Origin: a virus
Taxonomy: Duplodnaviria > Caudoviricetes
Length of the DNA stretch: 63,596 nt
Direction: 5' to 3' (one strand)
Virus record (IMG/VR): IMGVR_UViG_3300005098_000067
Location: 1-63,596 of that record
Shown: positions 1 to 63,596 of the stretch, in pieces
Layout of the letters: each line of letters begins with the position of its first letter
How positions within the stretch are numbered: position 1 is the first letter of the stretch
Position numbers and translations under genes: made by a program
The notes under the pieces: generated by a model
Told to the model about the DNA's origin: nothing
The model's input: only the letters and a program-made list of their open reading frames with translations
Databases searched by the model: none

Positions 1-431
1 GCCCAGGCCAACAACTTAGCGTCTGCATCCTCCTGCTTCAGCCCACGGAGCGGCTCCAGGGCCCGGGTCACCAAAGCCGCGGCCTCGTCCGCCAAGGCCG
101 ACGACCCTTGCCTCCCCAATCGCGCTAGCCGCTCACCGGCGCGGATCAACCCCCGCCTGGCTGCCAGAGTTGCTAGCCCGCTGACCAGTTCCTCGGAGAA
201 TTCTACCTCCGAGAACAACTCGGCCAGCGAATGGTGCACCTCAATCCCGGCCTCCGTTAGCCAAACCCCCAACACCTGGGGGCTGCTCGGGACTCCGCGC
301 TCCAACAGAAGACGCGCCAGAGCTCGTCGCTCCTCGGAGAAAAGAGCAACGTCCAGATTTTCAAGTTTCCCCTGGACAAAAGCTGCAAGAACCGCCCACT
401 CGCCTTGCGGATCAGTTAGCATGGCATTCAT
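1..431 (-). CDS. DnaB-like replicative helicase, N-terminal part (truncated by window edge)
   Basis: Manually read ORF MNAMLTDPQGEWAVLAAF..., open to position 1. ATGA overlap with the upstream DnaC-like gene. Helical N-terminus and gene order are typical of phage loader-helicase pairs. Confidence 0.5.
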   Translation of the reverse strand, partial: MNAMLTDPQGEWAVLAAFVQGKLENLDVALFSEERRALARLLLERGVPSSPQVLGVWLTEAGIEVHHSLAELFSEVEFSEELVSGLATLAARRGLIRAGERLARLGRQGSSALADEAAALVTRALEPLRGLKQEDADAKLLAW

Positions 432-1138
432 TGTACCCTCAAGTCTGGCACATTCTCGAGCGATATCTCGATGACTTCATCCATTTCGCAACGGGATGAG
501 AGCCAATCAAATCTCCGACTGATCTCCCCCTGAGTCTGGTTCGTGGCCAGGAACGTTGGCATCCAAACCGGGTCCGAGCGAAGGACGAGCAAATCACGAA
601 CAACGCTGTCGCGCCACGGAGTGGGATTGTATTCTGCGAACTCGTCCAGGGCAAGCACGTCAGCCTCAACATATCCGCGCATCGTGGCCAGGTAGCATCC
701 CGTCAATGCCTCCTGCAACTCCTGGAGACAGGTGGATAGCAACGAGTAGCGAGCAGTCTTGCGCTGCGATAAGGCCAGGTTCACGGCTGCAGCCAGCAGA
801 TACGACTTGCCGCGGCCCGGCGGCCCGTATAAGACCACCCAGCCGCGGCCTTCCGTTACCGCCCGATGAACTTGCGCTGCCGCCTCTGCAAGGTCCGGGT
901 GCGAGACCTTCAGGCGCGCAAACGTCCAGCGCTCCATTCCGGGCAACAGGCCCGTGGGAGCTGTGGAGCGAGCCGGGGCCGCCCCACAAGCCGGGCAAAC
1001 TGCTGGCTCGAACACATGCTCCCCTTGAGGGCGAGCTACGTAGCCCAACCCCCCGCAGCGCTCGCACAGCCTTTGGCCCGTGCCCCCACACAGGGGGCAT
1101 CCATCAATCATGCCCTTGCACAGGCAAGCGCCCGTCAT
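428..1138 (-). CDS. DnaC/IstB-like AAA+ ATPase (helicase loader) with N-terminal Zn-finger repeats
   Basis: Walker A GPPGRGKS, Walker B LALDEF, TFLATN motif and CxxCxGxG repeats. Start set at MTGACLC (ATGA overlap with the upstream ORF). Confidence 0.85.
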   Translation of the reverse strand: MTGACLCKGMIDGCPLCGGTGQRLCERCGGLGYVARPQGEHVFEPAVCPACGAAPARSTAPTGLLPGMERWTFARLKVSHPDLAEAAAQVHRAVTEGRGWVVLYGPPGRGKSYLLAAAVNLALSQRKTARYSLLSTCLQELQEALTGCYLATMRGYVEADVLALDEFAEYNPTPWRDSVVRDLLVLRSDPVWMPTFLATNQTQGEISRRFDWLSSRCEMDEVIEISLENVPDLRVQ

Positions 1139-1458
1139 AGAACCCTCCTCCGCCGTCGCTTTGTCATGTATGGCTTTGGCTGCTTCTCCGCTTGCTCTAG
1201 AGCTATCGCGTGCCTTAGCTGCCCCACGCGGCTGACCACCGCCCAGAGATTTACCCTGTTCCTGACCAGCCAATCGTCCTTTGCGTACTCTTGCAGCAAA
1301 GCTTTCACTTCCTCCTCTGACTGAGCGCAGGCTCTCAGCAGCTCCTTAGCCGCTTTTAGCTGGCCTCCGGGAGCTACCGAGTGCAGGTCGGGGCGCACCC
1401 CGGTCGCGCGTTCAATCACGGATTCAAACTCCATCAACACATCCCACGGCCTCATCAT
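1135..1458 (-). CDS. hypothetical protein, possibly replication-initiator-like
   Basis: ORF with GGGG/GAGG RBS, coupled to the DnaC-like gene. Function inferred from position only. Confidence 0.5.
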   Translation of the reverse strand: MMRPWDVLMEFESVIERATGVRPDLHSVAPGGQLKAAKELLRACAQSEEEVKALLQEYAKDDWLVRNRVNLWAVVSRVGQLRHAIALEQAEKQPKPYMTKRRRRRVL

Positions 1459-1520
1459 GACCCCCTACCAAACCCAAAGAGAGGGGAGACGGGACTGCGC
1501 AATCCCGTCTCCCCAAGTGG

Positions 1521-2426
1521 CTATAACGCAGGCGCAGGCGCGGGCGCAGGACTCTCCTTGGCGAACAGCGCATCGTGCACCGCTGCGAGCTTTCCAGCCC
1601 CCTTCACCTGTGCCAATACCGACTCACCATCCCGGTAGGGCACCCCTACAGACTTGGCCACCTCGATGATCCTGTCCAGGGTGATTTCACCGCGCGCATA
1701 CGCAGACCTGATGGCTTCCTCCATAGCAGCAGCCGAAGGCTCATTGGCATTTCCCTGGGCTGAGCTCGAGCGCTCCACGCGCTCCCAGATGTCGGCTCTG
1801 TCCTCCGCTTCCACCGCACGCAGGCTGTCGTGCTTAAGGAAGTTGCTGGACGGGTAGGTGCGGGCCGTCAGCAGCCAACCTTCGTCCGCTGCCTGGCGCA
1901 TCTTCGCGCCGATGACGTTCAGGACGACCTGGTCGAAACTGACCGGTGGGACGAGGGTCGCAAGCTCCTCGGCCAGGTAATCCGGGTCGTACAACGGCGA
2001 GGACGGGTCAACTTTCGACCGGGAGAACCCGGCCTGGAACGCCATGTTCAGCAGGCCCGGCAACCACTGCCCGGCCAGGTCAAAGGTGAACTCCTCCGCG
2101 GAGACGATGGTCACCCCTTTGGCCGGGACGGAGAAGGGGACTTCCTCGCCCCGAAACTCCTCCGGCATTACTACCTCGAACCGGACAATCAACTTGTCCA
2201 CGAGGTGGCGATGGCGCTCGCCCTCCGGTACTGGAGTCTCGCTGCCCACCTTGTACAGACGGCCATCGTCTCTGAACTCATACCCGTAGGCGGGACGCGA
2301 GTTACGGAGCAAGACCCCTGGCGCTTCAGTGGCGAATTCCTTGAATTTGACGACCAGGGCTTGGTTCGAGAGATCAACATCTGAAGAGCGCGACTGCGCA
2401 GTCGCCCCTTTATACTTCACTGGCAT
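1521..2426 (-). CDS. hypothetical protein (possible SSB/recombination protein)
   Basis: 301-aa ORF with AAGGAG RBS in the replication module. Confidence 0.55.
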   Translation of the reverse strand: MPVKYKGATAQSRSSDVDLSNQALVVKFKEFATEAPGVLLRNSRPAYGYEFRDDGRLYKVGSETPVPEGERHRHLVDKLIVRFEVVMPEEFRGEEVPFSVPAKGVTIVSAEEFTFDLAGQWLPGLLNMAFQAGFSRSKVDPSSPLYDPDYLAEELATLVPPVSFDQVVLNVIGAKMRQAADEGWLLTARTYPSSNFLKHDSLRAVEAEDRADIWERVERSSSAQGNANEPSAAAMEEAIRSAYARGEITLDRIIEVAKSVGVPYRDGESVLAQVKGAGKLAAVHDALFAKESPAPAPAPAL

Positions 2427-2438
2427 GTTTCTTCTCCT

Positions 2439-2732
2439 TTACAACGTAGGGGTAGGGCGGGCATCGAATCCCGCCTCGGCTTCAAGTTCCTGCAACTCTT
2501 GTACCACAACTTCCCGAATGTCACGGAAGACCTGGTGCAACGCAACGCATATATCCTCAAGCGTTACCGGTCCCGAGCCCGGAACTTCAACGATGAAGGG
2601 ATTGACCTCGATTCCGGCCGAGCCTATGGTCAACCAGATTTGGGCCTTCCCCCGAACAGCGTTACCGGATACTTTCACCTCCGGCAGCGCATGGAACTCG
2701 ACAACTTTCGTCGTCTCTTCGGCTTCGCTCAT
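2439..2732 (-). CDS. hypothetical protein
   Basis: ORF with GGAG RBS, operon-like spacing. Confidence 0.55.
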   Translation of the reverse strand: MSEAEETTKVVEFHALPEVKVSGNAVRGKAQIWLTIGSAGIEVNPFIVEVPGSGPVTLEDICVALHQVFRDIREVVVQELQELEAEAGFDARPTPTL

Positions 2733-3036
2733 TCACTACTCTCCTCTCGTAGTGCCACAAAGCTATCTCGACAACTTCCCGTGGCGTGTACATGCGCCAT
2801 TCCTGTCCAGATCCCCAAATGTCGCCGCGTCCTGGGTCAGGGACCGGGAAGTCCGGCTGCTTCTCCCACGCCTGATACGCGCGATGAGCAACCCCTAACA
2901 GGCGCGCAAAGAGCGCTCCGGTCAAGTAGAACTCCGCTTCCGGATCCACCCCCGACCCCTTCACCCGATCCTGGAACCACTCACAGAATCCAGGGCTGTC
3001 TCCCCCGACCTCTTTGGCAATCTGGACCAGATCCAT
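2662..3036 (-). CDS. hypothetical protein
   Basis: ORF with GGAGGGAG RBS that fills the gap between neighbours. Confidence 0.5.
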   Translation of the reverse strand: MDLVQIAKEVGGDSPGFCEWFQDRVKGSGVDPEAEFYLTGALFARLLGVAHRAYQAWEKQPDFPVPDPGRGDIWGSGQEWRMYTPREVVEIALWHYERRVVNERSRRDDESCRVPCAAGGESIR

Positions 3037-3610
3037 ATACTCCCTCCTTCCTTAGCGACCGCGGCAACCATAGCCAATCGTCGTCCTCAAGCCGCCGAAA
3101 CTCAGGTTGCCCCGGCGACCACCACACTAACCACCGATTCTTCCGATCTCCTACAAGCTGTGAGTACAGAGCAGGCCGCCGCCTGACGAGCCGAAGCCTT
3201 CGCCGCTCCACCGTGCTCGCCCAGAAAACGCCTCCCACCGGAGCCGGGAGGCGATCCTGATTGATAATCAGGATGGGCATCGAGGGCTTGAACCAGTTTC
3301 GGCGCACATCGGCAGCTATTGTGTGAGCACCTGAATGCTCCGGCCCTAACCCCGCCAGGGAATCCAACACCAAAAGGTCAAACATGTTCGACTCCTGGAG
3401 CGTTCGCAGAGCATGAAACGCCACGTCTACCCGCCTAACCGAGATGGCTTTCGCCGGCTGGTACTGCAACGCTGACCAGACGGTCGGCGAGTCCTCGAGA
3501 CTGGCAACCACCCAAGCTACCCGCTCGAACTCCTTCGAGATCAGGGTCGCCAGCGTAGTCTTGCCGGCAGAAGGCTCCCCGGTCAGCTCGTAGAAAGCGG
3601 CTACAGGCAC
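2981..3610 (-). CDS. minimal RecA/RadB-family P-loop ATPase
   Basis: ELTGEPSAGKTT (Walker A), LLVLDSLA (Walker B) and IINQ motif. Confidence 0.8.
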   Translation of the reverse strand: MPVAAFYELTGEPSAGKTTLATLISKEFERVAWVVASLEDSPTVWSALQYQPAKAISVRRVDVAFHALRTLQESNMFDLLVLDSLAGLGPEHSGAHTIAADVRRNWFKPSMPILIINQDRLPAPVGGVFWASTVERRRLRLVRRRPALYSQLVGDRKNRWLVWWSPGQPEFRRLEDDDWLWLPRSLRKEGVYGSGPDCQRGRGRQPWIL

Positions 3611-4137
3611 GGCTCCGCCTTTCCCAGCTCCGGCAGGGCCTCGGAGACATCCTGCATCGGGATCCGCCCGATGCTCCCCAGAAATCCCAGCATCCTCGCC
3701 CGCCAGGACAGTCGGGTCGTGAGAACTGAAATGCCTTTGGCAGCCAGCTCCAGATCGAGCGTCGCCTCGGCCAACAGCCTCTCAGCCTCACGAAGTTGGG
3801 CAAGAGCCGCTTTGAACCGGGGGTCAGCCTCGATGATGGCGCGACGGGCTTGCTCCCGCTCCGCTTTGGTCTTGCCCTCGACTTCGGGCATCAGGGCGAG
3901 GATCGAAGCCTCGACCGCCGCCAGCTCGTCCTTGGCCAGACCCACGGCTTCACGCTGCTCGGCTTGCTCAGACAATGCCAACACCCACTCTCCGTGCGCG
4001 TTCTCCAGCTCCGAATCTAGGACCGACATGTCCAGATCCAACGCGACCTGCCAACGATAGTCGTCCGAGACTGGAATCCCGGCTACCTTGTCTTGTGGCT
4101 CGAGCTCCGTCGCGCCCCCATAAGTAACTTTTGGCAT
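3601..4137 (-). CDS. hypothetical coiled-coil protein
   Basis: GGAGGT RBS; helical, charge-rich sequence. Confidence 0.6.
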   Translation of the reverse strand: MPKVTYGGATELEPQDKVAGIPVSDDYRWQVALDLDMSVLDSELENAHGEWVLALSEQAEQREAVGLAKDELAAVEASILALMPEVEGKTKAEREQARRAIIEADPRFKAALAQLREAERLLAEATLDLELAAKGISVLTTRLSWRARMLGFLGSIGRIPMQDVSEALPELGKAEPCL

Positions 4138-4138
4138 A

Positions 4139-4261
4139 TTACCTCCTCCCCATCTTTCGCAAACACTTCCCGCACATCCACCGTCCCTGCACCTTGTACA
4201 GGCGGACGTTCACCCGCCCGCACTTCGGGCAGCACCCTTTTTCTTTCGTGTCAAGGGCCAA
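4139..4261 (-). CDS. small Zn-finger protein (40 aa, not in the ORF track)
   Basis: TTG start after GGAGGTGA. Sequence LALDTKEKGCCPKCGRVNVRLYKVQGRWMCGKCLRKMGRR has two CxxC pairs. Confidence 0.6.
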   Translation of the reverse strand: MALDTKEKGCCPKCGRVNVRLYKVQGRWMCGKCLRKMGRR

Positions 4262-4478
4262 CTTTCTCACCTCCCTCCTTGTCGCTCGCTAAGGGCAACC
4301 GTGAATACTTCAGGAACTCACCCAAGTGGTACCGGCAGTGCTCCGCCAGTCGGCACTCCCCGGCCGAGGTCTGGAACCTTCCGTTTTTCACCAGGTGCCA
4401 GAGACCATCGGCCGTCTGGACTTCACGCCCCTCAAGCTTCCGAATCAGCTCCCTTTTCGTCATTCGGGCATCTCCCAC
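4251..4478 (-). CDS. hypothetical protein
   Basis: Short ORF coupled to its neighbours. Confidence 0.45.
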   Translation of the reverse strand: MGDARMTKRELIRKLEGREVQTADGLWHLVKNGRFQTSAGECRLAEHCRYHLGEFLKYSRLPLASDKEGGEKVGP

Positions 4479-5311
4479 TCGACCTCTGGGCCGAAGTTAG
4501 GGGAGCTTTCCTGCCGAGCTTCCCTCTGGAACTGGGTCATCGCCTCGCTGTCCACAACATGAATGTAGGCGAACTCCCCGTCAAGGATGAACCCCCAACC
4601 CTCGAACGGGCCGAACTCCAGCGCAAAGAGCCCCTCTGAGCCTAGGCAAAGATCAATTTCGAGCTGGCCTAGAGGCAGGGGCAGAGGCGGATACGACAGG
4701 GCCTCGAAGTCCAGAGACCGGCCTAGCCCTTGCAGAAACCACCAATCCCGAAACGCTCCCGGATCAGGGGCCAGAACCAGGGCGATAGGCCGACCGTCCA
4801 GCGTGACCAGGCCCCCCCGCGCCTCCCGAGGCGGGACGAGCCGTGCGCGTCTGCCCTCCAACAACCCGGCAACGCGCTCTTCCTTTACCCCCGCAGTGCG
4901 GGCGCGTTGCCGCATGGACGGCCAGAGGGCCGAATAACCACCGCCACGGGCAGGGAGCGCTGCCAACAGGGAGGGCGGCAACTGGCTAACCTCCACCTCC
5001 TGATCCTGCCACAGGCCTGCTTGGGCGGGCTCGACGCAAACTGCATCGACCCGCTCCTCAGCGAAGGCAACGCAGTAAGCAGGCTCTCGCAGGGCTCGAT
5101 CTTGAGCTCCCGGGACGACAAAGATCATGCCCCAGGGGGCAATGGCCCCCGGGGAGCGCGAAGTCCCAAGAACGAGCTCGCCGTAAGAGACATCCTTAAC
5201 CAGGTGGACGTCTCGCGCAAACCCACAATCCACTGCCGGGCCAAACAGCGGGAGGAACGTCATGCGCCCGCCAACCACCGCCCGGCCCACCCGAAGTCCT
5301 TCGATTTTCAT
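4460..5311 (-). CDS. ARPP-like (DUF6569-related) domain protein
   Basis: GAQDRAL...AVCVEPAQAGLW and YSALW motifs resemble ARPP-family proteins. Recognised from memory, not from a search. Confidence 0.5.
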   Translation of the reverse strand: MKIEGLRVGRAVVGGRMTFLPLFGPAVDCGFARDVHLVKDVSYGELVLGTSRSPGAIAPWGMIFVVPGAQDRALREPAYCVAFAEERVDAVCVEPAQAGLWQDQEVEVSQLPPSLLAALPARGGGYSALWPSMRQRARTAGVKEERVAGLLEGRRARLVPPREARGGLVTLDGRPIALVLAPDPGAFRDWWFLQGLGRSLDFEALSYPPLPLPLGQLEIDLCLGSEGLFALEFGPFEGWGFILDGEFAYIHVVDSEAMTQFQREARQESSPNFGPEVEWEMPE

Positions 5312-5314
5312 TTC

Positions 5315-6433
5315 CTACCTCCCTCGCTCTCGACGAATCGACTCCAATAGCTCATCAGACCATATGAGCCTGAACACAGCCTCATCCCACGCGTACTTAG
5401 CCCGCTTATTCTCGCGGTCCCAACCCGCTCGCTTGATATGCTCAATGCGATAGCGCAGTGTGCCACGCAACCGGTGACCGGACAACGCTGGGCTAGGCTC
5501 AAACGGCAAGTCCTCGGCCGGTACCCAATGCCGCGCCATCAGCTCCCGAAGCTCTACCTCAATCCCGCCCCTGAAGAAGGCTACGGCTCCCAGGGGCACG
5601 ACCCCCTCCATTACCCGCCGCTCTCGCTCCAGAGACAGTATCCTCTGCACCACCCAGGTGCCACCGCACCGGAAGGCGATGGCTCTCATCCGACAGCATC
5701 CGCCACCTGGCCACCGCCGCGGCCTGTCCACGGCGTGAGACGGAGGCGGGTCAACTAGCATGGCATCGTAAGCTTGCCGCTCATCCACATCACTGAGGAC
5801 TTCGTATGCCTCGGCAATGCTTCTGAATTTCTCCCCGGCTCCAGGCTCGTGATTAACGTCGGGATGGTACCTCCGCGCTAAAGCCCGAAACGCTCTTTTA
5901 ATCTCGGCCGGTGTTGCCTGGCGGGAGACCCCCAAGCGCGAATAGAAGTCTCCGCGAAATGCTCCTCCATCCCGATCCGACGCGGGCGGGACGAAATAGG
6001 CCCGCGCCACCTCATAGGCAACCCGCAACCAGAGACCGTCCTCTAGCTTCGACAGATAATGAAAATCTGTCCCTGCCCACCTGGGGCGGGAGACGTAGCC
6101 CAACGCTACCTCGATCTCCTCCGCTGCGCGTGCAGCGGGGAAGACTCGAAAGTTACGGGGGCGGGCCCACTCCCTCTCAGTCGGTTCAAACTCCAGGACA
6201 TCCCCTGCCTCGAAATCCCCGAACCGGGCCGTGGGGATCATTGCCTTCTGCTCTTGGCCGTCAGCCTCCCTCAGCAAGACGAAAAACTCTTCGTCCACGG
6301 TCTCCTGGGGCGTGCGCGGGTAGGGCCGGCCGGCGGATATGTCCCGCAACCGTGGCATGTACTTCGCAACTACAAAGTGCATATTCGGCCCAACAGGCAG
6401 TGGAGCTCCCTGCCGGCCATCGCTTAGCTTCAT
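5315..6433 (-). CDS. DnaJ (J-domain)-containing protein
   Basis: [33 protein letters not shown]...[17 protein letters not shown] is a canonical J domain with HPD, placed internally. Confidence 0.9.
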
Positions 6434-7128
6434 AGCTGCTCTCCCGGCCGCCAACATGTGCCCTCAGGCGGGGGACTGGAGGGCGGGCGAGACCGAATCA
6501 AGGCAATCCAGAGCGGGCTGTCCCTGTACTCTGGCGGGCAGTAGGGCAGGTGCAACGCCCGAAAGAAAGCCTCTTCGGACTCGAATCCTACCAGCTTCCC
6601 GTGAGCCTTTATCCCTTCATGGGTAAGGGACAGGCCCATTCGCTTCGCCCGCTGCGCCAGAACGATGTTCTGGAGCGCTCCCGGGTCATCTGGGCCATAG
6701 GTGCCGGGCTGCCGAGCAGGACCGGTGCGGATGACCACCAATGGCCAGAACCGGCGCTCGCTGGCCAGGTAGGCATCGACCTGCACCCCGTCCAGGAAGA
6801 AACGCACACTGCGCCGCCCCGTGTCCCAAATGGAAACCGGGTTCTTCGGCGCCCACTTTTGAGTCGGCTTCACCCAGGCCGGTGCCTGGGGGTCAGCGTT
6901 CTCCATCAGCCACTCGAAGAACGGGACAAACCGGCGTGGCTTGTCGTCCAGCATGTCCCTCTTGCGCAGCTTGAAAACCGGGATGCCTACCACGTCCACG
7001 TCATGAACGCGAGGCTGGCCCCGTCTCAAACTGCCACAGAGCATGAGCCGCTCAAACATCCCCTCCGTCTCGCAGCGAAGCCGCCGCCAGACCTCCATGG
7101 CCACGTCCGCTCTCACCAACATTTTCAT
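6430..7128 (-). CDS. minimal family X DNA polymerase (palm plus C-terminal subdomain only)
   Basis: [36 protein letters not shown] and [20 protein letters not shown]. Confidence 0.85.
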
Positions 7129-7140
7129 TGCCTCCTTTCG

Positions 7141-7455
7141 CTACTCTCTTGCTGCCCTAATCGCCGCTAAACCTGCCTCGACCCCGGCCGACGATATACT
7201 CCACTCAACCGGGGGCAGGTTAGCAACTACAATCACCTTGAAATCTTGGTACAACTCCAGCGCTTGCTGGTCGTCCCCCAAATGGTGCGCCAGCATGGCT
7301 AGCGCCAATTGCGCCGGGCCTGACCCCAAATAGCCCCACTCGAAACCTGTCGGGCTGTGGTTCACCAAATCCAAACGCGGCTCGAGCGATTCCCCGTCCA
7401 CGAGGACAACGCAACCCTCTGGCTGCCGCGAACCCGTATAAACGTGCTTGCCCAC
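7141..7455 (-). CDS. DUF6166-like protein
   Basis: NHSPTGFEWGYLGSGPAQLALAML...YQDFK signature. Confidence 0.75.
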   Translation of the reverse strand: MGKHVYTGSRQPEGCVVLVDGESLEPRLDLVNHSPTGFEWGYLGSGPAQLALAMLAHHLGDDQQALELYQDFKVIVVANLPPVEWSISSAGVEAGLAAIRAARE

Positions 7456-7456
7456 T

Positions 7457-8212
7457 TCACCCTCCTACAAAATACGCATCGCTAGGATGCACCAAAATTG
7501 CTCCCACCTCGGCATCAGCCACCACCAGCAAGGTGTGGTAGACGGCCCGGTCCAAATAGGGCGACTCCCAATCGCCGAAGCTCCCGTAGCCCGATACCCA
7601 AACCCCAGTTTGGGCGCGAACCAGTTCGAACACTGGGCCTTTGACCTGGCAATCTTTCAGCCAGAATCCTCGTGTCGGCAGGCTAAGGCGGCTGTGATAC
7701 ATGACCTCACGCCACAGGTCGTATTTTACCGATTTCTCGATGGCGAAGCTGATGAGCCCACAGACCTCCAGCAAGTTCTTCGCCAAAGTCTCGAAAGTGC
7801 CGTTGCCGGAGACCTCAGAGGGCAGGGGCAAAATCACTCGGCCGCCCTCCCTCTCAACCTGGGCAGCTTTCGCCAGCTTTTCAGCCAGATACCGAGCCGC
7901 GCGCTCTTGCACTGCGTCTTCGTCTAGGACGATGGTGCTGGGATTTCGGGCATATCCTACCCAGGCCACGTAGCGACGCGCCCGGATCACCCGCCCGATC
8001 CAGTCCGAGCCGGCGCGGGCCGGATAGCGCTCCAGCACCGGGTCCCGATAGAACCGAGCTAGGATGCGCTCACAGGCCGGGCACCGAAACACGACCTCCG
8101 CCGCTCGATGGCTGACTTTGTCACGCTTGCCCGTCAGCCTGAGAGTAAGCCCATTCCAGCAACGGCAATTGGGAACTGCAATTCTCCTGAATTTCTTATG
8201 CCGAGCCATCAA
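7457..8212 (-). CDS. hypothetical protein with N-terminal Zn ribbon
   Basis: CRC and CPAC motifs; ORF in operon. Confidence 0.55.
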   Translation of the reverse strand: MMARHKKFRRIAVPNCRCWNGLTLRLTGKRDKVSHRAAEVVFRCPACERILARFYRDPVLERYPARAGSDWIGRVIRARRYVAWVGYARNPSTIVLDEDAVQERAARYLAEKLAKAAQVEREGGRVILPLPSEVSGNGTFETLAKNLLEVCGLISFAIEKSVKYDLWREVMYHSRLSLPTRGFWLKDCQVKGPVFELVRAQTGVWVSGYGSFGDWESPYLDRAVYHTLLVVADAEVGAILVHPSDAYFVGG

Positions 8213-8444
8213 GCCCTCCGCGTTTCATGTCGCCAGTGGGATGTCGAGAGCGAGCAGGCCGCCCTTCGAAGGCCCCCTCAACGTCCCGGCCGTTGCTTGC
8301 TGCCCCTTCTAGAATAGCCATCTCCTGCGCGACGAAATCTTCCGGTGATTGCCCGATAACGGCCGCCCGGATTAGCCGCGCCAGGAACCCACGCCCCTGG
8401 AATTCGTGATCGTACAGCTGCATTTTCTTCCTCCTTCCGCTCAT
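8196..8444 (-). CDS. hypothetical protein
   Basis: Short ORF with GGAGG RBS; exact start uncertain. Confidence 0.45.
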   Translation of the reverse strand: MSGRRKKMQLYDHEFQGRGFLARLIRAAVIGQSPEDFVAQEMAILEGAASNGRDVEGAFEGRPARSRHPTGDMKRGGLDGSA

Positions 8445-8458
8445 TCAGTGCTGCTGAG

Positions 8459-8788
8459 CTACAGCACCCACGGCTTGTCGAGCACAGCGTGGCAAGCTGT
8501 CTCGACGGAATCGGCATCGGCTGGATCAATGCCCCAGGCTGACGGATGCTTGCGGATGTCACACGCCATCAAGACCAGGACCCTTTCGAGCAAAGCCGCG
8601 TAGAATGGAGCGACAATGTACGCAATGCTCCGAACAGCTGACAGTGGCAGATCGAGATCAAGATTGCAGAGATGCTTCCCCATTACTTCCCTCTGACGAA
8701 CCTCAAAGCCCTGCTCCCTGAGATACCGCCAGACTCGACGCCCGCGTTCTGACTTTGGAATGTACAGGTGCTTTGCAGACATGTTCAC
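8459..8788 (-). CDS. hypothetical protein
   Basis: AGGAGGTG RBS directly after the structured element at 8804-8866. Confidence 0.55.
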   Translation of the reverse strand: MNMSAKHLYIPKSERGRRVWRYLREQGFEVRQREVMGKHLCNLDLDLPLSAVRSIAYIVAPFYAALLERVLVLMACDIRKHPSAWGIDPADADSVETACHAVLDKPWVL

Positions 8789-8803
8789 CTCCTATGAGTT
8801 ACT

Positions 8804-8866
8804 ACCCGCCTCCCGTGAGCCAGGCAAGTACCCTCATGCCGCGCGATGCTCTGCGCGGCGGCGGGT
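8804..8866. ncRNA. unassigned structured RNA motif, copy 1
   Basis: Intergenic. Closing stem ACCCGCC/GGCGGGT and inner stem GCCGCG/CGCGGC. Homologous to 9229-9293 with covarying stem. Confidence 0.55.
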
Positions 8867-8872
8867 CGTGAC

Positions 8873-9193
8873 TCAGCGGCTCAAACCGATGCACGCAATG
8901 GGTCGGCCGTCCTTATCACGGATCAACTCGCCGGGTTGATACAGATCAGGACGGTCATACCCAGCCCGGAACATACCCGACACAACGCAGATTGTGTCAG
9001 GTTGGGCATTGGGCAAACCCTCCGGTTCGCCATATTCGGCGACGAAGAGGGGGATTCCCTCGTCGGTCACGCCGACTTGCCGCCGTGTGGCGGCAATGCG
9101 AGCCACGGTGCCGGATGGGGGAATGACCACGATGACGTTTCCCTCGTTGTCGGCGATGTTTAATACATGCGGGGTCAGATTTACGATGTCCAT
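8873..9193 (-). CDS. conserved phage hypothetical protein (NLTPH family)
   Basis: MDIVNLTPH...PPSG.VAR...GLP...VVS...RPDL..PG...RD..G...C pattern, common in phages. Confidence 0.7.
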   Translation of the reverse strand: MDIVNLTPHVLNIADNEGNVIVVIPPSGTVARIAATRRQVGVTDEGIPLFVAEYGEPEGLPNAQPDTICVVSGMFRAGYDRPDLYQPGELIRDKDGRPIACIGLSR

Positions 9194-9228
9194 TTTCCTT
9201 GCTCCTTTCGTTTATTCGTTTTGCGCCC

Positions 9229-9293
9229 CCCGCCCCGTGGGCCGGGCCAGTACCCTCGTGCGCGGGGCGATAGCTCTGTCCCGCGCGGCGGGT
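9229..9293. ncRNA. unassigned structured RNA motif, copy 2
   Basis: Same architecture as 8804-8866. Inner stem GCGCGGG/CCCGCGC; conserved CAGAGC and GAGGGTACT.GCC.GGC.CACGG. Confidence 0.55.
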
Positions 9294-9455
9294 CTAAGTC
9301 CTACACGGAGCCGGGATAGCCCGGGTGCTTCTTGCGCTCCTCCTCGCTCCCGGGCAAAGGGCGAGGCTTATTAGCGCCGCGTTGCTTCTCAGCCGGGGTT
9401 ATGCGCGGCTGGCGCTGGCGACGCCGTTTCTTGCGCAACACTCTTGCCACTTCTA

Positions 9456-9821
9456 TCACCTCCCTTCCTCTTCGCTCTCGCCCAACAGAACCAGGGCCGC
9501 CCACGCCTTGGGGTCATGAGGAGCAAACTCACGGAGTTTTTCGACCGGTTGCGAGAGATACGATTCGCGCAACCACTCTGCGAGCTCTCCCTCCCGCTCG
9601 AAGATCAGCCGTGCTCGCTCCCTGGGCGAGGCGGGCCAGAGATCGTACCGGTGTATCTCCTCCAACGAGAGGCGGTCTGGATACACCACCCGGCCGTGGA
9701 ACCACCGCCCCTCCCGCTCCTGGGGCGGGGAATACGTCTCGCGTTCCGTGAACCCATCCGGCTGACAGCCGAGACCGGGCGGTCGGTTCACATACAAGTA
9801 CACGTGTTCCGGCATTATCAA
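9456..9821 (-). CDS. DarA C-terminal-like (anti-restriction-associated) domain protein
   Basis: Y..RPPGLGCQPDG...HGRVVYPDRLSLEEIHRYDL resembles the DarA_C pattern. Confidence 0.55.
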   Translation of the reverse strand: MIMPEHVYLYVNRPPGLGCQPDGFTERETYSPPQEREGRWFHGRVVYPDRLSLEEIHRYDLWPASPRERARLIFEREGELAEWLRESYLSQPVEKLREFAPHDPKAWAALVLLGESEEEGR

Positions 9822-16921: not shown

Positions 16922-16990
16922 TAGCCTGCCTCATCAGCACCTGGGCGGCTACCCCAAGTGAACTGGGGGCTGAGTCCCCCAGTTTCGGCT
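16922..16990 (-). ncRNA. type II hammerhead ribozyme, canonical core
   Basis: GCC-GAAA-[CTGGGGG ACTCAG CCCCCAG]-TT-[CACTTGGG GTAGCCG CCCAGGTG]-CTGATGA-GGC-AGGCTA. Loop TAGCC can pair with the 3' GGCTA. Predicted GUU cleavage between 16961 and 16960. Confidence 0.92.
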
Positions 16991-16992
16991 CT

Positions 16993-17172
16993 TTACTTAC
17001 CCGCCTCCCGCAATGCGTTCGCGGCCTCCTCTTTCGCGGCCTTCGCAGCCGCATACGCATCCCATTCAGCAGCGGTTGCACCAGAGCGACCATGAACTAT
17101 CAGGGAAAGCCGATTGTACTCCTGCACAGCCTTTTTGTATGCCTCAAGGGCATCGGGTGTTCTCTTTATCAC
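16993..17172 (-). CDS. small helical hypothetical protein
   Basis: GTG start after GAGGAG; stops just before the hammerhead. Confidence 0.5.
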   Translation of the reverse strand: MIKRTPDALEAYKKAVQEYNRLSLIVHGRSGATAAEWDAYAAAKAAKEEAANALREAGK

Positions 17173-17288
17173 TTTCTTTCTCCTCTCTCTTCCAATTGCG
17201 TGGCTTAACCATCGGGGCAAAGTCAACTCGCCCCTATGTTCTCCTTTGAGACTAGACGAGACTAGAGCGACCTCGTGGTCACTCCGAA

Positions 17289-17425
17289 TCGGTCGGGAAG
17301 GGCACGACCCCTTCGACCCGTGCAATATCGAGGTCGACTGCCGCCAAAGGCTATTTCCCCATCGCACCCGATGATAGCCATCCGAACAATTCCGCTCGCT
17401 TGCACTGGGTCCGCCTGCCGACCGA
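17289..17425 (-). ncRNA. candidate structured RNA with tRNA-like closing stems
   Basis: TCGGTCGG/CCGACCGA closing stem, adjacent GAAGGG/CCCTTC hairpin and long-range GACCC-A-GTGCAA/TTGCAC-GGGTC helix. Confidence 0.45.
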
Positions 17426-17809
17426 ATACCCGTTCCAAAGTTTGTAACGCAATGTCGCACTCATTGCCCCTTTATCCGTCCGGTGCGAGTTAACGCCTCC
17501 ATTGCCCAACGGGTATAAAATGGCTCTCTCCGCTTCTAACGGCTCGGACGGTGGGTTATCTATGACTGGGAATTTTCCCCCTGCCTCCAGCAGTAGAAGT
17601 GATGAACGCTCCTGGTGGGTACTGCCAATTCGCCCGGCGCTAAGATTGGCGCCTCCGAGGGCTGTTTCCTTCCGTTTCCTGCCTTGACCTGGGGGTCTTC
17701 GGCGAGCTCCCCGATGGAGAGTGTACTCGGGAAGGCTGCATTTTTGAGATTTCAGAGGGTCGTTCCGTATGTCATTGTTAAGGTTCTGGTCGTTGGGTCT
17801 GTTTTGTAA

Positions 17810-17900
17810 GGGCCTTATTATACTCATTATAAAGGATAAAAGTTAGAATGCGGTTAGAATTTTCATAAAAATTTATTAAAAATTCTTGGATTATGGAAAG
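17810..17900 (-). promoter_or_regulatory. AT-rich island with tandem TATAAT boxes (probable early promoter)
   Basis: TATAATGAGTATAAT at 17817-17831 and TTCTAAC direct repeats. No consensus -35. Confidence 0.5.
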
Positions 17901-17903
17901 TCG

Positions 17904-17919
17904 ACCTTTGCGCAAAGGT
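17904..17919. repeat. palindrome ACCTTTGCGCAAAGGT (core CTTTGCGCAAAG also at 11557, 24694, 43748, 60723)
   Basis: Five exact 12-bp copies seen by eye. Confidence 0.8.
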
Positions 17920-18409
17920 TTGGGAAAAGGACCGATTGTGCTTGGTGCTGCTGGGTTTGCTGGGTGAAAGGGTATAGTGATATGGAAAATGGTAGTGCGT
18001 GGGAGCTGCGGAAGGCTGCAAGGGGCAAGTAAAACGCCCGTTTGTGCTTTGAGCAGCGGGGTTTAGCGAGAATTTAGGATATAGATGATATGGGCCGATG
18101 GTTGCGTTGATTAGCGAGAAGGCTGCATGGAGCATTTTGGGCACCCTGTTGAGCGGGTTGCTGCTGAGTTTGCTGGTAAAATTGGTATGGTGATATGGAA
18201 AGGATAGAGGCGCCGAAGCTAGGGAAGGCTGCGAGGAGGGCGACTTGGTTTCGGCCGTTTGGAGATGGCATAGCCCGGGCCTTTCTCGGCTCCCGAAACC
18301 TGCCTGTGGCCATTGGTTGCTGACGCAGGTTCGCTCCCGCGTCAGCTTTTCGGGATCCGATACGTGATAGAGAGAGGGGTCTTGCGTTTGGGCTGTGGCC
18401 CAAACGCAA

Positions 18410-18443
18410 GAGAGAAAGGGTGTCGGATGACACCCTTTCTCTC
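18410..18443. terminator. perfect 15-bp hairpin, possible terminator or RNA 3' end
   Basis: GAGAGAAAGGGTGTC-ggat-GACACCCTTTCTCTC; the U-tail is weak. Confidence 0.5.
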
Positions 18444-19070
18444 CCCCTGATTAGGTTTTGCGAGGTCGCTTAGGGGACAAAGTGGGACCTATATACCCAG
18501 CCCTCCAGGAGGGCTTTGCTGCCTACACTCCGGGGAAGCTCTTTCGCGGATTGCTTCCTAAACTATCAGGTACTGACTCCCCTCGGTTCCTAGATAAAGA
18601 GCGCCTTTCGGCGTTCCCTGATAGCTACCCGACCCCTGACGTGCCCTATATCCGCGTGGGCTTTCGTGGGTCCTCGGAACGGTATCATCGAGTAGGGCGG
18701 TGTGTCACGTCGCCCCTTTGGCCATGCCGGCCGGCTGGGTTGCGACCGGTTTAGGCGAGGCGCTGCACCTGCTCTGAGCAGGCGGGGTATAATCCCAGAC
18801 TCCTAGTTCCCCCAAGCAACCTCCTATACGCTTAGACGCAAAAATCCCACCCTAGGAAGGCGGGATCGTCTGCTAAGAAAGAGCCCTCCACGTCTCTCTG
18901 CCCCTTTGCCCCTGGCGAAAGAGACGTACAAAGAAAGCCAGTCGAGGTCTGTGCCTCGGGGGCAGAGAGAAGTGAAGGGCTTGAACTCTGATTGTCGATT
19001 TGTGGTCATTGTACGTTCTCTTTCTGTGATAGGGCCGGGCAAAAGGCTCTGTGAAAACCTGTGATGCTTA

Positions 19071-19099
19071 ATTATAAGGGAAAACTACAAAAAAGTCAA
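19071..19099 (-). promoter_or_regulatory. sigma70-type promoter
   Basis: TTGACT-17 bp-TATAAT. Confidence 0.8.
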
Positions 19100-19300
19100 A
19101 TTGGCCTGTTTGGGTACTGTGTAGACCCCTCTGGCCTGGAACTTCTCACCCCGACCCTGCAGATAGCGAATAGCATCCTGCCTGGTCGCAAAAGCTATCC
19201 TATGTCGCCGTATGCCCGGCTGTCCTGGCTCGGGTTCCAACACCACCCAGACCTGGAACCCGCCATAGGAGCGAGCCTCCAAAGTGACTCCGCTTGCCAT
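19085..19300 (-). CDS. hypothetical protein
   Basis: Start MASGVT after AAAGGAG. Confidence 0.5.
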   Translation of the reverse strand: MASGVTLEARSYGGFQVWVVLEPEPGQPGIRRHRIAFATRQDAIRYLQGRGEKFQARGVYTVPKQANLTFL

Positions 19301-19443
19301 CCAATCGCTCCTTTCCCTAAACCTTTCGAGCTCGACCGGCCTGGGATGCAACTTGTGGGGGCAAGCTTGCGTCTACGGGGGCCACCGGCCGAGCTCTGAC
19401 GAAAGGTGCTCCAAACGCGACGACGTTTGGGGGGACTGTGTCC

Positions 19444-19472
19444 ATTATAGCCTAATTATCATCTCCTGTCAA
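19444..19472 (-). promoter_or_regulatory. consensus sigma70-type promoter
   Basis: TTGACA-17 bp-TATAAT. Confidence 0.85.
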
Positions 19473-19750
19473 GCACGGGCCAGAAGGACAAGCATGTAAG
19501 GGTCACCCTTCCTCTTTCCACGCCGCAGCTCTCTAAACCCTGCTCGCTGTAGAAGCAAGGCCAATCGCCACGACGTGAAGCCCGTCAAGTGGTCGTAGCA
19601 GGCATACGGCTGTCCAGGGCGTTTTCCTCCTCCATAAATCCTTGCCAGGGCCTTCTCATCGCTGAGCTCACGCCTCACCAACCAGGCCAGGCAGACTTTC
19701 TCCAAGTCTGGGACCTCTACCCGAAGTGTGCCTCCAGGCTTAAGCACTCG
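19469..19750 (-). pseudogene. C-terminal half of a second class I methyltransferase
   Basis: RVLKPGGTLRVEVPDL...IYGG...HLTGFT...LLQRAGF with no SAM-binding N-terminus and no start. Confidence 0.6.
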
Positions 19751-20238
19751 CAGCGAATGTCTCCCTTCGACCGCCGGGCTGATGGGACCCCTTTCCTGGA
19801 GCTGAGGACGTGCCGCAATGCAATCACTCGAAACCCGAACTGGGGCAAGAGGCTGTGCAGCCTCCGAACTGTGAACCCGTTCCTGTGCGCCATCCCCTCC
19901 CTCTCCTGCAAACCAAAGATGGAATTGAATCCACGCCCCCAGCGGTACTCGAACCCGCCTTGAAGCCAGCACTCAAGCCTGACCTCGAAGTCCGGGCAGA
20001 TGATCGTCAACTTCCCTCCGGGCTTGAGCACCCGGTACCACTCCCGCAGGGTCTCCCCGAGCTGTGAATTCGTCAAATGCTCAATCAGATGCGACGAGAA
20101 AATCTCATCCACCTGTGAGTCAGCATAAGGCAAGGCATGAGCCGGAGCAACAACGTCAGCAGCGGGAGTGGGGTACAGGTCTACCCCAACGAACCCGACC
20201 ATGCGTTTCTTTCCACAGCCGACGTTCAGTCGCAACAT
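19717..20238 (-). CDS. class I SAM-dependent methyltransferase (Methyltransf_11-like)
   Basis: LNVGCG, VGVD, SSHLIEH, WYRVLKPGG and CPD motifs. Confidence 0.85.
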   Translation of the reverse strand: MLRLNVGCGKKRMVGFVGVDLYPTPAADVVAPAHALPYADSQVDEIFSSHLIEHLTNSQLGETLREWYRVLKPGGKLTIICPDFEVRLECWLQGGFEYRWGRGFNSIFGLQEREGMAHRNGFTVRRLHSLLPQFGFRVIALRHVLSSRKGVPSARRSKGDIRCECLSLEAHFG

Positions 20239-20254
20239 CGCCCATCCTCCCCCG

Positions 20255-20488
20255 TCATCCATCCTCACGGAGCCGGGCCGCGCGAGCTTCCAAATCCGCG
20301 ACGAGGCGCTCACGCGCCTGATCCAGGGCTAACCGAGCCGCTGCCAGGTCAATTGCTGAGTCCTCCACAACGGCTTTGAGCGAGTCCTGCGCTTGCTTGC
20401 CCGACTCGTGAACCGCCTCCAGCCGCCTATAGGCGATCTCCAACAGCTGGAGCGCTTCCGCCATGTCTGTTATTCGGCGATCAGGCAT
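20255..20488 (-). CDS. small coiled-coil protein
   Basis: ORF coupled to the upstream gene. Confidence 0.5.
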   Translation of the reverse strand: MPDRRITDMAEALQLLEIAYRRLEAVHESGKQAQDSLKAVVEDSAIDLAAARLALDQARERLVADLEARAARLREDG

Positions 20489-20915
20489 TGCCTCCCTCCA
20501 GAGCTTGTAATCTTTCCTTCACACTCCGCAGCTCCGCCGCCTGCGCCGTGATTAAGTCCGACATCTCCTGGACGCGCCGAGCGTGCCGTTGTTCTGTCTC
20601 GCGTAATGTCTGCAAGAACCTCCGCTCCTGGTCCTCTGAAATCCGCTGCCAATGCTCACGCATGTCCCTCTCAATCGCCAACTTGCGCTCCAGGTCGTCT
20701 ATCTGCTCCTGCATCAAGGCCGATTGCTCCTGGAGGCGCTTGATTTCTGCCAGCCGCTCTTGTGCCAGGGCCAAGAGCTGTTCGAATTGCTGGCTCTCTT
20801 GGCCCATGGCTTTCTTGGCGTCCTCTCGCCTCTCTCTGCGCAAAGAGAAGTAAAGCGCCGCCAGGCTGCAAACTGCTGTAACACTCCACGCCAGCCAGTT
20901 CAACAACTGATCCAT
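20481..20915 (-). CDS. membrane-anchored coiled-coil protein (possible lysis-related protein)
   Basis: N-terminal hydrophobic helix followed by a coiled coil; position after the tail genes. Confidence 0.5.
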   Translation of the reverse strand: MDQLLNWLAWSVTAVCSLAALYFSLRRERREDAKKAMGQESQQFEQLLALAQERLAEIKRLQEQSALMQEQIDDLERKLAIERDMREHWQRISEDQERRFLQTLRETEQRHARRVQEMSDLITAQAAELRSVKERLQALEGGNA

Positions 20916-20918
20916 GGC

Positions 20919-21425
20919 TTAACCCAATCTGTGCAATGCGAACCAGGACGATGAGACGGTCACCACGCCCCCGGAATCTTGCCAAACCTGATGCTGCACG
21001 TAGTCTCCAGCATCCAAATGGTAGACCGCGACAACCTGCACAATTGGCCCCCACGTTGCATTTCCGGCCCCGGCATTCCGCGCTTCCCCCAGGACTGTGA
21101 CTCCATTCAACAATATCCCGCTCCACCTCCGCCCGCCGGCTGCCGGGGACCAATTTGCCTGACCGAGAATCAGGTGATAACCGGTGGCCTGGCAGGTCAG
21201 CCGTGAGTTATTTACGGCATTATCATGAAAGTCATCAGTGTCGTACCGCTCGTTGGGATAGGCCAAACACGTCGCCACCATGTTGGCTATATCCTGATTG
21301 CCCGCGTAGACCCGGCACCCGGAAAACTTCCCCCCCCACTGGGCGGTCTCCAGCTGGCGAACCCTGCGGCCCAGATCGGCTAAAGCGCTTATCAGCTTGG
21401 CGAATTCCGGTGAATCTGTGATCAT
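20919..21425 (-). CDS. tail-fibre/receptor-binding protein with C1q-like domain
   Basis: ERYDTDDFHDNAVNNSRLTC...GYHLI...LDAGDYV..VWQDSG pattern. Confidence 0.7.
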   Translation of the reverse strand: MITDSPEFAKLISALADLGRRVRQLETAQWGGKFSGCRVYAGNQDIANMVATCLAYPNERYDTDDFHDNAVNNSRLTCQATGYHLILGQANWSPAAGGRRWSGILLNGVTVLGEARNAGAGNATWGPIVQVVAVYHLDAGDYVQHQVWQDSGGVVTVSSSWFALHRLG

Positions 21426-22657
21426 GGCAAATCGGCAAACTCCATTGTTATTCGCTCATCTGGGTTCGACATGTCCACATTGACTGTGACCAGCTTCTTG
21501 TGAAAGACTAGTCCGTCGTAGCTGGCTGTGATCCTGTCGCCCCACCAATAATGCAAACCGTACAAGGTACTTGGAATCTGGAGTGGCTTGAACGAAAATT
21601 TCTCCTGCGCTTGCAATTTTTCCAGCTCTGCAACTGCCTGATCGCCTAGCTGCGCTGGGGTATTCTGGCTGGCTCCGCCCCGGGACGTTTCCAGTAAGTT
21701 GTACGGCGAGTCGGCCATTGCTGCTGGGGCCACGGCTATTCCTACCGGGCGATCCAGGTCTTGACCCGACCCCAGGACATAAGCTGCTGTGCGTTCCCCT
21801 GACCTCGCCAGAGAGTACGTTGGCTCTGTCATGTTACCGTACTCCAAGCTGAACACCACGGGGGCATTGCCCGCTGCATTCAAGCCCGTGGCTGCATCCA
21901 AGCCGTTCGTGGTGCGATCCTGGCCTAGTTGGCCTGGATACGTCCTAAACTCCCAGGCCCCAGGACCAATCCCCACGACGTTGAAATCCAGACCTGAGAA
22001 ATTGGCTATCTCCTGCAGGACTTCGAGCAAGTTGCGGAAAGCTCGGTCTCCCGTCCAGACCCCGCCCCAGCCGGAGTCAGCTTGTACGCTGAATCCGGGC
22101 ATGACGCCTGGAATCCAGGGCCGAGGCGGGGCCGTCGCGCCCGGGCCCAGATTTTCGTCCACGAACTCCTTCATGACCGTCTCCGCTGGAGCGCTTTTGG
22201 AGGCGAAGGGCGATGAGGCAAAGTAGCTTATGATGCGACGAGCTAGGAATGAGTTTGGGCCAAAAGCCAAGGCCGTAAAGTGCTTGGCTCCATTGGCTAA
22301 CGTCTGGCGCACCGTGTCCCGAATCACCGACTCAAACTCAAGATACCAGTCCAGGCCCGCGCCCGGAACGGAGCGCCAGACTTCTATCTGCCCGTCAAGC
22401 TCGAACAGCGGCACGCGGGGGTCGTGCCCGTCTATACAAAAGACCAGAGAGCCTTGGTCGTTCAGTTGGTGGCTAAAGCGAAGGACTTTCCAATGGTCAA
22501 AGATGGCAACTTGATTGCCCAGCGGATCCCGAAGCAGGACGTAGTAACGCGCCGCAAGCCCCGCCCCTGTTGCAACCTCCGGCAAAGGCCCGGGTCCCGG
22601 AGACCCACAGGTCTCGGCGTAGCATTGCTGCGCATACCTCCAGTTTGAGTAAGGCAT
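21422..22657 (-). CDS. siphovirus ReqiPepy6 gp37-like minor tail protein
   Basis: Size and position; LARRII, NLLEVLQEIA, VVFSLEYGN, YVLGSGQ and YGLHYWWGDRIT motifs. Confidence 0.75.
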   Translation of the reverse strand: MPYSNWRYAQQCYAETCGSPGPGPLPEVATGAGLAARYYVLLRDPLGNQVAIFDHWKVLRFSHQLNDQGSLVFCIDGHDPRVPLFELDGQIEVWRSVPGAGLDWYLEFESVIRDTVRQTLANGAKHFTALAFGPNSFLARRIISYFASSPFASKSAPAETVMKEFVDENLGPGATAPPRPWIPGVMPGFSVQADSGWGGVWTGDRAFRNLLEVLQEIANFSGLDFNVVGIGPGAWEFRTYPGQLGQDRTTNGLDAATGLNAAGNAPVVFSLEYGNMTEPTYSLARSGERTAAYVLGSGQDLDRPVGIAVAPAAMADSPYNLLETSRGGASQNTPAQLGDQAVAELEKLQAQEKFSFKPLQIPSTLYGLHYWWGDRITASYDGLVFHKKLVTVNVDMSNPDERITMEFADLP

Positions 22658-22659
22658 GA

Positions 22660-23580
22660 CTACGTTCCATTGATAATCGGCGAGCCAGAATTTCCCTCGA
22701 AGTAGCGAACGAAATCGAAAGCGGCAATGGGCGAGAAGCGAGGAGCGTCCGCGTCGACAAACCCAGGCCACCGGACGAAGAGCGTCAGGTGCGTGATTTC
22801 CTCCGGGGCAATCGGGACTTCCGCCACATCTAGGGGCCCCTCCTCTGTGAACGACCCTGCTATGGGCGCCCACGTTCGCCCATCCCCAAACCAGGCGCTA
22901 AAAGCGGGACCGAGGTAGACTGTCGTGCGCAAGACTATCATCAGGTACTCCGCCCCCGCCGCGAACCCTCCTGCATCCAGGCAGGTTCCCATCGCACACA
23001 ACTCGCCGTGATAGAGTTCGCCTCCCCAGGGCATTGCGCTCTTACAGATGTATATCTTCTCCCGTGAGTCGAACCCTTGCCCGTACACATCCGTTCCGCT
23101 GAGCATAATGCCTGCCGAGTACGGCACTGCGTACTGGGCCGTGACATGCGAGACCTTGCACACAAACCGGCATTCGCTGACCCCGGACAAGTCGACCGAT
23201 TTCCTGATCATGGCCGCGTTGTTCTCCGGGTCCCAACCTCCGAGATAACTCTCGTCAAACCTGGCCTGCATCCCCATCATGCCCCGATAGGTCGTCGGGT
23301 CGTAGATGCCACCCCCAGGCGGGCCTTCGTAGAACAGGTCTACCGTGCCCAATGTGCAATTGAGAGGCGTCCATGCCGGATCCAGCACCCCGGACTCAAA
23401 CTCGTCATCATAGGCTGACGGGGCAGGGGGCTTGAGGTCAGGCCGATACGTCCGATGGATCTCCCTCTCCAAGGCCATGATAGCGTCCTGCATGTTGTTG
23501 ACATGCGAGGCCATAATCAGATCGACGTTATCTACCTTGTCGGCCCAGGTGTCCTCACTGTAGGGCCAATTCGTGGCCAT
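22660..23580 (-). CDS. minor tail / receptor-binding protein
   Basis: N-terminal ASHVNNMQDAIMALE motif followed by a DDEF..LD..W lectin-like region. Confidence 0.6.
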   Translation of the reverse strand: MATNWPYSEDTWADKVDNVDLIMASHVNNMQDAIMALEREIHRTYRPDLKPPAPSAYDDEFESGVLDPAWTPLNCTLGTVDLFYEGPPGGGIYDPTTYRGMMGMQARFDESYLGGWDPENNAAMIRKSVDLSGVSECRFVCKVSHVTAQYAVPYSAGIMLSGTDVYGQGFDSREKIYICKSAMPWGGELYHGELCAMGTCLDAGGFAAGAEYLMIVLRTTVYLGPAFSAWFGDGRTWAPIAGSFTEEGPLDVAEVPIAPEEITHLTLFVRWPGFVDADAPRFSPIAAFDFVRYFEGNSGSPIINGT

Positions 23581-23589
23581 GGCTCCTCC

Positions 23590-23706
23590 TTAAAAGGTCA
23601 GCGGGAATTCAAGCGGGAAAGTGGCTTTAGCCGGCTTTAGCAACCAACGCAGAAGCCAGAGCAAGACTTTAAGGCAAACTTCCAAAAACTCGCGCAGATT
23701 CCGCAT
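23590..23706 (-). CDS. 38-aa small protein
   Basis: ATG after GAGGTGA; fills the gap exactly; ends TFPLEFPLTF. Confidence 0.4.
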   Translation of the reverse strand: MRNLREFLEVCLKVLLWLLRWLLKPAKATFPLEFPLTF

Positions 23707-23714
23707 GTCTCACC

Positions 23715-24665
23715 TCAGCGTTCCGCATCGTACAGGAGCAGGAACCCCACGAGGCTGATGGGACCTGGATTCGTGTCTGCTGGGCTCGAGCCCTTGCGAT
23801 AAATGGAGCAATCCAGGAAATCTCCCGGTTGTGCCCAGGCCGAGACGTCCATTTCGCAGATGCAATTGTAGTCTATCATGGACCCCTCGAGCGTTTCGAC
23901 GTGCCAGGACAAGTAGCTCTCGTGCAGGGCGTGACTCTCCCCGCAAGCTCCCCCCTTAACGGCGGCTTCGACATAGACATCCCCATCGTTGTAGGCTACA
24001 ACGACTGCATAAACTTTCCCTGAGGCCTTGTAGTCGTCGGGGATCATCATTGAGGCGTAGGCAATGCAATCGTCTGTCGGGGGAAGACCGCCCACCCAGG
24101 GATAACTGCTCAAGTACCCTATCTTTGCAGCCGTCGTGTGGTTATAGCCGCATGTAGCTTGCCCCAGTTTCATACCGGCTCGCAACGTCTTGAATAGGCA
24201 AATGAGCTCCCGCTCATCCGTGATTTCCAGGGCTCCGGCATTCTCCTGGATCGTAGCTAACGGGATTTCCCACGTCGTCCCGTCCACCTGCGTCAGGGCT
24301 GGCACGCCTCCTGCTGGCCCTAGCACAACTTGCCTGACCGTCTGCGCCGCCCAGTCCTTCCGCAGAACTATCCGCTCGAACTCCCCCGCGGCTCCCGCGA
24401 ACGTGTAGCTCTCCACTGCATTCGACTCGTAGAACTTCCCGTCCACCAAAGCTGCACCTGTGTCGACTTGGTAGTTCAGTCCACCAGGGGTCGTTACCTC
24501 TAGCTCGTTGCTGTACCCGGCAATGACCCCCTCGGCCGCCCTATCACCGATGAACAGCTTCCGCCAAACGTCCGACCACTCATCGTCCGAGTACGGGGCG
24601 GGGAACAGCCCTCCTGCTGCATCCCCGATTGAGACTCCACCCCATGGAAGGCTACCTTGTGTCAT
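23715..24665 (-). CDS. minor tail (baseplate upper-like) protein
   Basis: VDTGAALVDGKFY...RIVLR...WEIPLA..ITDER pattern. Confidence 0.7.
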   Translation of the reverse strand: MTQGSLPWGGVSIGDAAGGLFPAPYSDDEWSDVWRKLFIGDRAAEGVIAGYSNELEVTTPGGLNYQVDTGAALVDGKFYESNAVESYTFAGAAGEFERIVLRKDWAAQTVRQVVLGPAGGVPALTQVDGTTWEIPLATIQENAGALEITDERELICLFKTLRAGMKLGQATCGYNHTTAAKIGYLSSYPWVGGLPPTDDCIAYASMMIPDDYKASGKVYAVVVAYNDGDVYVEAAVKGGACGESHALHESYLSWHVETLEGSMIDYNCICEMDVSAWAQPGDFLDCSIYRKGSSPADTNPGPISLVGFLLLYDAER

Positions 24666-24713
24666 GACTGCTCTCCTTTCTTCGACCTGAAATCTTTGCG
24701 CAAAGAATCTGCG

Positions 24714-25697
24714 TCAAATCCCTATATAGCGCACGAGCCACTCTATTCGCACCGACGTAGCTGGCGTGCCGCTGGCCCCAACAACGTTCAGCTCGTTAGC
24801 TCCACTTGGCGCTTCCGGCTCCGGCGCGATGTGAAACGTGGCCAGGTCTGAATCCGTGCTAACTGTGCCAATCAAGTTCGTGCCGTGATTATCAATGACG
24901 GTCTTGAAACCGTAAGCCAGCGTTATCGTCACCGTGTCCCCGGCAGGTATGTTGTACTCCAGTTCAATTTTCTCGCCGGTAGTCACATTCCGAACGGCCG
25001 GTGCATTGAGCGGCCCGGTTATGACAATCGTCGGGAACGTCGGCCACGTCCCTGGATACGTGACAACCAGCGTGTCGGAGATAACTCCTCCGCCAAAGAC
25101 GATCGGGAACTCCGCGCAGGAATCCGTCCAAGGGGCGCAGCCCAGGCCCGCCGCGTTGGGCGTGCAACCGAAGACCAAATTGTCCAGGGTAGTCAGGAGC
25201 CACGCCGCAACCTGTGGCTCCGGATCGTAGAACGTCGGGTCATAGGCTATGAACCGCAGGGTCTCCAGGATGTTCCATTCCGACCATTGGTCACGAGTTC
25301 GAGGAGCAAAGACTGGCCCCTGCTCAATGAGCACATCGATGCACCTCACGCTTCCATCAGGCAGGATTTTGCGCAACGTGCCGGGCTGGAACTGGCCCGC
25401 TAACTGGCGATTGGGGCGGAGCAAATTCAGGATGTCTGCCCGCGCATCCCAATAACCCTGCCGGCTGTCGGCTCTCCGGCTGTGTACAAACTGGATCGTC
25501 CGCGGCCGAAGGCGATAGTCCACCAGTGTCTCCCCATGCTGAAAGGGGCCTCGCTGCGATATGTACTCAACAGGGGGCATCCCCAGGCCCGTGAACGAAA
25601 CCAGAAAGCGCATCGCCCCGGTATCGAACTTGTACACCCGGCCATCTGGAGCAACGTAGTCATCGAATTCAATGAGCTCGCGTCTGTCAATTCGCAT
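24714..25697 (-). CDS. distal tail (Dit-like) protein
   Basis: GLGMPP..QHG...PR, DPTFY, PTIVITGP..P...N.TTG and GANEL motifs; directly follows the tape measure. Confidence 0.8.
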   Translation of the reverse strand: MRIDRRELIEFDDYVAPDGRVYKFDTGAMRFLVSFTGLGMPPVEYISQRGPFQHGETLVDYRLRPRTIQFVHSRRADSRQGYWDARADILNLLRPNRQLAGQFQPGTLRKILPDGSVRCIDVLIEQGPVFAPRTRDQWSEWNILETLRFIAYDPTFYDPEPQVAAWLLTTLDNLVFGCTPNAAGLGCAPWTDSCAEFPIVFGGGVISDTLVVTYPGTWPTFPTIVITGPLNAPAVRNVTTGEKIELEYNIPAGDTVTITLAYGFKTVIDNHGTNLIGTVSTDSDLATFHIAPEPEAPSGANELNVVGASGTPATSVRIEWLVRYIGI

Positions 25698-25703
25698 CTC
25701 AAC

Positions 25704-28700
25704 CTACAGACTAGCCGCTGCTAAAGCGGCTACAACATCGTAGTAAATCTCGGCCTCCGACTGTTGATTCGCATAAGCTGCGTTGACTTCTATGTGCACC
25801 GAGCGATCTACTTGACCGCCTCCACCTCCGCCAGCCGCAGCAGGCATGGCCGGCATAACCACCCGGATCTCGGACGCCAATCGAGGTAGCTCAACTCCCG
25901 CCAGCCGGTGGGCTTGCTCGGCAATGTCCGCCAAACCCTGAGCCCACGGCGCCATCGAGTGACTGACCAAATCCACCGGAGCGTCGGGCATCCCCCTGAT
26001 GACATTCGCTAGCTTGTTCAAAACATCTAGAGCAAGGCTAGCCCACCTGCTTAGCTCCTCGAGACCGCTCAGGAACGGATTCAGGATTTCCTCCATGAAC
26101 CAGTTTATCGCCTTACCCAGGACTTCCTCAACGACACGGGCTCCCTCCTTCAGCCACGGCACCACATCCTCCTCGATGACTTTGCGAACTTTGTCCAGTG
26201 CCGGATAGAGCGTATCACTCCACAGGCTTGCCAGGTCAGTAACGTTCTTTTTCATGGCTGAAATGTAGATTTCGACCAAATCCTGGAAAATCGGCATGAC
26301 ATTCTCTTGGATGAAGGCCCAGACTTTCTTTAGGGCGGGCCACAAGACCTCGCTCCAGAAGTCCGCCAGGTCCGAAATATTCCGCATCATGGCAGCGATG
26401 TAGATTTCAACCAGGCTCTGGAAAATCGGGATGATGTTCTCCTGGATGAAGGCCCAGACCTTCTGCAAAGCTGGCCACAGGGTCTCGCTCCAGAAGCTCG
26501 CTAAGTCCTTCACGTTTTTTATCATGGCTGCAATGTAGATGCTGACCAAAGCCTGGAAGATAGGGATGACCGACCCCTGAATGAAAGCCCAGACTTTCTT
26601 TAGGGCCGGGGCCAACACATCCTCCCAGAAGCTTGCCACCTTGCTTAAGGTGGCCGGTACATTATCGCGCAACCAGGTGATGAACGACTCAAATCCAGCT
26701 TTCACCTGTTCGCCGTGCTCTGCCCACCAGGACTGCAAAGCCGCAAGCAGATCCTCGATGGCCGACAGGGCTATGTGCATAACCTTTATGATCGTGGCCG
26801 CTATCTTCGGCCAGTGCTCCTCCAGCCAAATGCTGATAGCTGCAAAAGCATCTGTGACCAGCGGCCCTATCGTCTCGGCCAAGTAAGCTAATGCACCCGT
26901 GACGCCCTCGATGACCGTCCGAACGATGATCTCGACGCGCGGCCAATTGAACTCCAGCCAGCGCAGCACCGCCGCAAAGATGCCCACCAGCGAGGGCATG
27001 ACGCGACCCACAAAATCTCCGATTACATTCGTGACTACCTCTGACCAGGCCAGTAGCACCCGTTCAATGTCAGGCCAAATTCGCTTCGCCAGGCGCTGGA
27101 TTCCGCCCCAGGTCTGGCTTATGATTTGGCCTATGCTCTTTGCGGCTTTGCCCAGGAGATCAAAGGTCTTGCCCAACCCGGTCAGAACCTTCTTGACCCA
27201 GGGGATGGCCATGGCCTTGTCAAGCATATCCTGAAACAGCCCTCCTAGCGCATCTCGCAGGCTCTCTACCTCCGGCATCGTCTCGCCCAAGTCGAGTTCG
27301 ACTTCTACCTGCAAGTCTTCTGCCTCGCCTAAGGCTTGAGCAACAGCCTCCGTTGCCTCGGCGACCTCCTCCATTGATTCGCCTAGGTCTTCAATACTCA
27401 GCTTCGCCACCGCGTCGGCGAGTTTGGCCATGATGTCTTTCTGCTGCTCCATGACCTGCTTGGTCTGATAGTGCAGGTCTAGCTTGGCCTCGGCAATGGC
27501 CATCTCCTCTTTCAGCTCATCCATCCGGTCTTGCGCCTGCCGCTGAGCATTGCGCAGAGCTATTCGCTCCTCGACCTGCATGGCGTGCTGGATGCGCTGC
27601 TGGCGCCGTGCCTCCTCCACTTGCTTGTGCAGGGCGCTCGCCCCGGCTTCGTACTGCTCTTCGGTGATTTCCCCGGCCTCGAGCTTCTGGCGTAGCTCCT
27701 CAAGACCGAGAACCTCGGCGGCTTCGGCGCGCTCAATCGCCTCACTGAAGGGCCGCAGAGCATCGTCGAGCTCCTCGAACCGCTCCTGAATCCGGGCCAG
27801 GCCTTCCGCCTCCTCTTGGTACCTGACCTGGAGCCGAATCACGTCCACCAGCCCTTGCCCGACCTCCCCCAGTGAGGAGCTAATATTCTCCAGGGACTCC
27901 TCGAAGACGTCCCAATTCGTCCAATCGGGAGTGCCGATGCTGATGACCGATGCCAGGGCTTCCCGAAGCTCTACAAACGTCTCGGCAAACTTCCCGACTT
28001 CAATTTCCCCACCCAGTACCATGAGCTCCAGCGGCCCTCGAAACCGCTCCGCTAAATCCTTTAGCATATTGAAATCGGCAGACGAGAAGCCTGCCAAATA
28101 GACGTTCATCGCCTCCGTGCCCCATTTGCCCAAATCCGGCAAGAACTGGGGCGGGGACTTGGCCTTCATCATGCCTGAAATGAAAGATGCCACCGACTGA
28201 AGCGCCGAGGCCAAATAGGTCTTTATACCTTCGATTATCCCCCCGGCGTAGGAGGCCATGAGATTTCTGCCCCAACCCACGACTCGTTGCACCATCCCTT
28301 TGAACAGCACTATCACTGACGCCAGAGCCGTCTGCCAGGCCCTGGCAAACAGTCGACCGGCCTCCTCCGCGTTCCCCGACAGCAACTCCTTGAATGAATC
28401 CAGGATCAGCGACACGGCGCGAAAGACGTAGTTAAAGTGCTCCCCAAACTTGCTGATGTATGAAGTCGCGCGTCCCAACGTGGAGCCGATGCCCGCCGCC
28501 AACTGCTCAAAGATCGGCTGCAGGCGACCCACCACTAGGGAGACGACCTCCTGCACCTGGGCGCTGATCTGCTGCCCCCAGTTCTGCCATATCTCGATTA
28601 CCGGAGCCATGGCTTCCTTGATGCTGGTCATCACTTGCTCTATGGCTGTACCCAATCCGCCCCAGTCCCGCTTAATTGCCAAAGCCACCAACCCAATGGT

Positions 28701-29753
28701 CGCGCCCAGGGCAGCTAACGGGATGGACAGGGGCAAGACCGTCTTCACAACCGCGCTCAGGGCAACTTTCACCAAGGCCAACTGGGATGCTATCTTGGGC
28801 AATAGCGCCAACTTGAGCGCAAGAGCCCCGGTCAAGAGTCCTATTGCAGCCGTGGCTGCAATGACGGACGCGATTAACTTGTGCACGACCGGCGGCAGGG
28901 CAATTATGAACTTGAGCACATCTTTAGTAGCGAAGACTATCGCCCGAAAGGCGGGGAACAGGTGCTCACCTATGGCCAGGGTAGCTGTGTGAGCGTACCG
29001 AGACAGCGAGCGCATCATCTTCGCCGGATTTTTCATGGCCTCAGCGTAGACCCCAGCGTACTTGCTCGCCGACTCCATGATCGTGTTCAACATGGCTTGC
29101 CGCTTCTCGGTGACCGTCAGCTGCTCAGCCGTCTTGCCCACGGATTTAGCGTACTTCCCGTACATCTTCTCGCCGGACGTTATAATGCCGAACTGCCACA
29201 GCAACATCGGGTTCAGGCCCACCAACGCGGCTGTCAAGCGCTGCGCTGAGAGCGAAGAGTCCAGTCCGGCAACGACGGCCATGTTCTGGGCGGCCGTGGC
29301 TATGTCTGTAGCTTGAGCAACGTCCAGCTCAGATTGCATGAACTGGGTTAGCATCGTCCGCGAAGCGTCCACGGTCATTCCGACGTTGCGGAGCTCCATC
29401 TCAAGCTCGTGGAGACGCTCCTTGCTTATGTTTGCATTCTGGCCCACGACCTCCATGACGATTCGGAGCTCGTCCGAGCGAGCAGCGGTCATGGCGAACT
29501 TCTTGCCCAGAGCTAGTGCCCCACCTCCCAGAGCGCTCAGGGTGCCGCCCAAGACAGCTAACCCGGGGCTTGCAGCCTCCAACGTGCCGAGCAAACCCCG
29601 GGTTCGTTCTTCCATCTGAGTCGTGGCTTGTGCCGCCGCGCCCATGCTATCCGCTATGCCTGCATTCGACATCTTGACCGAACGCGCGGCGCTCTCATAC
29701 GCGGCCAGCCCGGCCATAGTCAGTTGTAAGCCTAGCGTCCGGGCCAAAGTCAT
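25704..29753 (-). CDS. tail tape measure protein
   Basis: 1349 aa, Ala/Leu-rich and helical, with roughly 40-aa Trp-periodic repeats at about 26200-26640. Confidence 0.92.
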   Translation of the reverse strand: MTLARTLGLQLTMAGLAAYESAARSVKMSNAGIADSMGAAAQATTQMEERTRGLLGTLEAASPGLAVLGGTLSALGGGALALGKKFAMTAARSDELRIVMEVVGQNANISKERLHELEMELRNVGMTVDASRTMLTQFMQSELDVAQATDIATAAQNMAVVAGLDSSLSAQRLTAALVGLNPMLLWQFGIITSGEKMYGKYAKSVGKTAEQLTVTEKRQAMLNTIMESASKYAGVYAEAMKNPAKMMRSLSRYAHTATLAIGEHLFPAFRAIVFATKDVLKFIIALPPVVHKLIASVIAATAAIGLLTGALALKLALLPKIASQLALVKVALSAVVKTVLPLSIPLAALGATIGLVALAIKRDWGGLGTAIEQVMTSIKEAMAPVIEIWQNWGQQISAQVQEVVSLVVGRLQPIFEQLAAGIGSTLGRATSYISKFGEHFNYVFRAVSLILDSFKELLSGNAEEAGRLFARAWQTALASVIVLFKGMVQRVVGWGRNLMASYAGGIIEGIKTYLASALQSVASFISGMMKAKSPPQFLPDLGKWGTEAMNVYLAGFSSADFNMLKDLAERFRGPLELMVLGGEIEVGKFAETFVELREALASVISIGTPDWTNWDVFEESLENISSSLGEVGQGLVDVIRLQVRYQEEAEGLARIQERFEELDDALRPFSEAIERAEAAEVLGLEELRQKLEAGEITEEQYEAGASALHKQVEEARRQQRIQHAMQVEERIALRNAQRQAQDRMDELKEEMAIAEAKLDLHYQTKQVMEQQKDIMAKLADAVAKLSIEDLGESMEEVAEATEAVAQALGEAEDLQVEVELDLGETMPEVESLRDALGGLFQDMLDKAMAIPWVKKVLTGLGKTFDLLGKAAKSIGQIISQTWGGIQRLAKRIWPDIERVLLAWSEVVTNVIGDFVGRVMPSLVGIFAAVLRWLEFNWPRVEIIVRTVIEGVTGALAYLAETIGPLVTDAFAAISIWLEEHWPKIAATIIKVMHIALSAIEDLLAALQSWWAEHGEQVKAGFESFITWLRDNVPATLSKVASFWEDVLAPALKKVWAFIQGSVIPIFQALVSIYIAAMIKNVKDLASFWSETLWPALQKVWAFIQENIIPIFQSLVEIYIAAMMRNISDLADFWSEVLWPALKKVWAFIQENVMPIFQDLVEIYISAMKKNVTDLASLWSDTLYPALDKVRKVIEEDVVPWLKEGARVVEEVLGKAINWFMEEILNPFLSGLEELSRWASLALDVLNKLANVIRGMPDAPVDLVSHSMAPWAQGLADIAEQAHRLAGVELPRLASEIRVVMPAMPAAAGGGGGGQVDRSVHIEVNAAYANQQSEAEIYYDVVAALAAASL

Positions 29754-29759
29754 GACGAC

Positions 29760-29985
29760 TTACCCTCCCATTGCGCCGGCGGCAATGGCTTCTTCCGCCA
29801 TCGCTGCCAGGTAGAAGGCCACGTACTCCGACTGAATCGGTCCCGGCAACTCCCGGAATTCTGTCCAGGGGATGCCGGAGAACCTTGCTGCCTTCCGATA
29901 CAGATATGCCTTACTCGCTGTCACCTTGCTCTTCGGCAACCGAAGTTCCATCACCGGAATCTCGCCCATCCATCTCAGGTCGAAA
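29760..29985 (-). CDS. tail assembly chaperone, frameshifted C-terminal extension
   Basis: +1-frame ORF overlapping the end of the chaperone gene; AARFSGIPWTEF.ELP...VAFY. Confidence 0.65.
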
Positions 29986-30447
29986 CCTGTCGAGGGCGGC
30001 TTCCACCTCCCCATTGGTGACCGTGCTGAGGCGCAGCACCTCATTGATAATGACCTCGTAGTCTGTCTCCGGGTCACCGATGTAGAACGCTTTGAGCATG
30101 GCCAGGTCCGAGACGGGAATGCCGTAGCGTTCCAATCTCCTCTCCCACGACTCGATCAGGGCAGGATCGTCCGGCAGAATCGGATCTACAAAGTCAAAAA
30201 TCAACTCCCGTAGGTCGATTCCCCGTTTCGCCCCGAATTCCTCCATGCTCTTCAGATAGGTCGGATCTTCCACGTCATCGACCCACTCTGTCCCGCCCCC
30301 GATGGTCTTCGCCTTTCGCTTAGGTGGGCGAGGGGGCTGATGCGCACGATCAAAAGCCTCGAGCAAGTCAGGCGGGATGCGCCTGCAGCGTACCTGCCGT
30401 CCGGTGCTGGGCAAGACTACCACGCCCACTTCTGCATTGTTGGTCAT
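29911..30447 (-). CDS. tail assembly chaperone
   Basis: Located between the tail tube and tape measure genes; P.PP..K....GG.E...D.EDPTY motif. Confidence 0.7.
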   Translation of the reverse strand: MTNNAEVGVVVLPSTGRQVRCRRIPPDLLEAFDRAHQPPRPPKRKAKTIGGGTEWVDDVEDPTYLKSMEEFGAKRGIDLRELIFDFVDPILPDDPALIESWERRLERYGIPVSDLAMLKAFYIGDPETDYEVIINEVLRLSTVTNGEVEAALDRFRPEMDGRDSGDGTSVAEEQGDSE

Positions 30448-30456
30448 AGCATCTCC

Positions 30457-31947
30457 TTACGCAAACCTAACCCTGGTTCCTAACGCGCCCACATAGGTGA
30501 CATCCCCTACCGCCAGGAACAGGTTTTCGTGGCAAGAGTCGAGCTGCATCAAAAGCCCTGTGGACGGGGGGACTTCCAAGTCCTCCCAATGCCCTGGTGC
30601 GCCGTGGACGTTCTCCAGAGCAACTCCCGTGTCCCCATCCAACGCTCCCACCGCCACGAGCCGGTCGCAGGCCACGCAATGCACGTCCGCCAGGTTCGGC
30701 AGATTCTTATCCGCTATCTGCGCATCCTGCACCCAATCGGCCGCGGCTGTGTCTTCACCTTTGTCAGTCCAGTAGAGGTCGCCGTCAACGTAGACCAGCG
30801 CCCAGATCATGCGCTCTACAAAGCAGAACGACGTGATCAGGGTCGCGGCTTTCGCCGCTGGCCCGGGGACGGGCTGCCAAATGTCACCCGAGTTGCTGGT
30901 GAACACGATGGCATTGTTGTCTCCCACGGCCAGCACCACGTCTTCGGTGTAGCACTTGATCCGGTACAGGTCTTGCGTTGTCACATCCCCTGCATCTCCA
31001 CCCTCGGCTGTGCTGGCTGAGGCTCCGGAGTCAGTCGATTTCCAGATGTAGCCGCCCGCCCCGCAGATCCAGATGTCGTTCGGGCTCCAGATTGCGACCG
31101 CGAAAGGAGCATGAGCGGCATAGTCCGCCAGCGTGACCTCCGTCCAGCTCTCCCCTCCGTCGAGCGAGTAGGCATGGGCTCCGTCAGTGGGGCTGACCGC
31201 GATGATCAGGCTGCCCAGGCAGGCAATTCCCGTGATTGCACCCGCCCAATTTGGCGTGCCGTTAGTCCCATCGAAAGCTTGCCAGGTGACCGTCTTCCCG
31301 CTGTCTGTAGACAGGCCGAAGTACGGATTGCCCCCTATGGCTGCTGTACCGTAGACAACACGGCATCCTTCACCCGGCGCGCTCTCGGCCGGGCAAACCT
31401 CGGCATTGCAAACGGCCAGGGCTGAAATCATGTCCGTGATTGCATCATCGGTGAGCAACTCACTGGACAGCCGCCACAGGTGATAGATAGGCGGCCTTCC
31501 CTTGAACGGGGCTGTGATGATGACCTCTCCCTGGTCGTCGTCTGAGTACGCCGACTCATCGTCCGTCGAGTACTCCGTGAACTTGGCCTCGCAGAGCCGA
31601 TCGATGGACTCCCAGTTGAACGGGTCGTCACGCCTGCTGCCCAGCTGATAACGAATGTCGAGGTGCCAGCGGCACTTCTTCATGGACGTGGCAATCTTGT
31701 TCCTGACTGACTTCTTCATGATCAGCGAGCCGTCCGCTGACTTGCCGGATGAGACAAGCTCGGCATCGACCACAAAGGCTCCCGACTCCGCTGGGTCTTG
31801 ACATTGCGTCCACTCAATGTCCCCCAAGTCTTCCGTCAAACCAGACCACCGAGAGCACGCCCCGAGCCACTCGAAAGGGCTGAGCGACGGCGCTACCTTA
31901 GCGAATCCGGTTTGCTTTCCCCTGACGATCGTTGTTGATTGGGTCAT
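30457..31947 (-). CDS. major tail tube protein fused to a BNR-repeat beta-propeller
   Basis: Position. C-terminal S.DGG.(S/T)W repeats (STDSGKT, SLDGGESW, STDSGAS, TSNSGDIW). Confidence 0.65.
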   Translation of the reverse strand: MTQSTTIVRGKQTGFAKVAPSLSPFEWLGACSRWSGLTEDLGDIEWTQCQDPAESGAFVVDAELVSSGKSADGSLIMKKSVRNKIATSMKKCRWHLDIRYQLGSRRDDPFNWESIDRLCEAKFTEYSTDDESAYSDDDQGEVIITAPFKGRPPIYHLWRLSSELLTDDAITDMISALAVCNAEVCPAESAPGEGCRVVYGTAAIGGNPYFGLSTDSGKTVTWQAFDGTNGTPNWAGAITGIACLGSLIIAVSPTDGAHAYSLDGGESWTEVTLADYAAHAPFAVAIWSPNDIWICGAGGYIWKSTDSGASASTAEGGDAGDVTTQDLYRIKCYTEDVVLAVGDNNAIVFTSNSGDIWQPVPGPAAKAATLITSFCFVERMIWALVYVDGDLYWTDKGEDTAAADWVQDAQIADKNLPNLADVHCVACDRLVAVGALDGDTGVALENVHGAPGHWEDLEVPPSTGLLMQLDSCHENLFLAVGDVTYVGALGTRVRFA

Positions 31948-31998
31948 TTTGCTTATCCTCCTGTTTATCTAACTGGCAGCCATAATTCACGGCGATCT

Positions 31999-33114
31999 TT
32001 ACATCCGGCCGCCACCTTTCCCGTAGTTGTACGGCGAGTGCTCGGCGAACATCCAGGCCGCCCAGGCCCCATTACTTAGCCCCCAGGGGCAATTCACTCG
32101 CTCCCTGGTCATCGTCGCCGGTTCCGCCCGATCTCGCTTCCAAAACCGGTGCTGGACGTCCTTTCCCGATGGGCATTCTACTTCCGGCATCAGTGAGTGC
32201 GCCAATCTGAGAACGGCATCCTCGAAGGTCGGCAGCGCGTGCGCCAGGCCGGCCCGATAGGCTACCTTGACCTGGCTGGGCTGCCCTTTGAAACAAGTGC
32301 CCCTGTACCACCTCCCACCGCTGTACGTCGCCGGGAAGATGTTCACCCAGGATAGCTCCCGTTCTACAGGCACTATGCAGGCTGATTGCAACGCTATCTC
32401 GCAACTCCCTGCGCAAACGCAGTCTTCCACCTGGACTTGAGCTTGCTGAGATACATCTGCATACTCGCGGGTGACTGCTAACTCGGTGACAAAGTTGTCC
32501 AAGTCTTCCCAGGCAACCGGCACATTCTCCTCACCCATAAGCTCCGGCTTGACCAACCGCCATCGGGGGAACGTGACGGTGACGTTTACCGGCCCAAAAT
32601 CTATCGCCGAGGGCTCTGGTCCGCTTTCGTAGAGCATATCGCTGTACCAAACCCGCACTTCGTCCACCGCCCCCACGCCTCCATGCGGGACTTGGACTTG
32701 CCCTGTTTCTCCAGCATAGACTACCGGAGCATGGGCCTCGTACACCGATACCGCCTTAGCCCCCCCCGTGATGAAGTGATGCCAGCGCAGCGATATGGGA
32801 TTTCGACCGACAAACCTGACCCACTCCTCCGGTATCCAGGTTGGCAACAGGTGAACCCCCAACTTGCTGGCCATCAGAGCCCGAGCCTCACAGAGCCGAA
32901 GGGCTATCCTCCACCGCTCCGGCCCTGTCCAGAACTGGCATTTAGGTGAGGTATAGCTCCCTCGCTTGACTCCCCAAAACTCCAGCTCAGGAATGCCGAG
33001 AACCCGAGCATACCTGGAAAGCGAGACGGCGCACATGCCAGCGCCGGGTTCCCCGCCCCAGGGAGCTCCAGGTGCTACCGGATATCCTAGACCAAACCCT
33101 GCCTCTACCGTCAC
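31999..33114 (-). CDS. head-tail connector/adaptor-like protein
   Basis: Position between capsid and tail genes; VKVAYRAG motif. Confidence 0.55.
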   Translation of the reverse strand: MTVEAGFGLGYPVAPGAPWGGEPGAGMCAVSLSRYARVLGIPELEFWGVKRGSYTSPKCQFWTGPERWRIALRLCEARALMASKLGVHLLPTWIPEEWVRFVGRNPISLRWHHFITGGAKAVSVYEAHAPVVYAGETGQVQVPHGGVGAVDEVRVWYSDMLYESGPEPSAIDFGPVNVTVTFPRWRLVKPELMGEENVPVAWEDLDNFVTELAVTREYADVSQQAQVQVEDCVCAGSCEIALQSACIVPVERELSWVNIFPATYSGGRWYRGTCFKGQPSQVKVAYRAGLAHALPTFEDAVLRLAHSLMPEVECPSGKDVQHRFWKRDRAEPATMTRERVNCPWGLSNGAWAAWMFAEHSPYNYGKGGGRM

Positions 33115-33338
33115 CTCGCTCCCCCACCCTCGGCCTCCCGCTCAAAATCCTTACTGTCCTCGAAGAATTTGACGTCTTCGGGATGCACTATGACCGGTCG
33201 CCCGGGGAAAATGGAATACGACCCTACCCTGAAATTCCCGGTTCGCCTTCCTATGTACTTGAATCTAACCCAGGCTTTCCCAGGCTTGCTTGCACGCCAC
33301 CGGCGTGCTGGCGCTCGCCTCGTTCCTCCTCAGCCCAT
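33111..33338 (-). CDS. candidate selenoprotein (MG-U-GG..., 75 aa; in-frame TGA at codon 3)
   Basis: ATG GGC TGA GGA GGA, then an open frame to a stop overlapping the next start (GTGA). Hairpin GCACGCC-GGT-GGCGTGC lies downstream of the UGA. Similar to the N-terminus of the upstream ORF. Confidence 0.55.
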
Positions 33339-33341
33339 TTC

Positions 33342-33848
33342 CTAGTCCTTGATGCAGCGGTGGAACCGCTTGAACCGAGGATCGTAGCGGGCGTCCTCAA
33401 GCGTCAAGAACTTTCCCACCGGTTTGGTCGGTGCATTGGGGCAGGTTCGACGATGAACAAGCCCGGCTGAGGACATCAGGAACGGGTACTCGCCCGCTTC
33501 CATCTCCTCCGTTAGCTGTTCCTCGGACTGGGCCAGCAACTCTGCCGCTTTCAGCAGGGCATCGACGTCAGGAGCGTCCGGCAAGCTGCCAGGCGGGTAA
33601 CGCATCCGCCCGTGCAGCAGGACTGGCTCCTCTGGCTTCGGCTTGGGCTTGGGCTTTGTCCCGCCCCAACGAACCAGCTCGAAATCCTGAAGCTTCTGAT
33701 AAGCCAGAGCCTCTGCCTCAGGCAACCACTTGCGACGCAGGGCAGGGTGCCTGCTCCATCGCCGCGTCTTGCCTCCCCGTGTCACGGAAAACGGCGCTGC
33801 ACGCGGCCCGGTGTACTTAATCAACCCTAAACGCCCCTCGTTGGCCAT
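33342..33848 (-). CDS. hypothetical protein with C-terminal H..C / H.C motif
   Basis: GAGGAGG RBS; KYTG motif and PK linker. Confidence 0.6.
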   Translation of the reverse strand: MANEGRLGLIKYTGPRAAPFSVTRGGKTRRWSRHPALRRKWLPEAEALAYQKLQDFELVRWGGTKPKPKPKPEEPVLLHGRMRYPPGSLPDAPDVDALLKAAELLAQSEEQLTEEMEAGEYPFLMSSAGLVHRRTCPNAPTKPVGKFLTLEDARYDPRFKRFHRCIKD

Positions 33849-34960
33849 CTTGACCTCCTCTCACGTGCTCTAAAAAACGCTGGATTTCTATCGTACACTT
33901 CGGCTACATATTTTTGCTTATCGCGCAGAATTCTGGACAGCATCCCCCGGCCCCGTCGCTTCCTGTAGAACACTAATGCCTCGACCACTCGCTCTGGCTG
34001 AACCCCCGCCTGCATCAACCGCGCGTGAAAATCCCAGCTCTCGAAAGCCGCAATCGTCTCGTCGTACCCTCCCACCGCTATCCAATCGTCCTTGGCGAAC
34101 AGGATCGCCGGGTGCGCCGGCTGCATGGACTGCATTGTGCTCTCGTTGACTACAACCTTGACGTGCCGGTTTGCATCGCCGAAAAGCTGGACATCTGGAT
34201 GCATCCACCGGCCGGGCTTCCAGGCGGCACGCATGGCAGCAACCGCTCCCGGTTCGAGAGCATCGTCGGCATCCAGGCTAACTATGAATTGCGTCCTGGC
34301 CACCCTAATACCTGCATTCCGAGCTTTCGGCAACCCCCGGTTCTCTTTGAGCTGCAAAACATACACGGGCCTGCCCCTGAACTCTTCCAGTGCTCCTGGA
34401 ACGTCCGGTGAACCGTCGTCGACTACCAAGACGATGCAGCCTGATGCTAGCGCTGACTTAACCGCCTGCGGCAAGAACTCTTCGTGCCGGTAGCACGGCA
34501 CAACTGCTGTGACCAGCCCGTCTGCCTTACCCTGCCACCAACTTGTCGGCGCAGGCCAAAACCGAAGCGGGCTCTCGAAGAGGGCTTCCCGAAACGCCTG
34601 CCAGGGATTCAGACTTTGGAGCTTATTCTGCCACCTGGCTATCAGCCTGTCCGTCCCCGGCGAGCGCTTGACAAAGGCCAGGGGCAAGAAATAGCCTACC
34701 GGGTCATCCTTGTAACCTGCCAGCGGACTTATCCACTCGTAGCCTCGCTCCAGCTGCTTGAACGCTAGTCTGACAAATGCCGATTTCGGACAGCGCGCCT
34801 CCGAGCCCAGGAACATGAACTCGTCGAACTGCGCCTCGGCGAGCCTGTCGGCGTAGTGCAAGGGCATGGCATACTCAACCTCTTGCACCTCCCAATCGGG
34901 GTAACAGGCCGCTGCTCTCTGTGCCGCTTCCGCTCCCACGGCCACGATCCCGCGTTTCAT
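33827..34960 (-). CDS. glycosyltransferase family 2
   Basis: VVPCY, VVDDGS, NRGLPKARNAG, LDADD, GGYDE and ESWDF motifs. Confidence 0.9.
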   Translation of the reverse strand: MKRGIVAVGAEAAQRAAACYPDWEVQEVEYAMPLHYADRLAEAQFDEFMFLGSEARCPKSAFVRLAFKQLERGYEWISPLAGYKDDPVGYFLPLAFVKRSPGTDRLIARWQNKLQSLNPWQAFREALFESPLRFWPAPTSWWQGKADGLVTAVVPCYRHEEFLPQAVKSALASGCIVLVVDDGSPDVPGALEEFRGRPVYVLQLKENRGLPKARNAGIRVARTQFIVSLDADDALEPGAVAAMRAAWKPGRWMHPDVQLFGDANRHVKVVVNESTMQSMQPAHPAILFAKDDWIAVGGYDETIAAFESWDFHARLMQAGVQPERVVEALVFYRKRRGRGMLSRILRDKQKYVAEVYDRNPAFFRARERRSRWPTRGV

Positions 34961-35421
34961 CCCACCTTCCTCAGGTGTACCACGATGGCATTGCCTTTAG
35001 CGACTCTCTGCAAATGCAGGATGCGCCAGGGCTTGATGCCGTACATGGCCCCGCGCTTTCCATACGTGCCCCTGGTCGGGTCAAAGAAGTCGAACGTGCG
35101 CTCCGTCCATCCCCGCCAGATGTGCGTCGGGTCGTCCGCAACCGTGCTGGCTTCTACGGCCGGTACCTTCAGCTTGAGCACCCCGCTGGGGCGAAGAATC
35201 CGCCAGCACTCGTCCAGCGACTCAACCAGGGTCAGGTGCAGATGCTCGAAAACTGCCCAGGAGACCACAACGTCGAACGCTTCGTCCTCCCAGGGCCAGG
35301 GCAGCACGTCCAGGTCGTGGGCTGCGTCAACGCCCGGCCTCGGCATCCGATCGTGATTTACCGCACCGGCAATTAGTCGGTCTCCCGCACCCAGGTTCAG
35401 CGTGCGTTCTTTCTTACCCAT
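34957..35421 (-). CDS. class I SAM-dependent methyltransferase
   Basis: LNLGAG, HDLDVLPWP, VFEH, WRILRPSG and DDPTH motifs. Confidence 0.85.
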   Translation of the reverse strand: MGKKERTLNLGAGDRLIAGAVNHDRMPRPGVDAAHDLDVLPWPWEDEAFDVVVSWAVFEHLHLTLVESLDECWRILRPSGVLKLKVPAVEASTVADDPTHIWRGWTERTFDFFDPTRGTYGKRGAMYGIKPWRILHLQRVAKGNAIVVHLRKVG

Positions 35422-35605
35422 GGCCCAGCGCTTCCAACCGATTGAGGACCTCCCGTTCCTGGGCAGGCGTGTAGACCCCATCCGGGCTCTTAACCTCGGT
35501 CAGAATCTCCAGCCTGCGTTGTAGATCGACGATGAGTCTTCCCAAATCCTCGGCCGTGAGACTGCTGACTAGGCGGCAGGCAATCTCCTGGACCTGATCC
35601 TCCAC
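35414..35605 (-). CDS. hypothetical protein
   Basis: Short coupled ORF. Confidence 0.45.
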   Translation of the reverse strand: MEDQVQEIACRLVSSLTAEDLGRLIVDLQRRLEILTEVKSPDGVYTPAQEREVLNRLEALGHG

Positions 35606-36252
35606 TACTGTGCTCCTTTCCTTCGAGCTGCCCCGTGAAAATGATACACCTCGGCAGCAAGGGCGCGCTCCTCACAGTTGGCTTGCCAGGGCAATATCCA
35701 GACCTTGACCGGCGTGAGCGCCAGGGCCCTAACCAATGCTCCCTGGTCTCGGTGGCGAAATCTGCGCCATTCAGCAGCCCAGGTCTTGAAGACCTGCTCC
35801 ACTGGCTGGCATTTCCTCCAGGAGAACGCGCCTCCGGCCATTTGCGCAAGTTCCAGCGTGCCGAACAGGCGAGAACAGTACGCCGTCTCTGCCCTGTTCT
35901 TCAGCCGGCACTGCCCCAGGGTGCCCGCGAACGCATCCAGGCAGAAGGCCATCTCCCAGCCCCGCTCCAGGGGAGCGAAGAACCGAGTCAGGGGCTTTAG
36001 CGGGACGGTGTCCACGTCCAGGTACAACGTGTGCTCCCAGGGCAGTAAATCGTACAGGCTCGTCTTTACCGACCGAGCCCCTAAATCCTCAGTTTTCCTG
36101 ACTATCGAGGGCAACTCTGGCACCGCCCGATCGGATACTACCACCGCCTCTAAGTCCGGCTCGACGAGGCGCAAGGCTTTGACGCTGACCCTCAAGCACT
36201 TCAGCGCTGGCTCGCCGTAGGCCACATAGACAACTCCCCGCTGGCTAGTCAT
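35605..36252 (-). CDS. GT-A fold glycosyltransferase (GT8/nucleotide-diphospho-sugar transferase-like)
   Basis: GVVYVAYG, TLYLDVDT, DQGAL and HFHG motifs. Confidence 0.8.
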   Translation of the reverse strand: MTSQRGVVYVAYGEPALKCLRVSVKALRLVEPDLEAVVVSDRAVPELPSIVRKTEDLGARSVKTSLYDLLPWEHTLYLDVDTVPLKPLTRFFAPLERGWEMAFCLDAFAGTLGQCRLKNRAETAYCSRLFGTLELAQMAGGAFSWRKCQPVEQVFKTWAAEWRRFRHRDQGALVRALALTPVKVWILPWQANCEERALAAEVYHFHGAARRKGAQ

Positions 36253-37066
36253 GCAGAAACTCCGCGAAAGCGCGCTCGTAAGCAAGCGCGAAAGCTTCCT
36301 CGGTTCGGGCGAGTACCGCCTGGCGTCTCCTGTAGCGAACTGCATTTATCTCCCGCAGGCTGGCAACCATGGCCTCGAAATCCCCGCGTGGATAGCGAAA
36401 ATCGACTGGCAATTCGTCGCAGAATCCTACTCCCAGTGGGGCAACAACCGGCAGGCCGCAGGCTAACGCTTCGAGCAAGGTGTCCGGCCCTCCCTCAACC
36501 TCGCTCGTGATCAGGAAAACATCCAGCGAGCGAAAGAAGTCAGGCAGGGCATCGCGTGAGTAGAACGTGGTCGGGCAAGGCCAACCCTTGCCCGCTCCCA
36601 CCACCTCGAACTCCTCTAATTCCAAGAGTTTCCTGACCAGGTGTTCGCCTTTGCGCGACGGGTGCTTGTACACCCGCCCGGCAACCCCCACCCGAAGCCG
36701 CCGAGGGTGAAAAGCCTTCGCGTCCACTGGCGTGGGAATAACTACTGTCGGCCCGTTGCCCGATAGCATATCGGCATACTTCTGGGCCTGGCAACAACGC
36801 AGATCGACCAGTCTAGCGGCGCGGTGCCAACGCCCTATCTTTGACCCAGGTGTCGTGGGCCCTCGCTCCTCCAGGTGCGTGAACCAAGCTGACACTTTGC
36901 CCTGAGCAGGGCGATCACGCAGCAGAAGATAGGGCATGAAGTGATTTACTTCCGCCCCGGCGCGTGGCTGCCGGCCTACAGTCCAGCCCAGCAACCGGCC
37001 CAGGCAACGCGCATATCGATCTAGTATCCAGTTATCACCGGGCGCGACAACGTGAACGTCCATCAC
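36245..37066 (-). CDS. glycosyltransferase family 4 (GT-B)
   Basis: RKG...DVFLITSEVEGGPDTLLEALACGLPVV. Confidence 0.88.
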   Translation of the reverse strand: MMDVHVVAPGDNWILDRYARCLGRLLGWTVGRQPRAGAEVNHFMPYLLLRDRPAQGKVSAWFTHLEERGPTTPGSKIGRWHRAARLVDLRCCQAQKYADMLSGNGPTVVIPTPVDAKAFHPRRLRVGVAGRVYKHPSRKGEHLVRKLLELEEFEVVGAGKGWPCPTTFYSRDALPDFFRSLDVFLITSEVEGGPDTLLEALACGLPVVAPLGVGFCDELPVDFRYPRGDFEAMVASLREINAVRYRRRQAVLARTEEAFALAYERAFAEFLHD

Positions 37067-37160
37067 ACCTCGGCCATCATAAGACCTGGCAGGAGGCGGC
37101 CAACCTCCCGAGCGTCGGATGGCATCCGACTACCCGTGCCAGGTGCTTATCTACGCTGCA

Positions 37161-38612
37161 CTATTGCGCAGCTCGAGCTGGGCCATGGCAATGCGTCTCG
37201 TCGTCGTACCACGCTTCGTACGCCCCACCGTCAGGGTAGTACGGGCTATCGCCCGGATACGGCGAGAGTGGCGCTTGCAGGCTCTTGCAGCACACGTTCG
37301 TGACGCGACCTTGCAGGAAGGGCAGCAGGATGACCAGCCGTGGCTTGAGAGCCACACGGGTGTCAAAGCAGGTGTTGCGCCGCTCTTGCCAGACGTAGAA
37401 CCTGCCATCGTCCACCGGGCGGCCTCCGACGAGTTCCGTTGTCCAGCCGGTCAGGGCATCGCCGACTCCCTTTCGGAAATCCTGGTACTCACCCCTGATG
37501 ATGGGCAGACCGCCGACCTGCATGGTCAGGACGTAGATGTCTGCCATATACCCGCCTCCCGGGACGTGAGTGAAAGGCTGGTAGTCATCTGGGATCGTCG
37601 GGATATCCATGCCCCGTACCCGCAGCACGCCCCGCTTTCGCAGGTCGTCGGCTGTCGAGCGGGCCCAGTCTGCTGAGACGAACTGCATCTGCCCTGCGCC
37701 TCCGCCTCCGCCTACTCCTGTGCCGCAAGGGCCTAGCGTGCAGGCCCAGTACTCGTACAGGCAGTCCAGCAGCCAGGACGGGGCGACGATGCGCATGTCA
37801 CTGGCGGCCGGGATGTCAAGCCCTGCTCCGGTTGCCCGCTGGATGATCCGGCCGACAATGGCGTCCAGATAGGCGTAGATATTCTTGGTGCTGGACGGGT
37901 CATTGATGCAGTCCCCGCCGAAGTCCTTGACGTCCGGGTCTACGCCTGGACAGGGCAGCTTAGACCGCAAGTCGAAATAGCCCGTATTGACCAAGACCTG
38001 CAATCCGTCGAACTGGTGCGTCCCGGTCGCCACGGAGCCGGTGTACAGCCACCGACCCAGAATCTGGCGAATTCCAACTGCGGCTGTGACAGCGCCCCAC
38101 TCGGCATCGTTGTCGATCATGCTGCCCTGGGGGGCAACCGTCACTCCGCCGACCGAGACATTCCCGAACAGCCGGAACCGTGGCACCTTGTTGCACCAGC
38201 GCATCCCCAAATCGAGCCTGTCGTACTCAGGCGATTTGCGGCGAATGCGGCCGAAGCACCACTCGAGCTCGCAACCCTTCCAGCCCGTGCCGTGGGGATC
38301 GCCACACTGATCTTCGACTTCGGGCTGGGGATCCAGGTCACCCATGGCAGACATGATCGGCTGACGAAAGACCTCCACATCGCTAGCCACCCAGGGAATG
38401 TGACCCGCCAGGCCCACATCGTTCAAGGAGGCGTTGATCAGCGTGTCTTCGGCGCAGACGCTGAACAATCCTCCCTGCCCGTAGAGCAGATTGGTACTCA
38501 GCTGTTTTTGCTGCACCCCTACGTTTGAGCCGAGCAACTTCAGGAGCCCTTCTACTTGACCAGAGTCGGCCAGTCTGGTCAGCAGTTCCAATTGTTTCAC
38601 CGTCAGGTTCAT
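37161..38612 (-). CDS. major capsid protein
   Basis: Follows the protease/scaffold gene; 483 aa; QFDGLQVLV motif typical of HK97-fold capsids. Confidence 0.75.
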   Translation of the reverse strand: MNLTVKQLELLTRLADSGQVEGLLKLLGSNVGVQQKQLSTNLLYGQGGLFSVCAEDTLINASLNDVGLAGHIPWVASDVEVFRQPIMSAMGDLDPQPEVEDQCGDPHGTGWKGCELEWCFGRIRRKSPEYDRLDLGMRWCNKVPRFRLFGNVSVGGVTVAPQGSMIDNDAEWGAVTAAVGIRQILGRWLYTGSVATGTHQFDGLQVLVNTGYFDLRSKLPCPGVDPDVKDFGGDCINDPSSTKNIYAYLDAIVGRIIQRATGAGLDIPAASDMRIVAPSWLLDCLYEYWACTLGPCGTGVGGGGGAGQMQFVSADWARSTADDLRKRGVLRVRGMDIPTIPDDYQPFTHVPGGGYMADIYVLTMQVGGLPIIRGEYQDFRKGVGDALTGWTTELVGGRPVDDGRFYVWQERRNTCFDTRVALKPRLVILLPFLQGRVTNVCCKSLQAPLSPYPGDSPYYPDGGAYEAWYDDETHCHGPARAAQ

Positions 38613-40342
38613 GATCCTCCCTCCTTCTTTGTCGGACCGCCGAACATGCCGGCCAACGGATGTACCGGGCCGGCACCCAAACTCTCTTGGAGCTCCTTGA
38701 CGACCTTCTCCCCCTTCGAAACCTCAGGGGCTTCCTCCGAGGGGCGAATAGCTGAGGACGGCATCCGCTGCAAGAGAGACTTCATGGCTTCAACCAACTC
38801 TGCCTGCTCCTCGACCGCCTTGAGCCGGGCTTCCATGCCCAAAACGCCGACTTGCAGGGCCTCCAGGCTGGCGCTGACCTTGTCCAACGTCTTGCTGACC
38901 TTGGCTTCCTCACTTGCCGCTTCCTCTTTCGGTTCTGGAGCGGCTGGAGATTCAGTCTTGGCGACCTTCTTGGTCTCCTCTTCGCCTGGCTCGCACTTCT
39001 CGACTTTCTTTTCCTCCTCCTCCTCCTCGCCTTCGTCCGCAGGAGCTTGCTTGGCCTCGGGATACGGATACTTTTCGCCCGCCGACTCCAGAGCGGCGAT
39101 AGCATCCTGTACCAACTTCTGCGTCCCGGCCGGGAGGTCGTCCACAACCCCCTTGAGAGCGGTCAACGCCGCAGCGATGGCCTTAGCGCCTTCGGCCTTC
39201 TGTACTGCGGTCAGTGACTTGGCCTCGCTGCCCAGGAGCTCCTGGAGCATTTTACGCAGGCTCACGGCCTCGTCCTCGTCCTCTGGGTTCAACAACCGCA
39301 GAATCTTTTCCAAATCCATGACTTTCCCTCCTTCTTTCGTAATCGGAGCAATAGCTGTCAAGGGCATGGCGGGCTCATCTGTGATGCTGGAGTCAAACTT
39401 GAGGACCCGCGTATATATGCCCCTCCGCATCTGCCCTATAGGGCACAAAAATCCTATGCTTATACGACATTTACTCCCTCCGTCTCGCTGCAATGCTTTG
39501 TACATCGCGTCCGCCAGGGGGCTTTCGCCGGGTGGCAGGAACGTGCCGAGCTCCAACCAGAAAGGCCCCAATCGCATTTCAAACCTGGAATGCCCTATCA
39601 ACGTCTGTGGTACAGCGTGGGCTATGTACAACTTCGAGCGATAGCCGTACTTCTTCGCCAAGGCTATCGAGAAGTCCATGCCCTCGCGGGTCACCGTCTG
39701 GCCCTCCAGATCCTTCACCGCTGTGGAGACCACAGCGGCATACCAACGCTGCCCCTTGCGATCTTTCCACACCGGGACGGCCGAGCGCCGTCGCAGGGCC
39801 AGAAGCAAGGCAAACAGCGGATATAGCACCTTCTCTTTGGCTGTAGGCGCTGGCTGCGACTTCTCCCATTGCCATAAGCCTCCCACACCCGCCTCGGCTT
39901 TCAAGACGAACAGGCCTTTGAGCTTTTCACCTCCTAGCTTCAGCTTGACAAGCTCTGGCGAATCCTGAACAACGGTGACCGACCCGCTGTCAATGACCTC
40001 GGCTTGGGCCGCTGTGTCTTTGGACGGATTAGCGTCCGTCCCTGGCTCCAAGTCTACCTTGCCTGTTAGCTCATCCGCCGACTTGCCTCCATACTGCAAG
40101 CCGCGCGTGCGCCGCGCCAGGACGGGCCCCTCAGACGCGGGGTCTCGCTCCAGGCCCACCATGCCCACTCCGCCGACGTGCAAGTCCCAAGCTACATCTG
40201 ACGGCCCCCACCTAGTCTGGATCGGCCCTCGCCAAGTGCGGCGAATGAGCACAAACTTGCCGTCTGGCACTCGTTTCTGCTCCACTCCCAGAAATTCGTC
40301 CAACAGAGCTAGACTGTCCATACCCCCTCCTCTCACGCCCAC
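38609..40342 (-). CDS. LigD-phosphoesterase-like domain / prohead protease / scaffold fusion
   Basis: N-terminal VIDSG...LKLGGEKLKGLFVL; central STAVKDLEGQTV..H..IG..SIGF; acidic coiled-coil C-terminus. Internal RBS and ATG at 39319 suggest a separate scaffold start. Confidence 0.7.
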   Translation of the reverse strand: MGVRGGGMDSLALLDEFLGVEQKRVPDGKFVLIRRTWRGPIQTRWGPSDVAWDLHVGGVGMVGLERDPASEGPVLARRTRGLQYGGKSADELTGKVDLEPGTDANPSKDTAAQAEVIDSGSVTVVQDSPELVKLKLGGEKLKGLFVLKAEAGVGGLWQWEKSQPAPTAKEKVLYPLFALLLALRRRSAVPVWKDRKGQRWYAAVVSTAVKDLEGQTVTREGMDFSIALAKKYGYRSKLYIAHAVPQTLIGHSRFEMRLGPFWLELGTFLPPGESPLADAMYKALQRDGGSKCRISIGFLCPIGQMRRGIYTRVLKFDSSITDEPAMPLTAIAPITKEGGKVMDLEKILRLLNPEDEDEAVSLRKMLQELLGSEAKSLTAVQKAEGAKAIAAALTALKGVVDDLPAGTQKLVQDAIAALESAGEKYPYPEAKQAPADEGEEEEEEKKVEKCEPGEEETKKVAKTESPAAPEPKEEAASEEAKVSKTLDKVSASLEALQVGVLGMEARLKAVEEQAELVEAMKSLLQRMPSSAIRPSEEAPEVSKGEKVVKELQESLGAGPVHPLAGMFGGPTKKEGGS

Positions 40343-41979
40343 TTGTCGGCTTTGTCACCAATGGCTTCCACCGCTGCCCTGCGCTTTGCCAGGCGAGTGG
40401 CCGTATCCCCTTTCTGCCAGTACTGTGCGTCTTTGGGCACCAATTTCAGTAGGGCAGGGGGCAAGGCTGCATGGCCCACAGGTGGCAACCAATCTTTGGA
40501 CACCGCCCCGCGCAGGACATAGGGGGCTTGCTCCTCAACCTGCATCATCTGCCAGTGGATGTCCCGCCCTCCCTTCTCCTCGGCCGGAGGCAAGATTGCC
40601 GCGGCCATTGACCGCACCGCTGCCTCGGAGAACTGGGGCATGGCCAGGCCCAGGAGAAGCTTCACGTCTTCGGGCGAGAGCTCATCCCCGACTTCCTCTG
40701 TCAGTTCGTGGAACTTCGCCAGGGCATCTCCAATCGCGCTGGAGAGAGTCAGGCGTGTGTCACGGTCTATGAACCCTTGAGCAAACATCCGGTCGGCCAA
40801 CACTGTCAATACAAGGTGAATCTGGCTCTCCAGAAACTCGCCAAGCTTGACCGGCTTAGCTTCCTTATCGGAATGTCCTAGAGCGCGGAGCAAATAGCGG
40901 CCTGGAGCCAACCCGTGGCCGCCCCACAAAAAGTACTCGTGCGACCAGGGCTTTTGGGCGCCATAGGCCATCACCCCCTTGTCGGCGATGTAGAAGACTC
41001 CCGCTTCCCCACTGGTTGCCCCGACCGAACCGGGTTCAACCCGACCCTCGACTTTCATCCATTCTATCGGCTCCGGTGCTTTCTCGAAGCAGAGGATGGC
41101 GGTCTTGCGAACGGTGCCGCCGCGCACCTGGCGCTTTCGAAACTGTCCGGTCGTGAAGTTCACCTTCCACCTGGACGGGTCTTTCGAGAGCTGGCGCAGC
41201 TGGGCGACGCTCTCAATGTCTGGCAAAGCTCCCGGCATTTGGACGGCCATTGTCCAGCCCACGAGCAGGTCTTTTGTCAACCGAAAGCGCAAGTCCCCGT
41301 GCACCGAGGCGCCGCGAGCGTGCAAGTGCAACATGTACGGCTGTGGAGCATTCGGATCGGGCGGGAGACGAACATACGGATCAGCAGGCACGGCTTTGGC
41401 TTTAGCGGCTGCCCCATCCTTTTGGGCATCCGCCAGCTGTTCCAATCGCTCGATCAGCTGCTCCGTGCTAAGTTGCTCCCCGACCTTCCTGACCTGCGCC
41501 CCCTCGTCGCCTATCTTTTCGGGGACTTCGCCGTTCGCAACAAACCAGCACCGAACTATGTCTCGCTCTTCCTCCCGAGCCCAATCCTTGAAATGGCGAA
41601 GGCAGAACCAGGCCCGTCCGCGCCCGTCAGCCCAATGAACGTCCACCTGGGGCGGGGCTGAGCAGACCATGCACTTGTCGCGGCGATGGCGGGTCTTTTC
41701 CTGAGCTTCGCCTTCGCGGGCGAGCGGCTCTCCCTGGTCCCCTTCCCCTTCGACAACCCACAGGCGCGATCCTGCAATCAAGCGGGGGAGCAACTTCCAG
41801 TGCGTGGGATTGCTGGGGTCAAAATTCTCGCCGTCCAAACCCCCAAAAGGAGTTTCCAGCAGGAAGGAGCGGAGCTTCAGGTCTCCCTCCCACTGGGCGC
41901 GCCGGCCGATGACCGTCGCACGGGCTTTCTCATGCGTTTGTCCTTCGCTGTCCCTGCTCAGAAACCGATAGACGCTCAT
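40333..41979 (-). CDS. head-associated protein with Zn finger and LigD 3'-phosphoesterase-like domain
   Basis: YMLHLHARGASVHGDLRF..LVGWT...KAPEP.EW...HEYFL; CMVC..WFCLRH. Confidence 0.7.
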   Translation of the reverse strand: MSVYRFLSRDSEGQTHEKARATVIGRRAQWEGDLKLRSFLLETPFGGLDGENFDPSNPTHWKLLPRLIAGSRLWVVEGEGDQGEPLAREGEAQEKTRHRRDKCMVCSAPPQVDVHWADGRGRAWFCLRHFKDWAREEERDIVRCWFVANGEVPEKIGDEGAQVRKVGEQLSTEQLIERLEQLADAQKDGAAAKAKAVPADPYVRLPPDPNAPQPYMLHLHARGASVHGDLRFRLTKDLLVGWTMAVQMPGALPDIESVAQLRQLSKDPSRWKVNFTTGQFRKRQVRGGTVRKTAILCFEKAPEPIEWMKVEGRVEPGSVGATSGEAGVFYIADKGVMAYGAQKPWSHEYFLWGGHGLAPGRYLLRALGHSDKEAKPVKLGEFLESQIHLVLTVLADRMFAQGFIDRDTRLTLSSAIGDALAKFHELTEEVGDELSPEDVKLLLGLAMPQFSEAAVRSMAAAILPPAEEKGGRDIHWQMMQVEEQAPYVLRGAVSKDWLPPVGHAALPPALLKLVPKDAQYWQKGDTATRLAKRRAAVEAIGDKADKWA

Positions 41980-44690
41980 CTGATGAGATCCTCCGGGGCT
42001 AAGGCTATGCGCCGCTCCATGGCTCGCCACTCCTTCAGGGTTATTACTCCCTCGGCTACCAGCCTGTCACGTAGCTTCTTGTCGGCCAGTACCCGCCTCG
42101 CCGGGGCCAGGTCCTCCGACGTCAACCCTCGCAAACCGTACCGCTTAAACGTCGTGGGCCAGTACTTGTCGCGCTGCTTGCCCCTCAGCCTCCTCGGATA
42201 ACCGTTATCAATTGCATAGGCGTGCTTGCCGTCCTTCGAGAAGATTATGTTGCCGAGGTGCCTGTCTTTGTTCCCGGTCATCAGGTCCAAAACCCGTATT
42301 CGGATCAGGTCTTCCTTAGCCGAGTCCTTTAGCTCGCCCCCGAACTCCAACGCCACTTCCGTGTCCTCTATCCAGTGATGGACAGACTCTGTCTCTGAGC
42401 GAACTACCGTCCGAGGCACCAATCCCGTGTAGCCCATAGCCTCAGCAAGCTCATAAGCTGACCGCTCCATGCGCGGATCGCTGCCCGCGGCCGACCCCTG
42501 CCTGTACTGCCCCTTGACCAGCACCCGACCGTCACCCTCCAGAAAGGCAACGTAACTGGGATTTATCCCCGCTTCGTAATCCGCATCGGCTTGCTTGATC
42601 AGCCGGCCGTTGCGCATCAACTCCTCTGAGGGAGCTTGATGCCTGAACCTTCGCGCTTGTATCCGCGCATTCACTTCGTCCACGGACATGCCCGGCTTAA
42701 TCCCAAGCGCCGCATGTCCCCCTCCGGGCGCTGACCCACCACGGTGACCAGGTATGCCGGCATGAGCCCAATGGCCCGAGGCGGAAGTTCCCACTTTCTC
42801 GACAAGCGTGAATTCCCCGTCCTTCCGAACCGTGAGTATTCCTGCTTCACGAGCTCGCTTGACCACGGCGTCCAATGAGTCGGCCTTGTCCGTTGTTGCC
42901 TCCAGGACGCGCGGCTTCCAGAACGTGACCCGCTTGCTGCCCGCATCGTCGTACAGGTTTACGGTCTCGGCTTCAACCTTGAACGTGTCGCCGGGCTTTA
43001 GCTTTAGAGCTGTGCCGAAGCTGTTGCCCACCCGGCTGACCTTGCCCTCGTGCATGACTCCAAACGTGTAGACGTGCGCTGGGCCTTTGGTCGGTTTCTC
43101 CTCGATGACTTGCACGGTGGCCACAATTGCTTTGTGGTACTTCAACCAGGTCTTATTGTCCTCCGACTGGACAACGAAGCCCTCGCTGCCAGGATAGCCG
43201 GGCAAAGCTTTAGCCCACTTGGCTAGGTCAGCCTGAGTGCTGCACTTGAAATGCTTCAGGACATACAGCTCTCCGTTCTTGGGCGTCTGCTTATCCAGGA
43301 CGGGCGGGCCCCAAGACTCTAGCGCCGAGACCACCTCCGGCATGGGCAGCAGCTTGCCTCCCGGCCCAAACCAACCGTAGACCACCAAGCTGAACTTACC
43401 CCTGAGGTCACCGGTATGCATCAACCCCACACTGGCCTCACGCGGGAAGTGGGCTCCACCCTCCCAATGCTCGAGCTCCCCGTCTACAAGCCAATCTCCC
43501 GCTGGCCAGTCGAAGTCCAGGCCCTTATCGCCTCCTACTGCCAACTTGGTTCCGTCCTCCGTCCAAGCCTCAACCTTCCCGCCGCGCCGGGAGATCACCA
43601 GGTGCGCCCCGTCCCGCTTAACCGAAATCCATACGGGCAAGGGGACATCCTTCAGGGCTGCAAGCACGTTCTCCACCGTCTGAGGTCGTTCCCCTGTCGC
43701 GCGAGCAGGCTTCGGCGGGTAGAACCATTCTTTGGCGACTGTAACTTCTTTGCGCAAAGATTCGAATTCCGGCTCCTCGATGTCCTGCACTATGGCTGTG
43801 CGCTTGGGCCGCAGTACCAGGTCGTAAACCGAGACGTAGGGCCAGTTCGGGCCAAAAGCTGTAGGATGCCAATCGATGTCCAGGTCCTCAATCCCTAACC
43901 TCTCTCGTAACGCACGCTGGAGCTTCAGAGCGAAGGAATCATCTACCTCCAGATGGAACCGACCCGACTTCTCGTCAGCGGTTGCCCGCAGAACTACATC
44001 TACGTCGTGGGGCAGCCTGTCTCCCTCTTTCAAATAGACCAGGCTACCCGTCACACTCAGGAAATCCGGCACCCAAACGAACTCCGGCAGGTCAGACAGA
44101 TCCAACAGGTGCGATCCTGTCATCTTGAGGACGACCTCGTCCATGAACGTTTGCACGCCCTGAGGGACGGCGACCTCGGCTGGTCTCCCGAAAGGCGTCC
44201 AGCGTCTCAAATTGTAAAGGTACAGCTTGTCGTGGCCCGGCCACCATTCTTTGCGCTCTTCCTCCGTAACGCGGTGCTTGTCTGCTTGGCGGGCAAATTC
44301 TGACAGGTCAATCTCCACTGGTTCGTCAAATTCTGCCAGACCGAAGGCTAATCCTGTCCCGTTCTCCTTGGAGACTATGACCAACGGCCCGCGCATGTCG
44401 AACTTCTTGGCCTTGACCACAGCCTTCTTCTTGCCCTCCCAAATCAGCCGACCGTGGGGCGGGACCAGGTACAGCCCCCTATGACGGCCTTTGACCTCCT
44501 TGAGGGGCGAGGCGTGTTTCATCTTGCGCCGGCGCATCTCGGCTGAAATCAGCCTGTGTGCTCGCTCCACCTTGCGCTTGAGCTTGGCGTCTCCCTGCGA
44601 CCAAAGCTGGTGACAGCGAAAGTGCAGGGACAGAAGCTCCTGGTCGTCTACGTCTTGCAGTTTGGCAGCAAAGATTTCATCGAGGTTCAT
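41976..44690 (-). CDS. multidomain head-associated protein: ASCH-like, Pol-beta NTase, ATP-dependent ligase-like and PI3/4K-HipA-like kinase
   Basis: LYLVPPHGRLIWEGKK; TGS...HDVDVVL; VKRDG..DGEL..SEGFVV..WLKY; ERSAY...DLMTGNKDRHLGN...AIDNG. Confidence 0.75.
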   Translation of the reverse strand: MNLDEIFAAKLQDVDDQELLSLHFRCHQLWSQGDAKLKRKVERAHRLISAEMRRRKMKHASPLKEVKGRHRGLYLVPPHGRLIWEGKKKAVVKAKKFDMRGPLVIVSKENGTGLAFGLAEFDEPVEIDLSEFARQADKHRVTEEERKEWWPGHDKLYLYNLRRWTPFGRPAEVAVPQGVQTFMDEVVLKMTGSHLLDLSDLPEFVWVPDFLSVTGSLVYLKEGDRLPHDVDVVLRATADEKSGRFHLEVDDSFALKLQRALRERLGIEDLDIDWHPTAFGPNWPYVSVYDLVLRPKRTAIVQDIEEPEFESLRKEVTVAKEWFYPPKPARATGERPQTVENVLAALKDVPLPVWISVKRDGAHLVISRRGGKVEAWTEDGTKLAVGGDKGLDFDWPAGDWLVDGELEHWEGGAHFPREASVGLMHTGDLRGKFSLVVYGWFGPGGKLLPMPEVVSALESWGPPVLDKQTPKNGELYVLKHFKCSTQADLAKWAKALPGYPGSEGFVVQSEDNKTWLKYHKAIVATVQVIEEKPTKGPAHVYTFGVMHEGKVSRVGNSFGTALKLKPGDTFKVEAETVNLYDDAGSKRVTFWKPRVLEATTDKADSLDAVVKRAREAGILTVRKDGEFTLVEKVGTSASGHWAHAGIPGHRGGSAPGGGHAALGIKPGMSVDEVNARIQARRFRHQAPSEELMRNGRLIKQADADYEAGINPSYVAFLEGDGRVLVKGQYRQGSAAGSDPRMERSAYELAEAMGYTGLVPRTVVRSETESVHHWIEDTEVALEFGGELKDSAKEDLIRIRVLDLMTGNKDRHLGNIIFSKDGKHAYAIDNGYPRRLRGKQRDKYWPTTFKRYGLRGLTSEDLAPARRVLADKKLRDRLVAEGVITLKEWRAMERRIALAPEDLIR

Positions 44691-44699
44691 GTCTAGCTT

Positions 44700-45170
44700 T
44701 CACGGCTTGCCCATGGATAACTGGCCCTGAGTCGGGAAATACACCCTCATCTCCCCCTCTCCTATTGGATCCTCCGGGGGATCTACCTCGGCCCACACTT
44801 CAAATGACCCGGGCCTGCCCCTCGCCGTGACCTTTACCCGTGCCCACCGAGGGGAAAAGAACCGTCTGAGCTTGGGCTGTGGAATGGCTGTCACCTTCAG
44901 AATGTCCTTGGGCTTGAACCCTGCTTCCTCGACAAGAAACGTTCGCGCCTTCTCCGCCGCCGCATCTTGGAACTCCTCCCAGGACATGGCGAAATAGGCT
45001 GCACGCCTGTCAGCTGGAGCGCTACCTCCTCTGTGCCCCGGCCTCCCAGAATGTCCGAAATTCCCTGATCCGGGCCCTCCCTTAGAAACTGGAGGCAGCC
45101 GATTGTACCAGTTCACCAGAAGCTCCACGTCCATGCCTTGCAATTCGGCACCGGTTCTATCGAGGCTCAT
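44700..45170 (-). CDS. protein with KGGPGSGNFGHxGRPG tag and variable C-terminus
   Basis: LVNWYNRLPPVSKGGPGSGNFGHSGRPGHRGGSAP. Confidence 0.7.
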   Translation of the reverse strand: MSLDRTGAELQGMDVELLVNWYNRLPPVSKGGPGSGNFGHSGRPGHRGGSAPADRRAAYFAMSWEEFQDAAAEKARTFLVEEAGFKPKDILKVTAIPQPKLRRFFSPRWARVKVTARGRPGSFEVWAEVDPPEDPIGEGEMRVYFPTQGQLSMGKP

Positions 45171-45191
45171 GTCAGTCTCCTGACCCGTTTG

Positions 45192-45893
45192 CTACTCCGG
45201 GACTTCATCTATCTTTTTCGCAAACTCACTCTCCGGGAATTCTCCCGTCCGAATGAAATGGTCACACAGGGCTAGGGCTGGCTCTAGCTTCATCCCTTCG
45301 TACTCGTACAACGCCTCGTACGGCAGTCCTGGCGAGCCCCACCTCTTACCGAACAACCAAAGCCCAACCTTGACTACGGGCGCTCCTCCCCGACCGCCTT
45401 CTGGCTCGCACAATATTTGAACTGACTTGTTTGGATCATCTCGCTTATCCCTGATGTACACAGCACCATGACCAGAACCTCGCTTCTGCCACCCCTTCGG
45501 CGCAGGCGGCGTTATATCGGGGGGCGGCTGATTCCAACGGCCCCTACGAGGCCTCATCCACCAAGGTTGCTTGCTAGGCGCGGAACCTCCTTTCTGTCCC
45601 GGCCTGCCGGCATGACCAAAATTCCCTGACCCGGGCCCTCCCTTAGAGACTGGGGGCATCCGGTTGTACCAGTTCACCAGGGCTGCGTCGAGTCCCACGA
45701 GTGCAACGCCGCATTCGGGGCATTTTTGGGCTGTGCAAGGCTTCCCGCGCTCATGGGCATACTTCTTCCCACACTTGGGGCAGACACACTGCGCTGGCCC
45801 TCCGTCCCCCTGCCGAGGGCCGCCCATCCCTTGCCCCTCGCCCCGCGTTCGTGAAACTGGCAAGCAATCCAACCAACCAATGACTCTTGGCAT
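45192..45893 (-). CDS. Zn-ribbon protein with KGGPGSGNFGHxGRPG tag and variable C-terminus
   Basis: CVCPKCG..HERG.PC...CPECG followed by LVNWYNRMPPVSKGGPGSGNFGHAGRPGQKGGSAP. Start may be 45827. Confidence 0.7.
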   Translation of the reverse strand: MPRVIGWLDCLPVSRTRGEGQGMGGPRQGDGGPAQCVCPKCGKKYAHERGKPCTAQKCPECGVALVGLDAALVNWYNRMPPVSKGGPGSGNFGHAGRPGQKGGSAPSKQPWWMRPRRGRWNQPPPDITPPAPKGWQKRGSGHGAVYIRDKRDDPNKSVQILCEPEGGRGGAPVVKVGLWLFGKRWGSPGLPYEALYEYEGMKLEPALALCDHFIRTGEFPESEFAKKIDEVPE

Positions 45894-45894
45894 C

Positions 45895-46599
45895 TCACTC
45901 GCTCCTTTTCGGGATGGCTTTAGGCGGGCCGTGGCCTGGCCACCAACGGCCCTCAAACTTGCGCCTGGTTCCGGCTCGAAGGTGGCGGACGTAGCGAGCT
46001 ATCGGGAACCGAGCTAACCTCAAGCCTCGCCTGCTGGCCTCACGCATGTTCCAAAAGGCCGGGGTACCGTGATGCCGAAAGGGCGGCAGCTCCAGGTACT
46101 TCTCCCGATCCAGTAGCATTCGAGCCGGGTGGGCTCCGGGGACATACCGGCTTCCCTCGTGACTGAAAGCCTCTGCCCTCTGCACAGAGGGCTGGTGTGC
46201 ACGCAGCACCGCTCCGCTTGCCGGGCGAGTGCTTACCCAATAGCGAATTGCTCCCACCGCATACACCTGGTCATCCTGGAAGAACTCAAGCATCTGTTCC
46301 AGGAATCCACCGGCAATGACCTGGCAGTCCGAATCCAGCGTGAAGACGTACCGAGTCTGAGCAGCGAGGATGGCTTGATGCAGAGCCGGACCGTGACCCA
46401 CGTTGTCCTCATTCAAGAGGGCTCGCGTGACCTTGCTCCTCCGGGCCAAATTGCAGATGTAGCGCGTCGAACTGTCATGCGAGCCGTTGTCTACAATCAG
46501 CAAACTCACGCCAGGATAGAAACGACGCAGGCTGCGGATGCAATCCTGAATCAAGGCCAACGTCTGAAAGTTAACCGAGACAACGGTTACGTCCACCAT
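45895..46599 (-). CDS. glycosyltransferase family 2
   Basis: IVDNGSHD, NVGHG and TLDSD motifs. Confidence 0.88.
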   Translation of the reverse strand: MVDVTVVSVNFQTLALIQDCIRSLRRFYPGVSLLIVDNGSHDSSTRYICNLARRSKVTRALLNEDNVGHGPALHQAILAAQTRYVFTLDSDCQVIAGGFLEQMLEFFQDDQVYAVGAIRYWVSTRPASGAVLRAHQPSVQRAEAFSHEGSRYVPGAHPARMLLDREKYLELPPFRHHGTPAFWNMREASRRGLRLARFPIARYVRHLRAGTRRKFEGRWWPGHGPPKAIPKRSE

Positions 46600-46606
46600 A
46601 GCAAAT

Positions 46607-46640
46607 AAAAAAACGGGCAGGTGAATAAATCACCTGCCCG
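46607..46640 (-). terminator. intrinsic terminator
   Basis: CGGGCAGGTGA-TTTAT-TCACCTGCCCG followed by T7. Confidence 0.88.
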
Positions 46641-46778
46641 AAGGATGCTGAGCATAAATTTCAGCGGGCGGCCTATGAAGGCTGACTGGTCTCTTGCTCC
46701 TGTGCCGGGCGCAAGATTTCAGCCCTACGGGCTATCCCCTTCAAGTGGATATGCCCGTCTTTTCCCCACACTACCTCT

Positions 46779-46807
46779 ATTCTACCACATTTTGCCTGGT
46801 TTTGCAA
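46779..46807 (-). promoter_or_regulatory. sigma70-type promoter with extended -10
   Basis: TTGCAA-17 bp-TAGAAT with TG immediately upstream of the -10. Confidence 0.65.
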
Positions 46808-46862
46808 CTGGCGAAGACGCAAAAGCAGGCAACGCTCCCAACGCGCCACCTCGATTGGCCTT

Positions 46863-47336
46863 CTAGGAAAATCCCCACCTTTTGGCGACACTGCACACTA
46901 CCTCCAAAGCCTCGGACCCTTTAGACTTTGCTACCGAGTCCGGCGTTGGCCAATCCGAGTGCATTTCGACCCGCTTCGCATCAGACTGAACGTACACGTT
47001 GTACGGCGCTTCCGACGGATCTGAGAAGACGTCCACGGCCGGATCGCCCGCCACCTTGGTCAAGACGACTGACCACGAGCGCTCCAGGTTGGCTGTCCGC
47101 TTGTAGGGGACTTTCAGCGTGCCTGCCCTCACGCCCCCGATGACAAACGCTCGCTGCCTGAGCGTGTAGAATCCCCCGGTCAGCGGCCCACCGAGATGCT
47201 TGGCTCCCGGCTTCTGGGCCGGGCGCTCTACAAACCCCTCCCGTAGGATGTGTCCTGCCTTGAGCAGGGCTCGCTCCATCTCACGCCGGAACTGGGAAAC
47301 GTCCGGCTCTGCTCCCTCATCTATAACGTGGGCCAT
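46863..47336 (-). CDS. putative neck/morphogenesis protein
   Basis: YKRTANLERSW...PYNVYVQ...MH..W pattern after the portal-MuF gene. Confidence 0.5.
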   Translation of the reverse strand: MAHVIDEGAEPDVSQFRREMERALLKAGHILREGFVERPAQKPGAKHLGGPLTGGFYTLRQRAFVIGGVRAGTLKVPYKRTANLERSWSVVLTKVAGDPAVDVFSDPSEAPYNVYVQSDAKRVEMHSDWPTPDSVAKSKGSEALEVVCSVAKRWGFS

Positions 47337-47364
47337 TTCTCCTCCTTTGTCTGAGACCTAACGG

Positions 47365-47592
47365 CTAACGGCATAACCCTGCTGCTTCGTCCAGCCAGGC
47401 GATCTCCGTCTGGCCATTGTGTCCATGGATGGCTCGGACGTCGGCTATGTCGTCATAGACGGCAACCGACCTTAGCTTTGTGAGCCAGGCTACCACGCAT
47501 TTGCCCGTGGAGAACTGCACTCCCTCCGCGACTATCCCTGTGCCCGAGATCCCCGATTCGTCTACCTTCCTGTCCAAGATGAAGCAACGCAT
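47365..47592 (-). CDS. conserved small phage protein (D.SGISGTG.VAEGV.F family)
   Basis: Recognisable motif ending IHGHNG.T. Confidence 0.7.
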   Translation of the reverse strand: MRCFILDRKVDESGISGTGIVAEGVQFSTGKCVVAWLTKLRSVAVYDDIADVRAIHGHNGQTEIAWLDEAAGLCR

Positions 47593-49697
47593 CACCGAAA
47601 CCTCAGGAAGCAATAGCAACCCGGGTGATAGGCAGGACCGAAGTAGCCGGGTACTACCTCGGCACTTAACGGCACCCAGCCGGCCGCCTCCGCTCTGATG
47701 CAGACTCCAGAAGGGCAGGGGCGACCGTAATCCGCCCGAACTGATGACTTCTCGACCATACCTGCATCCTCGGCGGCAGTGAGCTGACCTTGGGCCCATA
47801 GAGCTGTATTCTCAGTGACCCCTATCCTCTTGGCGCGGGCTTCCCCGAAAAGAGGAATCAGAGCGTCTTCCAAATCTGACCAGGCCAGAGTGCCATCTGC
47901 AAGCCGGGCGCGAACCTTGCCCAACTTGGAGCGAGTCACGCGGACTATGGACTCGTCCCCATCCAACTTGACCAGAGCAAACGCCTGCTGCTCGGCCAGC
48001 AGGCGAATCCGATCGTTGATCCGCTCGAACGAGAAGTCTAACCCTGTGGAGCTCGCACCCTGGCCCGCTGTCAACTGGTAGGGACCTAATACTTGCTCGC
48101 GGATGGAATCCCCCCAGTCCTCCCAGTAGGAATCCTCATCAAGACTGTCAGGGTCATCCTCGAGGCGGGCAAGCACATCCCTCTTCCACCGAGCCAGAAT
48201 AGCCGTGAACAGTGCTGTCAACGTCTCCCAATCCTTGCGCATCAGGCTGATCATGGCCTCTATGCCTGCTCGCTCGCGGGCTGTCTTCAGCACGGGTAGG
48301 GCGGAGCTGTTCAGGTCCCAATAGCGACGGTGGCGAATCAGTACCCCTTCGGGATACCGCATTGTCCCCACGTCGCAACCCCACAGCTCACGCAATACAT
48401 CCGTCGCCAACCGTTCGGGCGGGGTGACGTAGCGCTGTGGGATTACCTGCTGCTCGGCCAGCATTTCCCGGATTTCCTCCCGCTCGAAGAGGCGCTCTCC
48501 CTTAGCATCCGGAGCCCACAGTTCCTTGGCATTCCTGATCCGTAGGGCGCGGATCTCCTCAACCAGCTTGTCCTGCTCGTCGTCAGGCGTGTCAAACCGC
48601 CAGTAGAATCCCTTGGGCAGCTGGCGATTCACCCAACGCTCCCAAGAGACCATGAACTCGGCCGGGCCTTTGCCCAGAGCCTTCCGATGTTGCAAGGACG
48701 CCTGGGCCTTGGTCGCCCCGTGCGCCTCGATCTGATAGAATTCAGCCACGTCCTCCCCGGCGTCCAGGGCAAGGGTCTTCATGAACCGCTGCATGAACGC
48801 CGCATCGTCAAATCCTTCCCACACCGAGCGAAAGGACGTCCAGGAGACCTCAGCTTTTTGACCATACGTGTTACTGACCAGCCACAACACCCCAGGGAAG
48901 ACCAGCGAGCCTGCCTCCTGCCGCTTTAGATCGAACTCCAGCAAAGCATTCTCCAGCTGGGGCTTCGTCAAGCCCGTGACGCTGGCAATCCCTGAAGGCG
49001 GCAGATTTCCCAACCGCTCCTCTTTGAACTCCAACTCCTCGGCTGCCAGGGCTGCCTCCCTGAGAACCCGGCTCATGAAACAAAAGCCCAGCATCCGCCG
49101 CCACTGGTCGGCGCTGGGCATAGAGCAAATCCGCACAAACTGGCCCCGCTTGAGCCCCTTCCAACGTCCGTCAGCATCCATGAACAAAAGGTCGAATATT
49201 TCTGTCCCCACGCGTACAGGGCCAGGGACGCAGGTTCGCGCCTGCATCCACCAGATCTTTTGCAGCGGGCCGTCTGGTTGCCATTCCCGAGCTGTCTCGA
49301 TGATGAACCCCTCGTCAGTGCTCAGGTAGTCGATGTAGCCGGGGCGAATGAAGTCCGTCCAGCCGTCCAGGTCGGCCCCGGCGAATATCTCATACTGGCG
49401 CTCCAGCTGCTTGACCGGGCCCGAAATGGACCAACCCAATGCTGCCACACGCGAGACCATGCTGAACATGACCCCCGACAGGCGCGAGTCGGCTCTCCAG
49501 ACAGCCTCCAGGAAGGCAGGGCGGGTTATGGGCGTCCCCCAGGGCGGAGCGGCGTCGTGGGCCGTGCGCAGCCAGTCCGCGTAGGAGGCCATGATCCAGC
49601 CGCCCTGGGCCAATATCTCGGGCCTCTCGATCCGCGCCTGGACGCTTCTCGGCGAATCTCCCTTGGCATCCGTGATAGCTACCAATTCATCCAGCAT
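47592..49697 (-). CDS. portal protein fused to a MuF (minor head) domain
   Basis: Portal-sized N-terminus; C-terminal RAKRIGVTE...C..C...PAYHPGCYC MuF signature. Confidence 0.8.
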   Translation of the reverse strand: MLDELVAITDAKGDSPRSVQARIERPEILAQGGWIMASYADWLRTAHDAAPPWGTPITRPAFLEAVWRADSRLSGVMFSMVSRVAALGWSISGPVKQLERQYEIFAGADLDGWTDFIRPGYIDYLSTDEGFIIETAREWQPDGPLQKIWWMQARTCVPGPVRVGTEIFDLLFMDADGRWKGLKRGQFVRICSMPSADQWRRMLGFCFMSRVLREAALAAEELEFKEERLGNLPPSGIASVTGLTKPQLENALLEFDLKRQEAGSLVFPGVLWLVSNTYGQKAEVSWTSFRSVWEGFDDAAFMQRFMKTLALDAGEDVAEFYQIEAHGATKAQASLQHRKALGKGPAEFMVSWERWVNRQLPKGFYWRFDTPDDEQDKLVEEIRALRIRNAKELWAPDAKGERLFEREEIREMLAEQQVIPQRYVTPPERLATDVLRELWGCDVGTMRYPEGVLIRHRRYWDLNSSALPVLKTARERAGIEAMISLMRKDWETLTALFTAILARWKRDVLARLEDDPDSLDEDSYWEDWGDSIREQVLGPYQLTAGQGASSTGLDFSFERINDRIRLLAEQQAFALVKLDGDESIVRVTRSKLGKVRARLADGTLAWSDLEDALIPLFGEARAKRIGVTENTALWAQGQLTAAEDAGMVEKSSVRADYGRPCPSGVCIRAEAAGWVPLSAEVVPGYFGPAYHPGCYCFLRFR

Positions 49698-50466
49698 CGC
49701 CGACCTCCCCTGTCCTAGCGGTCAAATAATCTGACTCATCCTGTAGCCAATCTGGATTGCCGCTAACTCGCACCGCCCGCTCCAAGACATCGTAGTTCTC
49801 GACAATGAGCGACAACGGGTACAAGTTCTGCCGCCGCAGTGGGCTGGTCATGGGGCTGTCCTGGACGCCCAGAAATTCACAGATGCGGCGATTTGTCTCC
49901 GGTGGCAAAGCTGAGGCTTCCATCGCTTCCGCGCCCACGATCTGCGCATAGGTCAGCTCCAAGACCGGGAGCCCGGTGCCCGCAAGCCTCTCCCGCATCC
50001 TCCCTATCTGGCGCTCCAGCTTCCTGGCCTGCTTGAGGACATTTTCTGGATCAACCGTTATCCTGGTCAACGGCCCGACCTCGAACGAGTGCTCCTGGCG
50101 AGAGGGCAAATCCCCCCGCCTGGCCCTGGTGTGCAGGATGGCCGAGATCGCCGTACGTAGGAGATTGCCTCTGGTCAGGTGGATGACCTTGGCCTGACGG
50201 TTCGTTAGATAGTTCAAAACTGGATCGGTGACCTGCTTGTACGTGACCTTGCACATGGCTACTGAGTAGCCCCATTGGCCATGGACGATCTGAAGTATCT
50301 GAACCGGGGACAGCTTGGCTTTGCGGAAGGCGGAGCGCATCTCGAGGGGCTCCGAACGAGGGCAGAAAACCTGAGGATGCGTGGATAAACAGTGCGCCAG
50401 GAACGTGGAACCGGAACGCACGTGCGCTATCAGAATGGCCGGCCTGGTTTCGAGCCACGACTTCAT
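49687..50466 (-). CDS. sulfotransferase (Stf0-like)
   Basis: HVRSGSTFL..LSTHP, KVIHLTRGNLLRTAIS, LTY..I and VENYD motifs. Confidence 0.8.
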   Translation of the reverse strand: MKSWLETRPAILIAHVRSGSTFLAHCLSTHPQVFCPRSEPLEMRSAFRKAKLSPVQILQIVHGQWGYSVAMCKVTYKQVTDPVLNYLTNRQAKVIHLTRGNLLRTAISAILHTRARRGDLPSRQEHSFEVGPLTRITVDPENVLKQARKLERQIGRMRERLAGTGLPVLELTYAQIVGAEAMEASALPPETNRRICEFLGVQDSPMTSPLRRQNLYPLSLIVENYDVLERAVRVSGNPDWLQDESDYLTARTGEVGDAG

Positions 50467-50504
50467 TGCAAGCTCCTATGTGACTCAGTGCAATACTAGC
50501 CTAC

Positions 50505-50533
50505 ATTATAACAGAAGACAGGCGATCTGTCAA
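50505..50533 (-). promoter_or_regulatory. consensus sigma70-type promoter with extended -10
   Basis: TTGACA-17 bp-TATAAT with TGn. Confidence 0.85.
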
Positions 50534-50558
50534 TCACTCCACAAATCTTATCCGTCGC

Positions 50559-51098
50559 TCAGAACCTCCTGCACTTTACCCGCTTGCACCCTAACTCAAC
50601 TTGACGCGGGCCGAACCCTGCACGCGCCTCCTTGTCGAGCCACAACGGATGGTCGGCCAGAGAAGCGTACTCAATCTCGAAGGCATTGGGGATCAACGCT
50701 CTCTGATGCGAGGCCCAAAAGTCGTACTTGACCTGGGCAATGCAGCCCTCCGTGAGACCGTAACCGGCCAGTTCACGCTGCATCCTGCGCCCTGTCCAAC
50801 CTATCCGCTGCTGTGACTCCAGAATCTCGGCCAGGGGGCGACGCATGAGCACTACGGCCACTTCCGGCCCCGCAAGCTCGTGAATCCAGCGGCAAAGGCC
50901 CGGGCACTGCAAGACAAACTCGCTCTCCTCGGCAAGCAACCTCCGAGCCGCGTCTAGCGAGCGAACACTCACGACCTCCTCCGGCAAGAACCTGTACCCC
51001 AGGTCATGGGCAATCATCATCGCGCAAATGGTCGTCCCTGACCGCTGAGGACCGGTGACCAAAATCTGACCGAACCTGGACAACTGGGCGAACATCAA
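50559..51098 (-). CDS. sulfotransferase-like P-loop protein
   Basis: ILVTGPQRSGTT, MRRP..I..S and IEY.SL motifs. Confidence 0.7.
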   Translation of the reverse strand: MMFAQLSRFGQILVTGPQRSGTTICAMMIAHDLGYRFLPEEVVSVRSLDAARRLLAEESEFVLQCPGLCRWIHELAGPEVAVVLMRRPLAEILESQQRIGWTGRRMQRELAGYGLTEGCIAQVKYDFWASHQRALIPNAFEIEYASLADHPLWLDKEARAGFGPRQVELGCKRVKCRRF

Positions 51099-51596
51099 CC
51101 TCCACCTAACGCCCCAAGGGGCAGGATTTTGAGAAAAATAGACCGAGTCGGGGGACGGGATACCTGGTATTCTGAGACCGCCAATATTTTTTTCTGACTT
51201 AGGGTAGGGATAATAAGAATTATGCGAACCATGACCGGCCTGGGCGCATGTTAATGTAAGTTAGCGATGTTTAGCGTATAAGCGTTAAATGCGCTAGTGG
51301 GGCAGGAAAATAGGAAGCCCTCTAGCCTTATGAGAGGCGGAACACTCCGCGTCCCTTTGCTCCGCCTCGTCTCCCCAAACCTTCTAGGGCTCTCCTGGCC
51401 CTAGAGCGGGTTTCAGTAGGGCAGGGAAGGGGATAGGGAAGCGGGAAGGGCGATTGGCAGCTGTGATGCTGCGAAGAGTTTGCTCGCCCTAGCTCCTCGG
51501 CCTGTATTGTGGGCCTATGAGCTATGGTCTTGTCCTTGTTGCCGGGTAAGCCTACCATACCTTCCTCGCCGGTCTGGTTACCCTCGCGTTCTTACT

Positions 51597-53054
51597 CTAG
51601 ACGACCAATGCCCCCCCGGCTTGTATGCCCCCAAATCGGGCGGCCTCGGCGAGGACGTGTTCAGCGGCATCCGAGAAGTCGTTGAGCTTCTTCACCTCTA
51701 ATCCCTTTGTGTTTCTGTGGAGTGCTTTGAACTGTTGGGCGACCGTGGGGCAGGCCTCGCGGTCTATCTGGAGCAGGGGGCCTTTGTCGGGGTCAATGAG
51801 CCTCCGTACCAGCCTATGGCGTTCTTCACGCCGCATGACCCGCAGGGGGACGACCACCAGGCCTGCCTCGGCGAACGCGGCAAGGGATGAGGGCTGATCT
51901 GGCGGGCAGAAGAAGGGCGTATCCCAGCCGTACTTGTCGGCCAGCGATACTGCTATCTCCAGTTCCCTGGATGGGGTGCAGAAGCGCTCTCCCCGTTCCT
52001 CAATGAGCCAATAGCGGCCCCCTGGGAGCTCAGCAGCGACGACGAAGACGAGCGGGTGATCGAACCCCCAGTCCACTCCTACGCCCTGGGGAGTACGGCG
52101 CAGCTTGGCTACCTCAGGAGCTAGGCGGGAGGCGTGCACCTCGACGGAGAAGCGAGGGAAGATGAGCATTTCGCGCTCCGGGGCGGCCAGGAGTTTCTGT
52201 ACCAGGAAGGTCTCCGCGTCCGAGGATAAGTACTCGTCTATGGCATCGACGCGTCTTACCCAGCCGTCCGCTCTAATGCACCGCCCGCCGCAGAGTGGCT
52301 CTTTCTTGTTCGTTCGCGGGTTCGTCCAGACGAAGAGCGGGCACTTCTCCCGGAGGCAGGTCTCACAGCGCTGCATGGTCTCCCAAAGGCACCATCGGTA
52401 GGTCTTGTACCCCCGCGCCCTTGCTATGGGGAGCAACTCTTGCATGAGCCCGTAGGCTGTGTACCGAGTGCTTATAGCCGCGCGTTGGGGCGGGTTGGCT
52501 TTCGAGCCCGAAAGCATGAGCTGGGCCGTCTCGAAGTTCTGGAACGACCAGAGGTCTATCTCGTCCATGATCAGCCTGTTACAGCGAATGGCCGTGACCC
52601 CTGTAGGCGTGTGACCTGAAAGGGCGCGAACCCAGGACCCGTTCTTCCAGGTGATGCTCCCGGCCACGTTCCGCGCAATGTCGGCAGCTAAAGCTGGCTC
52701 TTTGAGCATGTCGACCAGGTAGCCGTGCCCCCATTCCCCCTGGCTGCCTATGGCCCCATAGTGCGCTGTGCCTGAACCTGGATAGAACTTCGAGGCGAGC
52801 AGGTTCAGGATGGCCAGGTTTCGGGTCTTGCCTGCACCACGAGCGGCCAGGACCAGGGCTCTCTGAACCTTGCGGAAGAACATGTCCGAGACGAACGTGA
52901 AGGGGGCTTGGTGGTCTGGACAGACGGCTACACGGGGAATCTTGAAGCCGAGGACGGCATGGATCCAGGCGTGGAGCGCTTCGGGCGTCTTGGGGCGACG
53001 GCCGGAGACTACCAGGAGCTGCCAAAGGTTGCTGAGGAGGCTTTCGTCGGTCAT
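51597..53054 (-). CDS. terL: terminase large subunit
   Basis: AARGAGKT (Walker A), LIMDEID (Walker B), IST, GVDWGFDHP nuclease motif and C-terminal NDFSDA. Confidence 0.9.
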   Translation of the reverse strand: MTDESLLSNLWQLLVVSGRRPKTPEALHAWIHAVLGFKIPRVAVCPDHQAPFTFVSDMFFRKVQRALVLAARGAGKTRNLAILNLLASKFYPGSGTAHYGAIGSQGEWGHGYLVDMLKEPALAADIARNVAGSITWKNGSWVRALSGHTPTGVTAIRCNRLIMDEIDLWSFQNFETAQLMLSGSKANPPQRAAISTRYTAYGLMQELLPIARARGYKTYRWCLWETMQRCETCLREKCPLFVWTNPRTNKKEPLCGGRCIRADGWVRRVDAIDEYLSSDAETFLVQKLLAAPEREMLIFPRFSVEVHASRLAPEVAKLRRTPQGVGVDWGFDHPLVFVVAAELPGGRYWLIEERGERFCTPSRELEIAVSLADKYGWDTPFFCPPDQPSSLAAFAEAGLVVVPLRVMRREERHRLVRRLIDPDKGPLLQIDREACPTVAQQFKALHRNTKGLEVKKLNDFSDAAEHVLAEAARFGGIQAGGALVV

Positions 53055-54646
53055 TTGTCGTCGTTGGGTGGGCGGAGCAATTCAGGGGCCAAATCCCGAA
53101 TGCCAGCGATCTGCTCCAGCAAGCGTGTGAACTGCTCCTCCTCCATGCCTGCAACGATGACATTCAGGGTTCTAGCGTCTACCTTCGTCCCGGTCTCCAG
53201 CTTGCCCAGCAACCGGCCCAGGAGCGCAATGTCTCCTGAAAGCTGAGCTGAGAGACCGGATGCCTCTTTGGTCAGAGCCCCTCCCAGGGCCACCGACTCG
53301 ATGAGCAACTGGCGAGACAGCCGCGCTGAGTCCATCTGAACTTTTGCCCACATGAAGTTCAACAGGCCCTCGAAGTTGCGACTGCCTAGCATATCGCCTA
53401 GGGCCGCAAATTCATTATCAAACGCGCAAGCTGCCCCCTCTTCATACCTGGGGCATTTGCCCATCAGGGCGCAATCGTCACAGCGCAGCCGAGGCACCCG
53501 AGCCGTGTCCTGACCGGCTCGAAGAGCGTAAACATTGCCCTTCTGCGCCTCGGAGATGGCTGCCTTGTGCTCCGGGGAGAGTGTCACTTGCCGGGGAGGC
53601 TTGTTGCCGCCCCGACCTAACCCGTGCCTTTTACACGCCCCTTCTGTCTCCGGTGACCCACAGGTGCAGATTTCATTTTCATTCACCACGGGCAAGAGCT
53701 CTGGCGGGGGCTGATTCCAATAGTCGAGCTTGCGACGGCGCTGGACCTCCGTCAAATAGGTCTCAAAGTAGGCCCACACCCTGGCATTGACAAAATCTAC
53801 CGCGCGTGCGTCGTCTTCGAGGTAGGGCGTGACCAGCTCCTCAGGGACGGGCAAACCCTTGGCTTCTAGGTCACGGAGCACTTTCTCCCGTCTATGCCTC
53901 CTCTCCCGCAGGTCCCCGGTCTCAAAGTGCCCAATCCCTCGCGCCGGGTCCAGGAAATACGTCGAGCCGTACATCGACCCGGCCTTCCAGGACGTGGAAT
54001 CGACCGAGAAGAACCCCGGCACCTTGTATAGCACCTCCAAAGCTGTCGTGGCAAAGGAGTGCAACTTCGCCCCGTGCTTCCTGCACCTTCCCAAAATCCG
54101 CATCTGGCCGTTCACGCCGGCGAGAATCCCGGTTGAGCCCGCTCCCTGGGTGGCCACATACGGGAACTCCGAGGCCCACTCCTCCCAAACCTGCCAGCAC
54201 CGCCCTCCCACCTGCACGTCCTGGCTGGTATGAAAAACAGGAACGTACTTCTCACGGGGGAATCCGGCCTTGAGCGCCTGCTCACGCCAGGACAAGACCG
54301 TGGGCAAGCCCACGATGCTGTCGATGTCTAGCTCCACAAACGCATCGGCATACTCGTGGAACTCCAGAAGAAACTCCAGGTAGTCGGCCCAGAAGTCCTC
54401 CGGCTTGCCTACGGAGGTCTTGCGCTGCTTGGTGGCAATGAAGCCCGCCTCCGAGAAAAACGAGTGAGCCCCTGAGTCGATCATGACAAACTCGAAGTTC
54501 TTTCGCAGCTGTTCCAGGCGCTCCCGTTTCTTGGCTGGCGATAGTTTGCGCAGGATGACGAAGGACGTCAAGACTGACTTGGCCCCTGCCCGGGCCAGCA
54601 GTTCAATGTCCTTCGCCCTATCCGCCCCTGCCAAACAGAGATGCAT
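53051..54646 (-). CDS. TGT/DpdA-like TIM-barrel protein fused to a terminase-small-subunit-like C-terminus
   Basis: LTSF, MIDSGAHS, ELDID, PVFH, LHSF and SVDSTSW, then QKGNVYALRAG, CxxC...C..C and a helical tail. ATGA-coupled to terL. Confidence 0.7.
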   Translation of the reverse strand: MHLCLAGADRAKDIELLARAGAKSVLTSFVILRKLSPAKKRERLEQLRKNFEFVMIDSGAHSFFSEAGFIATKQRKTSVGKPEDFWADYLEFLLEFHEYADAFVELDIDSIVGLPTVLSWREQALKAGFPREKYVPVFHTSQDVQVGGRCWQVWEEWASEFPYVATQGAGSTGILAGVNGQMRILGRCRKHGAKLHSFATTALEVLYKVPGFFSVDSTSWKAGSMYGSTYFLDPARGIGHFETGDLRERRHRREKVLRDLEAKGLPVPEELVTPYLEDDARAVDFVNARVWAYFETYLTEVQRRRKLDYWNQPPPELLPVVNENEICTCGSPETEGACKRHGLGRGGNKPPRQVTLSPEHKAAISEAQKGNVYALRAGQDTARVPRLRCDDCALMGKCPRYEEGAACAFDNEFAALGDMLGSRNFEGLLNFMWAKVQMDSARLSRQLLIESVALGGALTKEASGLSAQLSGDIALLGRLLGKLETGTKVDARTLNVIVAGMEEEQFTRLLEQIAGIRDLAPELLRPPNDDK

Positions 54647-54648
54647 TA

Positions 54649-63596: not shown

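Follow-up and report, generated by a model that had tools for sequence, protein, structure and literature searches.

What is the role of two short, similar intergenic sequences that stand on either side of one small phage gene? The original prediction, made from the DNA letters, was that they are two copies of a structured RNA, either a new ribozyme or a processing element. We address this question computationally for the window, by which we mean the whole stretch of DNA that was analysed: a 63,596-base IMG/VR virus record from a tailed phage, with an estimated completeness of about 58%. The minus strand carries almost all genes of the window, and the two sequences, elements A and B, are situated within a string of small early genes. 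Genes of the window that serve as landmarks are as follows, the last four being members of the small early gene run.

25704-29753: tape-measure protein
21422-22873: minor tail protein
53051-54877: queuine tRNA-ribosyltransferase-like gene
9818-10681: ATP-dependent DNA ligase
9456-9815: DarA_C-domain protein
6430-7128: polymerase-beta-thumb protein
5315-6433/6457: DnaJ-domain protein

The elements and their immediate neighbours are these.

8459-8782, minus strand: gene of 107 aa directly 3' of element A, with its ATG at 8782 and the ribosome-binding site AGGAGG
8804-8866, minus strand: element A, 63 nt, intergenic, after the bracketed gene
8873-9193, minus strand: bracketed gene between A and B, 106 aa, probably a Crn4b-like cyclic-oligoadenylate ring nuclease
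9229-9293, minus strand: element B, 65 nt, intergenic, before the bracketed gene
9301-9450, minus strand: small basic gene, about 49 aa, with its TAG stop 7 nt upstream of B

Sequence and placement of the repeat

The positions and the minus-strand sequences originally quoted for both copies proved correct when the sequence was read again. A and B lie on one strand at a distance of 422 nt. They share a 23-nt core, GAGGGTACTnGCCnGGCnCACGG, located at 8813-8835 and 9235-9257 (both minus strand) and exact in both copies apart from four free positions; the four substitutions fall in a loop, at a junction position or at a wobble-compatible pair. These are the only two matches to the core in the window, a number that none of 100 dinucleotide shuffles reached, and no further site in the window appeared even with up to three mismatches. 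The likeness of A and B ends sharply at the element ends. Since the flanks beyond these ends are dissimilar and cannot be aligned, the pair is not a plain segmental duplication. The sequence at the element ends shows no target-site duplication, and searches for antisense targets of the core and of the loop gave none.

The placement of the two copies follows one scheme. Element A begins 6 nt past the TGA of ORF 8873-9193 and ends 7 nt ahead of the AGGAGG of the gene with its ATG at 8782; element B begins 7 nt past the TAG of ORF 9301-9450 and ends about 20 nt ahead of the AAAGGAG of ORF 8873-9193. Neither element overlaps a ribosome-binding site.

The bracketed gene and its neighbours

We conclude that the gene between the elements probably encodes a Crn4b-like ring nuclease and is a predicted anti-defence (anti-CRISPR) gene. 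The AlphaFold model of its protein (pLDDT 96.5) has as its best Foldseek match 9r7b, a Crn4 structure (E 5e-9, TM 0.74, 35% identity), and a profile of the gene family matches Crn4b among PDB sequences (E 2e-18) in an alignment that pairs the LTPH and RD motifs and includes the arginine of '(I/V)RD'. The family consists of stand-alone proteins of about 105 aa, for which 43 clusters were found, and T7, H9 and R92 are invariant across 42 members. The passages of PMC12830947 that deal with Crn4 name its conserved T/H and R residues, describe Crn4b as degrading cA3 and cA4, and treat phage copies as possible anti-CRISPRs. The bracketed protein has both the fold and the conserved T/H and R residues of Crn4b.

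As a single query, the bracketed protein (P0001) found no relative. A search with the family alignment returned four loci at 38-51% identity, and the motif is present in none of the four (160-170 nt of flanking sequence). A protein of 157 aa that is 78% identical to the bracketed protein (P0005) continues beyond the position of its stop codon, so that element A is not always present behind this gene. The G+C content of the bracketed gene is the same as that of the neighbouring genes.

The gene at 8459-8782 (P0002) has a 99%-identical variant as its sole match, and no Pfam or PHROG match. The small basic protein (9301-9450) also matched no Pfam or PHROG family; it has a 48-aa homologue (P0048) with 68% identity over 37 residues, from which the arginine run is absent. 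With the neighbouring ligase as the query, no close relative of the phage was found.

Fold and covariation

The helices and conserved junctions of the two elements are listed below; all are on the minus strand.

8860-8866 with 8804-8810, minus strand: element A, P1
8853-8859 with 8838-8844, minus strand: element A, P2, with the loop AGAGCAUC at 8845-8852
8825-8837, minus strand: element A, conserved junction AUGAGGGUACUUG
8821-8824 with 8812-8815, minus strand: element A, P4, with the loop at 8816-8820
9287-9292 with 9229-9234, minus strand: element B, P1
9280-9286 with 9260-9266, minus strand: element B, P2, with a 13-nt loop (9267-9279) including AGAGC
9247-9259, minus strand: element B, junction ACGAGGGUACUGG
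9243-9246 with 9234-9237, minus strand: element B, P4, overlapping P1 by one base

A covariance model built from element A only, with the stems P1, P2 and P4 (model R1), gives element A a self-score of 99.6 bits and recovers element B at 35.2 bits (E 1.2e-6, whole window, filters off). The next match in this search has 14.1 bits (E 0.29), and among the 39 matches at E<=10 only A and B lie below E 0.29. RNAalifold, which was blind to R1, predicts a three-way junction with P1, P2 and P4. In the model-guided alignment of A and B, four of the seven pairs of P2, the inner stem, are changed on both sides and all 14 cells are paired, which bears out the original claim of two structured copies with a covarying inner stem. 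The outer stem, P1, is invariant between A and B except for its end pair, and all P1 and P2 pairs are Watson-Crick. P4 (CCYG/CGGG) shows a one-sided change, U-G in A versus C-G in B.

Divergence between the copies is uneven, affecting 8 of 14 positions in P2 versus 5 of 39 in P1 plus the core (Fisher p=0.002). Double-sided changes occur at 4 of 18 pairs in the two aligned sequences, a count matched by 32 of 500 column shuffles, which is a weak control; with two full copies in the alignment, the covariation is anecdotal. Structures slid by +/-2 also show some covariation, because P2 consists of alternating G and C. P4 has a competitor in the hairpin GGGU-ACUN-GCCY, which fits equally well, and the fold z-score of element B is just -0.88. 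As for the loop nucleotides that had been described as conserved, AGAGC is kept in a third copy (described below), whereas AUCG is not. The pseudoknot proposed between GAGC and GCYC is not supported by the copies, as sense-strand B would place A opposite C within it. We conclude that A and B are a real, compact, structured repeat pair, in which the stems, the conserved junction and the placement can be read directly from the two copies.

The original prediction carried a caveat about the strand, as one stem seemed to pair better on the plus strand. The caveat is a fair one, as the antisense strand has a 5-bp helix of its own, GUGAG/CUCAU in A and GUGGG/CUCGU in B, that is kept through G-U pairs; it is the stem to which the caveat referred. 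However, the RNAalifold consensus energy is better on the sense strand (-32.05 versus -27.75 kcal/mol), and the sense strand has P4 as an additional (fourth) helix; P4 and the alternative hairpin use G-U pairs that become A-C on the antisense strand. The sense (minus, gene) strand is mildly favoured as the functional strand, mainly because of gene orientation and placement.

Known RNA families and signals

The element belongs to no described RNA family. By eye, A and B had been said not to fit the hammerhead, twister, twister-sister, pistol, hatchet, HDV-like or hairpin consensus, with a scan against Rfam named as the check, and our scans agree in giving no family match at A or B. With Rfam 15 (4227 families), the region 8700-9400 gave three noise matches at E<=10, none within A or B; A alone and B alone gave, at E<=10, only fragments of unrelated families at 8.8-12.1 bits. 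For the whole window, only one tRNA and Hammerhead_II at 16920-16990 reach the gathering threshold, and a limit of E<=1 adds a second tRNA and two sub-threshold matches elsewhere.

The hammerhead core consists of CUGANGA and GAAA around three stems. Before the GGGU hairpin, element A has GCAUGA and element B GCACGA, with no GAAA after it and no Rfam match, and we rejected a hammerhead. A pattern scan for the hammerhead core gave 6 matches versus 3.9 expected and is uninformative because the pattern is unfit for permuted type II hammerheads. HDV-like, pistol and twister topologies were dropped by eye, and a k-turn was rejected as the second GA is absent from B.

Signals of transcription and translation were also considered and set aside. 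Four intrinsic terminator sites were found in 7000-11000 (shuffle mean 2.9), none of them in A or B, and a T run after P2 or P1 is absent on both strands. The nearest terminator-like site on the element strand is at 7474-7492, and none lies between or just after A and B. The one sigma-70 promoter site in 7000-11000 (9814-9841, minus strand; shuffle mean 1.1) is outside the elements, and the spacing of a sigma-54 promoter fits A only. Read-through of the stop codon would run into an in-frame TGA 12 codons behind A and would be out of frame at B; a short leader ORF is not common to A and B.

We also considered known mobile DNA sites. The ends of integron attC sites have the R''/R' consensus RYYYAAC...GTTRRRY. 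The element has the ends ACCCGCC...GGCGGGT, and attC was rejected; tyrosine recombinase (PF00589) had no match in the window, a record about 58% complete, and 14 of 14 control genomes matched. IS200/IS605-type (PATE-like) cassettes have subterminal hairpins at both ends and use a Y1 transposase in cis or in trans. Here, direct hairpin-bearing repeats do flank one gene, and the Y1 transposase (PF01797) had 0 matches in the window, again within a record about 58% complete; such an enzyme might be supplied in trans or encoded in the missing 42% of the genome.

Further copies

Pattern scans covered IMG/VR, JGI metagenome contigs and GTDB genomes, a set from which records very near the window were possibly omitted. 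The 23-nt core matched no stretch in IMG/VR. A 17-nt core matched 26 stretches there, 24 of them without further likeness; only one locus, L013, extends the match, and another, L003, was rejected as lying inside a 683-aa ORF. The loop with the core matched 59 IMG/VR stretches (core continued in 0 of 59), P1 with the loop and GAGGG matched 12 stretches (none of them real), and a relaxed core matched three loci, namely L013 and two identical matches inside an ORF. The JGI metagenomes gave five stretches, three of which are one sequence, with P1, P2 or the loop in none of the five. In the GTDB genomes, the GA and loop motifs precede none of the 51 stretches matched. A blastn search of 8790-9310 against cultured phages returned seven records, each with just 24-25 nt at E>=2.

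L013 is an unrelated 10-kb viral contig that carries AUGAGGGUACUaGCCUGGC-CACGGG within a long hairpin. The part in common is the 25-nt core only, which scores 18.3 bits against R1; P2 is absent. There are eight extra matching bases beyond the 17-nt pattern, for which the chance estimate is about 1e-3 given the 26 matches. The site lies in a non-coding gap of about 1 kb between an HNH-type endonuclease gene and terminase genes, oriented against them, and L013 has no protein in common with the window, no Rfam match and no blastn match among cultured phages. That L013 is homologous to the element is doubtful; if it were, its orientation against the genes would fit better with a site acting at the level of DNA.

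Contigs of one marine-sediment DNA run (X1) were matched to 7500-10700. Five pieces match the window itself, and two short partial matches cover element A only. Runs X2 and X3 yielded no contigs there, and a look for RNA runs that include the region returned none. Features of the third and fourth copies described here were read by hand from 30-letter loose-end consensus strings. The third copy, on a 167-nt contig, matches 8805-8840 with four differences. By this reading its P2 is an 8-bp stem of another sequence, with an extra U-A pair relative to A, its loop again starts with AGAGC, its P1 is unchanged, and its flank has a ribosome-binding site much like that after B; a ribosome-binding site follows A, B and the third copy alike. 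The fourth copy, on a 1683-nt contig, is a hybrid. It matches 8827-8870 with four differences, shares its 5' half with A and diverges after GGGUACUU into unrelated sequence; by hand reading it stands 6 nt after a TGA, and the upstream gene differs from that of A. It looks like a mosaic joint.

Judged from these contig sequences, the element is present in more than two places, and the pairing of P2 is kept while its sequence drifts. The pattern scans gave one doubtful locus and no convincing copy. At present we regard the element as a well-defined, lineage-restricted candidate with too few copies for proof.

A possible stand-alone relative of the P2 hairpin occurs within the window.

12573-12597, minus strand: hairpin with a 9-bp G+C-rich stem and the loop AGACAUC

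Its local match to R1 is weak (13.5 bits, E 0.42). A stop codon directly precedes it, and an odd tRNA directly follows. Hairpins with an AGACAUC-like loop number 25 in the window versus a shuffle mean of 12.4 and a maximum of 20 (30 shuffles), and are not clearly enriched.

Other structured RNAs in the same slot

Several other RNA structures of the window are located, like A and B, between a stop codon and a ribosome-binding site.

16920-16990, minus strand: type II hammerhead (RF02276; Rfam, 46.5 bits)
13937-14008: tRNA-Thr
12493-12567: odd tRNA with an 8-nt anticodon loop
16506-16596: tRNA-like structure
15979-16072: tRNA-like structure

It had been claimed that A and B occupy the same slot as the hammerheads of this phage. 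They do share it with the type II hammerhead at 16920-16990; the plural is not upheld, as Rfam finds one hammerhead in the window. The tRNA-like structures are themselves a repeat pair, around ORF 16080-16469.

Interpretation

The elements probably act as RNA. Our preferred reading, held tentatively and as possible rather than probable, is that A and B function on the sense strand and set boundaries of processing or stability within an early polycistronic transcript. The RNA would fold into a three-way junction in which the invariant P1 is stacked directly on the fast-evolving, always-paired P2 with its AGAGC loop, and the 13-nt invariant junction AYGAGGGUACUNG would lead into the short hairpin P4. 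Standing between the stop codon of a small early gene and the next ribosome-binding site, the element would create a boundary in the long early transcript, at which the RNA may be cut or shielded from exonucleases. The cut would be the work of a nuclease, from the host or the phage, that recognises this fold; self-cutting by the RNA is the less likely option. The mRNA segments of the Crn4b-like gene and its neighbour could in this way gain their own ends, stability and translation level. The strand, the cleavage and the effect on expression are the parts of this scheme that we infer.

We prefer a boundary role in RNA mainly because RNA folds that are cleavable or recognised by nucleases recur between the small genes here. 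It is backed by the real repeat, the structural constraint, the P2 of the third copy, the RNAalifold prediction, the mildly favoured sense strand, the constant placement and the lack of terminator or sigma-70 promoter features in the elements. It is weakened by the anecdotal covariation, the antisense 5-bp helix, the orientation of L013, the read-on protein P0005 and the missing motif at all four distant loci. Of the original interpretation as a ribozyme or processing element, the structure, the covariation and the slot hold, and the GAGC/GCYC pseudoknot is not supported.

A role at the level of DNA seems to us somewhat unlikely. The repeat would then be a linker for cassette exchange by recombination, or a hairpin site on which a recombinase or transposase provided in trans would act, and a need for the DNA to adopt a hairpin or cruciform would keep the stems complementary. 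Direct copies around a single accessory gene would suit such a role, with another repeat pair present around ORF 16080-16469, as would the mosaic-like fourth copy with its different upstream gene, the P0005 gene without element A behind it, and L013, which, if homologous, is opposite to the transcribed genes. Because P1 and P2 consist of Watson-Crick pairs only, these hairpins would fold just as readily in DNA. However, Y1 transposase and tyrosine recombinase have 0 matches each in the window (about 58% of the genome), the element ends show no target-site duplication, and the G+C content of the bracketed gene equals that of its neighbours. Moreover, simple homology-driven exchange would leave the asymmetric 23-nt core and the U-G pair of P4 unexplained, and the constant 6-7 nt spacing from the stop codon suggests a link to expression. 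We consider it unlikely that the elements are an RNA binding site for a protein or RNA polymerase, putatively a translational operator or a site of nut/put-like antitermination that would be recognised through the loop of the P2 hairpin and through the linear core. In its favour, an early operon contains two similar sites of about 65 nt, both combining a hairpin of variable stem and kept AGAGC loop motif with an invariant linear stretch; the end of a conserved gene for a small basic protein lies 7 nt ahead of B, and a similar hairpin stands alone at 12573-12597. Yet a single transcript carries both sites at a distance of 422 nt, and the interval and the sequence directly beyond it are free of terminator-like sites (four found versus a mean of 2.9). 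The elements do not overlap the ribosome-binding sites, the small protein has no Pfam or PHROG family, and its homologue has no arginine run.

It is quite improbable that an ordinary intergenic hairpin was recently duplicated locally and that the pair has no function of its own. The window holds only two copies, searches of large collections returned no relatives, and G+C-rich sequence pairs easily, as the modest fold z-score of B illustrates; against this, divergence is concentrated in P2 (8/14 versus 5/39, p=0.002), the divergent part is still paired, and in copies on other contigs an inner stem of a further sequence again pairs. A new class of self-cleaving ribozyme, in which the invariant junction and the AGAGC loop would be a putative active site cutting the early transcript, we regard as very improbable. 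The element is compact (63-65 nt), its junction nucleotides are invariant and its stems variable, it matches no known ribozyme family, and it shares its slot with a type II hammerhead of the same gene string; with so few copies, the argument for a ribozyme is one of positional analogy only. The relevant passages of PMC6765202 report new classes found near known ones, but also further structured RNAs, found in a similar way beside known ribozymes, that did not cleave when tested. In addition, we could assign neither a dinucleotide as the cleavage site nor a tertiary contact, the proposed pseudoknot is broken in B on the sense strand, and the family is tiny and absent from the pattern scans of IMG/VR, JGI and GTDB. 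We give a similarly slim chance to a more general proposal, that the element is a new class of small functional RNA at the borders of anti-defence genes: a ribozyme, with AYGAGGGUACUNG and the AGAGC loop, or, more boldly, a ligand-sensing fold that would couple expression of the Crn4b-like gene to a host-defence signal.

If the preferred reading as a processing or stability signal is right, at least three kinds of RNA device (the hammerhead, the tRNA-like folds and the element) would separate small early genes in this phage, a probable anti-CRISPR ring nuclease gene among them, and the phage would be a compact natural system in which to study post-transcriptional control of the dose and timing of anti-defence genes. 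Were the element self-cleaving, it would add a new class to the ribozymes, a rare event. If it were a DNA-level linker, it would show the movement of anti-defence cassettes between related phages.

Comparison with known systems

In phage T7, RNase III sites define the ends of early and late mRNAs and are repeated, structured intergenic elements of about 60 nt. The element resembles these sites in being repeated, structured, about 60 nt long, intergenic and partly conserved in sequence. Unlike the T7 sites, which are long irregular hairpins, it consists of two stacked stems of 7 + 7 bp with a conserved side branch of 25-27 nt, and it is without the RNase III-type duplex of about 20 bp. The put sites of HK022 and the nut sites of lambda are pairs of similar structured RNA sites in early transcripts, with variable stems and key nucleotides kept. 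The element shares with them the presence of two sites per phage, the varying stems and the kept loop or linear nucleotides, but here one transcript carries both sites, 422 nt from each other, and terminators in the vicinity are not conspicuous.

Other parallels lie with cassette systems. The PeSL cassettes of T4-type phages combine a promoter and a stem-loop that flank small accessory ORFs. Like them, the element forms stem-loop direct repeats in a variable early region, on either side of single small accessory genes, with hints of mosaic joints at the repeats; unlike them, it has no sigma-70-like hexamers, and its conserved part is the 23-nt core. An integron attC site is likewise an imperfect inverted repeat (57-141 bp) that follows a promoterless ORF and conserves structure over sequence, but the heptamers differ (ACCCGCC/GGCGGGT versus RYYYAAC/GTTRRRY) and the window has no tyrosine recombinase.

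The type II hammerhead of the same phage (16920-16990) offers a comparison from within the window. The element has AYGA and differs from the hammerhead in being without the CUGA...GAAA set. Like the hammerhead, it is about 65-70 nt long, forms a three-helix junction, lies on the same strand, starts 2-7 nt after a stop codon and ends shortly before a ribosome-binding site.

Genes flanking the structured elements

The gene bracketed by elements A and B, the two copies of the structured intergenic repeat, is predicted from sequence and structure modeling to encode a Crn4b-like cyclic-oligoadenylate ring nuclease (8873-9193, minus strand), and conserved residues T7, H9, and R92 are all intact in its product. 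Because the product is Crn4b-like, we consider this probably an anti-type III CRISPR or anti-CBASS gene. A relative of the protein, encoded on an ENA contig (P0005; 157 amino acids [aa], 78% identity), continues past the point at which the reading frame of the phage studied here stops and element A lies; its extra C-terminal portion contains a CPFC motif. Upstream of element B lies a further gene:

9301-9450, minus strand: small, very basic ORF of about 49 aa, with its stop 7 nt before element B

Its product has the run RKKRRRQRQ close to the N-terminus and shares RITPAEKQRGANKPRPLP with a 48-aa homologue (P0048), which is without the arginine run.

The 25-nt core of elements A and B recurs within a strongly folding hairpin on L013, an unrelated 10-kb viral contig. 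The hairpin sits in a gap of roughly 1 kb (1000-2036) between an HNH-type endonuclease gene and terminase genes, where no ORF of at least 70 aa was found except a doubtful 81-aa TTG ORF (1387-1632, minus strand).

tRNA-like elements and other repeats

Several further features were noted:

12493-12567, minus strand: tRNA (Rfam, 40.4 bits)
12573-12597, minus strand: 9-bp hairpin with loop AGACAUC, preceding this tRNA
15190-15285, minus strand: another tRNA-like stretch, intergenic, with T-arm-like GGCGGGTTCGACTCCCGCC
16506-16596 and 15979-16072, minus strand: second intergenic repeat pair, 85-92% identity between copies
15160-15178, 15682-15700, 16473-16491, and 16899-16917 (also 13901-13922 and 15943-15964): conserved leader ATTAGTTAGCAAAGGAGGC, in minus-strand reading
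17936-17988 and 18149-18201: third direct-repeat pair (53 nt, 79% identity, spacing of 213 nt), early region

ARAGORN reports a four-base anticodon, gcct, for the tRNA, which suggests an anticodon loop of 8 nt. After the tRNA, GACGAAAGGATGAAC is repeated in tandem two to three times, and the array ends in the ribosome-binding site of gene 12046-12432. At 15190-15285, 7-bp acceptor-like pairing (AGCAAGC/GCTTGCT) flanks the T-arm-like sequence, and neither Rfam nor ARAGORN calls a tRNA there. The second repeat pair brackets a single gene (16080-16469); ARAGORN annotates one copy as tRNA-like, 91 nt in length and with gcag as its four-base "anticodon," and this copy has a 7-bp acceptor-like stem and T-arm-like GGGTTCGAGGCCC. 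The leader lies directly 3' of the hammerhead or the tRNA-like elements, and in at least four to six cases a small early gene follows it.

Possible DNA modification

A queuine tRNA-ribosyltransferase-like gene of the DpdA type was also detected:

53051-54877, minus strand: DpdA-type gene (PHROG 887, E = 6e-34)

Its presence hints that the phage DNA may carry a 7-deazaguanine modification.

Follow-up and report, generated by a model that had tools for sequence, protein, structure and literature searches.

A predicted type II hammerhead ribozyme in a phage operon whose neighbouring gene gaps carry tRNA-like elements

Introduction

Type II hammerheads were treated in detail by Perreault et al. 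(2011), who reported that their pseudoknot is important for fast cleavage and that hammerheads flank prophage genes (PMC3088659). Three type II hammerheads located near phage-like genes cleave in Desulfovibrio vulgaris cells, as seen by cyPhyRNA-seq (PMC8782182). A 2019 review presents the processing of polycistronic transcripts as a suggestion that needs further work, and regards the role of bacterial and phage hammerheads as still unresolved (PMC6765202).

Structured RNAs lie between cistrons as cutting signals in tRNA punctuation, which is known from mitochondria and from the tRNA genes of phage operons, and it is this arrangement of structured RNAs between cistrons that the locus described here resembles. 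RiboJ is a synthetic ribozyme insulator that was derived from the hammerhead of a plant satellite RNA, to which a hairpin was added. In Escherichia coli, it increases protein by two- to tenfold and transcript by about twofold (PMC6206723). Ribozymes also occur alongside tRNAs in phage genomes (PMC10879173, PMC4787750), and theta ribozymes have been proposed to trim tRNA 3′ trailers (PMC10879173).

In this study, we examine a predicted hammerhead on the minus strand of a viral contig, and use "the window" for the whole stretch of DNA that was analysed, 63,596 bases in length. The hammerhead resembles the type II hammerheads of Rfam family RF02276 in its core, its open-stem-II permutation, its pseudoknot, its short stem II and its intergenic position near phage genes (PMC3088659), and nothing essential sets it apart from them. 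The D. vulgaris hammerheads belong to the same class and lie near hypothetical and phage-like genes, and there the predicted ribozymes proved active in vivo (PMC8782182). Those copies are chromosomal and come from a cultured bacterium, whereas the present one is carried by the contig of an uncultured phage. Its likeness to RiboJ is that of a self-cleaving hammerhead placed directly 5′ of a standard ribosome-binding leader, which would leave a hairpin and a 5′-OH on the mRNA (PMC6206723); this is a functional analogy only, with no family relationship. Theta ribozymes, for their part, are HDV-like, whereas here a hammerhead and tRNA-like elements hold equivalent slots before protein genes. Unlike the elements of tRNA punctuation and theta-ribozyme systems, four of the six elements at this locus are not decodable tRNAs. 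The ribozyme itself is one more clean example of its class, the phage role of which is still unproven (PMC6765202). What is unusual is the content of the neighbouring gene gaps, where tRNA look-alikes take the position that the hammerhead occupies in its own gap.

Results and Discussion

Identity and anatomy of the hammerhead

The initial annotation of this DNA had called a canonical type II hammerhead at this site and had named a search with the Rfam model as one way to check it. That search bears the call out, since RF02276 matches at 16990-16920 with 46.5 bits against a curated cut-off of 37, an excess of 9.5 bits, and with a complete core. It is the only match to the hammerhead clan in the window, even at E ≤ 1, and a simple descriptor made of the core plus its stems likewise has a single match in the window, at the same site. 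Read on the minus strand, 16990-16920 is AGCCGAAACUGGGGGACUCAGCCCCCAGUUCACUUGGGGUAGCCGCCCAGGUGCUGAUGAGGCAGGCUAAG. Its parts are listed below, with the core positions (C3, G12, A15.1-U16.1, H17) numbered by what we take to be the standard hammerhead convention.

16920..16990, minus strand: type II hammerhead ribozyme, whole Rfam match (RF02276, aligned over all 66 model positions, 1-66; 46.5 bits for a cut-off of 37; E 2.3e-6 over the window)
16989-16987 (GCC) / 16930-16928 (GGC), minus strand: stem II, open, 3 bp, carrying the 5′ and 3′ ends; from base count and Rfam alignment
16986-16984, minus strand: core GAA (G12-A14); from base count and Rfam alignment
16962..16983, minus strand: stem III hairpin, 8 bp, loop ACUCAG; strands ACUGGGGG (16983-16976) and CCCCCAGU (16969-16962)
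16960..16961, minus strand: predicted self-cleavage site, 3′ of U16961 (H17 of GUU); from Rfam alignment and base-by-base count
16938..16960, minus strand: stem I hairpin, 8 bp including one G-U pair, loop GUAGCCG; strands CACUUGGG (16960-16953) and CCCAGGUG (16945-16938)
16931..16937, minus strand: core strand CUGAUGA (C3-A9); from base count and Rfam alignment
16951-16947 (loop I, UAGCC) / 16926-16922 (3′ tail, GGCUA), minus strand: pseudoknot, 5 Watson-Crick bp, its tail strand beginning 1 nt after stem II

The anatomy given in the initial annotation stands in every part. Its stem lengths of 8 bp (I), 8 bp (III) and 3 bp (open II) are those obtained by base count and from the Rfam alignment, the same two sources place the predicted cut where it had been put, between 16961 and 16960, and the pairing that it saw between the UAGCC of loop I and the 3′ GGCUA consists of five Watson-Crick pairs. 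All nucleotides required of a catalytic core are present, namely C3-A9, G12-A14, the A15.1-U16.1 pair (A16983-U16962) and an H17 other than G. Stems I and III both have closing loops and stem II is open, as in the type II permutation, and the five pseudoknot pairs compare with a tertiary contact of at least 4 bp between loop I and the 3′ tail as described by Perreault et al. (2011). When this copy is aligned to the RF02276 consensus, many stem pairs are seen to have changed on both sides with pairing kept.

The minimum-free-energy fold of the sequence contains stems I and III. The two products of the predicted cut were also folded, and position 1 of the 3′ product is paired in stem I, with the Shine-Dalgarno (SD) site unpaired in the centroid structure, and the 5′ product terminates in the stem III hairpin. 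These fold predictions go beyond the initial annotation in one respect, in that both ends made by the predicted cut would be flush with a hairpin, the 8-bp stem I at the start of the 3′ product and stem III at the end of the 5′ product. Stem III was considered as an intrinsic terminator as well, and this was rejected because no U tract follows it.

Chance was assessed in two further ways. Shuffling of the 46 nt that lie between GAAA and CUGAUGA produced two stems of at least 5 bp in 25 of 20,000 shuffles, as compared to the 8 and 8 bp observed, and a search of 14 control genomes with the RF02276 family returned zero matches. We take it as confirmed that the match exceeds chance and that the sequence holds a genuine-looking ribozyme.

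Flanking genes and the shared leader

The ribozyme is packed tightly between an upstream open reading frame and a downstream gene, in the order stop codon, 3 nt, ribozyme, about 36 nt that include a Shine-Dalgarno site, and ATG.

16993..17172, minus strand: upstream ORF, 59 aa, GTG start at 17172 behind GAGAGGAG; coding status uncertain
16995-16993, minus strand: upstream stop TAA, 3 nt before stem II
16900..16917, minus strand: shared leader cassette AUUAGUUAGCAAAGGAGG; UAG present in two frames, strong Shine-Dalgarno site 7 nt ahead of the ATG
16614..16892, minus strand: downstream gene, 92 aa, ORFan, ATG at 16892-16890, with coding-like codon-position GC

Placement between a stop codon and a repeated ribosome-binding cassette had also been pointed out in the initial annotation, and it holds for the TAA at 16995-16993 and the leader at 16917-16900. 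The leader begins 4 nt after the pseudoknot tail, and its 17-nt core, TTAGTTAGCAAAGGAGG, occupies 16916-16900. At up to 3 mismatches this core occurs five times, as compared to 0.06 expected from shuffles, and four of the five occurrences are in this operon; the exact 17-mer was found zero times in the viral contigs. Because it combines UAG in two frames with a strong Shine-Dalgarno site, the leader resembles a reset-and-restart module.

Codon-position GC was used to tell the real genes of the contig from non-coding frames, with its large genes (GC1/2/3 about 0.63/0.44/0.72) as the coding reference. By this measure the 92-codon gene (0.70/0.46/0.70) is coding, like the large genes, and the 59-codon ORF (0.66/0.49/0.56) is ambiguous. 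A 159-aa ORF (16614-17093) that runs through the ribozyme was rejected as a coding sequence: its values of 0.64/0.52/0.64 are not coding-like, its N-terminal part looks non-coding and overlaps the 59-codon ORF, and a Shine-Dalgarno site and ATG follow the ribozyme. In protein database searches the 59-aa product matched only itself, and the 92-aa product matched only itself and one copy on a contig of 3016 bases. Searches of viral contigs and metagenome contigs for the 92-aa protein returned pattern matches, none of which is a relative.

A survey of viral type II hammerheads

A viral contig collection was scanned with the pattern CCGAAAC..GUH C..CUGAUGAGGCAG, which describes type II hammerheads with the same stem II. 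This yielded 87 loci with 86 unique cores, 74 of which were parsed; the other 12 have bulged stems that the simple parser did not resolve. The pseudoknot between loop I and the tail is a general property of these cores, with at least 4 bp in 56 of the 74 (666 of 3700 tail-swapped controls) and at least 5 Watson-Crick bp in 34 (203 of 3700). At H17, where this copy has U, most have C: the parsed cores divide into 67 with C, 5 with U (this copy included) and 2 with A. A GUU triplet cleaves more slowly than GUC, and the minority choice of U was counted against the explanation by an active ribozyme. Some phage contigs carry six or more hammerheads (the loci L075, L017 and L057), whereas this 63.6-kb contig carries one.

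The surroundings of the surveyed hammerheads are much like those described above. Among the 78 unique cases with enough downstream flank, 66 have an SD-like word and a start codon, opening at least 40 codons, within 40 nt downstream, as compared to 273 of 1560 random same-strand positions. The distance to the next start codon has a median of 27 nt and is 36 in this copy. On the other side, 81 cases have enough flank upstream, and in 80 of them an ORF of at least 50 codons ends nearby. The stop of that ORF falls at -1 to +3 nt relative to the first base of stem II in 53 of the 80, with a median of 1 and a value of 3 in this copy. Stop, hammerhead, short leader and start are thus the standard packing in phage genomes, and this copy is typical of it, in agreement with Perreault et al. 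2011 (PMC3088659). Since 66 of 78 and 53 of 80 surveyed viral hammerheads share the arrangement, the layout is not special to this locus; it has been known since 2011, and the present locus is one more case of a known class. The survey figures themselves (a stop at -1 to +3 nt in 53 of 80, and a median start distance of 27 nt) may serve as an annotation descriptor.

tRNA-like elements in the neighbouring gene gaps

The acceptor/T-arm minihelix is the structure recognised by RNase P. A scan for such minihelices called for an acceptor stem of 7 bp, stacked on a T stem of 5 bp with UUCRA as its loop. The window has six, every one of them on the minus strand and inside 12494-16596, as compared to 0.08 on average and at most 2 in 100 shuffles. 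The elements are as follows.

16507..16596, minus strand: tRNA-like element a, 90 nt, 7-bp acceptor and 5-bp T arm, located in the next gap between genes, with the same leader behind it
15982..16072, minus strand: tRNA-like element b, paralogous to a, 91 nt, with a variant of the leader behind it; its T stem differs from that of a by a two-sided change, GCGGG/CCCGC (b) versus GUGGG/CCCAC (a)
15193..15284, minus strand: tRNA-like element c, 92 nt, with an exact leader copy behind it at 15177-15161
14131-14013, minus strand: tRNA-like element d, 119 nt, directly before tRNA-Thr(UGU)
14008-13938, minus strand: tRNA-Thr(UGU), 71 nt, 70.7 bits, followed by the diverged leader GUUAGUCAAGCAAAGGAGG and an ATG at 13898
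about 12567-12494, minus strand: tRNA, 74 nt, 40.4 bits, a marginal true-tRNA match

A full cloverleaf with a decodable anticodon is found in tRNA-Thr and, marginally, at 12493-12567, and in none of the four long elements a-d. Element a is labelled 'tRNA-???' by ARAGORN, and neither a nor b has a tRNA match in Rfam at E ≤ 10. Element c reaches 20 bits with the tRNA-Sec model of Rfam, the cut-off of which is 47. Element d, which lies outside the stretch that was scanned at E ≤ 10, has no tRNA match at E ≤ 1 in the scan of the whole window. Among other ribozyme and RNA families, Rfam gave nothing in the window except the two tRNAs. Elements a and b are 85% identical over a 65-nt repeat, and a pattern made for the two had zero matches in the viral contigs.

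The leader ties these elements to the hammerhead. TTAGTTAGCAAAGGAGG follows the hammerhead once and the minihelices three times, and a diverged form follows tRNA-Thr. Exact or slightly varied, the leader stands before five further genes of the operon; it recurs four to six times within 3.5 kb, and in four of those five leader-bearing gaps a tRNA-shaped element fills the slot that the hammerhead fills in its own. Two junctions of the operon, 15705-15677 and 14953-14936, hold no element at all, and cutting is therefore not required for every gene. In the operon, from about 17.2 to 13.4 kb, near-identical leaders stand behind one hammerhead, four tRNA mimics and one real tRNA, and at two junctions that have no element.

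Transcript context and proposed mechanism

The record is linear, with 63,596 bases, a CheckV completeness estimate of 58% and a GC content of about 0.60. Nearly all of its long ORFs and genes are on the minus strand, so that the hammerhead lies on the strand of essentially all genes in the contig. Two near-consensus sigma-70-type promoters, at 19472-19444 (12/12 matches) and at 19099-19071 (11/12 matches), point toward the ribozyme, and no terminator-like site was found between them and it. Within 13000-20500 a single terminator-like site turned up, and it is the T arm of element c. Because two promoters lie upstream and no terminator-like site intervenes, the ribozyme is most likely internal to a long transcript.

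We consider it probable that the locus encodes an active type II hammerhead within a polycistronic minus-strand phage transcript, that it uncouples the cistrons on its two sides, and that it belongs to one punctuation scheme together with the tRNA-like elements. Transcription through the site and cleavage in the cell are what we infer here, and effects on stability and insulation, like the cutting of the tRNA-like elements, are presumed along with them. The nascent RNA would fold into the stem I and stem III hairpins, the 3-bp stem II and the pseudoknot between loop I and the 3′ tail, and would then cut itself after U16961. The 5′ product, consisting of the 59-codon ORF and anything 5′ of it, would end in a 2′,3′-cyclic phosphate, flush against the GC-rich hairpin of stem III. 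The 3′ product would begin at C16960 with a 5′-OH, flush with the stem I hairpin, and would continue through the unpaired leader AUUAGUUAGCAAAGGAGG into the 92-codon gene. Such a cut would separate the two cistrons and provide the downstream gene with a standard, context-free 5′ end in the manner of an insulator.

The stability of both pieces would probably be altered by the cut. A 5′-OH and a flush 5′ hairpin each hinder attack by RNase E or RNase J that depends on the 5′ end, a 3′ hairpin hinders 3′ exonucleases, and it is the type II permutation that leaves each new end with a hairpin. It is reasonable to suppose, as the initial annotation did, that the 5′-OH on the downstream mRNA would slow decay of the kind that depends on a 5′ monophosphate. 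In the neighbouring slots, the tRNA or tRNA-like minihelices could be cut by host RNase P and 3′-processing enzymes, and the hammerhead would most likely be the enzyme-independent version of a single punctuation scheme.

Alternative explanations

The same cut can be seen from its other side, with 3′-end formation as the main job of the ribozyme. It would then trim and hairpin-cap the RNA of the stretch of about 1.9 kb at 19060-17173, plus the short ORF, and any benefit to the downstream gene would be secondary. The stretch, which lies upstream of the 59-codon ORF, is rich in hairpins and repeats and looks non-coding, with ORFs that lack a coding signature (GC2 ≥ GC3), and two near-consensus promoters point into it. 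The 5′ product would, moreover, be flush in an 8-bp GC-rich hairpin. Because the coding signature of the 59-codon ORF is ambiguous, the ribozyme might stand at the end of a long non-coding leader and not between two genes. Against this, the surveyed ribozymes are nearly always found between the stop of an ORF of at least 50 codons and a Shine-Dalgarno site with a start codon, which argues for a role at gene junctions. As the principal function, 3′-end formation is unlikely, and it is not truly exclusive of the uncoupling of cistrons.

Still less likely is a conditional switch, in which translation of the upstream ORF, or some factor, governs folding, so that cleavage reports translation and tunes downstream expression. 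The idea draws on the position of the stop, 3 nt before stem II here and within -1 to +3 nt of it in 53 of the 80 surveyed cases. A ribosome terminating there would have to overlap the 5′ strand of the ribozyme, and regulation of hammerheads through changes in folding is discussed by Perreault et al. (PMC3088659). Such a ribosome could delay folding, since stem II and part of stem III would be covered, and this was counted against the explanation by an active ribozyme. The tight packing may, however, just reflect the economy of phage genomes. No alternative structure or ligand-binding domain is evident, and stems I and III are already formed in the minimum-free-energy fold.

The recurrence of the leader, four to six times within 3.5 kb, and the absence of known relatives for the flanking genes would suit a scar of recombination or mobility, in which ribozyme and leader form a portable junction for cassette shuffling and cleavage is incidental or lost. 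A decaying scar would not be expected to keep every core nucleotide and the pseudoknot intact, and there are no relatives to show shuffling at this locus, which leaves this reading very doubtful, somewhat more so than the switch. A chance match or inactive relic, to which the single copy, the lack of relatives and the uncommon U at H17 (5 of 74) might point, is the least credible explanation of all, given an E value of 2.3e-6 for the window at 9.5 bits over the curated cut-off, the 25 of 20,000 shuffles with two stems of at least 5 bp where 8 and 8 are observed, the pseudoknot, and a context typical of surveyed hammerheads.

Hammerhead and tRNA-like elements as possible parts of one scheme

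If an active ribozyme does uncouple the cistrons, the question arises of how it relates to its neighbours. That a single operon employs three interchangeable RNA cutting signals in the same slot, namely a hammerhead, a genuine tRNA and non-decoding tRNA mimics, each directly ahead of the standard leader with its two stops and strong Shine-Dalgarno site, is a reading that we put forward tentatively, as a real possibility that falls short of being probable. The common leader behind the hammerhead and the tRNA-like elements suggests that the two kinds of element may be interchangeable as cutting signals. A similar mix is present in an unrelated phage, at locus L075, which has six Rfam hammerheads and one tRNA-like domain, the inverse of the ratio in this operon. 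That domain is a 58-bit local match to the tmRNA model from which the central 306 positions are absent, and all seven L075 elements are followed by the leader (A)CGAGGAGAG..AUG. This combination of six hammerheads and a tRNA-like domain with one leader supports, and does not prove, the interchangeability of the cutting signals. At a further locus, L059, two minihelices share a strand with two hammerheads. Both tRNAs and minihelices are rare at the surveyed hammerhead loci, with a tRNA called by ARAGORN in 6 of 87 and ten minihelices in 816 kb.

A literature search of titles and abstract openings found no description of a mixed scheme of hammerheads and tRNA mimics, and the nearest published case among the work cited here is that of theta ribozymes beside phage tRNAs (PMC10879173). 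Were the mixed reading correct, ribozymes and tRNA mimics would be swappable parts of a single system of mRNA punctuation and insulation, a counterpart in nature to synthetic insulators made of ribozymes, and also to the tRNA punctuation of mitochondria. At this locus, most of the cutting would then fall to host RNase P, with a ribozyme serving at a single site. The operon offers a compact natural test bed for asking whether phage hammerheads punctuate or insulate mRNA, and whether signals that depend on RNase P are their equivalents.

Searches for relatives of the locus

Relatives of the locus were looked for and none turned up, a point counted against the explanation by an active ribozyme. 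A blastn search with 16000-18000 gave zero matches among GenBank phages, and a search of genome contigs with a tail protein, made for a clue to the host, found none. Contigs from DNA runs aligned to 14000-19500 as short pieces only; one of them spans 16817-17034 and shows no differences inside the hammerhead. Among the sequencing runs listed as containing the sequence, the sole entry is a DNA run labelled marine sediment metagenome, and there is no RNA run. A metagenome scan for hammerheads that share loop I, the pseudoknot and the length of stem I with this copy had one match, L110, on an unrelated contig of low GC. cmscan did not report L110 at the cut-off or at E ≤ 1. By eye, its core is complete, and all 8 stem I pairs differ from those of this copy yet still pair. 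Homologues of the phrog_1933 gene of the operon were used to select 20 other loci, and a hammerhead was found in none of the 20 scanned. Two of these loci, L093 and L094, are tRNA arrays.

tRNA-like elements of the operon

A minihelix scan located six acceptor/T-arm minihelices within 4.1 kb of the minus strand (window positions 12494-16596), as compared with an expectation of 0.08 per shuffled window. Every one of them lies in a gap between genes, and most are then followed by the shared leader, the repeated Shine-Dalgarno (SD)-bearing cassette found 5' of ATGs in this operon. Two of the six are tRNAs, and the other four are tRNA mimics of 90-119 nt that lack a recognisable cloverleaf. Similar trailers, UUAUCGGNUUC..., are present 3' of both the tRNA-like element c (15284-15193) and tRNA-Thr (14008-13938). 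None has an encoded CCA. The second of the two tRNAs and a repeat next to it are as follows:

12493-12567, minus strand: tRNA (Rfam tRNA model, 40.4 bits)
about 12436-12479, minus strand: tandem repeat, about 2.5 copies of the 15-nt unit GACGAAAGGAUGAAC, between this tRNA and the next ATG (12432)

ARAGORN assigned this tRNA the four-base anticodon GCCU, that is, an anticodon loop of 8 nt, and it could be a quadruplet-decoding or a non-decoding tRNA; the tRNA-like element a (16596-16507) was likewise given a four-base anticodon. Each 15-nt unit of the adjacent repeat contains an SD-like AAGGA followed by AUG.

Type II hammerheads at other loci

Recurrent elements that precede a common leader were also observed in other viral contigs recovered by the hammerhead pattern scan. 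Locus L075 carries, on its own minus strand (8830-13416), six type II hammerheads of the Rfam family inside 3 kb. About 1.6 kb beyond them is a tRNA-like domain of 82 nt, whose 58-bit match to the tmRNA model takes in both ends of the model with the central 306 positions absent; one common leader follows all seven elements. Loci L017 and L057 belong to a single 71-kb viral contig, in which seven or more type II hammerheads matched the pattern. After each of them comes the leader ..GAUCAACCGGAGGGACC.., nearly identical from copy to copy, and then a start codon.

A further candidate came from an unrelated low-GC contig of the metagenome scan:

L110 944-1012, plus strand: candidate type II hammerhead, complete by eye

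This candidate shares loop I, pseudoknot, and stem lengths with the window's hammerhead, whereas its stem sequences are entirely different. It is positioned directly 3' of a TGA and 5' of an SD and ATG. In cmscan, neither the cut-off nor a limit of E<=1 yielded a hammerhead at L110 944-1012.

The 17173-19060 stretch and its promoters

About 1.9 kb of the minus strand (17173-19060) contains no coding-like frame, with GC2 equal to or above GC3 in all of its ORFs. The following features lie within or upstream of it:

19444-19472, minus strand: sigma-70-type promoter match, 12/12 positions, 17-nt spacer
19071-19099, minus strand: sigma-70-type promoter match, 11/12 positions, 17-nt spacer
about 18985-18885 and about 18445-18380, minus strand: examples of long perfect hairpins
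17936-17988 with 18149-18201, and 17997-18023 with 18210-18236, minus strand: direct repeats, 213-nt spacing
about 17830-17900: AT-rich patch

The two promoter matches, both upstream of the stretch, do not exceed in number the shuffle mean of 2.0, yet both are near-perfect. No Rfam family matched within 17173-19060, which could represent a long leader or noncoding RNA, or a replication or regulatory region.

A possible DNA-modification module

Elsewhere in the window, one protein of 608 aa has a match to a phage family of queuine tRNA-ribosyltransferases (phrog_887, E 6e-34), and its two neighbours match glycosyltransferase families:

53054-54877 and 55394-57639, minus strand: the phrog_887-matching protein and its two glycosyltransferase-family neighbours (family matches)

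Together these genes possibly constitute a DNA-modification module.

Follow-up and report, generated by a model that had tools for sequence, protein, structure and literature searches.

Bacterial selenoprotein genes, of which E. coli fdhF is the prototype, carry the SECIS within the ORF and are served by SelB: an in-frame UGA stands where homologues have Cys, and a stem-loop follows just 3' of it, inside the ORF. Translation past a UGA is also known from a phage. In the coat gene of phage Q-beta, programmed UGA read-through gives the A1 protein; most of the function lies with the short product, and it does not matter which residue is inserted. Viral selenoproteins are represented by the glutathione peroxidases of two poxviruses, molluscum contagiosum and fowlpox (accessible text of PMC8310308). 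Selenocysteine (Sec) decoding is known from cells and from these two viruses with captured host peroxidase genes. A search of the literature on phage and prophage selenoproteins found no report of Sec in any bacteriophage, and the accessible part of a 2026 review of prokaryotic selenoproteomes mentions neither phages nor viruses.

Here we consider a small gene in the genome record of an uncultured tailed phage from sediment, 63,596 nucleotides long, the whole of which is referred to as the window. On the evidence set out below, we lean towards reading this gene as a host-dependent phage selenoprotein, with the UGA at codon 3 most likely encoding Sec, because the TGA stands exactly at the invariant Cys of related phage proteins. 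The UGA at the homologues' Cys and the stem-loop just 3' of it, inside the ORF, are shared with bacterial selenoprotein genes. The window gene differs from these in being phage-encoded and a member of an undescribed family; its UGA is the third codon, with the putative SECIS beginning about 20 nt past the start codon; and the decoding machinery would come wholly from the host. As in the poxviruses, a virus gene would have its UGA read as Sec by the host's machinery. However, the poxviruses are viruses of eukaryotes that took up cellular GPx genes and have a eukaryotic-type SECIS, whereas the candidate is a small protein of a tailed phage with a bacterial-type signal. With the Q-beta coat gene it would share translation past a UGA in a phage gene, but termination in the window would leave a dipeptide, and the codon lies on an invariant Cys.

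The small gene and its surroundings

The original prediction had pointed to a hidden frame in an apparent gap between two genes, and all of its statements on the sequence there hold: 33111-33338 reads ATG GGC TGA GGA GGA followed by an open frame, which at its end shares the bases GTGA with the next gene. The features of the locus are:

33827..34960, minus strand, GT2-family glycosyltransferase gene (PF00535, E 6.5e-19)
33342..33848, minus strand, upstream 168-aa gene, its TAG stop one codon 5' of the small-gene ATG and in the same frame
33346..33350, minus strand, Shine-Dalgarno-like AAGGA, 7 nt 5' of the ATG
33111..33338, minus strand, complete small gene of 75 codons and a stop codon, reading M-G-[UGA]-G-G-T-R-R...
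33336..33338, minus strand, ATG start codon, matching the M of the relatives' M-x-C-C-G N-terminus, kept two codons 5' of the TGA in L003, L051 and L068
33335-33333, minus strand, GGC, codon 2
33330..33332, minus strand, in-frame TGA, codon 3, candidate Sec codon, followed by GGA GGA
33279..33329, minus strand, predicted basic, disordered N-terminal arm, residues 4-20 (mean pLDDT 56 over residues 1-20)
33283..33319, minus strand, SECIS-like stem-loop, -19.1 kcal/mol for the whole structure
33319-33313 paired with 33289-33283, minus strand, lower interrupted stem
33308-33302 paired with 33298-33292, minus strand, upper 7-bp stem, GCACGCC-GGT-GGCGTGC, -11.4 kcal/mol alone
33301-33299, minus strand, loop GGU, 28 nt from the UGA
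33129..33278, minus strand, predicted small beta-rich domain, residues 21-70, with the motif Y-x-G ... Y ... D (AlphaFold pLDDT 85-88)
33111..33114, minus strand, GTGA overlap of the small-gene stop TGA (33113-33111) with the GTG start (33114-33112) of the 371-aa gene

After its TGA the frame has 72 open codons up to the stop at 33113-33111, and the other two minus-strand frames are interrupted by stops here. Openness alone is within chance, because wrong frames contain 193 open runs of at least 72 codons (in 36 kb of phage DNA of 60% GC). The codon-usage score is +10.8, against a mean of 22 in true genes. What takes the frame beyond chance is comparison, namely a syntenic tblastn match and the substitution pattern within a sister lineage. 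The tblastn match is to L002/L003, in syntenic position, with 38% identity across 63 aa (E 3e-7). This copy, in a second phage lineage (L003/L051), is ∼40% identical and opens with ATG GGT TGA GGG, parallel to the ATG GGC TGA GGA of the window; the same opening is found in L003, L051 and L068, all separate assemblies. L003 and L051 have GAGGGA 8 nt 5' of the ATG. The TGA is carried by two deep lineages only, in three distinct sequences. In the window the TGA at 33332-33330 is read from the assembled record, the Logan contigs leaving 33312-33447 uncovered.

Between L003 and L051, 31 of 240 bases differ, 23 of them at codon position 3 (p 4e-6), and the codon changes are 21 synonymous to 6 replacement, similar to the flanking genes. 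By this pattern, which is that of a translated frame, the gene in the sister lineage is under purifying selection. Change of the synonymous type is seen from codon 13 onward, and a run of 40 nt extending over ATG, TGA and hairpin is free of changes (p between about 0.01 and 0.001). With only two codons 5' of the UGA, conservation on the upstream side is uninformative. Judged by these comparisons, the 228-bp 'gap' is a real gene of 75 codons, translated and conserved.

The gene was first assigned to a head module. A place in the virion module stands, a clear assignment to the head does not: the gene is placed between the portal and glycosyltransferase genes on one side and the tape-measure gene on the other. 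The resemblance suggested for the N-terminal part of the upstream ORF is weak: BLASTP gave nothing and hhalign aligned only a motif of 15-19 residues at ∼5% probability, which is not significant. Read-through from the upstream 168-aa gene was considered and rejected, because its homologue in L003 is in another frame (with a TAATG overlap), so that the arrangement is not conserved. Homologues of the 371-aa protein have a comparable start site (MTVVS, MTIVP). A record labelled 'provirus', G003, has only phage-like genes at its ends.

Relation to the M-x-C-C-G family

The Cys-bearing relatives have the N-terminus M-x-C-C-G behind a Shine-Dalgarno site, with GGAG or GAGG at -18..-5 of the ATG in 22 of the 23 Cys forms, against a background of 9%. 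The column of the TGA is the invariant first Cys in 23/23 Cys-form relatives (A4) and in 25/25 (A7), the latter count being the 23 of A4 plus two free-standing proteins that open MGCCGG and MSCCG. At codon 3 the homologues have either TGA (the second deep lineage) or Cys (the 25), and none has Trp, Arg or any other residue, which supports the original prediction. Both TGA lineages have Gly in place of the second Cys, and their N-terminal motif is altered in this respect; the window, with its Shine-Dalgarno site, ATG, M-G-[TGA]-G-G and basic arm, has M-x-C-C-G only if the TGA stands for Sec or Cys.

Homology of the beta domain itself to the Cys family is only moderate. An HMM built from the Cys forms alone gives the window frame 6.7 bits (E 0.61, not significant) and L003 13.5 bits (E 0.0046), and an hhalign comparison of A8 with the Cys family (A7) aligns 46 columns with E 9.6e-5 and a probability of 58.5%. 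The family core is present in the window, with the invariant G30 and Y41 and the near-invariant Y28 and D55. The window gene and the Cys forms have in common a Shine-Dalgarno site and ATG, M-G as the first residues, then a basic linker, and Y-x-G ... Y ... D within a beta domain; both are virion-module genes close to GT2 genes and 5' of the 371-aa family gene. The window gene differs in having TGA at the first Cys and Gly at the second, in lacking the C-terminal extension of many relatives, and in being free-standing, whereas in most relatives the glycosyltransferase ORF continues in frame into the M-x-C-C-G gene. Taken together, these comparisons make it somewhat probable that the small protein represents, with selenium, a phage protein family that is widespread but undescribed.

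The domain was found 5' of the 371-aa family gene in 29 of the 44 loci fetched with that family. The M-x-C-C-G family comprises the Cys forms, present at 27 of these 44 loci, together with P0038 and P0040. P0004, P0005 and P0006 have 46-56% identity to the window in the neighbouring gene. L052 was set aside as a further locus, its 371-aa homologue being preceded by a fibre-like gene and not by the small gene. In the species-representative genomes the small protein was not found, and the 371-aa gene has distant relatives only, in Chloroflexota and other MAGs, none with the small gene. Neither the window protein nor any of the 26 aligned members falls into a family of Pfam, PHROGs or NCBIfam, and no NCBIfam selenoprotein family matched; there was one chance match in Pfam and one in PHROGs. 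A protein search with the 72-aa frame gave no word-sharing candidate, and a second one, against 1.84 billion representatives, gave two matches only, both tandem-repeat artefacts. DNA and protein searches of phage records had no match, single-protein scans of viral contigs found nothing, and a profile search with A4 returned just 3 small proteins. Scanning viral contigs for the pattern M-[GA]-U-C-G gave at least 119 stretches, with the domain in none of the 80 loci fetched.

Stem-loop, decoding machinery and competing readings

The predicted 7-bp hairpin with a GGT loop at 33292-33308 is present and begins 21 nt after the TGA. The published consensus for a bacterial SECIS is a loop of 3-9 nt, a stem of 4-16 bp with a G in the first two loop positions, a distance of 16-37 nt from the UGA and an MFE of -7.5 or lower (accessible text of PMC13188914). 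The window hairpin lies within all four constraints as given there, in agreement with the predicted compatibility with a bacterial SECIS. The test is a permissive one, passed by 49 of the 1732 TGA triplets in the window (2.8%) and by 3 of the 23 Cys forms. In the sister lineage the hairpin has 6 bp, a CGGG loop and the minimum spacing of 16 nt, with -7.1 kcal/mol alone and -9.3 with the lower stem, and its folding is no better than that of shuffled sequences (z -0.3 to -0.4; in L051, +1.2); as a SECIS it is weak, a borderline case. Neither hairpin matched the Rfam SECIS families.

In the four phage records there was no tRNA-Sec above the cut-off, no selD, no SelB wing domain and no SelA, so that decoding would depend wholly on the host. 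A 92-nt tRNA-like element matched the tRNA-Sec model at 20 bits and was rejected, as it has no UCA. No second recoded gene was found by codon score, in gaps after TGA stops or by comparing the window with G003 with TGA read through, although this last comparison was swamped by wrong-frame matches.

Several other readings of the TGA must be set against decoding as Sec. One is a leaky stop, at which a near-cognate tRNA (for Trp, Cys or Gly) would occasionally decode the UGA without Sec machinery, perhaps with help from the hairpin. We consider this unlikely, as we do the outcome it implies, little full-length protein with an ordinary residue at position 3. It would account for a frame that is translated and yet can be started only by the ATG 5' of the TGA, and the poor SECIS of the sister hairpin and the absence of Sec genes from the phage records speak for it. 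However, it gives no reason for a stop exactly on the invariant Cys in two deep lineages, the window hairpin fits the SECIS consensus, and termination would yield no more than a dipeptide of no use, whereas in known read-through genes the short product is functional. Decay of the gene is very unlikely. TGC or TGT becomes TGA by one base change, and a nonsense mutation in a common ancestor, leaving an untranslated relic, would suit both the restriction of the TGA to two lineages and the called-protein searches that gave only repeat-protein artefacts. Against this, neither lineage has lost the open frame although they are only about 40% identical, and the excess of synonymous and third-position changes described above is not the pattern of a relic. 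Hardly credible at all is an altered code, in phage or host, with TGA as sense throughout (as in tables 4 or 25 or in stop-recoded phages), for which the in-frame TGA itself is the only argument: TGA ends 36 of the 81 minus-strand ORFs in the window as an ordinary stop, the small gene itself ends in TGA, table 11 leaves genes as long as 1349 codons open, and no suppressor tRNA with a UCA anticodon was found.

A non-standard start, which we regard as quite unlikely, would make ATG-GGY-TGA a two-codon mini-ORF for coupling, the protein being made from a downstream ACG- or ATT-type codon or by re-initiation, with the Cys-Cys arm lost. That the second Cys is already Gly in both lineages would fit such a loss, and the codon-usage score over the first 20 codons is negative; there is also an in-frame ACG at codon 6 in the window and at codon 9 in L003, and GGAGGA directly follows the TGA in the window. 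This GGAGGA, however, lies 1 nt from the ACG and is missing in L003. As had been predicted, there is no alternative ATG, GTG or TTG near the 5' end: the earliest canonical in-frame start past the TGA is a GTG at codon 51 in the window (33188-33186), use of which would delete the conserved core, and a TTG at codon 30 in L003, where L051 has CTG. The window, L003 and L051 have no such start in common in the stretch from the TGA to the domain. In addition, a mini-ORF need not keep the frame of the gene or the family's M-G over about 60% protein divergence, and the basic arm past the TGA is conserved in kind, with the synonymous change in the sister lineage already beginning at codon 13.

If, as we prefer, the UGA is decoded as Sec, the ribosome would start at the ATG behind the Shine-Dalgarno site of this late gene, and host SelB and Sec-tRNA(Sec) would decode codon 3, guided by the stem-loop 10-47 nt downstream of the UGA as a bacterial SECIS. 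Sec would then be the inserted residue, and the host would presumably supply selABCD. The product would be M-G-U-G-G, a basic flexible arm and a small beta domain. The wider proposal, that tailed phages of anoxic sediments borrow host SelB and tRNA(Sec) to place Sec at residue 3 of a virion-module protein, in place of an invariant Cys, we rate at about even. Were it true, a phage late gene dependent on a host recoding system would be a new kind of host-range determinant, and a UGA as early as the third codon could be recoded. Genes of this kind would also be systematically missed by gene callers; neither protein search here gave a called homologue.

Predicted protein product

The whole predicted model of the small protein has a pLDDT of 75.6. 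No fold search gave a match with E ≤0.001 or Z ≥5. The top structural match of the predicted beta domain is the N-terminal domain of Bacillus subtilis YqbF (PDB 2hjq; Z 4.8, rmsd 2.2, 51 residues), also matched weakly by Foldseek (TM 0.54, E 0.99), and the matches in the Atlas are to unnamed phage clusters only. YqbF is, like the window protein, a small protein of a phage-derived element, in its case a prophage. The match is weak (Z under 8) and could reflect a common small fold only. There is no sequence similarity, and YqbF is not known to us to have a Cys-Cys arm.

In what may be a virion-associated protein, the N-terminal arm with its Cys-Cys (or Sec) may serve in redox chemistry, metal binding or cross-linking. 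If Sec is inserted, selenium would carry out the arm's chemistry, be it as an acceptor for the linked glycosyltransferase or in a cross-link or metal site that has to withstand a reducing environment. In the relatives, a basic or Ser-rich linker occupies the position of this arm.

Setting and reading frame of the small gene

The viral record is linear, 63,596 bases long and ~60% G+C, with an estimated completeness of 58%, and its minus strand carries every long ORF. In the direction of transcription, a glycosyltransferase cluster is followed by a 168-aa ORF, the small gene, a 371-aa ORF and a 496-aa ORF; several ORFs without matches lie between the portal match and the cluster. This gene order places the small gene in a virion module, with head-side genes on one side and tail genes on the other:

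51597-53054, minus strand: terminase, weak match; first in transcription order
47592-49697, minus strand: portal, weak match; after the terminase match
33827-34960, minus strand: GT2 enzyme of the glycosyltransferase cluster; upstream of the 168-aa ORF
after the 371-aa ORF, minus strand: 496-aa ORF, weakly matching BNR/sortilin-like proteins (beta-propeller repeat)
25704-29753, minus strand: tape-measure gene; after the 496-aa ORF and followed by a Dit-like gene

Beside the terminase-like gene, a 608-aa ORF (53051-54877, minus strand) matches queuine tRNA-ribosyltransferase PHROG 887 (E 6e-34), a likeness which hints at a role in DNA or tRNA base modification.

The originally predicted ATG GGC TGA GGA GGA and open frame are confirmed: on the minus strand the gap sequence reads AAGGA-N7-ATG GGC TGA GGA GGA ACG..., and beyond the TGA (33332-33330) the frame remains open for 72 codons. 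Its closing TGA (33113-33111) and the GTG start of the 371-aa gene overlap. Both other frames of the minus strand contain stops across the gene. The frame by itself proves nothing, since long open runs are common in the G+C-rich window (193 of small-gene length in wrong frames, over 36 kb) and its codon score is low (+10.8, mostly from the second half, versus a mean of 22 for true genes).

Relatives and the residue at codon 3

Searches among called proteins with the small-gene frame gave no real match, as expected if gene callers cannot start such a gene. The neighbouring 371-aa protein was therefore taken as a handle; it has 34 homologues, and 44 related viral loci were collected through its family. 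A tblastn search with the 72-codon frame matched loci L002 and L003 (38% identity over 63 aa, E 3e-7) at the syntenic position, between the 168-aa homologue and the 371-aa gene. The L003 sequence is GAGGGA-N8-ATG GGT TGA GGG TGC CCA...; compared with the window, the start is identical, the Gly codon is synonymously changed and TGA is likewise at codon 3. Scans of metagenomes and of further viral sequences yielded another variant in this sister lineage, L051 (= L068). Between the L003 and L051 small genes there are 31 differences in 240 bases, of which 23 fall on the third position of codons read in the ATG-GGT-TGA frame (p 4e-6); 21 codon changes are synonymous and 6 are replacements, and both flanking genes show this same pattern. 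We therefore conclude that the frame is translated and under purifying selection, the informative changes beginning at codon 13. The same pattern contradicts a decayed, relic gene. Public-run contigs cover parts of the region in three pieces labelled marine sediment (100% identical) and four labelled hydrothermal vent (95-99%), the TGA lying outside all of them.

Of the 44 loci, 29 carry the domain according to an HMM built from five seeds. All 23 distinct Cys forms, which have Cys where the window has TGA, start M-(G/A/S)-C-C-G or something very near it; a basic or Ser-rich linker comes next, then the beta domain. One further domain copy (L026 3-1124) has no such arm. For 21 of the 23 (e.g. 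L017 1803, L030 2995, L015 1109) the Shine-Dalgarno site and ATG of the motif gene lie within the final part of a GT2 glycosyltransferase ORF, in frame with it and not separated from it by any stop, so that the cell could produce a fusion protein as well as a small protein nested in it. GGAG or GAGG is found at -18..-5 of the ATG in 22 of 23, compared with a background of 9%, so this Met is a genuine start. Two free-standing called proteins start MGCCGG and MSCCG. Downstream of the domain, many longer Cys forms also have a Pro-rich linker and, at the C-terminus, a stretch resembling helix-hairpin-helix or HeH by eye (L013, L010, L009), parts which the window protein does not have.

The check proposed in the original prediction, the residue at codon 3 in homologues, favoured it: in the window, L003 and L051 alike, the TGA aligns with the first Cys of the family, invariant in 23/23 and 25/25 Cys forms. 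In place of the second Cys, the TGA forms have Gly. Such an alignment is the Cys/Sec pair described, in passages of PMC13188914, as a criterion for finding selenoproteins. With an HMM of Cys forms only, run against 1271 segments, the window frame scored 6.7 bits (E 0.61) and L003 13.5 bits (E 0.0046); profile-profile comparison with the first three residues left out gave E 9.6e-5 and a probability of 58.5% over 46 columns. This moderate homology signal, taken with synteny and the N-terminal likeness, suggests with moderate strength that the TGA genes belong to the M-x-C-C-G family.

In the AlphaFold model, residues 1-20 form a disordered arm at the N-terminus, and the small beta domain is predicted with confidence (pLDDT 85-88). 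Fold searches with this domain gave weak matches only: the best (Z 4.8) was to YqbF, a B. subtilis prophage protein, in its N-terminal domain, and the rest were many unnamed small phage proteins. The product may be a virion-associated or assembly protein, in which the flexible Cys-Cys (here Sec) arm could act as a redox, metal-binding or cross-linking site, or possibly as an acceptor for the linked GT2 enzyme. The proposed likeness to the N-terminus of the upstream ORF (168 aa; 33342-33848, minus strand) is faint and not significant: an L-x-x-Y-x-G-x5-F-S-V motif, found at the N-terminus of this protein as well as of its counterparts in L003 and L051, distantly resembles the first strand of the domain, with an hhalign probability of only about 5%. 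Near the C-terminus all three have H-x3-C ... F-H-x-C, possibly a metal site.

The hairpin after the UGA

The bacterial SECIS consensus, as set out in PMC13188914, is a stem of 4-16 bp with a 3-9 nt loop that has G in its first two positions, spaced 16-37 nt from the UGA, with an MFE no higher than -7.5. The predicted hairpin, GCACGCC-GGT-GGCGTGC (33308-33292, minus strand), is indeed present, topping a longer interrupted stem, and lies within every one of these constraints (a 7-bp stem with the loop GGU, 28 nt from the UGA; -11.4 kcal/mol when the upper stem is taken alone, -19.1 with the lower stem included). A strict version of the test is passed by 49 of 1732 TGA triplets in the window, and by the region after the Cys codon in 3 of 23 Cys forms. 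The sister-lineage hairpin, CUCGGA-CGGG-UCCGAG, has a spacing of 16 nt, the minimum allowed, and an energy of -7.1 alone or -9.3 including a 2-bp lower stem, no better than shuffles. The 40 bases over the sister ATG, TGA and hairpin are unchanged between L003 and L051; within 2 kb only four identical runs are longer (p about 0.01 if the regional rate of change is applied, about 0.001 with that of the gene itself). An Rfam search with both hairpins returned no SECIS match. As evidence, the window hairpin is good and that of the sister lineage modest; together they do not decide the matter. Directly after the window stem-loop there is a direct repeat, AGCCTGGG-AA-AGCCTGGG (33269-33286, minus strand), the second copy of which pairs with GGGCUGAGG around the UGA in a 76-nt fold.

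Readings of the TGA and other RNA elements

The sequence excludes a changed genetic code: TGA is the stop of 36 of 81 minus-strand ORFs and of the small gene itself, the long genes are open under table 11, and there is no suppressor tRNA. Read-through from the 168-aa gene, which shares the small-gene frame in the window, is not conserved, because the L003 homologue is in a different frame (TAATG overlap). Translation might instead begin at a non-standard start downstream of the TGA. The earliest canonical in-frame start there is a GTG at codon 51 in the window and lies at codon 60 in L051; L003 has TTG at codon 30, where L051 has CTG. The sole start conserved in all three is the ATG two codons 5' of the TGA, with a Shine-Dalgarno-like site 7-8 nt before it. 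Alternatively, the UGA could be a leaky stop, passed without Sec machinery, none of which was found in the four phage records searched. Neither explains why a stop should fall on the invariant Cys, in frame with the family start and two codons after it, in two lineages only ~40% identical; we regard both as unlikely. Reading of the TGA as selenocysteine, as originally proposed, is the best-supported interpretation and on balance a slightly favoured one, but it is unproven. No report of a phage or prophage selenoprotein was found in the literature searched; a 2026 review (PMC13188914) never mentions phage, virus or viral, and the viral selenoproteins named in PMC8310308 are just two poxvirus peroxidases.

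Several RNA elements lie elsewhere in the window. In a 92-nt tRNA-like element (15193-15284, minus strand) the acceptor stem is 7 bp long and the T arm canonical (GGUUCGACUCC); this element drew no call from ARAGORN or the Rfam tRNA model, and was rejected as tRNA-Sec (20 bits on the tRNA-Sec model against a cut-off of 47; no UCA). ARAGORN called two 'tRNA-???' genes with four-base anticodons (12493-12567, gcct, and 16506-16596, gcag; minus strand), both below the Rfam tRNA gathering score, whereas tRNA-Thr(TGT) at 13937-14008 is the only one confirmed. The region of these tRNA-like elements also holds a match to the type II hammerhead ribozyme (16920-16990, minus strand), which spans the full Rfam model RF02276 and scores 46.5 bits, above the gathering score of 37 (E 2.3e-6).

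Follow-up and report, generated by a model that had tools for sequence, protein, structure and literature searches.

Gene layout and integrity of the fusion

Can a virus couple a base-exchange enzyme physically to the machinery that packages its DNA? This question is raised by one minus-strand gene in the window (the whole stretch of 63,596 nucleotides analysed here, a linear fragment with a CheckV completeness estimate of 58%). A preliminary description had noted a TGT-like enzyme and an apparent terminase small subunit (TerS) in a single gene beside the terminase large subunit gene (terL), and this overall observation was confirmed. Positions 51597-54646 are made up of two minus-strand genes, terL and the fused gene. 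Their parts, and the other genes relevant to the argument, are as follows:

53051..54646, minus strand: fused gene (P0001, 531 aa), a single uninterrupted ORF with a DpdA-like domain and a Cys4/helical TerS-like module
53714..54646, minus strand: P0001 aa 1-311, TGT/DpdA-type TIM barrel with D57, D107, H139 and D216 (AF2 model, Foldseek, alignment)
53582..53713, minus strand: P0001 aa 312-355, linker in which C327, C329, C338 and H341 form a Cys/His knot (lower-confidence model)
53201..53581, minus strand: P0001 aa 356-482, core of the TerS-like module with a short basic KGN stretch, Cys4 knot and helical hairpin (profile search, phrog_6902, model)
53069..53176, minus strand: P0001 aa 491-526, C-terminal tail helix, predicted TerL-binding element (complex prediction)
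51597..53054, minus strand: terL (P0002, 485 aa; weak PHROG terminase-large-subunit matches)
52941..53030, minus strand: TerL aa 9-38, predicted docking site of the tail (complex prediction)
47592..49697, minus strand: probable portal (weak match to phrog_2662 'portal protein', E 7.2e-4)
59733..60074, minus strand: QueF-like T-fold ORF of 113 aa, a preQ0 reductase or QueF-L-type enzyme (PF14489, phrog_5949)
60067..60732, minus strand: QPTR/YhhQ-family transporter for preQ0/preQ1 (PF02592, E 2.5e-31, 109.5 bits)

Three observations back the predicted start of P0001 at 54646: a Shine-Dalgarno-like GGGAGA lies 8 nt 5' of it, the stop of the gene upstream falls 2 nt ahead of it, and the N-termini of two relatives, P0003 and P0004, align with that of P0001. 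At its other end, the stop codon shares the sequence ATGA with the start codon of terL; no ORF intervenes, and the two genes are translationally coupled. The TerL product was recognised by weak matches to phrog_2 (E 1.7e-4) and phrog_5653 (E 6.5e-4), and has 16 identified relatives, ten of which share 47-56% identity with it. The probable portal gene places the fused gene within a packaging module.

The preliminary description had named a sequencing error as one way in which its reading could fail, and an assembly or sequencing artefact joining two neighbouring genes was considered. Split forms do exist, as the gene is in two pieces with a frameshift-like break in one locus (L067) and is represented by two adjacent ORFs in another (L043). 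However, the ORF of P0001 is uninterrupted, and independent full-length fused relatives with 28-46% identity came from several sources. The fused class comprises 24 of the 87 proteins compared and 14 of the 59 clusters from viral contigs, and the phrog_887 profile itself covers both parts (matching P0001 aa 1-457 with E 6.8e-34). We consider an artefact extremely improbable. Homologs split in the manner that the preliminary description had proposed to look for were also found, with TGT-only, module-only and fused forms all represented.

The N-terminal domain

The N-terminal part of about 310 aa, assigned to the TGT/DpdA type from its motifs, holds up as such a domain by profile, fold and residue conservation. 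In addition to the phrog_887 match, the AF2 model of aa 1-311 is a TGT-type (beta/alpha)8 barrel (pLDDT 87.9), and its nine best Foldseek matches in the PDB are TGT/QTRT1 chains, i.e., tRNA-guanine transglycosylases (E 4.5e-5 to 3.3e-3), with other TIM barrels scoring more weakly. All of the motifs originally listed are present (DSGA at 57-60, ELD at 105-107, PVFH at 136-139, H196-S-F198 and SVDSTSW at 214-220), and D57, S58, G59, A60, D107, H139, H196 and D216 to W220 are invariant in 8/8 aligned relatives. Judged by motif order and spacing, not by structural superposition, D57, D107, H139 and D216 fit Asp95, Asp130, His181 and Asp256 of Salmonella DpdA (excerpt of PMC10164549). The short relatives of 243-314 aa end where the barrel of P0001 ends, at aa 311. 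Together, these features describe an active-looking DpdA-type DNA guanine transglycosylase, from which we infer enzyme activity.

The curated family models did not recognise the domain. Neither Pfam TGT (PF01702) nor PF20314 (DpdA4) matched P0001 at E ≤ 1, and PF01702 had no match in the record. The PHROG matches of the domain were phrog_887 and phrog_7068 (E 0.015) only, while a tblastn search with P0001 returned relatives solely in BCD7-type, Bacteroides, Fusobacterium and Mycobacterium phages (13 records).

A second Cys/His knot, unmentioned in the preliminary description, follows the barrel as C327-x-C329-x8-C338-x2-H341. It is modelled less confidently, kept only in the closest relatives, and absent from both the short 243-314-aa forms and the stand-alone proteins of the type found in locus L097. 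The zinc site that follows the barrel of canonical TGTs has the form C-x-C-x2-C...H.

The C-terminal module

The remainder of P0001, approximately aa 355-531, is a separate module of a Cys4 knot and a helical hairpin. A search with aa 312-531 (E ≤ 1e-3) recovered 82 cluster representatives, among which 58 are stand-alone proteins, typically of about 200 aa, and 22 are fused. The features attributed to this half from the sequence are all in place: KGN at 369-371, cysteines at 389, 392, 398 and 407, and a helical C-terminus. The four cysteines are invariant in 48/48 stand-alone relatives, and the Cys4 set, R442, E450 and G455-G456 are kept in at least 90% of the family. Conservation at this level, here and in the barrel, marks the motifs as real rather than chance likenesses. 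Hairpin helices at aa 425-453 and 460-479 were predicted with high confidence by AF2, and the tail at aa 491-526 is conserved in the close fused relatives as well as in the L097-type stand-alone proteins.

The suggestion that this part is TerS-like stood in some respects and not in others. In its favour are the separability of the module, its position at the place of terS, and a weak match to phrog_6902 'terminase small subunit' (E 8.2e-5), a profile also matched by 35 of the 82 family members. The C-half also has a BFVD structure match to the 'terminase small subunit' of Gordonia phage Jumbo (E 4.4e-3), and gp9 of Gordonia phage Demosthenes, which carries the module directly upstream of the terminase gene, is annotated as terS; the TerS label of the module derives from PHROG and GenBank annotations, themselves putative. 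Likeness to established TerS proteins was not found: the best Foldseek match of the C-half among solved structures had E 3.9, PDB sequence and profile searches gave nothing relevant, and no Pfam family matched, TerS families included. P0001 also has no helix-turn-helix, and carries instead the Cys4 knot together with a stretch that faintly resembles NUMOD3 (Pfam, E 0.061). As the preliminary description had stated, no separate terS is visible, with scans of the record for Terminase_2, Terminase_4 and GP3_package finding no match. At an estimated completeness of about 58%, the record could be missing another terS or genes for preQ0 synthesis.

Position relative to terL and predicted docking

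The fused gene abuts terL in five of the 14 fused clusters (the window, L004, L006, L008 and L038) and lies 621 bp from it in L009. For the other eight, no terL was found within 3.5 kb downstream, although in some of them the available sequence stops shortly past the gene. Stand-alone copies of the whole C-half (195-210 aa) lie upstream in the terL operon of L097, L098, L099 and L101, whose TerL proteins are 55-56% identical to that of the window, with one or two ORFs between the module and terL. All four close TerL relatives with upstream sequence available carry a stand-alone C-half, and none of the four (0/4) has a DpdA domain. Six loci of more distant stand-alone relatives had no terL directly downstream.

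Structure prediction of TerL with P0001 aa 380-531 gave a complex score of 0.74 (runs of 0.72, 0.74 and 0.76), compared to 0.00 for the best of three controls, where the score is the model's own confidence and not a measurement. At least 40% of contacts recur between runs, and the partner pLDDT is at least 59. A score of 0.74 was reached by 58/80 solved complexes and by 2/110 mismatched pairs, counts that apply only roughly here because analysis-specific alignments were used. In the predicted interface, the tail (aa 491-526) docks on the TerL N-terminus (aa 9-38), in which P21, L27, G36 and P40 are invariant in 11/11 close TerL relatives.

Three results favour a TerS role: fused genes set directly against terL, stand-alone copies accompanying the closest TerL relatives, and the predicted TerL docking. 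P0001 is probably a DpdA-TerS fusion. Stated more fully, we lean towards a protein composed of an active-looking DpdA-type enzyme (aa 1-311) and, in its last ~175 aa, a phage TerS or at least a TerL-docking subunit.

A ParB-like partner or the module

Comparison of the loci revealed a point missed in the preliminary description, namely that the module also replaces a partner protein. Fused genes are without a ParB-like neighbour, while unfused DpdA-like genes have one: a ParB-like ORF, following or preceding the DpdA-like gene, is present in 44/45 unfused clusters compared to 0/14 fused clusters (Fisher p 1.1e-12). In the sole unfused cluster without it, L043, the ParB position is taken by a C-module encoded as its own ORF. 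An independent set of genome contigs yielded a ParB-like ORF in 15/21 unfused loci and in 0/1 fused locus, and a ParB_N scan of the window's record found no match. On this pattern, the module takes the place of a DpdB-like partner. Bacterial DpdA requires DpdB (excerpt of PMC10164549).

This pattern also lends itself to another reading, in which the C-half serves the transglycosylase only as an accessory for DNA binding or oligomerisation, standing in for the ParB-like DpdB without any role in packaging. Its adjacency to terL would then reflect the usual placement of deazaguanine modules upstream of terminase genes, and the actual terS would be encoded at another site or in sequence that the incomplete record lacks. 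Such a protein would fit both the distribution of ParB-like genes and the dependence of bacterial DpdA on DpdB. Proximity to terL arises without any fusion in unfused loci with the order DpdA-like, ParB-like, terS (phrog_309) and terL; in Rosebush-type phages, these genes immediately precede the terminase (excerpt of PMC10484667). Furthermore, fused genes lie 13-61 kb from terL in Bacillus phage BCD7 and in 4/5 contigs searched, in two of which an unrelated ORF of 251-269 aa is directly upstream of terL. In these lineages the module can evidently work without being TerS, and so it is not always TerS. However, 58 of the 87 proteins have the module without DpdA, and the full C-half stands alone beside the closest TerL relatives, whose loci encode no DpdA domain. 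The docking predicted for the conserved tail, well separated from its controls, and the ATGA overlap with no intervening ORF also weigh against an accessory role alone, which we regard as rather unlikely for P0001.

Possible supply of 7-deazaguanine precursors

Two genes located 5 kb upstream of the fused gene are relevant to whether the barrel still exchanges bases. The first encodes the QPTR/YhhQ-family transporter, a family that functions in preQ0/preQ1 transport (excerpt of PMC11130926). The second is the QueF-like ORF, which matches PF14489 at 24.2 bits, under the cut-off of 27.3 bits (E 2e-6 in the record search, 4.1e-5 with the protein), and phrog_5949 with E 9.5e-7. FolE (GTP cyclohydrolase I), QueC and QueD (PTPS) had no match in the record (~58% complete). 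In BCD7, the related gp021 adjoins FolE, QueC, QueE and QueD.

The lack of matches to FolE, QueC and QueD would suit a barrel that has stopped exchanging bases and is retained by an unusual TerS for DNA recognition; it might, for instance, flip out a guanine at the packaging site and hold on to it. TerS proteins swap their N-terminal DNA-binding domains, an FtsK-gamma TerS has been described (excerpt of PMC8190038), and two members of the module family (P0017 and P0025) have other N-termini in place of DpdA, which by eye are putative DNA-binding domains; these alternative N-termini also speak for a TerS identity of the C-half. In Mycobacterium phage Orion, moreover, DpdA is encoded alone and the DNA contains no 7-deazaguanine (excerpt of PMC6884629). 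Set against this are the invariance of all four catalytic and base-binding residues, the incompleteness of the record, and the presence of genes for a preQ0/preQ1 transporter and a QueF-like protein, both of little use without base insertion. Loss of exchange is, in our judgement, quite unlikely.

A proposed mechanism

On the preferred reading of P0001 as a DpdA-TerS fusion, the helical hairpin would drive oligomerisation of the protein on phage DNA, with the basic KGN stretch and the Cys4 knot touching the DNA, while the C-terminal helix (aa 491-526) would clamp the N-terminal helix of TerL (aa 9-38). The TIM-barrel domains would thereby be kept on DNA about to be packaged, where they could swap guanine for a 7-deazaguanine base, salvaged via the phage QPTR/YhhQ transporter and processed by the QueF-like enzyme. 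The TerS-like module would then occupy the place of the ParB-like (DpdB-like) protein, the putative DNA-handling partner in unfused relatives.

The fusion of enzyme and packaging-handover protein suggests the packaging machinery itself as the place where this virus marks its DNA. A bolder and more tentative extension, which we offer as a possibility, is that oligomerised TerS-like modules keep DpdA domains in an array on the TerL motor, restricting the replacement of guanine by salvaged 7-deazaguanine to DNA that is being committed to the capsid, and that the terminase complex supplies the DNA handling provided elsewhere by the ATP-driven ParB-like DpdB. Such packaging-coupled exchange, if true, would explain the mutual exclusion of the C-module and ParB-like partners, as well as the position of DpdA-like genes upstream of terminase genes in many unfused phages, 15/45 clusters by a strict count, and scavenged precursor would not be wasted on host or unpackaged DNA. 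The earlier proposal that modification is coupled to packaging is supported in part, by a TGT/DpdA domain with an intact catalytic set, a separable module at the terS position and the predicted docking, but not by any resemblance of that module to solved or Pfam TerS proteins. The enzyme may also mark or read a pac site, as that proposal went on to suggest.

The accepted view places 7-deazaguanine insertion into phage DNA after replication (excerpt of PMC10516641). A DpdA tethered to a TerL-docking protein offers a concrete and testable answer to where and when modification occurs, i.e., at the packaging complex, and bears on how phage DpdA finds its DNA without the bacterial DpdB. The survey also defines a widespread, unannotated Cys4/helical module hidden under the PHROG 887 label 'queuine tRNA-ribosyltransferase', a candidate TerS family for phages without an annotated TerS. 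The comparative rule that a locus has either a ParB-like partner or the C-module, never both, can guide in vitro reconstitution of phage DpdA activity. A full-text literature search found no paper describing a DpdA-TerS-like fusion; supplementary tables were outside its scope, and some, such as Supplementary Data 1 of PMC6884629 (182 viruses), may list such proteins.

Comparison with known systems

The closest known enzymes are the DpdA proteins of the TGT superfamily, from the bacterial Dpd system and from phages (DpdA1-DpdA4). P0001 resembles them in its TGT-type TIM barrel, in its general-acid Asp, base-binding Asp and His, and nucleophile Asp (compared with an excerpt of PMC10164549), and in its association with 7-deazaguanine genes in relatives and, more tentatively, here (QPTR and QueF-like). 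It differs in its 220-aa C-terminal extension, the lack of a ParB-like DpdB partner, and the lack of matches to Pfam TGT and DUF6610. The canonical TGT zinc motif is not seen in P0001, which has the C-x-C-x8-C-x2-H linker knot instead.

Like a terS, the P0001 gene is directly upstream of terL and translationally coupled to it, and its module shares with TerS the stand-alone size, the phrog_6902 match, a helical hairpin at its centre and, at its C-terminal end, a tail for which docking on the N-terminus of TerL is predicted. It differs from TerS in the absence of a helix-turn-helix, such that DNA contact would be made via the Cys4 knot and the basic KGN stretch, in matching no solved TerS or Pfam TerS family, and in the 311-aa enzyme at the N-terminus of the protein. 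The module shares its slot beside the transglycosylase with the ParB-like neighbours in phages and with DpdB, the ParB-like ATPase that partners DpdA in bacteria; it has neither sequence or fold likeness to them nor an NTPase motif, and is fused instead of being encoded by a separate gene.

The same two-part architecture is found in gp021 of BCD7 and PHROG 887, with aa 3-499 of P0001 aligning to gp021. That protein differs in its length of 757 aa, its location in a FolE-QueC-QueE-QueD cluster, and its distance of ~61 kb from terL, whereas the P0001 gene abuts terL and its tail is common to the stand-alone proteins of its own TerL lineage.

Gene layout and the fusion junction

The virus record is linear (63,596 bp, with a CheckV completeness estimate of 58%) and nearly all of its long ORFs lie on the minus strand, including the two genes at issue here:

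51597-53054, minus strand: terL, the terminase large subunit gene (485 aa, P0002), with weak matches to terminase-large-subunit profiles (phrog_2, E 1.7e-4; phrog_5653, E 6.5e-4)
53051-54646, minus strand: the fused gene (531 aa, P0001)

The stop codon of the fused gene and the start codon of terL share the bases ATGA. The fused gene starts with the ATG at 54646, which has GGGAGA ahead of it, comes 2 nt after the preceding gene's stop codon and is in register with the N-termini of its relatives in the alignment. All of the motifs listed for this gene in the preliminary description were found in P0001. Scans revealed no promoter-like sites in 50900-55500, placed none of seven terminator-like sites at the junction of the two genes, and found repeats around them at chance level only.

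The surroundings of this pair are as follows:

49687-51098, minus strand: two sulfotransferase-like ORFs, between terL and the probable portal gene
51099-51596: about 500 bp downstream of terL and ahead of the sulfotransferase-like genes, with no long minus-strand ORF and nothing notable in repeat and terminator scans
54649-59267, minus strand: upstream of the terminase genes, a GT2-like gene, GT2, GT1, a radical SAM/SPASM gene and a PIG-L deacetylase gene
12493-12567, 13937-14008 and 16506-16596, minus strand: one tRNA-Thr and two tRNA-like genes without an identity call (ARAGORN), the latter two with four-base anticodon loops (gcct, gcag)

A glycosyltransferase-like gene likewise precedes the DpdA-like gene of a relative (locus L013).

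The N-terminal domain and 7-deazaguanine supply

P0001 had no match in Pfam or NCBIfam. PHROG 887, labelled queuine tRNA-ribosyltransferase, matches its residues 1-457 (E 6.8e-34), and relatives of the N-terminal domain (aa 1-311) in named phages carry annotations of the same kind. The AlphaFold2 model of this domain has a mean pLDDT of 87.9 (alignment of 143 rows); in a Foldseek search of the PDB its nine highest-ranked hits (E 4.5e-5 to 3.3e-3) were chains of eukaryotic tRNA-guanine transglycosylases, with generic TIM barrels ranked below them. D57-S-G-A60, D107, H139, H196 and D216-S-T-S-W220 are invariant across eight aligned relatives. Profile, fold and invariant motif residues thus bear out the TGT/DpdA-like domain proposed from the sequence.

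Passages of a study of Salmonella DpdA assign Asp95 as general acid/base, Asp130 and His181 to base recognition and Asp256 as nucleophile, two of the four being proven essential (PMC10164549). From their order and spacing, we infer that the invariant residues of P0001 correspond to this active-site set, and conclude that the domain is a putative DpdA-family enzyme with a catalytically competent look. A barrel joined to a terminase small subunit (TerS) could also be a non-catalytic DNA-recognition domain of that subunit; with the candidate active-site residues all retained, we consider this improbable.

Candidate genes for the supply of modified bases were found upstream:

60067-60732, minus strand: QPTR/YhhQ-family transporter gene (PF02592, E 2.5e-31), 5 kb upstream of the fused gene and in the same orientation
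59733-60074, minus strand: QueF-like T-fold ORF (PF14489, 24.2 bits, below the cut-off of 27.3), adjoining the transporter gene with an 8-nt overlap
59306-59893, minus strand: ORF with a sole match to phrog_17812, a function-unknown family (E 8.7e-11)

The QPTR/YhhQ family is described, in excerpts of one source, as importing preQ0 and preQ1 (PMC11130926). By eye, the QueF-like ORF keeps a Cys-Pro resembling the QueF catalytic site and lacks the usual E-x-K-x-x-K-type stretch, so that it may be of the QueF-L type and not a reductase. The third ORF overlaps its end in a different frame, and its true start is therefore probably internal. QueC, GTP cyclohydrolase I and PTPS had no match in the window, from which 42% of the genome is missing. 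The N-domain relatives of Bacillus phage BCD7 and Mycobacterium phage Cracklewink adjoin FolE, QueC/QueD and QueE genes.

A widespread C-terminal module

With aa 312-531 as query, exhaustive HMMER searching retrieved 82 cluster representatives (E<=1e-3), of which 14 reached E<=1e-10, and defined a core at about aa 381-481. At least 90% of the 82 keep the four cysteines of the Cys4 knot (C389, C392, C398, C407), R442, E450 and G455-G456. When 87 proteins were sorted by local HMMs, 58 had the C-module only, 4 the N-domain only and 1 neither, against 24 with both, so the split homologs sought since the preliminary description do exist. With the fused form present in 24 proteins, the chance that the fusion is an artefact appears negligible.

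In length most stand-alone proteins fall within 125-330 aa, and many have a basic G-N-x-N-A-like stretch ahead of the Cys4 knot. Some C-module proteins have other N-termini that by eye resemble DNA-binding domains: P0017 has a helix-turn-helix-like start and P0025 matches phrog_645, a label shared with Cracklewink gp8, whose gene immediately precedes the terminase. Among the 82 representatives, PHROG 887 was matched by 72, because its profile contains the C-module, phrog_6902 ('terminase small subunit') by 35, phrog_509 by 3 and phrog_1889 by 1; Pfam gave nothing but one NUMOD3 match.

The model of aa 312-531 (pLDDT 79.9) comprises, in order, an ill-ordered linker, a small Cys knot, a confident helical hairpin (aa 425-453 and 460-479), a flexible stretch and a C-terminal helix. 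It resembled nothing in the PDB (Foldseek, best E 3.9), and PDB sequence searches with P0001, Demosthenes gp9 and a profile of the stand-alone relatives returned nothing relevant. Gordonia phage Jumbo supplied the best named match in a viral model library, a 'terminase small subunit' (E 4.4e-3), outranked by two unnamed proteins. A protein atlas pointed to unnamed clusters (0.84) and, weakly, to NUMOD3 and DUF5681 (0.79); these leads were set aside. The view of the C-terminal part as a TerS therefore stands in part: the phrog_6902 matches, the gene position and a predicted contact with TerL speak for it, whereas it has no likeness to any PDB structure.

Gene linkage and predicted contact with the large terminase

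Scanning viral contigs with the eight-sequence alignment yielded 339 relatives, and the analysis used the best 80. Their N-domain ORFs, with that of the window, formed 59 clusters, excluding three annotated phages and loci from other queries. Gene calls were longest-ORF calls, and the local HMMs were trained on the loci that they then classified. On this basis 14 of the 59 clusters are fused, and the fused gene overlaps or abuts terL in at least five of those 14 (the window, L004, L006, L008 and L038), with a sixth (L009) at a distance of 621 bp. The terL genes were checked with PHROG for L004, L008, L038 and L009, and in L006 by a one-step match to checked TerLs only; as TerLs were limited to such one-step matches to PHROG-checked or annotated TerLs, these counts are lower bounds.

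A second scan, with the window TerL aligned to ten close relatives, yielded five loci (L097-L101) with TerL identities of 55-56%. A C-module ORF of 195-210 aa, within the same run of overlapping genes as terL, was present in all four with upstream sequence, and a DpdA-like domain in none of the five. These proteins align to P0001 from about aa 355 through the last residues, including the tail (aa 491-526). Between the C-module gene and terL lies one ORF of 571-597 aa, joined in L099 by a 378-aa ORF. This conserved ORF (L097:3241-4980, L099:1389-3104, L101:3186-4979) had no match in PHROG or Pfam; by eye, it has NEP and TE motifs that resemble those of clan GH-A glycoside hydrolases. Gp9 of Gordonia phage Demosthenes, annotated as TerS and encoded directly upstream of the terminase gene, also carries the C-module, and no DpdA-like domain was found in it with the local HMM.

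Complex prediction for TerL and aa 380-531 of P0001 scored 0.74 (runs 0.72, 0.74, 0.76), whereas none of three controls exceeded 0.00. Of 80 solved complexes 58 attained this mark, as did 2 of 110 mismatched pairs; these counts are rough, since own alignments were used. The runs had at least 40% of contacts in common and a partner pLDDT of at least 59. The predicted interface joins the tail to TerL aa 9-38, a region in which all 11 close TerLs share P21, L27, G36 and P40. As no solved structure resembles the C-module, it seems unlikely that the model drew this score from a solved TerS-TerL complex; the contact is a prediction at the level of model confidence. Terminase_2, Terminase_4 and GP3_package had no match in this 58%-complete record, in agreement with the earlier remark that no separate terS is visible. 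In the window lineage, then, the C-module has a TerS-type position, stand-alone orthologs and a predicted TerL-binding tail.

The C-module away from terL

Of the 14 fused clusters from the window and the best 80 of 339 relatives, 8 showed no terL in the 3.5 kb downstream. The fused gene of BCD7 lies inside the Que cluster, some 61 kb from terL, and in four of five contigs searched with phrog_2 the distance, from contig ranges, is about 13 to 60 kb. Two of these contigs, from gut phages, have a 251-269-aa ORF directly upstream of terL, rejected as a C-module relative on profile comparison (probability <1%). Fused genes far from terL, with an unrelated ORF beside it, indicate that the C-module can serve the enzyme without being a TerS. 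Wider stand-alone relatives (alignment A6) were available from only four viral and six metagenome loci, none with terL directly downstream, a sample that is uninformative or negative.

At loci of unfused DpdA-like genes a ParB-like gene flanks the enzyme gene, identified at two of them as phrog_723 (E 8e-20 and 3.4e-27). In L013 it is followed by a phrog_309 terS and then terL, and in L010 a 228-aa ORF without a match lies between it and terL. A local HMM grown from these two phrog_723 ORFs was used to count such genes:

ParB-like ORFs at DpdA-like loci (clusters from the window and the best 80 of 339 relatives)
Unfused clusters: present in 44 of 45, within 300 bp in 37 of 45
Fused clusters: present in 0 of 14

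The difference in presence is highly significant (Fisher's exact p = 1.1e-12), and in the only unfused cluster without a ParB-like ORF (L043) a separate C-module ORF occupies the ParB position. In 22 further loci, drawn independently from genome contigs, ParB-like ORFs were present at 15 of the 21 unfused loci (several very short) and at 0 of 1 fused. ParB_N had no match in the window. Bacterial DpdA is stated, in the same passages on the Salmonella enzyme, to be inactive without its ParB-like ATPase DpdB (PMC10164549); together with the mutual exclusion, this dependence suggests that the C-module stands in for the partner, and its replacement of the ParB-like partner of the transglycosylase is the simplest reading.

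The short DpdA-like gene occurs twice in tandem at L080:6001-7533 and L189:1839-3430. Genes 1-9 of Cracklewink (L002) run ParB-like, DpdA, QueD, QueE, FolE, a 147-aa 'RNaseE' and terminase; the 'RNaseE' may be a mislabelled terS-type DNA-binding protein, as phrog_645 also fits the N-terminus of P0025. PAPS-reductase-like genes lie close to C-module genes in two unrelated lineages (L097:445-1488, phrog_424, E 3.1e-55; L053:8468-9478, E 1.1e-41), which hints that the C-module keeps company with other nucleic-acid-modifying enzymes.

For the window lineage we moderately favour a bifunctional P0001, in which an active DpdA would be tethered to a subunit docking on TerL. That the C-module is only an accessory of the enzyme, its adjacency to terL being incidental, would suit the fused genes distant from terL and the ParB-like exclusion, and sits less easily with the terL-linked stand-alone orthologs and the predicted tail contact; we judge it a rather unlikely alternative. 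The TerS role in the window lineage and the family-wide role as substitute for a ParB-like partner do not conflict. A coupling of base exchange to packaging, as suggested in the preliminary description, would be the boldest reading compatible with the data; the further proposal there, that the enzyme might mark or read the pac site or discriminate self DNA, is speculative.

Comparison with known systems

Four phage DpdA subfamilies (1-4) have been described together with their pathways, and phage YhhQ homologs and the difficulty of distinguishing QueF from QueF-L are noted in sections of the same sources (PMC6884629; PMC10516641). Portions of other papers report that rosebushviruses have deazaguanine genes immediately ahead of the terminase (PMC10484667) and that TerS proteins with swapped N-terminal domains exist (PMC8190038); the 'unusual small terminase' of the latter was rejected as a precedent for the C-module, since the domain described there is FtsK-gamma. 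A full-text literature search, which covered article text and not the supplementary tables where fused proteins may be listed, returned no paper on a DpdA-TerS fusion, the C-module or the ParB-like exclusion. The fused architecture itself is already present in databases, as BCD7 gp021 and in PHROG 887, under a label that names the enzyme only.
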